Both the position numbers and the translations under genes were made by a program. The notes beneath the pieces were generated by a model, which had not been told where the DNA came from, ran no database searches, and saw only the letters and a list, made by a program, of their open reading frames with translations. A DNA stretch of 64,000 nucleotides, taken from the NCBI RefSeq assembly GCF_009914755.1, contig NC_060930.1; one strand, 5' to 3'. How positions within the stretch are numbered: position 1 is the first letter of the stretch; each line of letters opens with the position of its first letter. Shown in pieces: positions 1 through 64,000 of this stretch. The stretch comes from the human T2T-CHM13v2.0 reference genome, Homo sapiens.

Positions 1-1114
1 TACCCGGTACTTTCTGTAGCTAGCTCCTAATGATTCTTCAAGTTCAGTGCCTCCTCCTTAGAGGGGTTTTCCTTGATCTCCATCTAAATTAGATCTCCTT
101 CTTCCACATTTTCCCTATTCCATATGAACATTAAAACTTCATTCATAAAATAAACATTAACATTACATTGCCGCAGAAGCCAGAATCACTCTGATCACTT
201 ACTACAATCTGTCTTTGGATAGTAATTTGTGTGGTTATTTATTTAATTACTGACTTTTCTACCAAAATAACAGTTCTATTGATAACTGTTATTTTGGCCT
301 GGGGGTCCCCAAGGCCCTTTTAGGGGATACTTAAAGCATTTTGTAAGTCTGATTGCCTTTGCAAGGACCTCAAAGCACAGAATGTGCTTCGGGCTCTCTG
401 TGTATCATGTCTAGAAGAAAAGATATACCAGTTAGACAAGTTGACATATCAACCATCATTTTGAGATATAGTCATAAATGAAATAAAATGATCTTCCTCC
501 AGTTTGCAATGGAAGTGCAATTGTAGTTACTGATATCACAGCCCCAGAAATATCAATGAGGAACAGAACACAGTATAAGACATGAATACCACCAAACGAG
601 TATGTGCAAGGCTAGGAAGGGAGCAATCTGGGTGAGAAGTTTCAAGTGGTGCAGTGCTATTCACTCTCCCCAATAAACCTGTACATTTAAACATTTGCTT
701 TTCCCTATGATATTCTTTATCTGAGTTTCTCTCTCTGTCTCTCTCTCTCTTTTTAAAACTCTGATTTTGAACTACTTGCTCTTATATTTGTATTTGACTT
801 TGCTGCTGTCTTAATTCTCTTTAAGGTCAGTCCTGCCTGACCATTCAGAACACATGTGCCTATCCCTCTCTAATAGTTCCTATTTGCCTACTTAGAATTA
901 GAAATGGTCCTTCTAGAATCAGAGAAGAAAGAGAAAAGATTTAAAAATGAAGTGTAAAATCCATGGTATAAGTTTAATAAGCACGCTGGATGTAAAATAA
1001 ATAGTGGTTGTAAAAAAATGGCTTTGTGGACATCATTTTAGTGTGAAAAGGACTGCAATTTATAGTCTGGACAACTTGCATACCTGCTCCATTACAACAA
1101 TTTAACTGATGAGA

Positions 1115-1560
1115 CATAGTGGGCTGAATGATGACCCCAAAAAGATATGTCCATGATTTAATCCCTGGAGGCTGTGAATATTGTGGCAAAAGATATGATT
1201 AAATTAAGAGAGGAGGAGTTTATCCTGGATTATCCATGTGAGCTCTAAATGTAATCACATGCCTTTTCATAAGAGAGAGTTTTGAGACACACGCCAAGAG
1301 AGAAGAGAGGAGGGGAAAAGGCAAAGTAGCTGCAGTGGCAGGGATCAGGGTGATGTGGTCACAAGCAAAGGAATACCTATAGCCAGAAGAAGCTGAAAAG
1401 GCAAGAATGGATTCTTTTGCAGAGTATCTAGAGGCAGCATGGCCTTGACAATATGTTGATTTCAGACTTCTGAACTCCAGAATTGCGAGAGAATAAACGT
1501 CTGTTGTGTTGTCACCCAATTTGTGGTAATTTGTTATGACAGCCCCAGAAAACTAATAAA
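1115..1560 (+). mobile_element. MaLR solo LTR, MLT1C-like
   Basis: Starts 'tagtgggctgaatgatgaccccaaaaagatatgtcc'; ends with the MLT1 3' motif 'ttgtggtaatttgttatgacagccccagaaaactaata'; AATAAA near 1493. Confidence 0.8.
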
Positions 1561-1699
1561 CAAGATAAACATTAAAGCCACACTATCACATTACTTTTGT
1601 TTTCTTGAGGTTCAATTTGTGTGTGTGTGTGCATGTGTGTGTGCGTGTAATTCAATTGAAGAAATGTGAAGCCCAAATTACATGACACATATGAGTAAA

Positions 1700-2320
1700 G
1701 TCTGAGCAGAGAATATGTGTTATATCTCTTTCCTATAGACACACACATTTATAGTATGTAAGATGCTTCAATTAGCAAAAAGTGTTTTTAATGTTGAGAG
1801 ACCTGTTGATTACACCCATGTAGGCATTAAAACTCCTTTCACAAAATAAATATCCCTTTGAGGCAGAAGGAACCAGCACTCTATGAATGCATAAATTGAA
1901 CGTGATCATGATCATTGTGCTGTAAACATCTGTTTACATTTCCTAGGATCTTGCCATGATTTCCACATTTTGTCTAATTTGTCATGACACCATCTGTTTG
2001 AAGATAGATTGATCACTGGTGGTTGGATTATTGGGTAAGTAGTGCTTATGTTTATTATGATGTACCTAACAATACCTTAAAATTATATTTAATGTGAATT
2101 AATTTTTAGGTGACAGTGGTTATCCCAGAGGTCCCATTTGCTTACAGCAGTGGGAACCACAGTAAAACAAAGATACAATTTTATAATCAGTTGAATACAA
2201 CACATCCCAGAAATAAGATTTCAAAATTCAAGCCTAAACCTCTTTGGATGAAAAAAAGGCTCCATTTTGTACCTTTGATAGGATACACTCCAGAAGTCTT
2301 GTGACCTTGATACTTACCAA
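1700..2320 (+). pseudogene. Fossil PIF/Harbinger DDE transposase fragment (HARBI1-like) with a 75-nt intron at 2035-2109
   Basis: One frame from 1721 reads YISFL*THTFIVCKMLQLAKSVFNVERPVDYTHVGIKTPFTK*ISL*GRRNQHSMNA*IERDHDHCAVNICLHFLGSCHDFHILSNLS*HHLFEDRLITGGW. After a 1-nt shift it reads LLG, then the intron, then DSGYP, followed in shifted frames by HLLT, FYNQ and YTPE. This is collinear with Harbinger motifs YIxFP, GFPNVxGAIDCTHV, NRKxxHSxNVQxxCD, PGSxHD, GWLLGDSGYP, LLTP, RYN and YxPE. Confidence 0.85.
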
Positions 2321-3227
2321 TGACAGAGTTAAGTTGCTGGTTGAGTAAGTATCCATCTGAGCTGTGGCAGAGCCCTGGGCAGCCCCAAGGCTAAGGCTTC
2401 TCAAGTCCTGAGTTTGCTGAGGTGCATTTGTTAACAGAGACCAGTCTTAGATCTATAGGCCACGGTGAGTTTTATCTCAATTTGATATGTTTGAGGGTGT
2501 CTTTTAATCTTTGGAAGTATATTTCTGAAATGTAAAATTTTAAAATACTCTGTTATCAATCAAAGAGTTGCTTTCGATTCTTATGCTAAAATTTTAGGTT
2601 ATTTTAATTCAAATATTAAATTTTTATTTCCTGACCAAATTGATTCTAATAAGACTAAAACTTCTATGCTATTGTAAAACTTGCTATTATAATCTGCTTA
2701 AATTTTTAAGGATTTTTATCCATCCTTTGATCCTACAGTCTTAAGGCTATATGTCTTCATGGACATAATTAAAAATTTACCAAAAATAAATTAATTTTGA
2801 ATAATATCTGTTCAATATGACAACACTTGAAGCTAAGATTCAATGTTACTGTACCATATTCTTTATAGAGATATAGAATTCTAACTGACACATATTAAGC
2901 TGGAATTAAAAGTTTACACACACACACACTCACACACTTGAGCATTATACCAAATGATTATACTTAGCTATTTATTCACCTCAGGTTATAATATCTTCAT
3001 GCTAACCAGCATTAAATTCCCCACCCCTAAATAGTCCACTGAATTTTAAGTGACAGAAATACTTTACAGGCATAATTACAAAGTAAAAAGAGATGGTTAT
3101 GAGCAAACATAGAACTCATTTTTTCAAAACACTGTTGAACTATGCAATTGTAGGTGTTTTTTAACTAGTCAAAATAATTCACCACCATGCCTTAATTCCT
3201 ACTCTACACTCTCTTTGCCATTGCTGC

Positions 3228-3697
3228 TGTAACCCAGGGTCCTGGGGTTTTGGGGTGTACACTCTGAAAAAGTACCCACTTGTAACTCTTACTCCTTGAG
3301 TTCTTGTTTTTTCAAAAAAGTTCCAGGAAGAAGCTCAGTCCATAGATGCCTGAGTTGGAGATAACCTTTGGCAAGTTCCCCTCATTACCATCACCATACT
3401 AAAATCCCCGCCCAGGGAGGTGATTTTTCACCATTTTTTATACATGCAATGTATGTAGAAGCATGATTGGCAACAGTGCCTGAGCTGCCTTTACTCTACC
3501 TCTACAATGACTCAACTCAGCAGCCCAATAAAAGCTCTGTTTTCACAGATGTTCTGGGAGATACCACTTTGGAAACTATCCCTGGTGTCCTCCTTACTTG
3601 TTGAAAGTAATAAAATCCCCTTGTTAAATCCTCCTTGGTTGTGGTCACTGGATTGCCACACACCAAGTGATTAAACCCACCCATAGTGTAGATAACA
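3228..3697 (+). mobile_element. ERV solo LTR (family uncertain)
   Basis: TGTAAC...TAACA termini, ~470 bp, AATAAA in the 3' half, imperfect flanking duplication CTGC/CTAC. Confidence 0.7.
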
Positions 3698-4599
3698 CTA
3701 CCAATAGTAAAATGATATTCTCCCTGCAAACATTATTACCAAATCTATGGTTTGGAGTGCTCCTCCCCTCATGAATTCAGTGAGGATTTGTTCTAACAGC
3801 CAGCATTCCACGTATCCCCATAACCTCCCAGAGCTATGGATGGATATGACCTGTCCATCCAATCCTTCCTCCTCTATTTAGCCCAGCCAAGGACACCTGT
3901 CTCCTTTTAGTTCACAAAGAGTTTTCCATTTGGGGTTGTAAGGTTGAGCTAATCACAATAAAAGAAGATTCTTGTGAAAAAATGAGATTAGGCCTCCCTG
4001 AAATAGCAAGGGAAAAGCCATGTATTTTGTCCCCCGTGTGACAGCTGCTGACATAGACTTGTCTTCCTATGGATACTCGGTAAGGAAGAATCTTCATGAC
4101 TCTTTTTTTCTCACTAGAGATTAAGATGTGAAGAGGAAAAGGATCACATGTTTGGGATCAAGTTGCTGTTCCCAGACTATGTAAATTGTTCTCAGCCATT
4201 CAGTAATAAGGACCAGCCATTCATCTCATTTTAGAGAAAGAATTAGTGAAGTCTAAAGGGAGAGAAAAGCAGGTGTTTCAAGATTTATGTGTGGATGATG
4301 CTAGCTTAAAAGGAAGATCTATTAGGTGCATCACAGCATGGAGATATCAATATGGTAGAGAGGAAGCTGGGATTAAGATAATTTTTTTGTTGTTTTTTAA
4401 TCCAAAGTTCACAAACTGAGCCACCTTGTGAAAGGAGAAACTGGTAGGTAATGTAGAGTGCAACAGAAGTGTTTATTGAGTATGGTCCTTGGATTCTCTG
4501 GGAAGAAAACAAATCCTAAAGAATTAATTTTCCAGGGAGGCCTTGACATAGCTGCTTCAGGAAAGTCATTGCAACATCAGGTTATATGAGTAGGAAAGA

Positions 4600-4905
4600 A
4601 GTTCAGGAGCAACGTATTGTTAATGTTAAGAACATGGATTCAGGAAGCAGGATGTCCAAATTTTCATCCAAGCTTCTACAGTAATTTGCTGAATGTTCAC
4701 AGGTAAGCTATTTTACCACTGATGGCTTCAGTATCCTCAGCAGTAAAACTGGGGCTGGGGAAGGGGCTGTGTGTGGCAGTATTAGAATTTAGGTGTGTGT
4801 GGCAGTGTTATAATTTATCTTCTATGTGTTGTAAAGATTTATGAATATTTTATGTGTCAGATATTTAGCACAGTACCGAAATATAGGTAGCTCTCAGTAG
4901 TTGTT
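4600..4905. mobile_element. MIR fragment (degenerate)
   Basis: MIR-like 'ggcttcagtatcctcagcagtaaaactgggg' and 'atttagcacagtacc...taggtagctctcagta'. Confidence 0.55.
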
Positions 4906-5007
4906 AAAAATTATTTTTATTTGTATTATTATTTTAGGCTAAAAAGGGGAGTTGGGAGTTACTACTGGTTCAATGGTTTGACTAACACTCCTCATGTTGT
5001 CACACGG

Positions 5008-5450
5008 TAAGGGAGGAGACCACCCCTCATATTGTCTTATGCCCAATTTCTGCCTCCAAAGAAAGAAGAAGTAAAAACTAAAAGGCAGAAATGAAATCCA
5101 CAAGCAGACAGTCTGGCGCCACACCCTGGGCCTGGTAGTTAAAGATGGACACCTGACCTAATCGGTTATTTGCATAAGAAAAGCACTGTAAAGATCCCTG
5201 TCCTGTTCTGTTCCGTTCTAATTACCGGTGCATGCAGCCCCCAGTCACGTACCCCCTGCTTGCTCAATCGATCACGACCCTCTCACACGGACCCCCTTAG
5301 AGCTGTGAGCCCTTAAAAGGGACAGGAATTGCTCACTCAGGGACCTCGGTTGTTGGAGATGTGAGTCTTGCTGAAGCTCCCAGCCAAATAAAGCCCCTCC
5401 TTCTCTAACTCGGTGTCTGAGGGGTTTTGTCTGCAGCTTGTCCTGCTACA
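5008..5450 (+). mobile_element. LTR2-family (HERV-E/Harlequin ERV1) solo LTR
   Basis: Diagnostic start TAAGGGAGGAGACCACCCCTCATATTGTCTTATGCCC; end GTCCTGCTACA; 4-bp TSD ACGG (5004-5007) / ATGG (5451-5454), differing by one CpG transition. Confidence 0.9.
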
Positions 5451-6059
5451 ATGGAATTATTATTTTGTTGTAGGGTGGAGAGGGTTTTAATTCTATTATA
5501 TCCTCCATGATTTAGCATGAGCTTAGAGGTTAGACAATGCTTTACATCTGTCCTTGTTCATCTGGGTTCATTACTGAACCAATCTGAGAGTCAGTTACCT
5601 CATCAGTTAAATAAGATAAGTATATAAACTGCCCAACACTTAGTAGGGATTCAGTATTGTTTATTTTCATGCATCCTTCCTCTCAACTTTGTACTTATAC
5701 TAAGAAAAAGTAATAGCAAGTGACAGAAGCCACAACAATAGAATCTTAGAAATAGAAAAATGTTTGTGCTTGGACCAATCTACATGCTAAATAGCTACAA
5801 CTTCTTAGGCTCTCAGTAAATTGTGGTTCCTTGGGGAGCAGCCTAGGCTACTTAAGGTTAATCACTGGTGCTTAGAGTTAATTGTTATCAATCTGTTTTT
5901 CAAAGGCTGCTCTGCTGGAGTTTCCATACATAGCAATCAGTTCCAACAGCAGCTCCAGGCCTAAATGAGTTCTTCTAATACTTTTCCCATAATCAATTTT
6001 CAAAAATATATCAAACACAGTAAAAAATAGACCTCAACATTAAACTTGTCATCTAGTAT

Positions 6060-6202
6060 GTAGTGTTTCAAACACGAGAGTGCATCAGCATCGCCTAGAG
6101 GGCTTGTTAAAACACGTTGCTGGACCTCAACCTCAAAATTTCTGATTCAGCATGTCTGGAGTGGGAGCAAACCCAACTGCTACTGATGCTGCTGCTCCTG
6201 GA
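6060..6202. mobile_element. MER5A hAT DNA transposon remnant
   Basis: 'gcatcagcatcgcctagagggcttgttaaaacac...ttctgattcagca...tgatgctgctgctcc' resembles MER5A with an internal deletion. Confidence 0.7.
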
Positions 6203-6559
6203 AAAGGAAAAAAGTTTTTAGGGTTTGTAGAATTTGTAAAGAAGCAAGGGCGATAAGCGTATCTCTTTTGAGGGTTCTAACTTGACTAAAATTGACCAGC
6301 TTCTTTGTCATTACCAAGCATTCACTGCCACCCATGCACTGCTACTCACACAGCCCATCTCTTCTACAGCCTTTTCAACTCTTTCTACATGACCTATCAG
6401 GTTGCTTCTTTGCTCATGGAAGAATATGAGTCGAAATCATTTCTAAAGCAGAGGTACGTGCCCAGAAGCTCTCTTCTTCTCTGGACTGTCCAATCTCAGA
6501 GCTTCATGGTCCCCTTGGCCATCTGCACCTTAAACTTTGGGGTTCATCACCTCTGATCC

Positions 6560-7058
6560 TGTAGTCTTAAACAGAGATGCATTTTTTTCAGAGAGTGGAG
6601 GCATAACCAAGATTGCCTTACTGTTACCCTCCACTTAACTAATTTTTCCCTTTTCTTAGAGCATTTAAAATGGAAAATTTTTCTCTGACTCTTTGAGATG
6701 TAAATCTATAAGCCAGAAAGGTCTTTCTCAAGGACCTAGGAGCCATCCCTTTGAAATGCAGTCATTAAGAGAAACAGTGCCCCTATCTCCCTATCTGGGA
6801 GAGTAGGAGCCTAACTTTGACAAGCACCAATTAGCAAGCAAAATGGCCATATCACATTAGCCAACCTCCCTCCTAAGGTCTTCCAGGTACTTTTTCCTTT
6901 AGCTCACCCCAGCATTCAAAAGTTCTCTTGCCTTTTGTTTTAGCAGAGTTGAGCTCACTTTCTTTCACAGATTGCAACAGACTTGACCCCTATTACAATA
7001 GTCTTGAATAAAATCTTCCTTGCCTCTTAACTCTGTCCAGTGCAATTTTCCTTTGACA
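6560..7058 (+). mobile_element. ERV1 solo LTR, MER34/MER39-like
   Basis: 'tctcaaggacctaggagccatccctttgaaatg' and 'gtaggagcctaacttt'; AATAAA at ~7007; ends TTGACA. The start is approximate. Confidence 0.65.
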
Positions 7059-9570
7059 GGAGACTCTCCCTTTCTGACTTGGATGAATTTGTCCCTTCTC
7101 TGATTTATTGAACAAGCCTGTTTCTTGCTCTCAACTCTCACCTACATTTCTGTTTAGTTGTTCCTGAATTTGAGCTTGAGATGCTCAAGACTTCATCCCA
7201 GCTACTAAATAAGGAGACAGATTCCATGGCACATTTTAGCATTTGGGGCCACAGCACCAGTCTCCTGATGGCATAATGAGATCACGGCATATCCCATAAA
7301 TATTGCATGCTTTTCTGGCCGTCAGTGCCAGGCCCTGATAACACAAAGACAAATAATGTGGCCCCTTCTTCTGGTTGTAAAATATATTTCCCTGGAGTGG
7401 TGGAGAATAATACTATACCCAAACGCTATGTCCAGGTAGACTAGCTGTTTGTAAGAGGAAGGTGACTACATACTCTGACTTCCCTGATAAACAGAAGGCA
7501 AAGAACAACTTGAGAAACTGGCTCAACCACTTATCTGGATGGGAAGAGTGACTAAAGACTGAGAAAGTATCTACCTTCACTGGCAGCCAGTCATTGATTC
7601 TGTACGAGGCTTTCTGATTATTCCCTAATACTAAGGTGATCTTATAATTTATCAGCCTATTGTGACACTTTTGAGAAGAATGGCATGCTACTAAACACAC
7701 TGGGACAACACATATAAACAGAACTATCATGAACAAAATTGGATTTAGGATAATCTTATCTGATACCAACCATGAAGACATTTGTAATAAGTAGTGATGA
7801 GGGAGGTGGTTCGTTTCTATCCTCACCAGTGCTCATACACTCACAGACAAACACAGAGCCATGAATAATGTAAACTCAGGTCTCATTTCAGGATAATGTA
7901 AACATTAGGAGGACACCCCTTATATATACCCCTGAGGAACCCACAGCTTCAATCCCTGTGTGGCAAAGGTCCTACTGGGCTTTCTTTCTCATGCCTCCAT
8001 ATGTACGTACCTCCTTTAATCTCTTTTGAACACTGAAAGCCCCACCTCCTCTTCAATCGCAGCCCCTCTGACCTATACTTTATTACAGATGGTGAGGAAA
8101 GGTAGTCTGGGCCCAGGAAAAATATCTAAAGAAGAATGAAAAGAAAATGGTGGAAGATTGGCCATTTCACATTGTCAGTTTAATTTCCTGCCTGTTTATC
8201 TTTGAGCATTACTTAAATGGAGTCTCTTTTTCTAAATCTGAGTCACATTATAAATCTCTCTCTTCTATTAGCTCAGCCTGGAAAAATCCTAACCTGGAGG
8301 AGGGAAAGGGGTTATCACCACCACCTACCCTCCCCACCTTAGTCTGAAATTTCCCTTGACTCTCAGAAGAGGTCAAAGCAGCACTGATACAAGCTCTGTG
8401 TTCCTCCCAGGGTATGTGCAAATACGAACTTATTAATTCTGTCCTCATTTTTGTTGAGCTGTAAAAACTACTTAATATATGGCTTTGTTTTCTTATTCAA
8501 TGATTCAATTATCTTGCCTAGTGTAGATCACTAGAAGTGGATGTCATTTCATCCATTTTCCCAGCACCGAGTAATGGGCAGAGGGTCCTGAGTATCAGGA
8601 CCTCTGAATAAATGGCTGATGTTCTTTCCTAAAAAGCTATTGAGACTGGCTCAGACAGTCAGACTTTCACAAATCTGAGACTGGGAGAAAGTGCTTGCTT
8701 TGCAGAAGCCACTAGAAGCATGGGACTATATAGTGATCTCAGCAAAGGTGCCAACATCAGTAAGCCAGGACAAGAAGCTGTGTAGAGAGGAGGGCTGGGT
8801 AAAGCTCTCAGTACCCAGAGTACCGTGGCAGTTAATCTGAAGGCCACAGAAGTATAATCATGGGTTTAGTGGGCAAGTGAGCCAATAGTTCAGAGCAAAT
8901 GCCAGAGGCTCGGATTTTCTTATAGTTGGTTACCTAGGGGCTTCTGCCCAAGCCACGAAGATAAGCTCCCGCTTTCAAATGACGAGAGATACAGCAACAT
9001 TATTGTCTGTTAAAATCATCAAAACTCTTCCCATTTTCAGGATTAAGCCAGCAAACACCATAGCTCAGCACTCAGTTACATCATGTCCTAACCAAATTTT
9101 CTAGACTCTTGGTCTTTTCCCGTGCATTCACTCAGTACTCCAAGAATGTTGGTCTACTCAAGTTTTTTTAAATAAGCTACTTTTTTTTAATTGCCCTATG
9201 ACTTTGTCTATGCAAAGCCTTAATTAACTTCCACGAATCTGAAAGCTTGCAATAGCTATTGCACTATTTTTTTACCAAAATGTGTTGGTGTCTATAAGGT
9301 GCTTGATAAGATGAATTCACTAAATCCATGAATGCTGCTGTTGCTTCCTGCACTGTGTATATTCTGAGTCCTGAATGGTCAAATCCATGTATGTTTCATC
9401 TTTGATCAGGATTTCTGTTGCAGTTCTATCCCATGACACCATAATTACTATTTGTAGAGCTACTTTTACTCCTGGACTGGGAGATTTTGGGTGGAAGAGA
9501 CAATGATTATTCTGTGTGATGGTTGATTTTGTGTGTCAACTTGACTAGGCCAAATAACTGGTTAAATATT

Positions 9571-10056
9571 TGTAGGTGTCAAGAGAAAACTTCATCTTCA
9601 ACTTTTGAAGATTCACTAAAAAATCAACACACAAAAGGCAGATTAATCAGAGAAAAGGCATACAAATTATTTAATGTGTACATGGGGAGAATCACAAAGT
9701 GATAATTCCCCCACCCCCAACAGAGGTCAGAAGCTTATATGTCATCCTGGCACCACAGGTTTTGGGGGGAGGAAGGAGAAAAGGAATTCTGTTGAGGGGC
9801 TTCCTAGGGAGAATGAATGGATCAGGTAACAGAGACGATATCTGGTGAAAGTGTCTCTTCAGGCGTAGTTACAATCTTGGTCTTACAGGGAGGGGAACAA
9901 AAAACAATTATTCTCCTTGGTTGGTCTGGATCTTAGGCAGATAAAGAAACTTCAGTTTCACAGATGGCAGGAGATGAGGAAGTCAGAGAACACTTGAGGT
10001 TTTCTCCAGTATGTCAAAGCACCATATTTTGGGGTATCAGCCTATGAGCCCCAACC
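9571..10056 (-). mobile_element. MER31-like ERV1 LTR nested in MLT2
   Basis: Reverse strand starts GTTGGGGCTCATAGGCTGATACCCCAAAATATGGTGCTTTGACATA, a MER31/MER4-group start; MLT2 sequence resumes on both sides. Confidence 0.7.
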
Positions 10057-10481
10057 AATGATTTATGGGTGTGTCTGTGAGAGTGTTTCCAAAAAGATTA
10101 GTGTTTGGACTGGTGAACAGAATAAAGCAGATGACCCTCCTCCATGTAGGTGTGCATCATCTATTCCATTGAGGGCCTGATTAGAACAAAAAGATGGTGA
10201 AAAATTAAATGCACTCTCCTCATGACTGATGGAGCTGAAACATTGGTCTTCTCCTGCCCTTGGCACTGCTGGTTCTCAGGCCTTCAGAATGGGACTGAAA
10301 TCTATAACACCAGCTCTCCAAATCTTAGACCTTTTAACCACACTACGGCTATCCTGGGTGTCCAGCTTATAGAAGGCAGATAGTGGGACTTCTCGGCCTC
10401 CATAATCATGTGAGTGCATTCCTTATAATAAATATTATGTTATGCATAATATTAATATGAATAATATTTATACCTTACTGG

Positions 10482-10483
<2 letters not shown>

Positions 10484-10520
<37 letters not shown>

Positions 10521-10530
10521 TGTGTGTGTG
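10484..10530. repeat. (TG)n microsatellite
   Basis: ~23 TG units with one interruption. Confidence 0.95.
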
Positions 10531-10999
10531 AGATTCTGTTTCTCTGGAGAACCCTGACTGATATACTCTGTAACCCAGGCACCTAGCACGTTACTGTTGC
10601 AAGGAAGGTGTTTTATAAATATTAAATATTCACACCCAAAGCTGATGTGGGTCCATGCTGCCTAAAAGAACTTAAATATAAAGCAAAAATACATTATAAT
10701 ATAAATTAGAATATATAAATATATAAAAAGTTAAAAATATAATATAAAATAAATATTTAAATATAACATACATTTATTTTTAAATTATTTAAGGAAGTTA
10801 TAAGTTATAAAAGTATTAATTATTTTCAGATGAGCACCTACTGAAAAAGAAGAGTCCTCTTGGAAAACCACTTCGAGAAATGTAATGGGTTCTAAGACTA
10901 GTTAAAGAAATAAAGAACAAGACCTATAAAATCAAGGCAAAGGTGAGCAGCAATTTAACAGATGAAATTCCTGGAAGAAAATCTCCTGTATTGAGAATA

Positions 11000-11200
11000 G
11001 TTGTTAGAATTGGGTAGTAGTAGCAGGTTCAAGTTCTGTCACCTGCATGCATTAGCTGTACTTATGAACAATTTGCTTGAATTTTCTGAGCTTCAATATC
11101 TTTGACTGTGGAATGATGTTAACACTATCTGTACTGATAGGTTGTTTTGAGAACTAAATAAGATAAGGACTCTACAAGGTACATAAATGAATGTCCAATA
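11000..11200. mobile_element. MIR fragment
   Basis: 'ggttcaagttctgtc...ttagctgtacttatgaacaatttgcttgaattttctgagcttc...ggttgttttgagaactaaataagataa'. Confidence 0.55.
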
Positions 11201-13744
11201 AATTTTAGATCTCATTCTCATATTTGATATTAAAATTAAGATATATATGAAGATTAGGATATCTTTAATGAAAAAAATCAAACAGTAAAATGTAATCAAT
11301 AGATAAAATTGATGTTAGCTAGCAGAGGCAGAAAATTACCATGCATTTCTTAAATGAACAGTTTTTATCCCCAAACTCAATGCCAAATAGTTGATTTCTA
11401 TTCTATTTTTAAAATAAAGCGGATAACCTCTTTCTCATTAATTTATCTCTTGGAAAATCATACTAATCAATATCTATAAGTAAACACTATTCCTAAGTTT
11501 TAAATTTACCAAAACATTATAAATTATAATTTAAAAGGCTTTAGTTTTTATTTTTGCACACTCAAAAAGATGTAATATGAGACTTCGTTAGGAAAAGCAG
11601 ATCAGGAGTCCTAAGCATTTGGATATCTCACTTTGGTAATTTGGAACCAGCTCCTTCGAAGATGTGCTCTCTCCTCCCCCACTCCACTCCCAAGAGACTT
11701 ACATTGAATGTAACTCCACCTCTTTTTCCCTTACCTTTGTGCTGTGCATACCCACCCTAAAGAAGTGAACATCAGATGCAACATCGCATCAAGAAAAGGC
11801 TGAAAATGTATCATCAATAATTATCTATCTATTAGAGAGATAAATTCTGATGCTTCTTTGAAGTCACATGTAAATGACATTTGAGGTTTTATAAATAGAA
11901 GCAATGCTTCTGAAACAATGCAAAAATAAAGCATAATAAGAAGAAGCTGGTTTTGAGAAAACAGAAGGGAATTATTGTTGTGATTATTTAGTGAACTAAA
12001 TTTAGACTAGGAGTGACACTCAAGATACATCCATTACCATATTTTCCATTAGCCACATGTCATCCTAAGCAATATCGCACTGCTATTCCATTGCTAATTT
12101 TAGCTTGAATAATATAAATTATTTCTTATGTTCAATTTACTTATTTGATATGACAATTTAAAAGAAAAGTATTCCTCTGAATTTAGTGTAAAAAATGGCA
12201 TGCAATGTGCCTATTACTGGCAAAAACAAGGGTCTGTTTCAATTCTCCCTGTCACCTCTGAGGTAGTTGTAACAGTTATTGCTTTCCCAGGTTTTGCATT
12301 TTGCTTCTTGTTTAAACCAGCACTGCTTTTTTTCTTTAAACTTGTTCAATTTACTCTGCACATATTTGAAAATCAGTGCAAATTAAGGTTTCTGTTAAGA
12401 AAAAAAATAATTTGAAAAATGCTGACAGTATAAAACATATAAAATACCAGCTGTAATTATCTTTTGGTAGTTTAATTCCAGTACTTTGCTGAATACTTTT
12501 ATTTTTAGGTGAAATAAAAAGAAGAAATGTTCACTTTTTAGATAGGTATTGAGTTCAGAAAAAAAGTATTGGGATTTTAATTTAAATGCTCTATAAGAAT
12601 AATTTGGGTAATGATTGTATTTATTAGAAATATAATTTTGGAGAAAGGACTTCACAATTTTAAATTTACAAAGTGGAGAATAGTTCAACAACCCTGAATA
12701 TAACCAACTTTCTTTGTTAATAAGCAGTGCATTATGAAAGGGGAAAAGCTGTAGGACCAAATGCATTTCTACTCTGAGGTTAAAAATATTGTCTTAATAA
12801 TGTTGCTATTTTATTTAAAGATCTAAATTTCCAAAATATTTTATGAAAATAATATCTTTTCACATAAGTTAACATTTAGGTTCAGCTCTAAAATAGCATG
12901 CCTTCAATTAAATTTCATTTGGGGAGAAATATTTATTACTTCTTTTCTTTTTAAAAGCAAACCAATTACAGAGGTAGTATATTCCTTTAACATCAGCTCA
13001 AAATCAAAACTATTTATTTGGGGAAAAGTTCATAAAATCATAGCAGTTCACATTGTAAGCCACAGTCAGTTATAGTGGATTTTATAGATACTGTAAAATT
13101 GCTGTTTGAAAAAATATTGTTGAACTTCAGGTTTCTAAAAGTCTCAATATCTTAAACTGCACCTCATATTTTATAACATTTAATAATGGTTCACTTTTTT
13201 CAAGCCTCAGAGGTTTAAAGGCCATTTAGATGTGTTCAAAAGGAAAGCATCAAATACTGTAGATTCCCTGAAACATAAACAAAGGTCTTTAAAACTAGTA
13301 CATAAGAGCAAGTGGTTCAGTGAAAAATTTGCTTCATAATTGAAAGTCCATATACAACTACAAGAAATAAAATTAGAAATTAATTTATTTAAAGCTTTTA
13401 ATTAAAAGAAAATTTGTTTTAACATTCTCACAGTATACAAGACAAATAAACATTATTCTCTGGGTTTATTAAAAAATTGATGTTTAAAATATTAATAACT
13501 ATTATGTTCATAGCTGAATTAGGAGAATATTAACTAGAATAGATACATTTCAAAGATTTGTCTCATATTTTCTTTAGCTATTTTTTTCCATTATCAGAAT
13601 CCTAATACCCACTTCACAGTAGCACACATTGTCCATAGGGCTAACACTAGATACTGTCCATAGACCAAGGCTAGGTTCTGAGTATGTTGTCCTGGGGAGC
13701 TCATGCTAGATTTCAATACTTTTTAAAATTATAAATATTATAAG

Positions 13745-16476
13745 TGGTGTCTACTATTGAGTCTCCAAAGAGAATACCAGAATGAGACATTGATGAAGAA
13801 AGCATATTTGTTTACCTACTGCATGGGGCAGAACACCATCTTGACTGAGGCTTAGTAGTGTCTTAGAAGGGGAGCTTAAGCCTGATACTGTTGTGGTTCA
13901 GGGATCTCCTTGCAAGTGGTTTAAGGCAATCTTTCAATGTAGGATTTAATTAAGGCTAAGCAAAATTCTTAATAGTTTATTATTGTAAAACAGATGAATG
14001 CAAGGAATGACTCTTGGTAAGTAGTTGTTTGATAGGCAAGTATGTTTGACTAGTTGAGTGAACTATTGTCCTGAGAAGGGGCTTGGTCAATATGTTAGTT
14101 CATTTTCATGCTGCTTATAGAGACATACCCAAGACTGGGAAGATAAAGAGGTTTAATGGACTTACAGTTCCACATGGCCGGGGAGGCCTCAAAATCATGA
14201 CAAAAGGTGAAAGGCACATCTCATATGGTGGCAGACAAGAAAAGAGAGCTTGTGCAGGGAAACTCCCCCTTATAGAACCATCAGATCTCGTGATACTTAT
14301 TCACTATCATGAGAACAGCACAAGAAAGGCCTGCCCCAATGATTCAGTTACCTCCCACTGGGTCCCTCCCACAACATGTGGGAATTCAAGATGAAATTTG
14401 GGCGGGGACAAAGCCAAACCATATCATTCCAACCCTGGCCCCTCCCAAATCTCATGTCCTTATATTTCAAAACAAATCATGCCTTCCCAACAGTCTCCCA
14501 AAGTCTTAACTCATTTCATCCTTAACTCAATAGCCCACAGTCCAAAGTCTCCTTCAAGACAAGGCAAGTCCCTTCCGTGTATAAGCCAGTAAAATCAAAA
14601 GCAAGTTAGTTACTTCCTAGATACAATGGGGTACAGGCATTGGGTAAATACAGCCATTTCAAATGGGAGAAATTGGCCAAAATAAAAGGGCTACAGGACC
14701 CATGGAAGTTTGAAATTCAGTGGGGCAGTCAAATTTTAAACCTCCAAAATGACCTCCTTTGACTCCATTACATCCAGGTCACACTGATGCAATAGGTGGG
14801 CTCCTATGGCCTTGAAAGCTCTGCCCCTGTGGCTTTGCATAGTATATCCCACCTCCTGACTGCTTTCTTGGGTTGGCATTGAGCGTCTACAGCTTTTCCA
14901 GGTGCACGGCACAAGCTGTCAGTGGATCTACTATCCTGGGGTCTGGAGGATGGTGGCCTTCTTCTCACAGCTCCACTAGGTGGTGCCCCAGTAGGGACTC
15001 TGTGTGGGGGCTCCAGCCCCATGTTTCCCTTCTCCACTGCCCTAGCAGAAGTTCTCCATGAGGGCCCTGCCCCTGTAGCAAACTTCTGCCTGGGCATACA
15101 GGCATTTCCATACACCCTCTGAAATCTAGGCAGAGGTTCCAAAACCTCAATTCTTGACTTCTGTGCACCCACAGGCTTAATACTACATGGAAGCTGCCAA
15201 GGCTTGGGGCTTCCACATTCTGAAGCAGCAGCCCAAACTGTATCTTGGCCCCTTTTAGTCATAGCTGGAGTTGCTGGGATGCAGGGCACCAAGTCCCTGG
15301 ACTGCACACAGCAGAAGGACCCTGAGCCTGGCCCACGAAACCATTTTTTCTCCTAAACCTCAGGGCCTGTGATGGGAGGGACTGCTGCAAAGTTCTCTGA
15401 CGTGCCCTGGAGACATCTTTCCCCATTGTCTTGGGGGTTAACATTTGGCTCCTTGTTACTTGGTCAAATTTCTGCAGCCAGCTTGAATTTCTCCTCAGAA
15501 AATGAGATTTTCTTTTCTATCACATTGTCAGGGTGCAAATTTCCCAAACTTTTATGCTCTGTTTTCCTTTTAAAACTCAATGCCTTTAACAGCCTCCAAG
15601 TCACTTCTTGAATGCTTTGCTGCTTAGAAATTTCTTCCACCAGACACCCTAAATCACCTGTCTCAAGTTCAAAGTTACAGAAATCTCTAGGCCTAGGGCA
15701 AAATGCCGCTAGTCTCTTCACTAAAACATAACAAGAGTCACCTTTACTCCAGTTCCCAACAAGTTCCTCATCTCCATTTGAGACCACCTCATCCAGGATT
15801 TCATTGTCCATATCATTGTCAGCATTTTGGTCAAAGCCATTCAAAAAGTCTCTAGGGAGTTACAAACTTTCCCACATTTTCCTGTCTTCTTCTGAGTCTT
15901 CCAAACTGTTCCAACCTCTGCCTGTTATCCAGTTCCAAAGTTGCTTCCACATTTTCAGATATCTTTTCAGCAGCACCTCATTCCTGTTACCAATTTACTG
16001 TGTTAGTCAGTTTTCATGCTGCTGATAAAGACACACCCGAGACTGGGAAGATAAAAAGGTTTAATGGACTTACAGTTCCAAATGGCTGGGGAGGCCTCAC
16101 AACCACAGTGGAAGGTGAAAGGCATGTCTCACATGGCAGCAGACAAGAGAAGAGTTGTTCAGGGGAACTCCCCCTTATAGAACCATCAGATCTTGTGAGA
16201 CTTATTCACTCTCATGAGAACAGCATGGGAAAGACTTGCCCCCATGATTCAATTACCTCCCATAGGGTCCCTCCTACAACATGTGGGAATTCAAGATGAG
16301 ATTTGGGTGGAGATAGACCAAACCATATCAGTCTAGAACTCCATTGGTTGGACAAATGGGTTTGTCTGGAGTTTCAGAAGCAAACAATAAAGTTAGACAT
16401 TACAGCTTTATTTTCCTGGGTAGAAATTCCCTGGAACAAAATTTAAAGTCATTTAATATAGGCTTAGTCCTCACAG
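13745..16476 (-). mobile_element. Older ERV LTR (family uncertain), split by the THE1 provirus
   Basis: LTR-like sequence on both sides of the THE1 insertion (13745-14090 and 16331-16476), ending 'cctcaca'. Confidence 0.4.
14091..16330 (-). mobile_element. Full-length THE1B-like MaLR provirus (LTR 14091-14426, internal 14427-15998, LTR 15999-16330)
   Basis: Two homologous ~335-bp LTRs ending CCAAACCATATCA on + strand; THE1-int with the ORF remnant NGFDQNADNDMDNE...GDEELVGNWSKGDSCY; TSD GTCAA (14086-14090) / GTCTA (16331-16335). Confidence 0.95.
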
Positions 16477-16561
16477 TTAAACTCTGGGACCCCAGGGATA
16501 TCAATTCTTAGTATTTGGAAATGATAACAATCATCACTAACTCTCCACACCAGAAGCAGAA

Positions 16562-16611
16562 CAGAGAGGGAGACAGAGAGAGAGAGAGATAGAGAGAGAG
16601 AGAGAAAGAGA
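16562..16611. repeat. (GA)n microsatellite
   Basis: Direct reading. Confidence 0.9.
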
Positions 16612-19130
16612 TTCTCTCATATAAATGTAAAAATAGTCATATATGTGTATGCTATAAAAAATATAAAGACAGTTGCTAGGTAAGCACATTCACACACAAT
16701 TGCAAAAGGATTCTACCTAGTAAAATGTATGAGCCACTTGAATAATCTCTGTCAAATATATACTTCACTTTTTTCTTTCTGAATTTTTGAAGAGAGGCAT
16801 TTTAATGATGAACAATGGCATTTATATCGGGTATTATATCACTGGTTCTCACTTTGTTAAACTGTATATTAGATTAAACTTAAATATATACCTATGAACT
16901 CTAAGATATTTCCAAGTATTCAAAAGTGTTCGAATGGAAGATCTGAGCATTAGTGCAACTGAAAGGCCACATGGGGTCTGCATCAAAGAATCAGCTGGGT
17001 GTTAAAATAAGTAGCCATGGGGTTGGTGTATTTTTGGAATCCATTGTCTGTTCATACGAAATACAGATTTATGAAATAAAATGCCACTTGGCTTCCCTAG
17101 CAATGTATTTGAAATTATTTTCTTCATAATACTTCCTATATTGAAGAAAGGTATTGGCTGCATAAATACTTTCTCTTCTTCATTTTGTTTTTGCTTAATC
17201 TTTGGCTTCCTTCTCTTCCTCACTTCTCTTTATCTCTTAATTTTCTTTTCTTTCTATCCTACAAATAGATATGTCCCAAATTTGCACTAGCCACTGTAGA
17301 AAGACTATAGAGAAGGATAGGAAGATGAATCAGAACTATGTACATAAACATTTTACTGTCTTTTATAATACACTTAGATATGTTAAATAGTATTTTATAT
17401 ATAGTAATGAAAGAAATACCTGTCATGGACAGATATTACTTTTCAGGTTTTTGTGACATCTCTCCAATGAGACCACATGCATTTACTTCTGATGAAAAAT
17501 ACAGTTTGTTCTATGATTTCTTCAATTTCAAGAGATTTTTGGGATTAGTTCAAGCCTATGTATCTATCTATGTAAACTGTCTATGCTTCTTGCCATTACA
17601 GGTTTCCTTTTGATAAGGAATAGCATTTAAATAATAAGTTAAATCCTCATCAGAACTTTCAGAAATCAGGCCAATCTAATATGTAAATATGTACTTTACA
17701 TCTGTTGAATAAAATGGTAGCAGTTAATTCAATGATTTTCATATGGGCTTTATTTTATTTATGAGTAGTGATAAAAATTCAATAAAAAATGAAAAAGCAT
17801 ATAAAAAGGAAAAGGTAAAATGAATAAATGATTTCAGATAAGTTTATTTCAGTGTGACTTCATATGTAACCTACAAATCACATGAAGTATCTTAATCATT
17901 CGCCTTCCTGTTTTGTTTATTCTACAGCTATTATCATCACTATTATCAAATTAGACGTTAGTTCTTGCCACCTAAACTGGTGTTTGGTAGTTACGTGGCC
18001 AGGGGTGAAACTATAATAGTTCAGTAGATGTTAAATGCAAAAACATTATAAATTAGTGTTCTCTGAAAACACTGAAGTTTTGATGAATACCCATTGTTTT
18101 CCTCTCATCTTTTATAATAATTCATAAGGGACAATTATTTACATATTATTTTCTTCCAGAAATGAAAACAATAAAGGCAGATATTAAATTCTAGTGTTCC
18201 TATTATTTGCTCATATCTTCCACATGCTGGTTCTTGGATGAAGTGATTGGTTCACCACAATCCTAGGACAGTGCTTTGAACATCAGTGTCATAGCCTACT
18301 ACATGGGACACATCAACAGCATAGCATCTAATACAACCAAATGGTACTGGTACATGAAGTTGTTTAGAAGAGCAGTTTCAAATGAAAAAATGCGAGACAC
18401 ATTGGAGTCTCACAGGTATAGCCATGTCAGCAGGGACAAATCATAATCAATTTTGAGTAAAAATAAAGTTAATGGCATATTGCCTTTCTTTCCACTTCAC
18501 AAATGTCAGGAAATATAAAATAAGTGCCTGAGAAAAAGACACTATAAAAAACACAAGCTATCATTATGTTTTAAAATGATTAAAATCATATTTTCAAAAA
18601 TATAGTAAATTCTATATATAACTATAAAGTGTGTTCAAATTTCCAACATCTGTGATCTACCTACATAATCAAGGAAAGTAATCAGGAAAATGAATATTCC
18701 TAGAGTCTCAAGCAAATCACTCCAAAATATGCTACAGATAACAGTATAAAATGAAATACAGGTCAAGATTCAGGAACCATGGGGAGGCTTACATTTCTTT
18801 CTGGTTATCATGAGCATTACAGAAAGATAATATCATTGAAATAAGTAGGAATTACTAACATTGGACGGAATTCCCATTTCACATTCTTAAATTTTATACC
18901 ATTCATCTGTGTTTTAAAAAGAAAACTAGGATCACCTTTTTGTCTCTAAGAAAATAAAATTAAATATAATAATGGGAAAATCATGTTTGAAAATTCTAAT
19001 CAATTTTAGCAGTTTACTAAAAGTATTCAATTTTGGAAATAGAAAAATCATAATGGGATTTGAAAATGATTTGCATGAGAAACTAAGGTAGTAAATTAAC
19101 AGGCAGTTCTAGTTCTTAAATGGCATATCC

Positions 19131-19131
<1 letters not shown>

Positions 19132-19165
<34 letters not shown>

Positions 19166-19170
19166 TGTGT
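19132..19170. repeat. (TG)n microsatellite
   Basis: Direct reading. Confidence 0.9.
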
Positions 19171-19249
19171 TTGATAAAGTTTTAGAAGATTCAACCTTTT
19201 AAAGATAGGATAGTAGGCTTATAAATCCACCATAAAAACAGTAATATCA

Positions 19250-19554
19250 GCCGGGCACGGTGGCTCACGCCTGTAATCCCAGCACTTTGGGAGGCCGAGG
19301 CAGGCAGATCACGAAGGCCAGGAGATCGAGACCATCCTGGCTAATGCGGTGAAACCCCGTCTCTACTAAAAATACAAAAAATTAGCCGGGCGTGGTGGCG
19401 GGCACCTGTAGTCCCAGCTATTCGGGAGGCTGAGGCAAGAGAATGGGTGAACCCGGGAGGCAGAGCTTGCAGTGAGCCAAGATGGTGCCCCTGCACTCCA
19501 GCCTGGGCAACAGAGCAAGACTCCGTCTCAAGAAAAAAAAAAAAAAAAAGAAAG
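19250..19554 (+). mobile_element. AluY
   Basis: Full dimer with AluY-type 'gagatcgagaccatcctggctaa'; poly-A; TSD AAA(C/A)AGTAATATCA. Confidence 0.93.
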
Positions 19555-20534
19555 AAAAGTAATATCAACTCGGGCAAATTATAATCAATTTAGTGCAATG
19601 AGCACATTTATTTCTCATTGAATTAATGAGTAATTAATGCAGAAAGATGGTAAGACCAGAGTCTGAAGCCACATCATGTAAAAAGGAAACACATTTTTAT
19701 CTTCTTTTTCTATTTTTCCAATAAATATTCAACCTTAAAAATTATAGACCCTTTAATTTGGCCCATATCAGTTAAATTCAAAAAAGGGAAGTCTGAAGTC
19801 TGTTCCAAACAAAGTCAGTTTGGTAAAAATGTGACTTCAGAATAAGAGAACCTAACTAAAATCAATTTGAGAGAAATATTATGAAAATTTTCTTCTAAGA
19901 CACATTAGTCTTAGAGGCATTGATATTAGACACTAATACAATGCCTGAATTAGAATTAATAGCATGTATTAAATTTCCATAGCAGAAATTCACAGTACTA
20001 AATATACCAGGGAGAATTGGATCATTAACCATTTAATTTTAAGTCCTTTTAAAAAAAAATATGGTCCTCAGACAATGGTCTACACCTTCCTTCAATATAT
20101 GCTTTCTTTATAAGTTGTTTGGGCACTTTAATATTGGGCAGAGAATTCTTACACAAAAATTGATATGCATTTCAAAAACTATATAAGTATACCTTGACTT
20201 GCTCTAACAGAGTTACCCACTATTTAATTAATTTTAAGACCTGTGGTTTACAACTGGGAGATACCTTTTATTCTATTCATCCCTGAAGGCCGTAGACTAA
20301 TATATCTCATATTAATGAAGTTAAAGTTTTCCAGGAAGCTTAGGAGTATTCTTATATTATGTTATGGGAAGCCAAAGCATCAGCAAAATTAGTTTTCACA
20401 GCACATATATTTTCCTGTGACATAATATGGAAAATTGTGTAAATGCATACATTAATTGCATGAAAAACATGAAATGATCTTTCAAACAAATGGGCATATC
20501 TTTATATATCCTATTTCTGGGTTTTTAGGCACTG

Positions 20535-20780
20535 CATAATAATAACTAACAGTAACCACATGCTAGACACTATTCTAAATGCTTTATACATAGCATCTCA
20601 TGTAACCTCGCCTGCAGCTCTACGTGAGAGAGGTACCTTTACTGTCCTCATTTTACAAATGAGGAGCTAAGGCACATGAAAACTCGGAAAACTGGCAAAA
20701 GTTACAGAGACATAATTGCCAGAACCAGGATTTAAAGTGAGTCAATGCAACTGTAGGACCTGTGCTTTTAACCACAGCTG
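20535..20780 (-). mobile_element. MIR
   Basis: 'tgctagacactattctaaatgctttataca...ctcattttacaaatgaggagctaaggcac...gtgcttttaaccac'. Confidence 0.75.
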
Positions 20781-22266
20781 TTTTTCTTGCCTTGTAAAAT
20801 ATTAAAGGTTCCTTGGCCCACACCGGAGTGCTTGAATTCTCTAAAGAAGTTTTCAAAAAAGCTATCCATCTCATCTGCGTAAACAGTGTGTGATGTATTT
20901 GGATTTTGCTATTGAGTATGCAGAGGCTAGGTTTGCTCTTTAGCCTTGAAGGACCTTAGGCAGAGGACTGATGAGAGTCTGTAAAGCCTGAGAGGTGGCC
21001 ATATCTCTCCTCCTTGTTTAGCTGCACTCTTTTCTTTCCAGGTATTCAGGCATTCTCCTAAAACCCTAGCTCTGTTCATGTCAGTGTTCCCTTACTTAGT
21101 CCATTACCAACTAATGCTTCTAGATAAAACTTCAAAAAAAAAAAAAAAATAACATATTCTGTCCTATTTATTTAATTTTCAATATAATTAAATTGTTCAA
21201 AAAATCAACCATTTATGAAGCAATCACGTTCTTAAAAAAGCAGTTATCACTAATCTTGTTTAAGCCAAAAAATTAGATTAGAAAGCAAAATAAAATGAAT
21301 TTTATATGATTCCATTCTCCGCCTGATCTACAGGGAATATAGTTCCCTGGGGGAGGGGTAGAAATATCACACTTTTCAAAATTAGATATTAATAACTCCA
21401 GGCTACAGTGATGGTCTGTGTGTGAGGGAATGTGAGTCCTAAAAGCCACAGATAAATACAATATACCTTCCAGATGCATGAATTGTAATACATAGTAATA
21501 ATTTAAAACATATTTTATTTTAAAAAGATAGTGTGAAATCAGATGCAGCATTTACATGATTATTAAGGATAAAACAGAGACTTAAGATAAATTTCATGTT
21601 TTTACCTGTTAAAACCTACATATCTAAATCCCTCCCTCCTTTTCCCAAGGCAAAGTATTTAGGACTCCAGGGTGAGAATGACTTAATCAGGAATACATGG
21701 AAATTGAGAAATACAGATATTCTAAACTCTGATTTAATGAAATATATTTTGATACTGACAGCCTGACATGTGCCAGTTTCTAGTATCTAAACTTAGTTAA
21801 TATTGTATTGAATTAGGTAGAAAAGGAGAAAACTATCTTACATCATCAACATTGGCCTTTGCAAGAATGATCCCTTCTGTTAAGAGCTGTGATGTTTTAG
21901 AGTTAAAAGAAAAACTAACAATCAGTTAGTCAACCTTTTCATTTTTCAAAGGAGGGTAAAGGTGAGGTGAAATGATATGATTCAAATTGTGGTGCACAAT
22001 ATGGATAGCGATGAAGTTAGTACTGGAAACCAGGTCTTCTGGTTCCCCTTTCAATCTCTTTCCATTGTAATATTACGAACTGAATTCTTATAATCGTAAA
22101 TTGAAAGGCTTATGCACCCAAAGTTGCATGCTTCATTTTTTCTTTTGAAATCATTAGCTTCCAACTAAGAAAGGAAGTAGCCAGGAAAAGCAACTAGATG
22201 AAATTGTTGGAGGGAGGCTACACTAGAATAATCAGAGGAAAGCTTGCACTTCTATCGACTCTTGAT

Positions 22267-23051
22267 GGCCAGACATGATTTACTAGATAAAAGAAACTGC
22301 TGGAAATAAGCCTTCAGTAATGTGATGGCGACATGTGCAAGGAGGAGAATGGAAGCATTTGCTTGTCCTATGATTGGGTTTCTCTCAGCCTTTTAGGGAG
22401 TCTATGGCTCTGGACTGTGAACTTTACAAGTGTTTCTAAGTGTTTATCTACCCTGCCTTAGGTGAGACAGGATGGCTGGAGTAAGCTAGGGTTGGGCATT
22501 TTCCTTCTCTCTGATAGGTTAATCTCTGATAAAAGCCCCAGCAGGTTAAGCTCTGGTTAAGTAGTTTCTCCTGAGGCCAAACCTCATTAATAATAAAATC
22601 TGGTATATTTTGAAATGGTTCTTCTTCCTCTCCCCCTGGCGGAAGCACTAGGAGAATTTTCTTTGTTATTTACTGTGAAAACCTAGGTGAGCTCCTGGAA
22701 GTAGAACTCACACACACACAAAGCCTGGGTGCCCCCATATGACTGGGTCCCATGGGAGTTTTTAACTCTCATCCTTTTCCACACTGAGCCTCCAGCATTT
22801 CATCAATTACAGCTCAGGTTTCCCCATGGTGACACTGGTTCTGTGGGTTTCTGCTCTGGTATGTTGTGATGCTCTGTATCTGCCTCTCTGTCTCTCTAAT
22901 TCTGCAGCAGTGGTTTGCCCTGCGACCTCACTTTTTTTACAGATCTAAGAAGAGTTTTCAATGTTTCAGTTTGTTCAGCTTTTTATTTGTTGTTTGGACA
23001 GAGTGGTGACTTCCAAGCTGCTTACACACAGAACTAGGAACAGGAAGTCCA
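22267..23051 (-). mobile_element. 5'-UTR-only fragment of an old L1 (L1MC/L1MD-type), flanked by a 20-bp direct repeat
   Basis: Reverse strand begins GACTTCCTGTTCC...GCAGCTTGGAAGTCACCACTC, an old-L1 5' end. Flanks are CACTTCTATCGACTCTTGAT (22247-22266) and CACCTCTGTCAACTCTTGAT (23052-23071). Confidence 0.7.
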
Positions 23052-24089
23052 CACCTCTGTCAACTCTTGATCTAGTTTGTCGAGTTTGGCCTCTGTCTGT
23101 GCAGACTTAAAGCAGTAACTTAATCTCTATGTATTTTCATTTCACCATTTGTAAAATAAAGCAGCTGAACTTGATATCACACTAGAACTTGATCAAAAGC
23201 CCAAGAAGCAACAATGTTTTGCCAATCCCTATGTTATCTTCCCTTTTTAAAATTCTGTAATGCTGTGATTACAAATAGCTTCCTAGTTCCTAAAAATTTG
23301 ATGTTTTAAGTGTCTTACTATTTAAGGGTTTAAGAAAGGACATTTGCACAATAATATACGATATCCAAATTTAAATATAAAATATGCCCAAGAAAAGCAG
23401 ATAAGGTCTGCAGTACCTCAGTGTCCATATAATGGCATTGAACAAATGGAAACAGATGGTCTGAGAGAATTAGACATATTCTTGTCTATTAACCACTCCT
23501 AAGAGATCATCCCTCAAATAAGAGTTTGTCTAATAACAGTTTTAGGTCTATGCATTATAGATGAAGACATTTGAAGACCAAAAGCATTCACATCTGTAGT
23601 TTTTAAATTTTAGGCATACTGAGAGTTGTCAGGAAAAATATTTCTGCTAGGGCCCTTTCACACCATATAGGTGATAACCTTATCTGCTTACATCCATGTG
23701 ATGGTTTGGCCAAAGGCCACAGGTCCTTTTACAAAGCAGGGCCTACTTTTATTGTAACCAGTAAGAGCAGACAAAATATAATTTTCTGATTGGCAACTGT
23801 TCTTCTTTGGTTGGAAAAAGACCAGCATGTTCCAGAGGCATCAACTCTATCTTCAATGATCAGGTTAGCTAACATTTCTTTTTGGGATATTCTAGTTGTA
23901 TCAGATGCAGCCAGAAAGACCAGTCTTTCTATGATTTATATTCCTTCACCCAATTGCCTCCTTTTAACCAGTTTTCATGATATAAATTAAGGATATGCCA
24001 GACAATAAATTACTAATTTGATCAATTAATCCATACCAGATAATTTGATTAGCCAAATGAATACTTGTTGAGTTCCTGCAATATCCTAG

Positions 24090-24532
<443 letters not shown>

Positions 24533-26489
24533 TTACACCAGCTGGATTTGGACAACATGAGTTGCTGTGAGACCTAGACTTAGAGTAGAGGCCTAAGGAA
24601 GAATCTCTTCTGTTCTTCACTTGCTCCTCTGGTCCTCACCATTCTTCTTACATGGATAAAAGGAAAGAGACATTATTCCTTAAAACTTAAAGCAAAGGTG
24701 ACCTATGCCATCCCCTATCTTTACATTGTTTTATTCTTCCAATGGAGGGGCACCTCTATGCAGGAAGTAGCTCTAGTTCCATTATACTACTTCATTGTCA
24801 TGAGACAGAAACAAGTAGAGAAGAAGCAGCTGAGTATAAGAAGGAATATCATTTTTACATTTTATATTTTACATAATTTTCTTTCTTCCACCAAACTTTG
24901 ACTGCTATTATTAATGTCTTTAGTTTGTTCCTGGTACATGTCAGGTGTCAGTGGAAGAGGAGAGAGGAGAATAAAATATGAAATAAGGAGAAAGAGCAGA
25001 AGGAACTGTGGCCACTCAGAGGCACCTGGAACCTTCCTCCAGCTAAGACTAGTCTTTGTAGACCACAGTGTAGCATGCTCTGGAGGCAGCCTGAAAAAAT
25101 CATGTAGCCAGCTTAAGGAAAAATGCCAGAAAAGTGATGAAGTTGATTCCTTCTTCCCCTTATATTCTAGACAGCACATTATTCATGCCGTTTCTGGCAC
25201 CAAAGGATAAATTAGGCTGTCTGAATATTCTCGGCAGAAAAGAAGCTATAATAGCAAACTGAGTTATACAACATTCTGAACAAAATGCAATAAGGCATGT
25301 AATAGGCCAAATCAACTCCAAAGTTAAGCTTAAGAAAAAGTCCTCTGCTCTCAATTGTGTGTTTGTGTGGCATAATCTATTTTCTATTCTGGAATAAAGT
25401 CAAAGTGAGAGCAGCTTTGACATTATGAATCACCTGCATCAGAGTGAGCTCTATCACACAAACAATTTATTTTTCATAATAGGGTTTAAAGGAGGAATAA
25501 AACAAGCTATCACAGGAGACATGGTTGACTGATGAATTCATCATGATCACTACTTCTTAATTAATATTTATTGAACAAAAAATAATTGTACTGTTGAAAT
25601 ACATTGTGTCAACTAAGTAGTGTATAGCTGTGGATCAATAGTCACTTAAATAATAAATAAGGTTTTCTTGTTTTCTCACTCTAAGCCAAAATGTGGCTAA
25701 CACAAAAATTGAACATCAAGATTTCTAAGTGGTTACCTCCATTTTTAGTCATACTTTAATTCAAATTCTAGTTGTTACATTTAAAAAAGGATGTGTTACA
25801 TTTATGTGTGCTTATCTGTTTAGAAAAACTACACTTAAACCCTCACTCATTAAACCTAGACTCTCAATTCATTTTATACATACAGTGGATTTCATGCTTC
25901 ATAATCAAATCAGCCTCAACACTTTTAATAGTTACTCTCCAAAAAGAAAATACAAAAAAACCTAAAACAAAGTTAAAATACATGTTTTGTGGGCAACCAC
26001 ATTTGGGAATTTAATCTTGCTGTCATCACTAATGAGAATACACCATTAGGATGTAGGTGGCTTTTCATAGCTTCTTTTGGTAGCATGTTGTAAAAACAGG
26101 AAAAAGAATAGCAAGGAGAGAAAAGTTGATAGTAAGTTCATTTTTAATGCAGAGTTCACACTTTACTCTTTAATGTTTTGCTTAAGATGATAGAAAAACC
26201 CTATAGAATTTCATGGAAATTCTTTTGGAGGGCAATTACCTGAGGTCTGTGTAGGAAGAGCAGATGTGGAACAGCTTGTGATGACCATCAAGTACTTTTT
26301 TTCATTATTTTGTCACCACATGACTTGATACTAGAAAGTGGTAGACATTTTGAAAAAAAAGTATAGTTAAAAGCATTTCAAAAAAGGAATCTGTAAAATC
26401 AGCAATAGACAGCAATGGAATTGATACTATATAAAACTCAGCTGCAGACTTGCATGTTTAATCGAACAAATATCTCAGATGCACCATAT

Positions 26490-27050
26490 CCCTAAAATGA
26501 ATGTGTCATATTTCCCAGAAAAAAAAAAAACACAACTGCCTCTTCTCATAAATTGCCTTTCAACTACACTATCTACTCAGCCCAGAACTTTAGACACTAC
26601 CATCAGTTCTACCCTCCCTCTCATGCCCTACATCCAAGCAATCACCAAACCTTGGAAAACAAACTACTTCCCCAAAGCTTTGGGCTCTACCCACTTGCCT
26701 CAATTTCTACCATGTCTACCCAAATAAAGCCATGATCTCTCTACTGGATTATTAAAGTAATTACTTCACTGGTGCTCCTCTTACTGTTCTAGTTTTATTC
26801 CACTAATCCATTCTCCACACTATAATTAGAGTGATCTTTTTGAAACGCAAATTTGATTCTTTCAGTCACCTGCTTAAAACCCTATGCTCTTAGAATGGAA
26901 TAAAATCTTCCTACTAGATCCTTCCTAACATGGCCTCATCTTCTTCCCCAGGCTCATCTTTCACCACCACCACACTCTTTTATTACAACCTACCCATACT
27001 ATAAAGCTTCTAGGTCATTGAACATGCTGTGAGCTGTATTTCACTACCGA
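26490..27050. mobile_element. L2 fragment
   Basis: 'ccattctccacactataattagagtgatctttttgaaacgcaaatttgat...cctgcttaaaaccct' is typical of L2. Confidence 0.7.
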
Positions 27051-27241
27051 AAATTGGCCAGGATTTTATCTGTATCTCTAATATTTTAACAGCCTGTTAT
27101 ATAAAAATCTTCCTTTTCCTATCCTGTCTGAACCAGGATGAATTGGGTAGAAAAACCCTAATGTAAACATAGGGATAGCATTTTTTTTCTATTATTGGGC
27201 CACTTTGCTTAAACATTACATGCAATTTGCATATGAGCCAG

Positions 27242-30274
<3,033 letters not shown>

Positions 30275-31615
30275 TGAGCCAGGAGCTTATTTGAACCAGC
30301 CTCACTGATGAGCTGTTAAATTCAAACAATTATAGGGTATGAATCAAAAATAAATGTAATTTTCATCACTGCTGTCTTCTCTCAGGGGGCACTCACAAGA
30401 GATTCACTTATGACCACCAATTCTACTCATTTCCCCAATTCACTCATCACCAAAAACCTACAGGCAAAACATTTAATATTCTTTTGTTTCCATAGCCCCA
30501 CTTTCTCTAAGCTCTGAACTGTGTGAGTAAATCTGACCTCTCTGGGCTTCTTTTAAGTTCACTTGCTTCACTCATTGTTCTAATTCTCTACAAAATGCAT
30601 GCTCAAGGATTTAATGGAACAAGAATGTGAATTGGAAACGGGGAAATTCTGAAGATGCACATTAAGAACTTTTCTCCACTGCATATTTATATTTTTGTCT
30701 GTTACATACATATCACAGTGTTTCAGTGGTGCAATCACAATGTTTTTGTTGAGGAAAATATCAAAGAGCTGTCTAAAATATCAATGGAATGTCAAGAGAA
30801 CTGATTTAAACTTTATTTTGCTGAAAAATACATGAACAACAAAATGGAAGAAGGCGCTGACAAATACGAAAGAGTGACACTCAACTGAAAAAAAGATTAT
30901 AAATAAGGTGCAAGATCTCAGTGAGCTGAGATCTGCCTTAATATTAAGGGAAATAGCAAACATTTCTACTATAAAATTTGTTTCCTTCCCTCAGCTTAAA
31001 AATTATGCTTATCTATTACTTTGGAGCCCACATGGTAGATAGACAAACTCAATATCTGTTCTAACAGATATTGACAGTGTTTACCTGTTCCTCCTTGAGT
31101 GTTTACCTTTGCTGCAGAAGCTGGAAAGTAATAACTACATTTCCTAGGTTCCCTTGCAGCTAAACTTCAGAATGATTTAGGTTCTACCAGTCAGATACTC
31201 TTTTGTGAAGCTTGAATGTAGAACAGAGGACAAGTATACATATTATAGTATTATTTTTTAAAGCCTAGTCTAGTGATATTTTATGCTGCCAGTCCATTAT
31301 ACTTTTGCTCCCATTCTTATTTATACTACTTTTCATTTGCATATTTTTGTAAGCCACCTTAAGAACTTTCAAGAACAGTCAATGTTGAGCATGTACTTTT
31401 AGATAATTTTGAACACTCTTATGTCCAATAATATTATCAAAAATCTTCTCCAAGAGCATTATATAAAAGTTTTTAAACTCTTGGCTAGTCTGATGCTTAG
31501 AAAAAGCCATCTCATTGTGTTTTAATTTATATTTACCTAGTTTTTGAAGGTGTTGATTTTTTTAATGCTTTTTAGAAGTTTATGGACCTTCTTTGGAAAA
31601 ATTAAAATTCATGCC

Positions 31616-32353
31616 TACTGGAGTTTGAATTCATCCCCCAAAGCTTATTTGTTAGAAACTTAATCCCCAATGCATCAGTATTGAGAGATGGGACCTTTAA
31701 GATGTGATTAGGTCATGAAAACTCTGACCTCATGAATAAATTAATGTTCTTATTGCAGAAGTGGATTTGTTATCATTAAAATGGGTTTATTATAAAAGGG
31801 AGTTCAGCCCTCTCACAGATAGTTTCTCCCCATTAAATGCCTTACACCATGGGATAACACAGCACAAAGGTCCTCACCAGATGCCAGCACCTTGATATGA
31901 GACTTCCCAGGCTCCCAAATTGTGAGAAATTTTTTTCTTCATGAATTACCCAGTGATATGGTCTGGCTTTGTGTCCCCATCCAGATCTCATCTTGAATTG
32001 TACTCCCATAATTCCCACGTGTTGTGGGAGGGACCCAGTGGGCGATAATTTGAACTATGGGGGCAGTTTCCCTCATGCTGTCTTCATGGTAGTGAATAAG
32101 TCTCATGAGATCTGATGGTTTTATCAGGGGTTTCTACTTTTGCTTCTCCCATTTTCTCTTGTCACCATTATGTAAGAAGGGCCTTTAGCCTCCCGCCATG
32201 ATTCTGAAGCCTCCCCAGCCATGTGGAACTGTAAGTCCAATTAAACCTCTTTTTCTTCCCAGTCTTGCATATGTCTTCATCAGCAGCACGAAAACGGAGT
32301 AACACACCCAGTCTGTGGTATTTTGTTATAGCAACACAAAACAGACTAAGACA
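31616..32353 (+). mobile_element. MST (MSTC/D-like) LTR, interrupted by THE1
   Basis: 'gaaacttaatccccaatgca...gggacctttaag'; ends 'ttttgttatagcaacacaaaacagactaagaca'. Confidence 0.8.
31954..32306 (+). mobile_element. THE1A-like solo LTR
   Basis: TGATATGG...TAACACA termini; perfect 5-bp TSD CCCAG (31949-31953, 32307-32311). Confidence 0.9.
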
Positions 32354-32899
32354 ATGTCCTTTGTTCATTTATCTATTAAGACTTTATATTAAAACATATT
32401 GTCATTATTTGGAGGATATTATTTATTACTTTTTCATTGCATGTATCTTTCTAATATATTTGTTAGATTTTAACAGTATCTGGGTTATTGTTCTTGTTTT
32501 TTTCTTAACTGTGTTGAAAGTAGTTCATTGGGAGCCAAGGCAACATGGGAAGTCATATGGTTAAATACAACAATGAAAGCACATAAAGCAGAATTGTTCA
32601 ACACTTAGACATTATTTAGATATTTCATTTTTGAAAGATAGAGTGAACACTGAAAAAAATTAACTCAAGCCTTAAAAGGTGAGGAAGAAAACTTAAAACA
32701 AGTTGTGAATCAAGTATTACCACATAACTGCATTTAGTAATGTTTTAAAGGCTGTGAAGGAAAAGAGAGACAATAAAAGCCTAGAAATGAGAACATATTG
32801 TTTCCATGTCCAGAGAATGAGAAAAAGATAGATGTAAAAACTATACAGTCAGCTTGATATTATATCCTGAAAAAATCCTAGCCCTGCTAACTAAATAGA

Positions 32900-33170
32900 T
32901 GATTTGTAAATATTTAAGAAGAGTGATCTGAGAGAACTATGACATTCCTAAATTGGTATATTTTCCTCTCTGCTCAGATAACAAACAGCAGATCAGGAAA
33001 TTCTACCTTGTTGCATTTCAGCAGAATATTTGATAAATCTCTCATATATCATCGCTGTCAGGAAAAATGAGTATGGACTGCTGGGATAATTTGTAGCTGG
33101 CTAAACAATATTTCCCCCCAAATTTGATCATTTGAACTAAGAGAAGTTTCTTTAAGTGGCATTGTCAAAC
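32900..33170 (+). mobile_element. CR1/L3 ORF2 fragment (upstream part)
   Basis: 'tgcatttcagcagaatatttgataaatctctcat' resembles the CR1 RT motif LDFSKAFDKVSH. Confidence 0.55.
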
Positions 33171-33899
33171 TTTTTAGGTTGGAACATAAAATAGAACATA
33201 TGAAACAAATTTGAGTATGCATGCTTTTTATTTATTCATATATAAATTATTTACATACTTGAAATTATTTTAATAAAAATTTCATATATTTATCATGTAA
33301 AAATGATATTTTGAAATATGTATACATTGTGGAATGGCTCAGTTGAGAAAAGTAACTGATGTATTACCTAATATTCTTATTCTTTTTTTTGTGGTGCAAA
33401 CACTTAAAATGTTTTCTCTTTGAGATTTTCAATAAAATATACTGTTGTTAACTACAATCATCATGTTTTATAATTATTCCTCCTATCTAATTATAATTTT
33501 GTATAGTTTAACTAACATCTCCCTAACCCCACCCCTCAAAAATGCCCAGGCTTTGGTAACTACCATTCTACTATCTAATTCTATGACATCCATTTGTTTG
33601 AATTACACATATAAGTCAGATAATATGATATTTGTCTTTCTGTGCCTGGCTTATGTCACTAAACATAATGTCCATGTTGGTGCAAATGTAGGATTTCCCT
33701 TAATTAAGTCTCAGTAGTATTCCATTTTCTTTAACCACTCATCTGTTGCTGGACACTTAGGTTGATTCCATATCTTGGCTATTGTGAGTAATGCTGCAGT
33801 GAGCATGGGTGTGCAGATATCTCATAGGTATATTGATTTTATTTCCTTTGGACATATACCCAGAAATGGGATTACTGGATTATATAATAGGTCTATTTT

Positions 33900-34190
33900 T
33901 CTTAAAGGACAGGGACTTGTTCTGTCACCCATGATGGAGTGCAGTAGTGCAATCATAGCTCACTGCAGCCCTGAACTCCTGGGTCCAAGTGATCCTCTCA
34001 CCTCAGCCTCTCAACTAGCTGGGACTGCAGATGCACATCTAATAATTTCTATTTCTATTTTTATTTATTTTATTTTTTGTAGAGGTAGGATCTTGCTCAA
34101 ATGGGTCTCAGGCTGCTAGGCTCAAATAATGCTCCCAACTCTGCCTCCTAAAGTGCTGGGATTACAGGTATGAGACACCATGCCCAGTCC
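33900..34190 (-). mobile_element. AluJ
   Basis: Diverged Alu with AluJ-type 'gcaatcatagctcactgcagcc'. Confidence 0.85.
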
Positions 34191-34310
34191 AATAAAATAA
34201 TTCTATTTTTTAATTATTGAGGAACTTTTTACTGTTTTCCATAATAGCTGTATCATCAGATGAGGATCCCTCCAAATTTTATAATTTTTTTATTTCTTTG
34301 AAAAATATTG

Positions 34311-34556
34311 AGTTCAGGCACAGTGGCTCATGCCTGTATCCCAGTGCTTTGGGAGGCTGACGTGGGAGCATCAGTTGAGGCTAGGAGTTTGAAACCAGCC
34401 TGGACAACATCACAAGATCCTATTTCCAAAAAAAAAAAAAAAAAAAACGTAAATTACCAGCTAGGCATGGTGGTGCATATCTGTAGTCCTAGCTACTAGG
34501 GATGCTGGGGAGGAAGCATTGCTTGAGCCTGGGATACAGAGCAAGACTTTATGTCA
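34311..34556 (+). mobile_element. AluJ with long central A-run
   Basis: 'caggcacagtggctcatgcctgta'; tail expanded into a purine tract. Confidence 0.8.
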
Positions 34557-34761
34557 GAAAGAAAGAAAGCAAGAAAGAGAAAGCAAGCAAGCAAGCAAGA
34601 AAAAGCACGCAAGCCAGAAAGAAAAAGAAAGAAAGAAAGGAAAGGAAGAAAGAAAAAAGGAAAGAAAGAAGGAAAGAAAGAAAAGAAAGAAAGAAAGAAA
34701 GGTGGAGAGGGAGGGATGGAGAGAGAGAGGGAGGGAATGAAGGAAAAGAAAGAAAGAGAAG
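34557..34761. repeat. (GAAA)n/(GCAA)n/(GGGA)n purine-rich tract from an Alu tail
   Basis: Direct reading. Confidence 0.9.
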
Positions 34762-37328
34762 TTATTGGAATTTTGATGTAGTTTTCATTGAATCTGTAGA
34801 ACTGTTTGGGTAGTATGGACATTTTAACACTATTAATTCTTCCAATCCATGAACATGGGATATCTTTCCATTCATTTGTGTCTTCTTTAACTTCTTTCAG
34901 CAATGTTTCATAATTTTGAGTGTACAGATCTTCCACTTTCTTAGTTAAATGTATTTCTGAGGGATTTTTTGTAGATATTGTAAATGGGATTGTTTCTACA
35001 ATTGCTTTTTCAGATAGTTTATTGGTAGGGTGTAGAAACACTATTGATTTTTGTATGTTAATTTTGTATCTTTCAACTTCACTGAATTTATTTTTTAGTT
35101 CTAACAGTTTTTTAGTGGAGTCTTTAGCATTTTCTATATATAAAATCATGTTCTCTCTAAAATTTATCTTTTCCTTTTCAATTTGGATGACTTTTATTTA
35201 TTTCTCTTGCCAAATTGCTGTGGCTAGAATATCCAGTACTAAGTTGAATAGAAGTTAGAAAAGTAGTCATCCTTGTCTTATTTCTGATTTTAGAGAAGCA
35301 CTTTTAACTTTTCACTGTTGCATATGTTAGCTGTGGGTTTGTCTTATATGGCCATTACTGTATTGAGGCACATTCCTCCTATACCCAATTTGTTGAAAGT
35401 TTTTATCATTAAATAATATTGAACTTTGTAAAATGCTTTTCCAGCATCAATTGTGATAATTATAGGCTTTTTGTCCTTCATTCTGTTAATGTGATGTATC
35501 GTATTTAAAGATTTGGATATGTTGAACCATCCCTGCTTCCCTGGGATAAATCTTCCTTCGTCATAATGAATAATCTTTTTAATGTGCTATTGAATTCAGT
35601 TTAGTAATCTTTATTGAGGATTTTTGCAATCACGTTAATCAGAGATATTTATCAGTAATTTATTTTTCTTATAGTATCATTGTCTGGTTTTGGTATTATA
35701 ATAATGCTGTCCTCATAAAATGGGTTTGAAAGTATTCACTCTTCAATATTTTGGAAGAGTTTGAGATGAACTGACATTAGTTCTTTAAATGTTTGGAAAA
35801 TTCAATAGTGATGCCATCAGATTCTTGGCTCTTCTTGGATGGGAGACTATTTATTACTGATTAAATCTCCTTTCTCATTATTTGTTCAAATTTTGTATTT
35901 CTTCATGATTCAGTCTTGGTATGTTGTATATGTCTATAAATTTATATATTTTTTAGATTATCCATTTTTGTCATCTAATTGTTTATAGTGGTCTCTTCAT
36001 ATTTCTGTATCAGTTGTAATGTTTCTCTTTTATTTTTATTTTATTTATTTGTCTTCTCTTTATTAGCCTAGCTGTCATTTTTATCTTTTTGAAAAACTCC
36101 ATTTCACGGATCTTTTCTATTGTTTTTCTAGTCTGTATTTTATTTCTGAACTGATATTTTTATTTGTTTCCTTCTACTAACCTTGGGCTTAGTTTGTTCT
36201 TCTTTTTCAAGTTTTTTGAGGTAAAATGTCAGGTTGTTTATTTAGGATTTTAGTTTTTTTTTTATGTAGTCAGGCATTTATTGCAATAAAAGTCCCTCTA
36301 AGAACTGCTTTTGCTGCATCCCATAAGTTTCGGCATATTGTGTCACCATTTTTGTTTGTCTCAAGATATTTTTAAATTTCTTCTTTAAATTTCTTCTTAT
36401 ACCCATTGGTTGTTCAGGAGCGTGTTGTCACCCAAGACTGCCTTGTATACAAATTCCCCTGAGTAAATCTTTGACCACTTACAAACCTGGAGCGGTCTGC
36501 CTCATTTTTAGGTCTGATCTTGTCTTGCACGTATAGAGGGTGATTTTCTATTCCAGAAGGTAGTTTTTCCAACACACGAAGGTAACATAACAGACTAGTT
36601 ATAACAGACTGTTTTAAGATAACAACAACATAACTTTAATCTCATTAAAAATTCAACATGTTTTACTTCTCCTCACATTTTCCCTTATTTTATTTTATTT
36701 CATTTATTTTTAAAGACACTTTTAATAAAAAAGCTCATCAGGAGGGTGAAACACAAATTTATCAGTTAAGTAACGACTTCTACGTAGCACTACATTTAGG
36801 ATAATTAACAGAAGGGCCATGAGCAAACTTATCATTTATATATTAAGCATTATATTTTACATTCAGCAAACTTCATGAAATGTCCTTTAATTTCATAGAC
36901 AACAATATGATACATATTGTATAAGAAGCACACAATAGTTTTGCAGTAAAGTTTCAAAGCATACGCAAATTGGAAAACAGAAGTTAAACACTAGTAAACT
37001 GACAGTATTTTTGAACTTCATATAAGCTGCATACAAAATTTACAATTCAAATATTAGCAAATCTGAAAACTTTACTTCTTATAATATAAAAATGATACTT
37101 TGACATGCATTTTTAATTAAATAAATTATAAAAACATTTAAAATGATCATTAAAAACAATGTTAGAATTTATAAACACCAGTTATAAAAATATTTTAGTA
37201 GTCACTTTTCTTCTAAGGGTACCATGAAGTATAACACAAAATAGTCTCTAACATAAAATTGCCTTAATAAGGGTACTATTTTAGATTCTGATAAATCTTA
37301 CATTAAATTTATTATAAAATCTTCTTGA

Positions 37329-40300
37329 GGGGTGGGGCCAAGATGGCCGACTAGAAAAAGAGGCGATCTGAGGATCCCATCGAAAAGAACCATAATAAGC
37401 GTGTGAATCCTTCACCGGCAACCAAGGTATCTGGGTTGTCTCATCAGAACTGACTAGGAGGCTGGTGTGATCCACAGAGAGGAAGAAAGAGCAGTGTGGT
37501 GTGGTGGCCCACCTGAGAGTCACACAGAGCAGGAGAGTCCCCACCCCCCAACCAAGGAAGGGGATGAGTTAACGTGCTACCCAGCCAGGCAAACCCACTC
37601 ATGAGTAGACACCACCAGCGCCCAGCATCCCAACCACAGAGCTGCGCAGATTCTCAACAGACTCTCAGCTGGAATCTGCTTAAGCCTACCGCACTCCCAG
37701 AGGGAGAGGCAACCAGCACTACAGCTGCAGCTGTCTTCTGTCTAAACTGTTTTAGCTCCTTGGGGAGGGCAGCAGCCATCACTGGGACTCAAAACTGCCT
37801 AACACGCTAAGCTCCTCGGGTGGAGGAAGGGTAGCATCCATCTCTATAGCTCCAGGCTGCACTTTTCCCCTGCCGAAGGCAGGGAGGCTGGACCACTTGG
37901 TCCCATCGAAGGCCTTTTCTGCATCTATTGAGATACTCATGTGGTTTTTGTCATTGATTCTGTTTATGTGATGGATTTTTGCATTGATGTTTATCAGGGA
38001 TATTGGCCTGAAATTTTCTTTTTTTGTTGTGTCTCTGCCAGGTTTTGGTATCAGGATGATACTGCCCTCATAAAATGAGTTAGGGAGGAATCCCTCTTTT
38101 TCTATTGTTTGGAATAGTTTCAGAAGGAATGGTACCAGCATCTCTTTGTACCTCTCATAGAATTCGGCTGTGAATCAGTCTGGTCCTGGGCTTTTTTGGT
38201 TGGTAGGCTATTAATTACTGCCTCAATTTCAAAGCCTGTTATTGGCCTGTTCAGGGATTCAACTTCTTCCTGGTTTAGTCTTGGGAGGGTGTATGTTTCC
38301 AGGAATTTCTCCATTTCTTCTAGATTTTCTAGTTTATTTGCATAGAGGTGTTTATGGTAGTCTCTGATGGTAGTTTGTATTTCTGTGGGATCAGTGGTGA
38401 TATCCCCTTTATCAATTTTTTGTCTATTTGATTCTTCTCTCTTTTCTTCTTTATTAGTCTGGTTAGCAGTCTATCTATTTTGTTAATCTTTTCAAAAAAC
38501 CAGCCCCAGGATTCATTGATTTTTTAAAGTGTTTTATTTTTGTGTGTGTGTCTCTATCTCCTTCAGCTCTGCTCTGATCTTAGTTATTTCCTATCTTCGT
38601 CCCAAGACATGTCCTCCACAGCCCAACACACTGTCTGTGGCAGACTGTGGCCACGGTGTCTCTTAAGGCCTGACCCTAACTCATCCTTCCTCACTGGGTG
38701 GGGCTTCTCTGCAGGAACTCCAATAACCCCAGCCAGAGGCTCAGAGACAGAACCCCGATCTCCTTGGTCCTGAGTCCCTAAGGTGAGGGGGACCCACAGT
38801 CTCCCTTTCCTCCTGGTAGTTCTGAGGAATCTGGGCAGCCCAGATGAATGGGTTTCCCCCAGTGAGGCACACCGCTTCTACCAAGTGGCAAAGTGCTTTG
38901 TTAAACGAGTCCTGTTCCACAAGCCACTCAACTGTGTGAGACCCTCTAACAAGGGTTGTCAGACACCCTATACAGGAGTGATTCTACTTGCAACAATTAG
39001 GCCCCATCAAGGTCAGATATCCCAGAAGAAGGAGCAGGCACCCATCTTTGCTGTTCTTCAGCCTCTTTGAGTGACATCTCCAGGTGCGGGAGCAAACCAG
39101 ATAAACAGGACCTAAAGTGAACCCCTAGCAAACTGAAGCAGCCCCACAGAAGAGGGACCTGAAAATCAAACAAACAGAAAGCAACAACAGCATCAACAAC
39201 AACAAAAAAGCCCCCACAAAAACTCCATTCAAGGGTCAGCAGCCTCAAAGATCGAAACTAGACAAATTCATGAAGATGAGAAAGAATTAATGAAAAGATA
39301 TTGACAACCCAAAAGGCCAGAATGACTCTTCTCCTACAAATGATCACAGTGTCTCTCTAGCAAGGGTGCAGAACTGGATGGAAGATGAGTTGGATGGATT
39401 GACGGAGTAGGCTTCAGAAGATGGGTAATAAAAAACTACAATGATCTAACGGAGCATGTTCTAACCCAATGCAAGGAAGCTAAGAAACTTGATAAAAAGC
39501 TAGAGGGGCTGCTAACTAGAATAACTAGTTTAGAGAGAAACATAAATGACCTGATGGAGCTGAAAAACACAGCACGGGAACTTTGTGAAGCATTCCCAAG
39601 TATCAATAGCTGAATCAACCAAGCAGAAAAAAGAATATGTGATTTTGAAGACCACCTTGCTGAAATAAGGAATGCAGACAAGACTAGAGAAAAAATGATA
39701 AAGAGGAATGAACAAACACTCCAAGAAATATGTGACTTATTAAAAAGACCAAACCAACGATTGATTGGGGTACATGAAGGAGACGCGGAGAATGGAAACA
39801 AGCTGGAAAACACACTTCAGGATACTATCCAGGAGAACTTTCCCAACTTAGCAAGACAGGCCAACATGCAAATTCAGGAAATACAGAGACCACTAAGATA
39901 CTCCACGAGAAGATCAACCCCAAGACACATAATCATCAGATTCTCCAAGGTTGAAATGAAGGAAAAAATGTTAAGGGCAGCCAGAGAGAAAGGTCAGGCC
40001 ACCTTCAAAGGGAAGCCCATCAGACTAACAGCAGACTTCTCAGCAGAAACTCTACAAGCCAGAAGATATTGGCAGCCAATATTTACCATTCTTAAAGAAA
40101 ATAATTTTCAACCCAGAATTTCATACCCAGCCAAACTAAGCTTCATATGAATGAAGCACTAAGTATGTAAAGGAAAAACTGGTACCAGCTACTACAAAAA
40201 CACACCAAAATATAAAGACCAATGACACTATGAAGAAACTGCATGAACTAGTGTACAAAATAACCAGATAGCATCATGATAACAGGACCAAATTCACACA

Positions 40301-43300
40301 TAACAATACTAACCTTAAATGTAAATGGGCTAAATGCTTCAATTAAAATACACAGACTGGCAAATTGGTGTGTTGTATTCAAGAGTCCCATCTCATGTGC
40401 AAAGACACACATGGCCCAAAATGAAGGGATGGAGGAAAATTTACCAAGAAAATGGAAAATAAAATCCTAGTTGCAATCCTAGTCTCTGACAAAACAGACT
40501 TTAAACCAACAAAGATCAAAAAAGACAAAGAAGAGGATTACCTAATGGTAAAGGGAACAATTCAACAAGAAGAGCTAACTATTCTAAATATATATGCATC
40601 CAATACAGGAGCACCCCGATTCATAAAACAAGTTTTTAGAGATGTATAATAGACTCCCACACAATAATATTGGGAGACTTTAACACCCCACTATCAATAT
40701 TAGACAGATCAATGAGACAGAAAATTAACAAGGACATTCAGGCCTTGAACTCAGCTCTAGATCGAGTGGACCTAATAGACATCTACAGAACTCTTCACCC
40801 CAAATCAACAGAATATACATTTTTCTCAGTGACACATGGCACTTATTCTAAAATTGACCACATAATTGGAAGTAAAACACTCCTCAGCAAATGCAAAAGA
40901 ACTGAAATAATAAAAACAGTCTCAGACCACAGTGCAATCAAATTAGAATTCTAGATTAAGAAACTCACTCAAAACCACACAATTACATGGAAATTGACCA
41001 ATGTGCTCCTGAATGTAAATAATGAAATTAAGGTAAAAATCAAGAAGTTCTTTGAAACCAATGAGAACAAAGAAACAATGTACCAGAATCTCTGGGACAC
41101 AGCTAAAACAGTGTTAAGAGGGAAATTTATGGCACTAAATAGACAGCTATAAAGATCTCAAATTGACACCCTAATACAGCAATTAAAAGAGCTAGAGGGG
41201 CAAGAACAAACTAATTCAAAAGCTAGCAGAAAACAAGAAATAACTAAGATTAGAGCAGAATTGAAGGAGATAGAGACAGAGAAAAGCCCTCCAAAAAATC
41301 AAGGAATCCAGGAGCTGATTTTTTTTTTTTGGAAAATTTAACAAAATAGACTGCTAGCTAGACTAATAAAGAAGAGAGAAGAATCAAATAGACACAATAA
41401 AAAAATGATAAAGAGGATATCACCACTGACCTCACAGAAATACAAACTACCATCAGAAAATACTATAAATACCTCTATGCAAATAAGCTAGAAAATTTAG
41501 AAGAAATGGATAAATTCCTGGACACATACACCCTCTCAAGACTAAACCAGGAAGACATTGAATCCATGAATAGACTTATAAAAAGTTCTGAAATTAATAG
41601 CCTACCAACCAAAAAAAGCACAGGACCAGAGAGATTGACATTCGAATTTTCCTGGAGGTACAAAGAGGGAGCTGGCACCATTCCTTCTGAAACTATTCCA
41701 AAAAATTGAAAAGGAGGGACTCCTCCCTAACATTTTATGAAGCCAGCATTTTCCTGATACCAAAACCTGGTAGAGACACAACAAAGAAAAGAAAGCTTCA
41801 GATCAATATTCCTCATGAACATTGATGCAAAAATCCTCAATAAAACATTGGCAAAGTGAATCCAGCAGCACATCAAAAAACTTATCCATCACAATCAAGT
41901 CAGCTTCATCCCTGGGATGCAAGGCTGGTTCAACATGTGTAAATCAATAAACATAATCCATCATATAAACAGAACCAAAGACAAAAACCATATGATTATG
42001 TCAATAGATGCAGAAAAGGCCTTTGATAAAATTCAACATCATTTCATGTTAGAAACTCTCAATAAGCTAGTTATTGATGGAAAATATCTCAAAATAATAA
42101 GAGCTACTTATGACAAACCCACAGCCAATATCATATTGAGTGGGCAAAAGCTGGAAGCATTCTCATTGAAAACCAGTACAAGACCAGGATGCCCTCTCTC
42201 ACTACTCCTATTTAATGTAGTATGGGAAATTCTGGTGAGGGCTCTCAGGCAAGAGAAAGACACAAAGGTTATTCAAATAGGAAGAGAGGAAGTCAAATTG
42301 TCTCTGTTAGCAGATGACATGATTTTATATTTAGAAAACCCCATCATCTCAACCCAAAAACTCCTTAAACTAATAAGCAACTTCAGCAAAGTCTCAGAAT
42401 ACAAAATCAATGTGCAAAAATGACAAGCATTCCTTTACACCAACAATAGACAAGCAGAGAACCAAATCATGAATAAAACCACATTCACAATTTCCACAAA
42501 AAGAATAAATACCTAGGAATACAGCTAACAAGGGATGTAAAGGACTTCTTCAACAACTACATACCACTGTTCAAGGAAATAAGAGAGGGCACAAACAAAT
42601 GGCAAAACATGCGATCCTCATGGATAGGAAGAATCAATATCCTGAAAATGGCCATACGGCCCAGAGTAATTTATAGATGCAATGCTATTCCCATTAAACT
42701 ACCATTGACATTCTTCACAGAATTAGAACAAACCACATTAAATTTTATATGGAATCAAAGAAGACCCCATATAGCTAAGATAATTCTAAGCAAAAAGAAC
42801 AAAGCTGGAAGCATCGTGCCACCTGACTTCAAACTATGCTCCAAGGCTACAGTAACTTAAACATCATGGTACTGGTACAAAAACAGGCATATAGAGCAGT
42901 GGAACAGAACAGAGACCTCAGAAATAACACTGCACCTCTACAACCATCTGATCTTAGACAAACCTGACAAAAGCAAGCAATGGGGAAAGGATTCCCTATT
43001 CAATAAATGGTGCTGGGAAAACTGGCCAGCCATATGCAGAAAACTGAAACTGGACCCCTTCCTTACACCTTGTACAAAAATTAACTCAAGATGGATTGAA
43101 GACTTAAATGTAAAACCCCAAACCCTAAAAATCCTAGAAGAAAACCTAGGCAATACCATTTAGGACACAGGCATGGGCAAAGACTTCACGATGAAAACGC
43201 CAAAAGCAAATGCAACAAAAGTCAAAATTGACAAATGAGATCTAATTAAACTAAAGAGCTTCTGCTCAGCAAAATAAACTATCATGTGAATGAACAGGCA

Positions 43301-44203
43301 ACCTAAAAATGGGAGAAAATTTTTACAATCTACCCATCTGACAAAGGTCTACTATCCAGAATTTACAAGGAACTTAAATTTACAAGAAAAAAATAAAAAA
43401 CCCTGTGAAAAAATGGGCAAAAGATATGAACAGACACTTCTCAAAAGAAGACATTTATGTGGCCAAAAAATGAAAGAAGCTCAACATCACTGATCATTAG
43501 AGAAATGCAAATCAAAACCGCAATGAAATACCATCCCATGCCAATCAGAATGTCAATTATTAAAAAGCCAAGGAACAATATATGATGGTGAGGCTGTGGA
43601 GAAATAAGAACACTTTTACACTGCTGGCGGGAATGTAAATTAGTTCAACCATTGTGGAAGACAGTATGTCTACTCCTCAAGGATCTAGAACCAGAAATAC
43701 CACTTGACCCAGCAATCCTATTACTGGGTATATAACCAAAGGAATTAAATCATTCTACTATAAAGATACGTGAACACGTATGTTTACTGCAGCATTATTT
43801 ACAATAACAAAGTCATGAAACCAACCCAAATGCCCATCAATGACAGACTGGATAAAGAAAATGTGGTACATATACACCATGGAATAATATGCAGCCATAA
43901 AAAGGAATGAGATTTTGTCCTTTACAGGGACATGAATGAAGCTGGAACCCATCATCCTCAGCAAACTAACACAGGAACAGAAAATCAAACACCACATGAT
44001 CTCACTCATAAGTGGGAGTTGAACAATGAGAACATATGGACACAGAGAGGGGAACAACAAATACCAGGGCCTTTTGGGAGGTGTTGGTAGAGGGGAGGGA
44101 ACTTAGGATGGGTCAATAGGTGCAACAAACCACCATGGCACATGTATACCTATGTAACAAACCTGCACCTTCTGCACATGTATCTTGGAACTTAAAAAAA
44201 GAA
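37329..44203 (+). mobile_element. Full-length L1PA8A-like element inserted in the ATF1 retrocopy 3' UTR
   Basis: GGGGTGGGGCCAAGATGGCCGACTAGAA start; degenerate ORF1/ORF2 ([13 protein letters not shown]); 3' 'gggaacttaggatgggtcaataggtgc'; TSD AAAATCTTCTTGA (37316-37328) / AAAAACTTCTTGA (44204-44216). Confidence 0.93.
37906..38598 (-). mobile_element. Internal L1 ORF2 fragment, antisense, inside the L1PA8A 5' UTR
   Basis: Encodes [20 protein letters not shown] and [21 protein letters not shown]...DAEKAFD; no poly-A; GTCCCA duplicated at both ends. Confidence 0.9.
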
Positions 44204-45385
44204 AAAAACTTCTTGAAAAAACTTTGGTATGAATCTTCAGAAGGCTTTTTTAAAATGGCATTTTAAGAGCCTGTGAACATTCCATTCTATTAAAACATAA
44301 CAGATTATGTAATGAATATTTAATGGCATACAGAATATAGAATTAAAACAAAAAATTTATTATGTATTCTTAGAAAACCAACATTACCAGAGTAAGCAAA
44401 AACCAACTATTTAAAAGTAAAGCTAATTTTTTAAAACAGTTGTTTTTGACTACTTATCAAGTTAGTAAACTTGATAGTAGTAGACTACTTATCAAGTTAT
44501 TATACAATCAAATATACTTATTGAGGTAGTATTGAGTATTGCCTGAGTATTGCCTGGAGGCAGGTTGGTAGGTAGTCAAAGAAAACTGTTTAAAAATGTT
44601 ACAAAATCACCGTACTTCATTCATGTACCTTAGATGCCTTTTAGAACAAGACCTCAAAAATAATTAACCCAGTCTTGAAAATCTTCTCAAGTCCAACAAA
44701 CAAACTCTTAAAACCCCATTTTAAAGACTTGACAATAGAACAAGTATATATAATGAAAACACATAATTTATATGTTTACTAATTTAATGGGTTTTCATTT
44801 ACATTTGTAATTTAGAATTTGTTGGCGGAAATAAAATACACACACACACATAACTGAAAACGGTAAATTTCAGGAACTAGAAATGCAATCCTATGGTATA
44901 AATTAATTTGTTTTTAAAAATATAATTTACCAAATTTTATCTTCTCTGCCACTTTGGATTGACAGCTGTTGTTATTTAGAAAATTCAGATTGCTGAGAGT
45001 TTATTTCTTGCTTCTTGAGTATGTTTAATTTTTACAAAGCTTTCATTCATGCCAGTAGCTGCCTTGGGGTCATTTTCTACTTAATCTTCCATCACCAAAT
45101 ATATTGTATAAGATGTTTATCCTTGAGTTGCAAAAGCTTAAATAAAAAGTTTCACTTTTAAAGTTTTAATTTATAAAATTCCACTAAAATTTTATTTAAT
45201 TTTTATGAAGGTCCACAATAATATCTTCTTTCTTAAGAATCAAGCACTTTTATTCAAATCAATATTCTTCAGTTTTTAACTCTTCTATTAGAGTTTTATT
45301 TTTATTTTTCATAACTATAACTCAATTTTCTAGGCCTTTCACATATTCTTTCTTTCTCCTTTGATATTCTGAAGTGGCTTTTCTT

Positions 45386-45687
<302 letters not shown>

Positions 45688-47226
45688 TCAAGTGGCTTTT
45701 CTTATCTTGTCTGAAATATTTTAGCTGTTCTTTGTTGTTTACTCTTCCATAGATTTTAGAAGCAACTTGTCAAGTTCATCAAGCAACCTGTTTTTCATTA
45801 ACCTTATTTCTCCTTTCAACTGGGGGTCTTCTGTCTTATTTGTTTGGTATGTAAGAGTCACAGGAGATGTCATCATCATAGTTTGTGGCAGAGAAGTAGT
45901 TGAAGGCAGTTTGGATCTGATATATCTGCCTATCACCTGATGCAGTCTGTACAACCAACTGATTGCTGGATGCAAGTATTTGCTGTCCATCAGGGACCTG
46001 CATATGCTGGAGAATAGTTGTACCTTGCTGAGTATTGCCTGAATTTGTCATGGTTAATTATGTCTGAAGTCTCTGTACTCCAGCTGTGCCTGAACTGGCC
46101 AATGGTGAGTCTCCACTTGAGACAATGGCAATGTACTATTTGCTGCCCTTCTGATAGATAGGAGTGGGAACAGACAGAAGTGACAGCAAAAACTCCAGGG
46201 TTTTCTCCATCTCCTTTTCTGCCCCATATATCTTCAGAAGATAGGTCTTTTAAAATTTTTCTGTAAGATGAATGCCGTGCTAGGATCCTGTAGGCTTTCT
46301 GTAAAGAGCCTAAGCTGTCAGATGGGTCCTGAGACTCCTCACCTTCTGATAAAGATCATACTATTGGCACATGTGGTGGGTGAATTACAGAAGACTGAGC
46401 TGTCTGGATGACACCCTGAACCTGTACTTGCTCTCCAGGAAGAGGTACCATTGTCATTAGTACAGATCATCTTAGTGCCATCTGTTTAGTAATATGAGAA
46501 ATATGAGCTCCCTGAACTGCTGAACCAGGTTGAGATGCTGTCTCTGATGTGTTACACTTGTGAGAATCTTCCATAATCAACTCTTGGGGGTCAAGTGGGG
46601 TGAAGAGAATTAGTGTCACTTACCAGCCAGCTGTCCTAGACTACCTTTTCCTTACCAGTTAGGACTGCCACTGGCATCCCTCAACCACATTTTATATTTT
46701 TGATGTCACAATGTGCATTTTTTGCATTGTGTAGTTTTTAAAACTTATTACAACTATTATTGTTTTTAATCATTTTGTATTTTAACCGTCATACTAAATA
46801 TATGAATGATTTATATACCACCATTAGAGTATTAGAGTATGTGGTATTTGACTGCATATTTACTTTTACCAGTGAGATTTATGTATTCGTATTTTCCTGC
46901 TACTAGTTAGCATCCGTTACTTTCAGCTTGACGTGCTTCCTTTAGCATTTTTTTGTGAGACAGGCCTGGTGGTAATAAACTCCCTTAGCTTTTATTTATC
47001 TGAAAAAGTCTTTGTCTCTCCTCTATTTCTAAAGGACAGCTTTGCCATTTAAAGTATTCTTGAATGACAGTTTTGTTTTTTTTATTCAGCACTTTGAATA
47101 TATAATCTCAGTCTCTCCTGGCTCATAAGGTTTATATTGAGAAGTGTGCTCCTGGCATTGTTGGGACTCCTTTATCTGTAATATTATTTTCTCTTGATGC
47201 TTTAAGGAGTCTCTCTTTGTTCTTGA

Positions 47227-47531
47227 TTTTATTTTATTTTATTTTATTTTATTTATTTTTTAGAGATGGGGTCTTGCTCTGTTCCCCAGGCTGGAGAACA
47301 GTAATGTGTTCATGGCTCATTGCAGCCTAAAACTCCTGGTCTCAAGTGATCCTTCCATCTTAGCCTCCCATTAGTTGGGACTACAGGTATGTACCACCAT
47401 GCTCAGCTAATTATTTTTTGTAGATACAGGGGTCTCTCTTTGTTGCCCAGATTGGTTGTGGATTCAAGCAATCCTCCCACCTTGGCCTCCCAAAGTTCTG
47501 GGATTACATGTGTGAGCCACTGTGCCTGGAC
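47227..47531 (-). mobile_element. AluJ
   Basis: (TTTTA)n tail, diverged Alu body, flanking TGTTCTTG repeat. Confidence 0.85.
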
Positions 47532-48339
47532 TGTTCTTGTATTTTATAGTTTAATCATAACATGTCTTGATGTAGCCTTGTTTTTATTGAATTTTACTGG
47601 TGACTTTTGACCTATATCTGGATATTTATATCTTTATCCAAATTTGGAAAATTTTCTATGATTTCTTTTAACAAGTTTTCTGGTCCTTTGTTATTTTCTT
47701 TATGGAAACTTTCTGTTTTTGAGTATTTGCTCTTGTGATGCTGTCTCACAAGTTGCACAAGCTTTATAAAAGTTCTTACTTATTTATTTTTTTCTTTTTT
47801 CTCCTCTGACAGTATATTTTGAAATAACCTGTCTTCCAGTTCACAGATTCTTTCTTCTGCTGGATCAGTTCTGCTATTTAATACTTTCTATTGCATTTTG
47901 TTATTTTGTTTGTTGTATTTTTTAGCTTCAAATTTAGGTTTCAATTTTTAAAATAATTTTATCCTCTCTGTTCAATTTCTCATTTTGATTGCTTATTGTA
48001 TTCCTGATTTTGTTGAATTGATTTTATATATTTTCTTTAAGTTCATTTATATATTTTCTTTAAGTTCATTGAGATTCCCTCAAAGAATTGTTTTGAATTC
48101 TTTTTCAGGCAGTTTATACATCTCTGTTTCTTTAGAGTTGCTTATTGGTACTTTATTTCATTCCTTTGATGATGTTCCCCTAATTGTTCTTAATTCTTAT
48201 GGCTGTACATTGGTGTCAGTACATTTGAAGAAGTAAGGACTTATTGTAGTCTTTGCATATTGGCTTTATCTGGAAAAATTCATCACTACTCAGCCTGTTC
48301 AGAGATTTTGGGCCAGACTTCTAGTATTCTTCATGGGCA

Positions 48340-49250
48340 GGCTTTCTGCTAGAGTCCTTGGGCAGGCTGGCTGGTGCCTGGGTGAGCAGGTGCATAAGCC
48401 TGGCATCTGGGTCCGTGGGATTGAGCCTGGAGCCTGGATCTACTGGGATGGACTTGTTGATTGGGTCTATAAGGGCAGGCCTGGAGCCTGTATCCACAGC
48501 ATGTAGTCTAAAGTTTGTCTCTACAGGGGTTAACTTGGTGCTGGTGTGGGCTTTGAGCCTGGTTCTGCAGGGGTAGCCCCAAAAACTTAGCCTATTGGGG
48601 TTGTTCTGGAACTGGAATCTACTGGGGTAGTCCCAGACCCTAGGCCCACTGGACCCTGGAACCACTGTGACTGGCCTGGATCCTGGAGCTGTCCTGGTGC
48701 TAAGGCAAGGCTGAAGCCTAGGGCTATGTGAGCCAACCTGGCTCTACACTGGCCTGGGCCTTGATTGGGCCTGGAGCTTGGGGCCACAGAGACTATCCTA
48801 GAGGATGGGTCCATGGATTGTTGACTTGATGTCTAAGGCTACAGGAGCTGGCCTGACACAGGTGAACCTAAAGCCTGGGGCTGCTGGGGTAGGCCTGGAC
48901 CTGTTGTGGGCTTAGAGACTGAATCTGTGGGGTCAGCCTAAAGCCTGGGGTCAGAAAGGTCAGCCTGGATTGAGAGTACGTAGGAGCTGGGCTGGTGCTG
49001 GAGTCAGCCTGAAGCCCAAGGCCACTGGTGCCAGCCCAGTGCTGGGGCCTGTTCAGAGGCTAGAGCCTGCCCAGGGGCTAGAGTAATGCAGACTGTTGGT
49101 GGGGTGGGCTCACATAATGAGTCTTCTGGGTAGGCCTGGAGACTAGGGCTGTGTGATCCAACCTTATGCTGGAGTGGGCCTAGAAGTTTACTCTATGGGT
49201 GCAAGACTACAGTCTAGGGCCATGCGGACCTACATGCTGCTGGATTTTAC
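48340..49250 (-). repeat. GC-rich degenerate tandem repeat of the L1MA 5' UTR
   Basis: Recurrent 'ggcctggagcctgg' units within the old L1 5' region. Confidence 0.7.
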
Positions 49251-50364
49251 TGGGAGAGTCCCAGTGTTGATCAGAGGCAAAGTCCTGTGCTTGCTTCCCT
49301 CTCCTTCGCCCGAGCAGAGAGTTATCTCTCTCCATGTTATACTGCCTGGGGTTGGGAGGGAGAAGGATGATGCAGGTAATGTAAAACTCTCCTTCCTACT
49401 CTCTTCAGTGTGTCTTTTCTTATTTCTGTGCTACATTCCTGGGTTGTAATCTCTCACCTGGATTCCTTAGTTTTTTGTGAAGGTGTTTTCAAGCACGTGT
49501 ACTTATTCAAATTGATGTTTTTGCAGGGGACGAGCACTGCAAAGTCCTATTCCACCACCTTGCTGACATCTGACTTGTAACTTATTTACCTACTTCTGTG
49601 TTAAAACTATGTTGATTATAAAATCTATACAAAAAGTGAAATGGAAAATAATGAGATAAAGATTGAGCAAATAACATTTGATTTATGAACATACAAAGTT
49701 ACTCTAAAAATATATTATTAATAACATTCTAACTGCTTGCTTTTTAAATGTCTTCCTATTTGTGATGCTTTCATTTAATTATTTAGTAATATCCCAAGGC
49801 ACATCATAAATTTATTGCTGTATTTATTCTCAACAATTGAAGGTATAAAACTGTGTTTGGAATAATCTTCTCAATAATTAAAAAATTGGGGGCTGACTTT
49901 TTGCCAATTCTGCTTAGATTCTCATGTGTATGTAATGTGTCTGATTATTGGGCTATACTGGAAGTGTATCAGTTATGCCATTTTTTTCTTTTGCTTACAT
50001 TTGCAAAACAATATTATTTTCAGTTGTATTTTCTTAGCAGAAAACTTTTAAACTACTTGTTCATGTAAATAGCCAGGAAATATGCTTAGAATATGAAAAC
50101 TTCAGTATGTAGCAACATGTTAAATATGACAGATCCTTAGGTTATCACCATCCAGCCTTCTGTGTTAAAGAACTCACATTCACTCTGACTTTAAAACCTG
50201 GTTGGGTTATAAGTCAATCTATATTATAAATATTAATGAGAGTTAATATAGCCTAATTGTATAGATAAAAATGTAAGTCCTCTAATATTTTCTTTTCCAT
50301 TTCAATGGCTCTAATCATCATGTGCAATCCCAGATGAAAACACCTCGTTTTATAGACTACCATT

Positions 50365-51285
50365 TTTTATGTGAATGACTTAGCTGAAGACATATGAAGC
50401 GTGATTATTAAATTTTCAGATGACACAAAATAGGACGGACAATTAATATGCTAGATGAAGTTTTAATCCAGTCCAAATTCAAGCACAAAATTTCTCAAGA
50501 TGATTGGGAATGGGAGGGTACAGGTAGAATCTGCCAGTTACCAGTGGTTCAGTTATTAATGTTGTTGAATATGGACATGGGGGAAGATAAATCTCAGAAA
50601 GGAATTTATTGGGAATGTTGGGTGACAGGTTAAATTAGTAAATACCTGGAATGATAGACATTCCTACTGATATTGAGATACTAAGTATTTAAGAGGTAGA
50701 TACCACTCTATTGCGTATTTAAAGAAGTCTAGTTTGTTTTGCTATGTGAGTAGGAGCCATTCACAATGCTTTTGTACATCTAAGCATATTTATTCAATGA
50801 TGCTGTAAGCCTTATGATGTAATCAAATTGCCTGGAGCTATATTAAGTCTTACCCATGTAAATGAGCCTCCTCTCTTTAGGTACAACTTTTCTTTCTTCC
50901 TAAAGACATGAACAGTAATTTTAAAAAGCTGAAGTTGTTTATGCTGGGAAAGAAATGTGAGAAAACACCATATGGTCTTAAAATATGTGAAAGACTGTAG
51001 AGCAGAAAGGGATTATGCATAACATGAAAATTTCCAGAGGGTAGAACTAAAATCAATGAGAGGAAATTATTCTTTAAGCAAACATAAGGGAAAAAAATAT
51101 TTTTGTAACACTGATGGAACTACCTAAAAAAAAACTGTGCTCTGTCCTGTCTTATAAGGTAGAGTGTTGAAGCAGAGATAATGGTCACTTGATCACAGAC
51201 TTTGTGTAATGATTCATGCCATAGTGTGTGGAATAAATTTACTCATCATTACGAGATTTTCCTGCTATAAAATTCTGTGATTCTA
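50365..51285 (+). mobile_element. CR1/L3 RT and 3' end fragments
   Basis: 'gtgaatgacttagctgaagac...attaaattttcagatgacacaaaa' reads NDL...IKFSDDTK (CR1 FADD motif); 3' end 'ttctgtgattcta'. Confidence 0.7.
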
Positions 51286-53530
51286 CAAATCAATTTATAC
51301 TTGAGAAAAACTTTATTTTTATATTTGCCTTCTGGAAGTCCTCATTAACTTGTTATATGTTTAAAAGAGAAACAAAAAAGAATTCAAGCTATATTACCAT
51401 ATGCATTAAGTAAATCTTTTCTTTAATAGCATGTAAATAATTCAAACAAAAATGTTTTATTTTACTGGGTTGAATTCTACATTCTCCATACCACCTCAAG
51501 AAACCCACATTAATCTCTCTCGGAACACTGAAAGAAATCTACATCACTAAGTACAAAGTTTCCGTTTCAGTGAAAATTTACGAAGTGTACTTTAAATTTA
51601 TAATTGTTTAAGAAGAGGCTTAACATTTGGTTGTTTTCAGACTTTTTTCCTTCTTGGAGTTAATCTTGGGTAATCTGAAGATTTTACTACAGCCAAATTC
51701 ATCAGAATCTGCTTTCCTTAACTCATTAAATGACTTTTAGAAAGTAATTTATCAACTGTATATATAGTTCAGTGTCTCCCTCCACGTAAGTTCTATTTTC
51801 TGCTAAATATAGGAACATAGCCTAACTCCTCAAGATATCATTAGAATCAACGGTTAATGACATCACTGAAAAATTACAGCTTCTAGTACATTCACTTCTA
51901 TTAATTCTGTAAGCAAGCAGCAAGTTTTTCAGTAGCAGAGCTTTGTTCTTGTTCTATGGGAATGTTTATATTCTAGGAACGTTTATGTTCTATTTTAGGT
52001 ACTGTTTGTTTGGGTACTATCGGGTTTTCTTTCTCAATAACTCTATTGCATATTTGGCCTCAAAGCCTACTTGTTTTGTCCATTTCTTTTTTCAAATTAG
52101 AAAATTTCAAACTCAATAGTTAAATTTGACAGGTTCATTTTATTGGCAATTTTCTATTTAATCAACGTAATAGTTCTGTGTTTATTTTTGTTTTTCATGT
52201 CATTAATATCAAATCTATTAAAATACCATGACAGTCATAAATTTGCTAGTCTGTAGTACTTTGGTAAATAACCTGCTGTCATTAGTAAGTTTTATCTGAC
52301 ATAAGAAAAGTCTATTTGGATTTTAATAATATTTTTTGACATTTATCTTCAAGAAGACAAACTAAAGCTTAAAAATCTAGAAAGGTGGACTAAAAAGAAA
52401 CACCACTTCACATTCAGATTTAAATTAAAAAAAATCGAACCTAGTTTCATAGTGTACCTTCAGCTCTTACTAATTACCTAGACAAACTTTTTTCAAAAAT
52501 AGAAGAGATAAAATAAAATTATGTTTCTATGGGAAAAAATGAATAAATCTAGGCTTAAAAATTAAAGTCAGTTTCTGCAACACTTTTGCTAGGGACAGTA
52601 TTACCTCTTTCCTCAGAATGAGAATAAAGGATGCCAAGGTCTGAAGAGTTAGACTGTTTTTATTCAAATACAGGAGAATTGTTGCCTTTTAGGCTGCAAC
52701 TGACACTGGAATTTTTAGTAAGCCCTAATCAATCATAACTCTTGAAAGCAGCTATTACAATATGATATGAAAGTCAGACTGTGTGACATGAACTTTCCAA
52801 AAACCAGTGCTGACAGCTGCTCTCTCTAAGGGCACTCATTTTCTTCCCCTTTGCTTGAAAAAAAAAAAAAAAGAAATAGAGGGAGAATGTGAATCTTCCA
52901 AGTTCCAAAATGTTATTTTACCTGTAAATTCTTTGGATATATAGAATCAGTGTTTTATAAATAATATTTGCAAACTGACTTAATGTACTCAAAACTGACA
53001 CAATGTGAAGGCTGGCAAACACTGACAACTCAAAAATAATTAATGACTCTTTCTTTTAAAAAAATCCACCTAGACTAATATTAGCTTTAAATATATGTCA
53101 ATAAATAAAGTTTTACAGAATCATTTATCATGAGGCTCACAGATATATGACCAATATAAAGTTTATTTTGATTAGGATAGGTACAATGCATGCTTCTTAT
53201 CCATATTCTATTCCTATTTATTAATCAAGGAAAATAATCATACTTCTACATAAAAATTGAAGAATGTAGATGGTGTTTAAATGTGACAATAAATAAACAG
53301 CTGGAAATGAAAGAAAACAGACTTCTAGCAGGCCATCCTAAATAAACAAATGGCTCAGTAAAATTGTCTGTAAATAGTAAATCTCAAAAACAAGAAATTT
53401 TTTTTTTGGCAATTACATTAAGGAAACAAATAGTTTGTTTTTTGAATTCCTTTATTTTTTCCTCTCTCTTTCTTTATTCTACCGGATCACATACACAACT
53501 AGGGTAGGAGGCAGATGAGACAGATTACTA

Positions 53531-54112
53531 TTAAAGGGATTTAGAATATGGCATGGCAAAATATGCTATTTTGGCATGAGGATTATTTTGAACTGAAGGT
53601 AACTGAAGAACAGCAGATACATGAGGAGCTCTCTGCCCTCCCCCATCTGCCTCAAAGCAGAGCATAAATTTCCCTTTGTAAGGGTGACATAAATTTTCAT
53701 TTGTGGAGATGTGCCCTTGCTTGTACCAGGAAGATGAGGACAACTTCAAAGACTACTCTTCTCACTGGAGATTTGAGTCTGCATAACAAACCTTACTAAA
53801 CAACATTTATTTATCATAAGTTTGCTAGTCACCTTCCCACAATTTACCTCACTTAGTAGCCCAAGCACCCCCTTCCTTTGTCATCACTTTTCTATGATGT
53901 ATTACACTTTTTAAAAATGACATAGAAGCCCCCAAGTCTAACCACTTCTTTGGGTTTTCATTTTTATGTGAAGCCCCTGTGTATATCAAAATGTTAATAA
54001 ATTTATGTGTGTGTCTTTTCACCTGTTAATCTGTCTTTTGTCAGTTTAATTTACAGGCTTCAGGAATAAACCTAAAAAGGTAGAGGAAACATTTATCTTT
54101 TCCTCTCCTATA
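53531..54112 (+). mobile_element. ERV1 solo LTR (MER4 group, MER67-like)
   Basis: 'caaaatatgctattttggcatgaggattattttgaactgaagg'; AATAAA at ~53996; 'ctgttaatctgtcttttgtcagtttaattt'. Confidence 0.7.
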
Positions 54113-54714
54113 GTATTATTATTTAACCAAGGTTTTACATGATATTAAGGTCATAAGATGATGAGAACATGTTCAGATTTCTATAATTTTGAAACATGTA
54201 CCTAGCATACTTCACGTTAAGTATGAGGCTTTCAAAAATCAGATGAGGAAATGTAAAGGATTATTTTATAAATGTTTAATATTTTTTCCCTGTAGAGAAC
54301 ATGAATTAGCAAGTCTGATATTTTGACTCATATAACCATTAAATATTTTCCTTTGTTGTTTATTTAAAAAATTTTCTAATTAGCATTGAAGATATAATAT
54401 CCATAAACATCATAGATTAAATTTGGTTGACATATTTTCAAATGATTTTATCTTCCTGTTGATTCTGTATTATATTCACCTTTTAATGAAATAAATGCTG
54501 ACAAAAAGGCGACTGCATTATAGAAAGTCAAAGGTTAGTTTTCACATATATAACTGGTTATTTGAAAGAAAATTAAAGTCCTTATAGTAATTTATGTACA
54601 TAATATATATGATATATTTCATTTGTGTATATATAACATGAAATTATATTTACATAAATGTATGCAACACATATAAAGATTTATATTTGAATAATGAGTA
54701 ATTAAACACAGATA

Positions 54715-55092
54715 CAATCATGTGTCTCATAATCATGTTTTGGTTAATGACAGATTCATATAGGATAATAGTCTCATAAGATTATAATTGAACTGAAAAA
54801 TTCCTACCACCTAGCGATGCCCTAGCCTTCTTAATGTGGTAGTACAATGCACTACCTTTTCTATGTTTAGATATGTTTATATAAATACTTACCTTTGTGA
54901 TACAATTGCCTACAGTATTCAGTACATTAACATGTTGCACATATTTGTAGCCTAGGAACAATATGCCATACCATTTAGACTTGGTGTGTGGTAAGTTATA
55001 CCATCTAAGTACGCTCTATGATGTTTGCACAACAATGAACCTGACTAACAATGCATTTCTCAGAATGTATCCCATGCACATATATATGACTG
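54715..55092. mobile_element. Tigger3a (GOLEM/MER7) MITE
   Basis: CAATCATGTG...ATATGACTG terminal inverted repeats with TA duplication on both sides; 'cataagattataattgaactgaaaaattcc'. Confidence 0.8.
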
Positions 55093-56257
55093 TATATGTA
55101 CTAGAGATAATATATATTATATGGCTTGATACATATTACATTGAAACATTGAAATATAATTATTTTTGATTTATTGTTATTTATGTTATATATTACATAT
55201 AGATATGTAATATATACATGTATGTACTTACATATGTATATATGTAGATGTGTAATTTGTAGTAACTATAACATGTTTTATCACTAGTTACAGCTTTTAT
55301 TTCTTTTATTACTAGTTATAGATTTTTTTGGTGACATATATTTCTCTGAGCATAAACATCAATGACTAAGGGGTAAAAATGTTTTTTGTCTTCATAGTGT
55401 TTCCAGAGATTACAAGAAAAATAATCTGAAAATTTTTTTTTTAGTTCTACCTCTTCCTTTCTGTCAACATTTTATTCATTGTACAAAATAAGCAAAAGCA
55501 ACTATATGGATGCCAAATAAATGGTCTGAAATTGAGAAAAACTGATTAAAGCAAATTTTTAATCTGAACAATTTAAAATGCAACCATTTTTATCTGTGAA
55601 AGTCTAAAGAGAAAAGACAATATGAGTTAAATGTGGGGTGGGGGTAGGTGAGGGAGTTTTAATCACTGAAAACTCACATTAATAAAACAATAAATTCCTA
55701 ATTCTGTAGGAAATTTCTTCCTCAGTAATAACTAATAGCATTTTAGCAATTGTGTTTAAACAATGATAATGTAATACTATTGTTTAACTTGGATAATTTA
55801 TCATTATCCAGTGATAATGGTTTATCCTCAAGAATGCTTTTTAACACCATTTCTACATTTCTAAAATTTTTAGGAGAGCAACTTTGATATATGGCTAGAG
55901 TTAACAACAAAGTGTTCACATCTGAGTTGGAGAATTATTAGGATCTTAAAGACGTATAGGGAAGGTGCACAGAGTTGTCCTGATTTCATTGGCCTTGGAT
56001 TTCTTCTCATGCAAGATACAACCTATTCACTAATAAATGATACACTGGTTATAATACATTCCTAGGTCTGAAAAAAAAACAGAAATTTTCCTCAGTGTTT
56101 ATATATTTGAATTTTTGGCCAATCTTTGCCTCTCTTTCAAAAACTTATTTTTGCCATCCCAGAATATCTCTTCTTATGGAGGTTGATATTCTTTATAAGA
56201 CAATTTTATACAGTCAAAATACTATCTCTTTCATTTTTGATAAATGAATATAATTCT

Positions 56258-56509
56258 AGTGGCATAATTATAGCTCACAGCAGCCTCAAACTCCTGGGCT
56301 CAAGGCAATCCTCCCACTTCAGCCTCCCGAGTAGGACTACAGATGCTTGCCACCCATCCAGCTATTTTTTCTTTCTTTCTTTTTTTGTACAGATGGGGGT
56401 CTCACTATATTTCCCAGGCTGGTCCTGAACTCCTGGGCTCAGGAATCCTCTTGCCTCAGCCCCACCAAGGTGCTGGGATTACAGGTATGGACCACTGTAT
56501 CTGGCTGGA
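56258..56509 (-). mobile_element. AluJ (partial)
   Basis: Alu body lacking its 3' end. Confidence 0.8.
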
Positions 56510-59500
56510 CATATTATTATTTTATAGCTGAATATTAGTTTATGAGACTATCAAAACAAATATCACAGCAAGCTCTTTTATACCATTACAGTTTGGATTA
56601 TAGTAGCATTGAAGCCTCAAAATTCTTGTATGTATGCAAAATCAAAATCTCATCTTGATTCTTCATATCAGTACAAGGAGGCACAATGTAGATATCCCAA
56701 AAAAGCAATTTTTTTCATGATTATCTTTGAAATAAATCTTTGTAAATATCTACAGTTAATGAATCCAAGCCTGCTTAGAGGGTTTTTATTCCCCTCCCAT
56801 TTTTTACTCTAGCCCATCCTCCTCTTGAAATTCAGCCTTCTTAGGAAAGTCAAGTCACCTCACCAAAAAACAGGGCTCCAATCCAAATTTTTTTCTTCGG
56901 AGGATAGTTAAGCTTATGGCTTTTTAATGCTGTGCCTGCTGTCAAGCAGTTGTAGGTACACAGGGAACATACCAACATGCCAACAAAAGAGGCCAATCAG
57001 TAGAAAATTTGTTTATTTGGAAATAATGTTTGCTTGGTTTGAAGTAGAAAGCCTATATGAGAGCTAGGGCTTGTTTTTGGTTTTTCCTTATTATATTTTG
57101 AACATGCTAAGAAAAAGGAGAAATAATATTTTAAAGTCTTAAAATGCAGTTGCACATATTGATAGTTAGGAAGGCAATATATTGTCATAGATGATTCAAC
57201 AGGGTTCTGAAGACTGGAGACCAATTATTAACTCTGGCTCACTTGCTCTATGCTTTGTTCTGGTCCCAACTGCCTCAAGTCTGAGTTTAGTTATGAAATA
57301 AACAGTGTCATCTTCACAATCTCTAAGAGTCTCCCTAACTCTAAAATGTCCTCGATTAATTTACTAAAAGGGTCTTCATTAAAAACAATTAGCATTACTG
57401 GGAATGAAAAAACTGAAATTCCAGTTTTTATATTGAGGGGCAACCAAATGATTTAAGGCATCTTTCTGTTTTTTTTTTCTTTTTTTTCTTTTTGAAACAT
57501 AATTGTAGTCTCTCATTTACTACATAACAGTTTTCATTACACTTACCAAAATTGATTGTTAATGAGAGAATTTCTTCACATTACACAAAGTGTAAAAGTT
57601 GACTATTTTAAGTGAGACTCACAAATGGCTGATGTGATTGTAAGAACATCTTATGTGGTAAAAATAAATTATTTTCTCCAAATGCTCATGTGATTAAACT
57701 AAATGTTGTAGTAAATGAGCATTATAGAAACAAGACATTCTATTTCTAGAAATAGATTTTTAAAAAAATCTGCAAGAGTCAAACAGCTGTTGCTTATCTG
57801 AAGTAATTAATTATAAAGATTTAAGGTAGACTTTCTTTTTTAATAAATAACATACGAAGACTATAAGAGTTTCCCTATTATGTAGCTATATTTTTGTCCA
57901 ACAACGTAATATTTTTATACAAAATCTCCCTTGACTGTTCTTTTTGTAATCATAATACTAAAACCTAGTTCCTTTTTCTTTTACTAGCAAATCTTACATA
58001 TTTACATAGGGATGGTTTGTCCTGGATATACTAAAATTTGACAAATAGGATTCAAATGGATTTTTCTGAACAGAGAAATCTTCACAATCAAAGAAAGAGC
58101 AACATAATACGGTTTCTTCAGTAAGGCTCAACTCAGTTCAAGATAATCATATCAATATGTTACAAATTGAATACTCTTCCTGCTTCAGTGAGAAAAACCA
58201 CAAAATATATAAAGGCCTCAGTGCTGATGACATTTTGGTTTAAATTATTTTCTTTTGTAGACCATGTGTGTCCCTTCTCCTGACAGACTACAGATCCCAT
58301 GAAGGCTATTATGTCCTTAGATTTGCCTTGTTAAGGGTGAGTGGTATAACTATAAGAGTTTGCACAGCTAAGTTGGTAGGTGGTATATTTATTTAATTGT
58401 TTACCACTTGACTGTGAGCCAGCTTTAGCAGAACAAAAGCCTGGTATGAGTGTATATTCAAGTCTATCATAATTTATGGGTGTCTCAATTTGCTGCAGCC
58501 ATATCAGCTGGCTGAATCATGCCACAGTGACCCAGGAATGCCTAGGTCTTTGCATGTGGCTTATTCATGTCCAGTAATAACCAACAAATCTTACTACTGC
58601 ACGGGCCTCTCAGTATTTGTTTGTTATATGCATAATTGAGTTACTCTAGTTACCATACACATGTATAAATCACAGCAATATTATTTAATTATGTAAAATT
58701 AAATATCAAGTATATGTGATGTTGCTTCTGAATTAACTGAATTAAATCTGTATGTAAATAGGGCTTCCTTTTAAAAATATTTGAGAGTACAGCAGGCATC
58801 ACAGATATTGATTTTTCTGTCTTTTTTTCCCTCCTTCGACAGACTTATTCATAAAATCTGTTTGTTTTTTTATCTATTCCGCAGACTCTTAAAATATATA
58901 AACAATTTTTGAGCTCATGGTTTGGGCCCAGATTCATAGGAGATGTTTAGGGTGCTATACTAGTGAACTGGTGATAAATAAATAAACCAACAAATATTAG
59001 TAATACATTAACAGATAATTATGGTGTCGGTACTCCCAGGATAGGGGATGTGTCATGGCCTCAGTACCTAGCACAGAGTAGGAACAATAACTATTTGCTA
59101 TTTATTTATTGTAAATCAGTAAGTATTTGTTGAATAAATGATTTCCCTCAATGCAGATGGCTAGTTTTAAATGGTCATAAAATGAATGATTAAAGTAAAA
59201 CTTTAAGGGTGAATTAAGCACCATAAGCTTCTTAAATGGCAGTTAAAGGAGTACTTATATTAGGTTATTTTGATGCTTAACAAAGCCAGTACTTGAAAAT
59301 GAGTAAAAGGGATTTACTAGTAAAGAAGCAGGTAGAATCCTGACGTTCGTGTTAAATATCGTTGAACTTGGAAAAGTCTTTTTTTTTTTTTTTCTAAGTC
59401 CAATTGGAATTTGAAAAGGAGGAAGTTTTGGGGGATGATATTACGGACACATGAACATTTCAGGCCTATAAATAATTGTTCATAATGGAGGATTGAAATT

Positions 59501-60239
59501 ATTGCCTTTGTGGTTTTTAGAAATTGTCTTATTAATGAAGGAGAGTAATGACTGGTTTCCATTAAGAATGTCTTTAACAAAACTGTCAACACTTTTAAAT
59601 AATAGCTACCCAGCCATTTGCTTAGCTGTTTTTGTGTATTTGGTTCATATAGAAACATGTAAGCATATTTCCGAAGCTAATGAGAGGAAGGATGTGCTAT
59701 AGAAAACTAGATTAGTTAGAGGCCTACATCATTCTAGAAGAGGAAAACTGAAGAAACAGTCAAATATAACTTCTTTCCTGACACTGCCTGATTACGTTGT
59801 GGCCCTCATTCACACAGCATATGAAAAATGTTAGCCCCTGGTACTAACATTTAGAAATGACAATCCAGTGGAAATTACAACTTACACAGGAAGAAGATGA
59901 AATGCTCATCATTCCTCTACTAAATTGTTTTTTCCTATAGAAAGTTTTCCTTCTCGGAATGTGTTATGCCACAAAGCATCCACCTCCATAGCAAGCAGTC
60001 TTGAGTTGATGGATTCCTTATAGGTAATCATGTGGTCTGTGGATACTTCTGGTTGTAATTTCTTACAGAGCTCTCCCACTTCTATTATTTTCTCATAACT
60101 GTAATCTAGACTTGGAACCTCTTTCAGCAGAATGACTGAAAGTTCATGAGCCTACTTTCCTATCCAAATGGATTTCCTGTAACCAATTTCCAGTTTCAGC
60201 TAGAGCCATGCTCTCTGCTTAATTTCTCAATTGTAATTT

Positions 60240-61275
60240 TTTCTCTAAAATTTATATTGAGGTATAACATATGCATCAAAGTGCACAACTCATAACTCTA
60301 CGTATTTTTTTTAACTAAGTAAACACCTTAGTGAACATGCCCTATATGGAAATAGAACATTAGTAGCTAAGCAAACATTTTTTTTTTTTTAAATTAACAC
60401 TCCCTGAGAGCTTGAGAGTTCTAGCTGCTCCATGTCTTTCCTAACATTTGGTGTTGTCAGCATCTCCGCCTCCAGTTTAGCCATTCAGGTGTGTGTATTG
60501 GTACCTAATTGGAGTTTTAATTTACATGCTTCTGGTGACTAATGAGATTATGGGCCTTTTCCTATGTGTATTGCCCTCTTCTCAAAGGGTCTCTCCAACT
60601 CTTTTGCCTATTTCTTAACGGAAGTCATGACTTTGAATAACTAAATTTTTAGAATTCTTTTATATATTCTGGATAATTGAGCTTTATCATTTATGTGTTG
60701 CAAACATCTCCTCCGACTGTGTTGCTTGCTTTTTTCTTCATTTAATGATGTCTTTTGATAAACAAAAGTTCTTAATCATTATTTTTTTTGTCCTTTCTGG
60801 TTCATCCATATTGTGCTCTTAACATAAAATTTAGGAAGTTTTGGCCTACTCAAAAATCTAAACAGTATATATATATATTTTTTTCTATATTCTACATTAC
60901 CAATAATGTCATTGGAACATAATGACTGTTTTATTTTTTGTTTCAAATTCTTATGACTTCTTTTTTACTTTTTTTCACTGTCCTCCAACATGCTAAATAG
61001 AAGTACAGTGGATATGCTTGCCTCATTGTATATCTCAGAGTAAAATTTTCAGTATCTGATCCGTAAGTGTGAATTTCACTAGCAATTCTTTTTAAAAACT
61101 CTGTATGACATAAATTTTTCCCTTTGATTACTTATTTACATTAGTTATTAAATTTTATCAAAAATATTTACGCATATATTGAAATAAACTTGATTTTTCT
61201 CCTTTGTATATTAAATTACATTGATTTGTAAATCTTAATCCAATCTTGCATTCTTGGATGAAAGCCCACTGATTT
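60240..61275 (-). mobile_element. Old L1 (L1ME-type) fragments
   Basis: 'tatattgaggtataacata...aaagtgcac' and 'tatatattctggata...tgttgcaaacatctcctcc'. Confidence 0.65.
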
Positions 61276-62303
61276 TTTTTTAATTTCTTCATGAGAAAGA
61301 TTCACATGAGAATTGTGGAGCTTCTAGATGGCATTTTCTTCAAGAGTTTCCTTTCATTCACTAGCAGACAACTAGAGTAAGAACAGATCACTTTACTCCA
61401 ATTAATGACAGACAGGAGCCATGTATGGGTTTGAGTTTTTGTGATATTTGACTTATTTTGGCTTCTCTTCCTTCCTGAAATGCAGCTTAGGAGTGCCTCA
61501 GAACAGAGCAAACCTTCCCCACAGCATCTCCAGGGAAGTGATAAAATTCCAAAGAAAAAATTAGATATGTTCAGACAGGTCCACCAAAGATTTTATGAAT
61601 AAAATATAGCATAAAATAGCAGAGAATTACAGGCCCTAAGAGTATTCTTTTTCTTTATAATCATTTTAAAGAATATGTGTGTTATTGGAACCTTTGTAAT
61701 TTGTAAATTGCAAGAGGTTTGCAATTATTACTGTAACCTATATGTTTCTCTGTAGTAAAGGGTATCCTAAAGAAAACCTTTAAAAATGAGGTGAAGGGAA
61801 AGCTTCATCTGCTGATGGTTTGGGAAGACAAAGAGTGGGAAGGTGGGAAGGAAGGATCCCCTCACTACAGCCAGCCAGTATCCATGGGACATGGTAGGGG
61901 AATTGAATTTATCAGGGGCTTAGAGTTTGCTTGTAGAAATGAGAAGAGTCTTCCCAGGGCTCAGAAGAGTCTTGGGGCTCAGCAGCTCTCCAGACTTGGG
62001 ACTTGTTCACATAACACAATCCTCAGCAGAGAAGCCACACATTTAAAATAGAGAGTGACATTTCCTCCTGAGAGATTTGTAATAACAACTTTCTTACATA
62101 GAACTACACATAATCCAGACAATTCTGAATGCAATAGATTTTGTTAATTCAAATTGCATAGGAAAGCAATTCTACCTGGGTATCATATTATATATAATAT
62201 AAATTATTTTTATTTGTATGAATTAGTCTAGCAAAATGTATAAGGAAGGTGTTTGATAAACTATTGACATATTTTAGGGAAATTTTTCTTCCTATAATAT
62301 CTT

Positions 62304-62464
62304 GAGGGAGAGCATCAGGAAAAATAGCTAATGAATGCTGGGCTTAACACCTAGGTGATGGGTTGATCTGTGCAGAAAACCATCATAGCACACGTTTACC
62401 TATGTAACAAACCCAAACCTGTACATATACCTTGGAGCTTAAAATAAAAGTTGAAGAAAGAAAA
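62304..62464 (+). mobile_element. L1PA (L1PA13-16-like) 3' end fragment
   Basis: 'gagagcatcaggaaaaatagctaatg...ctaggtgatgggttgatctgtgcag...aataaaagttgaag'. Confidence 0.8.
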
Positions 62465-62511
62465 CTTCTAATTTTACAGTCAGGCTGTATTTTTATGGTC
62501 TAATTTATTAG

Positions 62512-62917
62512 GTGTTCTGGTCCTTTTTGTACTGCTATAACACAATAATGAGACTGGTTTATTTATAATGAGCAGATATTTATTAGCTCACAGTTCTGGA
62601 GGCTGGGAACTCAAATATGAAGACACTGGCAGGTTTGATGTCTGGTAAGGACCTGGTCTTGGCTCTTAAGATGGCACTTGAATATTTTATTCTCCAGAGG
62701 AGAGAAACTCTGTTCCTCATATAGCAGAAAAGTAGGGGAGGTAGGAGAGAAAGCCCAATCCCTAAAGCCCTTGTATTAAAGCAATAAACCTACCCATGAG
62801 AGTAGAGGCTTTATGGCCTAAATTGCCTCTCAACAGATCCATCCCCCAATACTCAAAATACGCATTGAAATAAATTTCATGTGTGTTTTGGAAGGGACAA
62901 ACATTCAAACCACAGGA
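62512..62917 (-). mobile_element. MST-like MaLR LTR
   Basis: 'ctgctataacac...gctcacagttctggaggctgggaa...gggacaaacattcaaaccac'. Confidence 0.8.
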
Positions 62918-63379
62918 TCAGGTTATGAAATTTTCAATGCCATTTTTGTTTCCTTCTTTTTAACACCTACTACTTTAGAATTCTTGCTAGTGAGATTGTC
63001 ACAGAAAATAGAAAAAGTAAAACTTTTGACTCAGTATCTTGGAAGAAAATACGAAATTGCTTCTTTGGGTTTTATTTGTTACTATGTGAAATCCCGTTAG
63101 ATGGAAATGCCTCTTCTGTTGGCATCTGCAACTTAACTTTCTACCTGTCTGACTACTTCTCAGGGGTCTCCTTCAAGAAGACATCAGTCACTTACTAAAG
63201 GCATCTGCTCCCTTGAGAATCTATCATCTTCCTGGGTTGATGCTTTTACTATCTGTACATCTTTGCTCTTGGGGCAGCCTCAAATAGCTAAATGACAACC
63301 AGATGCCTTTTTTTCAGAAGTTTTGCAAACATCTCAAAGTTCATATTTCTGAATCAATATTTATCTTGCCTTAAACCTG

Positions 63380-63411
<32 letters not shown>

Positions 63412-63440
63412 CCTACCACCTATCTCCATATCTATCTATG
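63380..63440. repeat. (TCTA)n microsatellite within an L2 remnant
   Basis: Direct reading; flanks resemble L2 ('ctagagtgacctttttaaacattcaaatctgaccat'). Confidence 0.85.
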
Positions 63441-64000
63441 ATCTGTCATATCTCTTTCCTCTTCTTCCCCATTGTGAATATCTAAGTTTATAAGTCATTA
63501 CCTGTCAAGTGGATTATTCTTACAGTTTTTCCAACTGCTTTTTTCGCTGCTTTCATTCTGGACTTCCCTATAACTCATCCTCCAAGCTGCTCCTAGAGTG
63601 ACCTTTTTAAACATTCAAATCTGACCATATTGTCAGATACTTTAAAATCCTTCAGTGATTCCCTGTAGCTTTCAGGACAATATTGAAATGCCATTGCTTA
63701 ACATATTATGTCATTTGTTATTTCGGCAATTGCTCGCTTGCGTGCCACTTCTTTGTTTGGGTGTTCAAAAAAGCCCACTCTCCCCAGCCCTTATGTCATT
63801 AAATAATACCTACTAATTTCCCCAAATTGAGCATTAGTTTTCCATGGTCACCTATTTAGATTTAGAAGTCTTTCCTCAGAGCAGCTTATCAAAAACTCAA
63901 TTAGAACAATTACCACAGTTAGTTATACGCAGGGATTTCTTTTTCTCTTAAATTAAGCCTTAACAACATTGAAGACAGTGAATTTTTCCTTATTTGACAC

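What the first reader, a model, noticed from the sequence alone, without database searches (positions are those of the whole stretch)
1700..2320. Fossil PIF/Harbinger transposase in human intergenic DNA
Seen: ~100 consecutive codons in one frame (1721-2026, five stops, no frameshift) carry VDYTHVGIKTP, RRNQHSMNA*IERD, FLGSCHDFHILSN and GGW. After one inserted base come LLG^DSGYP, then HLLT, YNQ and YTPE in shifted frames. Known: this is the order and spacing of the Harbinger/HARBI1 catalytic core (IDCTH, NRKxxHSxN, PGSxHD, WLLGDSGYP), and all three acidic positions are still Asp. In humans this superfamily is known mainly from the domesticated HARBI1 gene and rare, very old repeats. Inference: either a relic of an ancient autonomous Harbinger or a dead domesticated transposase gene (unitary pseudogene). 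The ORF track misses it because of the stops.
Basis: partly seen in the sequence, partly recalled or inferred. Interest (0 to 1): 0.9.

Follow-up and report, generated by a model that had tools for sequence, protein, structure and literature searches.

The report
Decayed Harbinger transposase gene fossil
This stretch of human chromosome 6 is the dead, stop-riddled remnant of a Harbinger-type "jumping gene" enzyme, one of at least ten such remnants in the genome, and is real but ordinary.

Summary
Window 1790-2035 (+) reads as 82 codons of the first half of a PIF/Harbinger transposase core (DDE_Tnp_4), gapless against the family, with 4 stops. A 75-nt intron relic follows (2035-2109, GTAAGT...TTTTTAG), then G|DSGYP and about 30 more frameshifted codons, to about 2205.

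The match is far beyond chance. There are 37 hits at E<=1e-3 among 1.84 billion proteins, and 36 of them carry PF13359. My own profile scores 82.6 bits here against 25.3 for the next best place in the window.

The intron lies at the same codon and phase as the HARBI1 intron (WLLG|DS). In a tree, however, the fossil falls outside the HARBI1 clade (100/99), among transposase-like proteins of amphibians and fishes.

The locus is not unique. A sturgeon Harbinger transposase finds HARBI1 plus 15 decayed loci in this genome, this one included.

I found no N-terminal part, no Myb-like gene and no terminal inverted repeats. Motifs after about 2205 are not above chance.

Best reading: a neutral fossil of an ancient autonomous Harbinger transposon (0.62). 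The main rival is a dead, once-domesticated gene (0.25). Human RepeatMasker annotation already has a PIF-Harbinger class, so novelty is low. Orthology depth and the Dfam annotation of this locus could not be checked.

The parts
1790..2034 (+). Exon relic encoding the first half of the transposase catalytic core. Motifs in order: VDYTHV, RRNQHSMN, ERD, FLGSCHD, GGW(a)LLG. It has 4 in-frame stops and one surplus base near its 3' end (a2027, or a g of 2033-2035). Weaker similarity may reach back to about 1763.
   Evidence: Pfam DDE_Tnp_4 profile 1-78, E 9.6e-4. HARBI1 exon ORF aligns to 1805-2035 over 77 aa without gaps, E 9.5e-5. All 37 phmmer hits align here, with starts at 1763-1805. Own profile scores 82.6 bits against 25.3 for the next best place.
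2035..2109 (+). 75-nt intron relic: GTAAGT donor, T-rich tract, TTTTTAG acceptor. It sits at the same codon (WLLG|DS) and, with a2027 as the surplus base, in the same phase 1 as the 12-kb intron of human HARBI1.
   Evidence: Window sequence. HARBI1 junctions read directly: ctg g|gtaagt and cacag|gt gac agt. PF13359 is split 1-80 / 79-158 over two HARBI1 exons.
2110..2205 (+). Start of the second exon relic: (G)DSGYP at 2110-2126, then after two frameshifts RSHLLTAV (2129-2152) and NHSKTKIQFYNQLNTTH (2155-2205).
   Evidence: Path from the frameshift-tolerant profile alignment. It scores 21.3 bits, reached by 0 of 1230 control tiles. 6 of the 37 proteins hit 2106-2135 by tblastn.
2206..2295 (+). 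Possible further decayed exon 2 (..RNKISKFK..GYTPE). Not distinguishable from chance.
   Evidence: It lies on the best path. But profile 210-285 against 2127-2345 gives 13.8 bits, reached by 223 of 572 tiles.

Best explanation
The locus is a dead remnant of the transposase gene of a PIF/Harbinger DNA transposon. What survives is the exon for the first half of the DDE_Tnp_4 catalytic core, a short intron, and the first 30 or so codons of the next exon.

Most likely an autonomous Harbinger element inserted here in a distant ancestor of mammals. It lost activity and has since decayed neutrally, through stops, frameshifts, and loss or erosion of its ends and of its N-terminal and Myb-like parts. 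It has no present function.

Shown: homology, motif order, intron position, exclusion from the HARBI1 clade, and the existence of many similar relics in the genome. Inferred: that it was a mobile copy rather than a host gene, and its age. From 4-5 stops in about 100 codons I estimate very roughly 0.2-0.5 substitutions per site, which would put it at 100 million years or more.
For: Homology:
- 37 phmmer hits at E<=1e-3 among 1.84e9 proteins, of which 36 carry PF13359 above the cut-off.
- Own profile scores 82.6 bits at 1790-2035 against 25.3 for the next best tile.
- A sturgeon transposase (P0142) finds this locus in the whole genome at E 5.2e-6.

Transposon rather than HARBI1:
- HARBI1 orthologues (9 rows) form a clade at 100/99 that excludes this relic and 10 other human relics.
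- The nearest intact proteins are multi-copy 'putative nuclease HARBI1' proteins of frogs, caecilians, a newt, sturgeon and fishes.

Not unique:
- P0142 finds 17 places at E<=1. Two are the HARBI1 exons and 15 are other loci, of which 12 have stops inside the match.
- tblastn of P0142 shows Harbinger motifs in all 15.

Gene structure:
- The intron is only 75 nt, at the HARBI1 position.
- A second relic on chr5 also has a gap, of 138 nt, between the two halves of the core.
- 5 of the 37 predicted proteins break off right after WL[LV]G.

No other copy of this DNA was found in the genome. The same tool found 1074 candidates at 70-83% identity for the neighbouring repeat, so any sister copies are too old to see as DNA.
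Against: - No terminal inverted repeats.
- No Myb-like second gene or any other Pfam domain in six frames of window 1-8000.
- No N-terminal transposase part in the window or in the 10 kb upstream.
- No other human relic is sister to this one in the tree.
- The 82 codons of exon 1 have no indel against the family, although they carry 4 stops. That is fewer indels than I would expect (recalled indel-to-substitution ratio of about 1:8-10) after long neutral decay.
- The Pfam score is below the curated cut-off.
- An unnamed 52-aa predicted protein (P0123) is its sister on a long shared stem of 1.3-1.55. This fits an orthologous relic in another genome, but it would also fit a once-conserved gene.
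Confidence: 0.62

Rival explanations
1. Unitary pseudogene. The locus is the remnant of a second, once-domesticated Harbinger transposase gene (separate from HARBI1). Selection kept it in earlier tetrapods or amniotes and it was lost on the lineage to humans.
For: - The anole genome holds five intact, mutually divergent Harbinger-derived ORFs without TIR/TSD, which their authors read as domesticated (PMC3014272, passages read).
- This DNA is single copy in the genome.
- Exon 1 has no indel over 82 codons.
- There is a long shared stem with P0123, whose 52 codons are open.
- No TIRs and no Myb-like gene were found.
- Its weakly supported neighbours in the tree include proteins that have lost core residues, such as GSCHN and VVNCTH.
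Against: - At least 10 further relics of the same superfamily lie scattered in the genome. That many is more easily explained by transposition than by many lost genes.
- The intron is very short (75 nt), while the conserved host gene HARBI1 has 12 kb there.
- No further exons were found within 12 kb upstream.
- At this age, the absence of TIRs says little either way.
Confidence: 0.25
2. A pseudogene copy of HARBI1 itself, made by segmental duplication or retrocopying.
For: The intron position and acceptor sequence (ag|GTGACAGT) are the same as in HARBI1. HARBI1 is the best intact relative within the human genome (E 0.023).
Against: - It is only 28.6% identical to HARBI1, against 30-37% to other transposases with higher scores.
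- It lies outside the HARBI1 clade, which has 100/99 support.
- It keeps GSCHD and DSGYP where HARBI1 has GSLQD and DSSFF.
- It has an intron, so it is not a retrocopy.
Confidence: 0.02
3. The relic has been taken over as a non-coding functional element, for example part of an enhancer landscape in this gene desert, and constraint on the DNA explains its good register.
For: Exon 1 has no indels despite stops. RefSeq enhancer marks lie 2.6 kb downstream (4927-7295, hub annotation).
Against: No functional mark overlaps 1790-2210 in the annotation given. Exon 2 does show frameshifts and loses signal within 100 nt. No conservation data could be consulted. This reading is compatible with either origin and does not replace them.
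Confidence: 0.08
4. Chance resemblance in AT-rich intergenic DNA.
For: The Pfam score is below the gathering cut-off. Five stops in 105 codons is about the density of random sequence.
Against: - The best E-value is 1.2e-10, with 37 hits at E<=1e-3 in 1.84e9 proteins.
- Own profile scores 82.6 bits against at most 25.3 in 320 tiles.
- GDSGYP follows in the right place; the window's six frames hold no other copy of it.
Confidence: 0.01

Closest known systems
HARBI1 (human chr11, domesticated Harbinger transposase gene)
   Same: Same domain (DDE_Tnp_4) and the same motif order. The intron is at the same codon, WLLG|DS, with the same acceptor context ag|GTGACAGT.
   Different: - HARBI1 is intact and conserved from fishes to mammals (one search lists orthologues; PMC9392472, passages read).
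- The relic has stops and frameshifts and is 28.6% identical to HARBI1.
- It keeps GSCHD and DSGYP, which HARBI1 has changed.
- It lies outside the HARBI1 clade.
- Its intron is 75 nt against about 12 kb.
Multi-copy Harbinger transposases of amphibians and fishes, labelled 'putative nuclease HARBI1' (for example P0124 Hyperolius, P0142 Acipenser, P0138 Microcaecilia)
   Same: These are the best-scoring intact relatives: 30-37% identity over 77-84 aa, gapless, with WLLGDSGYP.
   Different: They are open reading frames of 220-390 aa with the N-terminal domain and the full second half. The relic keeps only about 115 recognisable codons. No named family (Repbase/Dfam) could be assigned with the tools at hand.
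Human repeats classed DNA/PIF-Harbinger by RepeatMasker/Dfam
   Same: Same superfamily, also old and rare. A T2T study lists PIF-Harbinger among 44 annotated TE families (PMC13732488, one passage read).
   Different: - I could not see whether this locus is covered or which families exist. The family name AmnHarb1 is recalled only, and 0 papers hold it.
- The 2018 Repbase review says Harbinger traces had not been found as repeats in the human genome (PMC5753468, passages read).
- The hub's list of the longest masked stretches does not include this place.
Five intact Harbinger-derived ORFs of Anolis carolinensis
   Same: Harbinger transposase descendants in an amniote genome, without TIR/TSD (PMC3014272, passages read).
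   Different: Those are open frames of 442-466 aa, taken by their authors as domesticated genes. The relation of any of them to this locus was not tested, because their sequences were not at hand.

Membership tests
PIF/Harbinger transposase (Pfam DDE_Tnp_4, PF13359) | Match to the family profile at the curated cut-off (24.8 bits) | tested here: inconclusive
   The score is 19.2 bits, E 9.6e-4, over profile 1-78 of 158. That is below the cut-off, but only half the domain lies in one frame and 4 codons are stops. In the whole-genome family search this locus was not among the 3 matches listed.
PIF/Harbinger transposase (Pfam DDE_Tnp_4, PF13359) | Significant homology to proteins that are members | tested here: met
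   37 hits at E<=1e-3 of 1.84e9 proteins, and 36 of the 37 carry PF13359 above the cut-off. A member protein, P0142, finds the locus genome-wide at E 5.2e-6.
PIF/Harbinger transposase (Pfam DDE_Tnp_4, PF13359) | Conserved motifs in family order and spacing (DxTH, NRKxxHSxN, CD, PGSxHD, WLLGDxGYP) | tested here: met
   The alignment to 37 intact family proteins and two other relic fragments is gapless over 82 codons. The relic reads DYTH, RRNQHSMN, RD, LGSCHD and W(a)LLG|DSGYP.
PIF/Harbinger transposase (Pfam DDE_Tnp_4, PF13359) | Complete acidic triad (Asp, Asp, Glu; recalled definition) | tested here: not met
   The Asp of DxTH and of GDSGYP are present. The nearly invariant Glu (E270 in A1) aligns to Ser on a path that is not above chance. 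As a broken relic it cannot be an active enzyme anyway.
Autonomous Harbinger transposon (element level) | Terminal inverted repeats and 3-bp TTA/TAA target duplication | tested here: not met
   No credible inverted pair brackets the relic within window 1-6000. The only arms that bracket it closely are (TG)n/(CA)n microsatellites at 1618-1650 and 2914-2937. At this degree of decay, absence is expected.
Autonomous Harbinger transposon (element level) | Second gene for a Myb-like/SANT DNA-binding protein beside the transposase | tested here: not met
   A Pfam scan of six frames of window 1-8000 finds only DDE_Tnp_4. The 10 kb upstream was scanned only with the transposase profile.
Autonomous Harbinger transposon (element level) | Further copies in the genome | tested here: inconclusive
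   There is no DNA-level copy (the control shows the tool sees 70-83% identity). At protein level there are 14 other decayed Harbinger loci, but none is sister to this one.
HARBI1 orthogroup or a copy of it | Groups with HARBI1 in a tree | tested here: not met
   The HARBI1 clade has 100/99 support and excludes the relic. The tree has 82 columns and 40 or 49 rows.
Domesticated transposase gene (criteria as used in PMC9710019, passages read) | Intact reading frame | tested here: not met
   There are five stops in 1721-2035 and at least two frameshifts after 2126.
Domesticated transposase gene (criteria as used in PMC9710019, passages read) | Orthologs in conserved synteny with conserved exon structure and dN/dS below 1 in other lineages | not testable with these tools
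   No vertebrate genomes other than the window's own are held. P0123 is the only possible ortholog seen, and only as 52 aa without DNA.

The most novel reading that the evidence does not exclude
The locus is the human grave of a second Harbinger-derived host gene. On this reading it was a transposase-like gene domesticated in early tetrapods or amniotes, with living relatives such as the intact anole ORFs or the unnamed proteins nearest to it in the tree. It would have been kept in frame for a long time, which would explain the long shared stem with P0123 and the lack of indels in 82 codons. It would then have been lost on the mammalian or primate lineage, making it a unitary pseudogene rather than transposon debris.
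Probability: 0.2. Interest if true: 0.5.

Novelty: new member of a known kind. Interest (0 to 1): 0.3.

Why it matters
The locus shows that the lineage leading to humans once carried Harbinger transposons, or genes derived from them, other than HARBI1. It also shows that HARBI1's single coding intron sits where a short intron sits in such relics, which suggests the intron was inherited from the transposon.

This is a small piece of transposon palaeontology. It may help curators, since the 2018 Repbase review says no Harbinger repeats were known in human (PMC5753468). It changes no major question. Only if comparative data showed it to be a lost host gene would it add a case of gain and loss of a domesticated transposase.

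Tried and rejected
- Solved structures: a phmmer search with the relic found only chance hits, E 1.5 and above.
- N-terminal part: a search with profile positions 1-118 found nothing above background, in the window or in 10 kb upstream.
- Other domains: a Pfam scan of six frames of 1-8000 found none.
- Second half of the core as a whole: profile 205-282 gave 18.4 bits, rank 39 of 320 tiles. An earlier, better-looking score of 24.4 bits (1 of 500 tiles, 3 of 1000 shuffles) included 'FLG', which is read from the intron's T-rich tract and acceptor. I do not rely on it.
- DNA comparison of this relic with the chr5 and chr10 relics: only a 23-nt match at GSCHD, so a common family could not be shown at DNA level.
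- TIR search: nothing usable.
- Name and source of the sister protein P0123: a search returned only P0123 itself, with no name. I did not pursue it.
- Family name AmnHarb1, recalled from memory: 0 papers.
The own genome cannot be searched with an alignment, so I used one protein instead. Sinzelle et al. 2008 is not held under the id I tried.

Full report
**What is there**

The window is T2T-CHM13 chr6:94,054,001-94,118,000. The motifs VDYTHVGIKTP, RRNQHSMNA*IERD, FLGSCHDFHILSN and GGW appear in that order, with five stops and no frameshift up to 2035.

The DNA then reads tgg a tta ttg g|gtaagt ... tttttag|gt gac agt ggt tat ccc. Reading straight on gives WIIG with a surplus g instead. Either way one base is in excess.

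The spacer is 75 nt. It starts with GTAAGT and ends with a T-run and AG, so it looks like a short intron.

**Is it more than chance?**

Pfam alone is marginal. DDE_Tnp_4 (PF13359) scores E 9.6e-4 and 19.2 bits over profile 1-78 of 158, under the curated 24.8 bits. The genome-wide family search did not list this locus among its 3 matches.

Other tests are decisive:
- A phmmer search of the 105-residue read-through (X at stops) against 1,835,955,588 proteins gave 37 hits at E<=1e-3, the best at 1.2e-10.
- 36 of those 37 carry PF13359 above the cut-off. The exception is the 52-aa top hit, P0123.
- All 37 align to 1763/1805-2035 in one frame by tblastn.
- I built a profile from 24 natural proteins: 17 of these hits plus 7 HARBI1 orthologues. 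I ran it as a frameshift-tolerant scan over both strands of the window. The core part scores 82.6 bits ending at 2035, and the next best place scores 25.3. The profile is partly built from proteins chosen for similarity to this locus, so I lean on the phmmer E-values for significance and on the profile for anatomy.
- Independently, the sturgeon transposase P0142 finds the locus in the whole 3.1-Gb genome at E 5.2e-6.

**The part after the spacer**

GDSGYP occurs once in the 127,996 six-frame positions of the window, at this spot. A relaxed pattern drawn from the family alignment occurs 4 times.

The best path is (G)DSGYP, frameshift, RSHLLTAV, frameshift, NHSKTKIQ-FYNQLNTTH, and further on ...GYTPE. 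Controls give a mixed picture:
- Profile 204-240 against 2109-2210 gives 21.3 bits, reached by 0 of 1230 control tiles.
- Everything after DSGYP taken alone gives 13.8 bits, reached by 223 of 572 tiles.
- Profile 205-282 gives 18.4 bits, rank 39 of 320.

So the second exon is supported for about 30 codons. A score of 24.4 bits that I first obtained included 'FLG' read from the acceptor region, and I discount it.

The family's nearly invariant Glu of the second half (E270 in alignment A1) is not recoverable.

**The intron**

In the human genome PF13359 matches HARBI1 in two pieces, profile 1-80 and 79-158, which lie 12 kb apart. Read directly, HARBI1 has ...tgg ctt ctg g|gtaagt and ...cacag|gt gac agt.... 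That is an intron in phase 1 between WLLG and DS.

The relic's spacer sits at the same codon, with the same acceptor context (ag|GTGACAGT).

Three further observations fit an intron here:
- The tblastn alignment to the HARBI1 exon ends exactly at this point.
- Five of the 37 predicted proteins stop matching the family right after WL[LV]G (P0125, P0131, P0149, P0153, P0155). This fits an exon end there in many vertebrate copies, though that is an inference.
- The chr5 relic shows a 138-nt gap between the two halves of the core. Another relic, on chr1 at 243.3 Mb, shows none.

The presence of an intron rules out a retrocopy.

**Relatives**

The relic is 28.6% identical to HARBI1 over 77 aa. It scores higher, at 30-37% identity, with other proteins. 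Those that bear names are 'putative nuclease HARBI1' entries present in many copies in frogs, caecilians, a newt, sturgeon and teleosts, with more distant ones in ticks and molluscs.

I built trees on 82 columns:
- The 9 HARBI1 orthologues form a clade at 100/99 that excludes the relic (40 rows) and all 11 human relics (49 rows).
- The relic pairs with P0123 at 100/99, on a long stem (1.3-1.55) with short tips (0.44-0.46 and 0.27-0.28).
- Deeper placement is weakly supported. The columns are few and several relic rows are long, so I claim only the two starred results.

P0123 is unnamed. It is known from 2 contigs of at most 5440 bp, and it ends at the same exon end. It may be the same relic in another genome, or a close family member. 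I did not pursue its source.

**Not a unique relic**

The DNA of 1700-2320 has no second copy in the genome. The same tool found 1074 candidates at 70-83% identity for the repeat just upstream, so its reach is adequate.

At protein level, P0142 finds 17 places at E<=1. Two are the HARBI1 exons and 15 are further loci:
- On chr1: 72.2, 186.8, 239.8 and 243.3 Mb.
- On chr2: 145.7 and 177.2 Mb.
- On chr5: 41.9, 91.9, 107.7 and 139.1 Mb.
- On chr6: 92.1 Mb and this one.
- On chr10 (31.7 Mb), chr11 (93.2 Mb) and chrX (26.5 Mb).

Twelve of the 15 have stops inside the match. tblastn of P0142 shows recognisable Harbinger motifs in all 15, 13 of them with stops in the alignment. The tool scores only its best candidates, so this is a lower bound. 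None of these loci is sister to the window's relic.

**What is missing**

- No N-terminal transposase part, in the window or in the 10 kb upstream.
- No Myb-like or other Pfam domain in six frames of 1-8000.
- No terminal inverted repeats.

A high-copy interspersed repeat occupies about 1300-1566. It may have separated or replaced upstream parts.

**Explanation**

The locus is a dead Harbinger-superfamily transposase gene fragment. I put 0.62 on a decayed autonomous transposon copy. The reasons are the many scattered relics, the tiny intron, the placement among multi-copy transposases, and the absence of anything gene-like around it.

I put 0.25 on a lost domesticated gene. Three points keep this alive:
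- The anole genome carries five intact Harbinger-derived ORFs without TIR/TSD (PMC3014272, passages read).
- Exon 1 is free of indels over 82 codons despite 4 stops.
- The stem shared with P0123 is long.

The age is only a rough inference. Four to five stops in about 100 codons suggest about 0.2-0.5 substitutions per site, which would mean 100 million years or more. The substitution-to-stop and indel ratios behind this are recalled values, not computed here.

**Known or new**

- The Repbase review of 2018 says Harbinger had not been found as repeats in the human genome and is known there through HARBI1 (PMC5753468, passages read).
- A 2026 T2T study lists PIF-Harbinger among the 44 TE families of the RepeatMasker annotation (PMC13732488, one passage read).
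- HARBI1, NAIF1 and the MSANTD genes are the described human Harbinger derivatives (PMC9392472, passages read).
- My literature searches turned up no description of this locus or of the set of relics. These searches cover open-access text only. Kapitonov and Jurka 2004 and Sinzelle et al. 2008 could not be read.

I therefore file it as a new member of a known kind, possibly already annotated, with low to moderate interest.

Noticed in passing
L015-L029 (own genome: chr1:72.2, 186.8, 239.8, 243.3 Mb; chr2:145.7, 177.2 Mb; chr5:41.9, 91.9, 107.7, 139.1 Mb; chr6:92.1 Mb; chr10:31.7 Mb; chr11:93.2 Mb; chrX:26.5 Mb): Fourteen further decayed Harbinger-transposase-like loci turned up in the human genome with a single sturgeon query (E 4.8e-11 to 0.9). 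Some keep N-terminal parts (chr2:145.7 Mb, chr6:92.1 Mb) and some keep the C-terminal half (chr10:31.7 Mb, 83 bits with my profile). Nine of ten group loosely with sturgeon and amphibian transposases, apart from the window's relic.
   Followed up: partly
L015 (= L004) 1539-1918, chr5:91.94 Mb: This relic scores 88.8 bits for the first core half and 40.0 bits for the second, with 138 nt between them. The gap reaches from about profile position 188 to 207 and spans the position of the HARBI1 intron. The relic on chr1 at 243.3 Mb shows no such gap.
   Followed up: partly
P0123 (unnamed 52-aa predicted protein): It is 55-57% identical to window 1883-2035 and ends at the same exon end. It is the starred sister of the relic on a long shared stem. 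It may be the orthologous relic in another genome, picked up as a short ORF. Its source is unnamed and was not pursued.
   Followed up: partly
window 1300-1566: A high-copy interspersed repeat lies 220 nt upstream of the relic (1074 first-look candidates, 40 scored, 70-83% identity). From memory it resembles the 3' part of a MaLR-type LTR, but no tool here can name it.
   Followed up: partly
window 1618-1650 and 2914-2937: A (TG)n and a (CA)n microsatellite bracket the relic as an apparent inverted repeat. I take this as coincidence of simple repeats, not as transposon ends.
   Followed up: no
P0149 (556 aa): This predicted protein joins the first half of a Harbinger transposase core, up to GGWLLG, to a PNGase PAW domain. 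It is either an exon-capture fusion or a gene-model artefact at the same intron position.
   Followed up: no

What the first reader, a model, noticed from the sequence alone, without database searches (positions are those of the whole stretch)
45701..45787. 87-nt stop-containing segment before the bZIP: an ATF1 analogue of CREB exon W?
Seen (minus strand): ...ATG AAA AAC AG | GTTGCTTGATG...GACAAGATAAG | A AAA GCC..., an 87-nt insert inside the Arg codon of MKNR/EAA, giving [19 protein letters not shown]. Known: this codon is the last exon junction in CREB-family genes, and CREB1 has a testis-specific exon W there that terminates translation and removes the bZIP. Retrocopies derive from germline mRNA. 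Inference: a fossil of a bZIP-less germline ATF1 isoform (cassette exon or extended donor; the segment starts GT and ends AG).
Basis: partly seen in the sequence, partly recalled or inferred. Interest (0 to 1): 0.75.

Follow-up and report, generated by a model that had tools for sequence, protein, structure and literature searches.

The report
LINE-1 fragment at ATF1 pseudogene exon junction
An 87-base piece of an old LINE-1 element sits exactly on the last exon junction of a dead retrocopy of ATF1; it is most likely a fossil of a mis-spliced or alternative ATF1 transcript, but its source is missing from today's human ATF1 gene.

Summary
On the minus strand, 87 nt (window 45701-45787) lie between the last base of ATF1's penultimate coding exon and the first base of its last exon. 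They read [23 protein letters not shown]. This junction has the same position and phase in human ATF1, CREB1 and CREM.

The 87 nt have no homologue in the ATF1 last intron (best forward score 13.5, reached by 315 of 500 shuffles). Nor do they have one on the sense strand of a 50-kb ATF1 locus, or elsewhere in the T2T genome.

The segment is an old LINE-1 ORF2 fragment in sense orientation. It aligns colinearly, at the same ORF2 place, to 14 of 30 L1 copies at E<0.01. None of 100 shuffles did so. It has no forward-strand match in the CREB1 or CREM last introns.

Best reading (about 0.55): the retrocopy was made from an ATF1 mRNA carrying an exonized L1 piece, and the source was later lost. Chance insertion exactly at a junction is unlikely but not excluded. 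A conserved, regulated counterpart of CREB exon W is not supported. Interest is low to moderate.

The parts
45701..45787 (-). 87-nt insert on the junction between the penultimate and last ATF1 exons. It is an old LINE-1 ORF2 fragment in sense orientation, roughly equivalent to ORF2p residues 835-865. First in-frame stop at 45741-45739.
   Evidence: sequence, translation. (colinear hits to 14 of 30 L1 loci at E<0.01; 0 of 100 shuffles gave an anchor hit). (the neighbouring L1 peptide matches only LINE-1 ORF2p chains, residues 820-848, at weak E 0.1-0.38).
45788..45945 (-). Retrocopy of the ATF1 penultimate coding exon, ending ...LMKN and the first two bases of the R codon.
   Evidence: window 45786-45945 = C12:50777436-50777597, 87.7% over 162 nt. 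The last 2 aligned nt are the shared GT of the insert and the intron start.
45948..46590 (-). Retrocopy of the upstream ATF1 exons, contiguous and intronless, including one 5'UTR exon at 46483-46590.
   Evidence: four blocks at 84.2-87.1% to C12 exons at 50755554, 50759068, 50772608 and 50777166; 46483-46590 = C12:50743291-50743398, 90%.
45383..45687 (-). Alu inserted 14 nt into the last-exon sequence, with a 17-A tail. The flanking direct repeat AAGAAAAGCCACTT lies at 45703-45690 and 45384-45371.
   Evidence: sequence read directly. (two Metazoa_SRP sub-threshold hits at 45398-45552 and 45572-45686, which is how an Alu shows up). (multiple Alu matches).
44586..45384 (-). Retrocopy of the ATF1 last exon: the rest of the bZIP, now with 2 TGA stops, plus the 3'UTR.
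   Evidence: = C12:50782794-50783600, 81.5% over 811 nt; protein match 60% with 2 TGA.
44204..44447 (-). Further 3'UTR of the retrocopy, after a 138-nt gap in homology.
   Evidence: = C12:50783606-50783843, 84.6% over 246 nt.

Best explanation
ATF1P1 is an old processed pseudogene. It was reverse-transcribed from an ATF1 mRNA in which an 87-nt (or thereabouts) piece of a sense-oriented LINE-1 ORF2 fragment, then lying in ATF1's last intron, was spliced in as an extra exon between the penultimate and last exons.

That exon splits the basic region after ...LMKN-R. In today's sequence it stops translation after 15 extra residues, so the product would lack half the basic region and the whole leucine zipper.

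The L1 piece has since disappeared from the human ATF1 intron. Either it was deleted, or it belonged to an insertion allele that never became fixed.

Shown: exact junction placement, L1 identity and orientation, and absence from the present human ATF1 locus. Inferred: that it arrived by splicing, that it lay in the intron, and that it was later lost. Nothing shows it was a regulated or functional isoform; splicing noise on an L1-bearing intron fits equally well.
For: (1) The insert lies exactly on the exon-exon junction, with no ATF1 base lost or duplicated.
(2) It has exon-like ends: a first base G after AG, and last bases AAG.
(3) It is an internal ORF2 fragment with no poly(A) and no L1 3' end, so it is not an ordinary L1 insertion.
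(4) 8 of 22 aligned L1 copies carry AG immediately 5' of the position equivalent to the segment start (up3 = AGG or AAG in the listing). That could be a ready-made acceptor.
(5) The ATF1 last intron still holds L1-like pieces, and all 12 of 12 intronic hits are in sense orientation, so sense L1 sequence has resided in this intron.
(6) The segment matches the plurality base of 22 L1 copies at only 59 of 87 positions and ranks 21st of 23 sequences. The rest of the retrocopy is 81.5-90% identical to its parent. This is a weak hint that the L1 piece was already old when incorporated.
(7) No source was found near the pseudogene. The best match in the 64-kb window is 26 nt at E 0.076, and the neighbouring L1 at 42500-43991 scores only 12.5-14.
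Against: The prediction that the segment maps to the parent intron fails in human. The forward best local score in the last intron is 13.5, reached by 315 of 500 shuffles. The forward best in the 50-kb locus is 17.0, against a shuffle mean of 16.9. A copy that diverged as much as the retrocopy did should have scored roughly 28-38 (my estimate).

No L1 sequence adjacent to the segment's ORF2 coordinates remains in the intron. The surviving pieces map 839-1439 nt further 3' in L1.

Only 1 of 22 L1 copies has GT just 3' of the segment-equivalent end, so a donor site would have had to arise by mutation.

No other species and no RNA data could be examined.
Confidence: 0.55

Rival explanations
1. 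Later insertion into the already integrated pseudogene. A short L1-derived DNA or cDNA fragment was captured during double-strand-break repair or by replication template switching, with 2-nt AG microhomology, and landed on the former exon junction by chance.
For: The fragment has no poly(A), no target-site duplication and an internal L1 origin, as break-repair captures do (mechanism recalled, not read here). AG is shared at both ends. No GT follows the equivalent position in 21 of 22 L1 copies.
Against: It requires a hit exactly on one of 6 junctions, about 1% by my estimate. No ATF1 base was lost or gained. No candidate donor copy was found in the 64-kb window or by whole-genome search (self only), though that search can miss copies near 70-80% identity.
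Confidence: 0.2
2. One reading: a conserved, regulated, testis-type cassette exon of ATF1 that makes a bZIP-less protein, the counterpart of CREB1 exon W.
For: Exact junction placement and an in-frame stop after 15 residues. The junction is shared by ATF1, CREB1 and CREM. Stop-containing testis exons of Creb exist: the Creb gamma exon is discussed in passages of PMC3240583.
Against: A conserved exon should still be in the human intron, and it is not. The segment is transposon-derived. It has no forward-strand similarity in the CREB1 or CREM last introns (forward scores 16.5 and 20.5). The best CREB1 score on either strand, 17.5, is reached by 57 of 200 shuffles. None of 4 mouse Creb gamma primers was found with 5 or fewer substitutions in the human CREB1 3' 24 kb. 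That is weak evidence, because the primers are mouse. The location of exon W could not be verified.
Confidence: 0.07
3. Template switching by the L1 reverse transcriptase during retrocopy formation: from ATF1 mRNA to an L1 RNA for about 87 nt, and then back.
For: The inserted sequence is L1 in sense orientation, and L1 RNA is present wherever retrocopies are made (general knowledge).
Against: It needs two switches that return to the very next ATF1 base, and exactly at an exon junction, which has no mark in a mature mRNA template. The segment looks more diverged from L1 copies than a then-active L1 would be (59 of 87; weak).
Confidence: 0.05

Closest known systems
Processed pseudogenes as fossils of splice variants (Shemesh et al. 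2006 PNAS; I saw only its entry in the reference list of PMC5470649; content recalled; PMC1360558 not held)
   Same: An intronless retrocopy carries extra sequence exactly at an exon-exon junction, recording an mRNA form other than the canonical one.
   Different: In the usual case the extra sequence maps to the parent's intron. Here it does not map anywhere in the human ATF1 locus.
LINE-1 exonization (PMC2176070 and PMC10901741, abstracts seen in the search listing)
   Same: An intronic L1 supplies splice sites and a short exon that disrupts the host reading frame.
   Different: The abstract of PMC2176070 stresses antisense-strand sites in mouse L1. Here the piece is sense-strand ORF2, and the event is inferred from a fossil, not seen in RNA.
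CREB1 stop-containing testis exons (W, gamma). Creb gamma appears in passages of PMC3240583; details of exon W are recalled only.
   Same: A short extra exon with stop codons would truncate a CREB-family activator before or within the bZIP.
   Different: There is no sequence similarity on the sense strand of the CREB1 or CREM last introns. The segment is L1-derived, absent from present-day ATF1, and I could not confirm that any CREB exon uses this junction.
Endonuclease-independent or break-repair capture of L1 fragments (recalled; no paper read)
   Same: A short internal L1 fragment without a poly(A) tail or target-site duplication.
   Different: Such captures have no reason to fall on a former exon junction, and they often delete target bases. 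None is lost here.

Membership tests
Processed pseudogene (retrocopy) of ATF1 | Exons of the parent are contiguous and colinear, with no introns | tested here: met
   seven blocks from the 5'UTR exon to the 3'UTR, 81.5-90% identical to C12 exons and adjacent in the window.
Processed pseudogene (retrocopy) of ATF1 | Poly(A) tail and target-site duplications at the ends | tested here: inconclusive
   the 3' end at about 44204 runs into T/A-rich sequence and another repeat. I did not identify a flanking direct repeat.
Fossil of an alternative splice form (cassette exon) | Extra sequence exactly at an exon-exon junction | tested here: met
Fossil of an alternative splice form (cassette exon) | Extra sequence maps to the corresponding parent intron, flanked by AG and GT | tested here: not met
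   Human only; forward best 13.5, reached by 315 of 500 shuffles; 50-kb locus forward best 17.0.
Fossil of an alternative splice form (cassette exon) | Exon present in ATF1 transcripts or introns of other species | not testable with these tools
   Only the human T2T genome is held, with no RNA data.
LINE-1 ORF2-derived sequence | Colinear similarity to many L1 copies at one and the same L1 position | tested here: met
   the seed L1 peptide has 9850 first-look candidates; 22 of 30 loci have a hit at the anchor, 14 at E<0.01, best 2e-6; 100 shuffles gave a mean of 0.16 loci at E<0.01 and none at the anchor.
LINE-1 ORF2-derived sequence | The matched copies are ORF2 coding sequence | tested here: inconclusive
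   all 5 PDB hits of the 35-aa peptide are L1 ORF2p or its RT core, but E is 0.1-0.38; the 76-aa CREB1-locus peptide found nothing.
Ordinary (target-primed) L1 insertion | L1 3' end, poly(A) tail and target-site duplication | tested here: not met
   an internal ORF2 piece with no A tail and no flanking repeat.
Homologue of a CREB1 or CREM alternative exon | Sequence similarity on the sense strand of the CREB1 or CREM last intron | tested here: not met
   forward scores 16.5 (CREB1) and 20.5 (CREM); shuffle maxima 23.5 and 21.0. The CREM antisense match of 23.5 is on the wrong strand.
Homologue of a CREB1 or CREM alternative exon | A known CREB exon (W or gamma) occupies this same junction | tested here: inconclusive
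   0 papers. Ruppert 1992 not held; no mouse gamma primer found with 5 or fewer substitutions in the human 24 kb.

The most novel reading that the evidence does not exclude
The retrocopy is the only surviving record of an L1-derived exon in the last intron of ancestral ATF1. That exon cut the basic region in two and gave a bZIP-less ATF1 in germline or early-embryo cells. If the same L1 piece still serves as a spliced, stop-bearing exon in ATF1 of other mammals, the CREB/ATF1/CREM family would have acquired bZIP-removing exons more than once, here from a transposon. A variant of this reading: the L1 belonged to an insertion allele that was never fixed, so the pseudogene preserves part of an extinct allele.
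Probability: 0.1. Interest if true: 0.55.

Novelty: new member of a known kind. Interest (0 to 1): 0.25.

Why it matters
If the splice-borne reading is right, this is a small worked example of a pseudogene preserving both an extinct transcript form and an intronic transposon piece that the parent gene has since lost. It has some use for reconstructing ancestral transcriptomes and for understanding how sense-strand L1 in introns damages genes. It says nothing about present-day human ATF1 regulation, because the source sequence is no longer in the gene. It also corrects the local annotation: ATF1P1 is about 2.4 kb long (44204-46590), not 0.8 kb.

Tried and rejected
- **Extended donor or acceptor:** rejected. 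The intron starts gtaggtagtaaaatcg and ends catatttag, unlike the segment's ends.
- **13-nt exact match in the intron (L011 2070-2082):** no extension in a semi-global alignment (score 1.5), so chance.
- **Best 50-kb-locus match (reverse strand, C12:50790855-50790926, score 23.5, 0 of 200 shuffles):** turned out to be another L1 ORF2 piece downstream of the gene on the other strand. It gave the L1 lead but is not a source.
- **Neighbouring L1 at window 42500-43991 as template:** rejected (scores 12.5-14).
- **CREB1 and CREM last introns:** no sense-strand match. The CREM antisense match of 23.5 (0 of 200 shuffles) is not L1 and is left as probably compositional.
- **Mouse Creb gamma primers on human CREB1:** not found.
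- **PDB search with the segment's own translation:** not possible because of its 2 stops.
- **Literature:** 'ATF1P1' occurs in 4 papers, which by title are association or gene-list studies; none was opened. 'exon W' as a whole word with CREB: 0 papers. PMC556599, PMC2278003 and PMC1360558 are not held.
- **Rfam:** only Alu-type sub-threshold hits.

Full report
**Observation**

Read on the minus strand, window 45788-45820 ends ...GAAATAAGGTTAATGAAAAACAG. It is followed by 87 nt (45787 down to 45701) that begin GT and end AG, and then by AAAAGCCACTT. The notional frame reads [19 protein letters not shown], with a second stop six codons further on.

The parent gene was found in the same genome on contig C12. 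Five coding-exon blocks and the last exon match the window at 81.5-87.7% identity, and a 5'UTR exon matches at 90%. The retrocopy therefore spans window 44204-46590, far more than the annotated 45259-46051.

In the parent, the penultimate coding exon ends ...ATGAAAAACAG|gtaggtagtaaaatcg, and the last exon begins ...catatttag|AGAAGCTGCT. The insert thus lies exactly on the exon-exon junction, with no ATF1 base lost or repeated. A shared AG makes three placements equivalent.

The same junction, in the same phase, exists in human CREB1 and in CREM before both of its alternative last exons.

The 87 nt were compared with the ATF1 locus.
- Word-7 blastn against the 6.2 kb holding the last intron gave only a 13-nt exact match. 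It does not extend.
- Smith-Waterman alignment against the forward strand of the intron gave 13.5, a score reached by 315 of 500 shuffles.
- Against 50 kb around ATF1, the forward best was 17.0, against a shuffle mean of 16.9 (SD 1.5, max 22.0).
- Whole-genome searches with the 87 nt, and with 111 nt including flanks at E up to 10, returned only the window itself. That search can miss copies at 70-80% identity.
- The segment continues neither the 5' nor the 3' end of the intron. An extended donor or acceptor is therefore excluded for the present human sequence.

Given that retrocopy and parent differ by 10-18.5%, an intronic copy should be roughly 70-75% identical to the segment and score about 28-38. 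That figure is my estimate. I conclude that the source is absent from human ATF1.

**What the segment is**

The one above-noise match in the 50-kb locus scored 23.5, a value no shuffle out of 200 reached. It lay on the opposite strand, 8 kb beyond the last exon. A similar-looking piece turned up in CREB1.

The ORF over the ATF1-locus piece reads ...IPAGFFFVNIDKLILKFI. Its only matches among solved structures are five LINE-1 ORF2 protein or RT-core sequences at residues 820-848, with weak E-values of 0.1-0.38. The same peptide has 9850 first-look candidates in the genome.

Against the 30 L1 loci fetched with it, the 87 nt align over nearly their whole length (for example positions 1-87 and 6-86). 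The alignment is always at the same L1 place and in sense orientation. In numbers:
- 22 of 30 loci have a hit at the anchor.
- 14 of these are at E<0.01 and 11 at E<0.001; the best is 2e-6.
- Identity is 65-70%, and there is one off-anchor hit at E<0.01.
- One hundred shuffles of the segment gave on average 0.16 loci at E<0.01, and never one at the anchor.

The segment is therefore an old LINE-1 ORF2 fragment, sense with respect to the ATF1 transcript. It has no poly(A), no L1 3' end and no flanking direct repeat of its own.

**How it got there**

*Splice-borne origin.* An ordinary L1 insertion is excluded by the segment's anatomy. A random later capture of an L1 fragment is possible, but it must hit one of six junctions to the base, which I estimate at about 1%. 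A cassette exon carried by the template mRNA explains the position at once, and transposon exonization in introns is well documented (abstracts seen in the listing).

Some details fit this reading:
- AG lies immediately 5' of the equivalent position in 8 of 22 L1 copies.
- The ATF1 last intron still holds L1-like pieces, and all 12 of 12 intronic hits are in sense orientation.
- The segment agrees with the plurality base of 22 L1 copies at only 59 of 87 positions, ranking 21st of 23. This weakly suggests it was already old when incorporated.

Other details do not fit:
- The source is missing from the human intron.
- The remaining intronic L1 pieces come from 839-1439 nt further 3' in L1.
- Only 1 of 22 L1 copies has GT after the equivalent end.

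I therefore hold the splice-borne origin at about 0.55. It needs a later loss of the L1 piece, either by deletion or because the insertion allele was never fixed.

*Rivals.* Later capture stands at about 0.2. Double template switching by the L1 reverse transcriptase stands at about 0.05. The neighbouring L1 at window 42500-43991 is not the template (scores 12.5-14), and the 64-kb window holds no better candidate.

**Consequence for the protein, if it was an exon**

Translation would stop 15 residues after ...LMKNR. The product would lack the second half of the basic region and the whole zipper. The stop lies 38 nt before the last junction, which by the usual 50-55-nt rule (recalled) would not trigger nonsense-mediated decay.

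The stops may be younger than the retrocopy. Relative to most L1 copies the segment has a 2-3-nt gap that shifts it out of the ORF2 frame. Whether that gap predates the retrocopy cannot be told.

**Comparison with CREB exon W**

The CREB1 and CREM last introns show no sense-strand similarity to the segment:
- Forward scores are 16.5 for CREB1 and 20.5 for CREM.
- The best CREB1 score on either strand, 17.5, is reached by 57 of 200 shuffles.
- A CREM antisense match of 23.5 (0 of 200 shuffles) is not L1. It is on the wrong strand for an exon, and I regard it as compositional.

Passages of PMC3240583 show that a testis-spliced Creb gamma exon exists. Its mouse primers were not found in the human CREB1 3' 24 kb. 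The library holds no paper with 'exon W' and CREB, and the primary paper is not held. By recall, exon W lies upstream of the bZIP exons, not at this junction.

The analogy is therefore at most functional, a stop-bearing extra exon, and not one of homology or position.

**Verdict**

The thing is a transposon-derived insert on an exon junction of an old, dead retrocopy. It most likely records an aberrant or alternative ATF1 transcript whose source is gone. It belongs to known kinds (retrocopies as transcript fossils, L1 exonization), has no bearing on present human ATF1, and is of low to moderate interest. Orthologous loci in other mammals would settle the question quickly.

Noticed in passing
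window 44204-46590 (-): The ATF1P1 annotation (45259-46051) covers only about a third of the retrocopy. Homology to ATF1 runs from a 5'UTR exon (46483-46590) to the 3'UTR (44204-44447), with a 138-nt gap in homology at 44448-44585.
   Followed up: partly
window 45383-45687 (-): An Alu with a 17-A tail is inserted 14 nt into the last-exon sequence, flanked by the direct repeat AAGAAAAGCCACTT. The repeat overlaps the end of the 87-nt segment by 3 nt, but this does not show which event came first.
   Followed up: partly
window 42500-43991 (+): A long, old L1 ORF2 stretch lies just beyond the retrocopy's 3' end on the opposite strand (59.8-69.4% identity among the six top-scoring hits, over up to 1542 nt, to the fetched L1 loci). 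It is not the source of the 87 nt.
   Followed up: yes
L011 1823-5203 (ATF1 last intron, C12): All 12 L1-like hits in the intron are in sense orientation and come from the 3' part of ORF2 or beyond, though they are not colinear. The intron also carries about six Alus. Sense L1 in introns is usually under-represented (recalled).
   Followed up: no
L027 9183-9258 (C10:35239183-35239258, CREM last intron, antisense): A 76-nt stretch about 600 nt upstream of CREM exon Ia matches the reverse complement of the segment with score 23.5 (0 of 200 shuffles reach it). It shows no L1 similarity and is probably compositional (T-rich), but this is unexplained.
   Followed up: partly
window 46677-46760 (-): Just upstream of the retrocopy lies a dispersed repeat with 19 other genomic matches at 76-92% identity. 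The family was not identified.
   Followed up: no
window 45420-45554: The sub-threshold Rfam hits to mir-1268 and mir-3135 lie inside the Alu and reflect Alu-derived miRNA families, not genes here.
   Followed up: no
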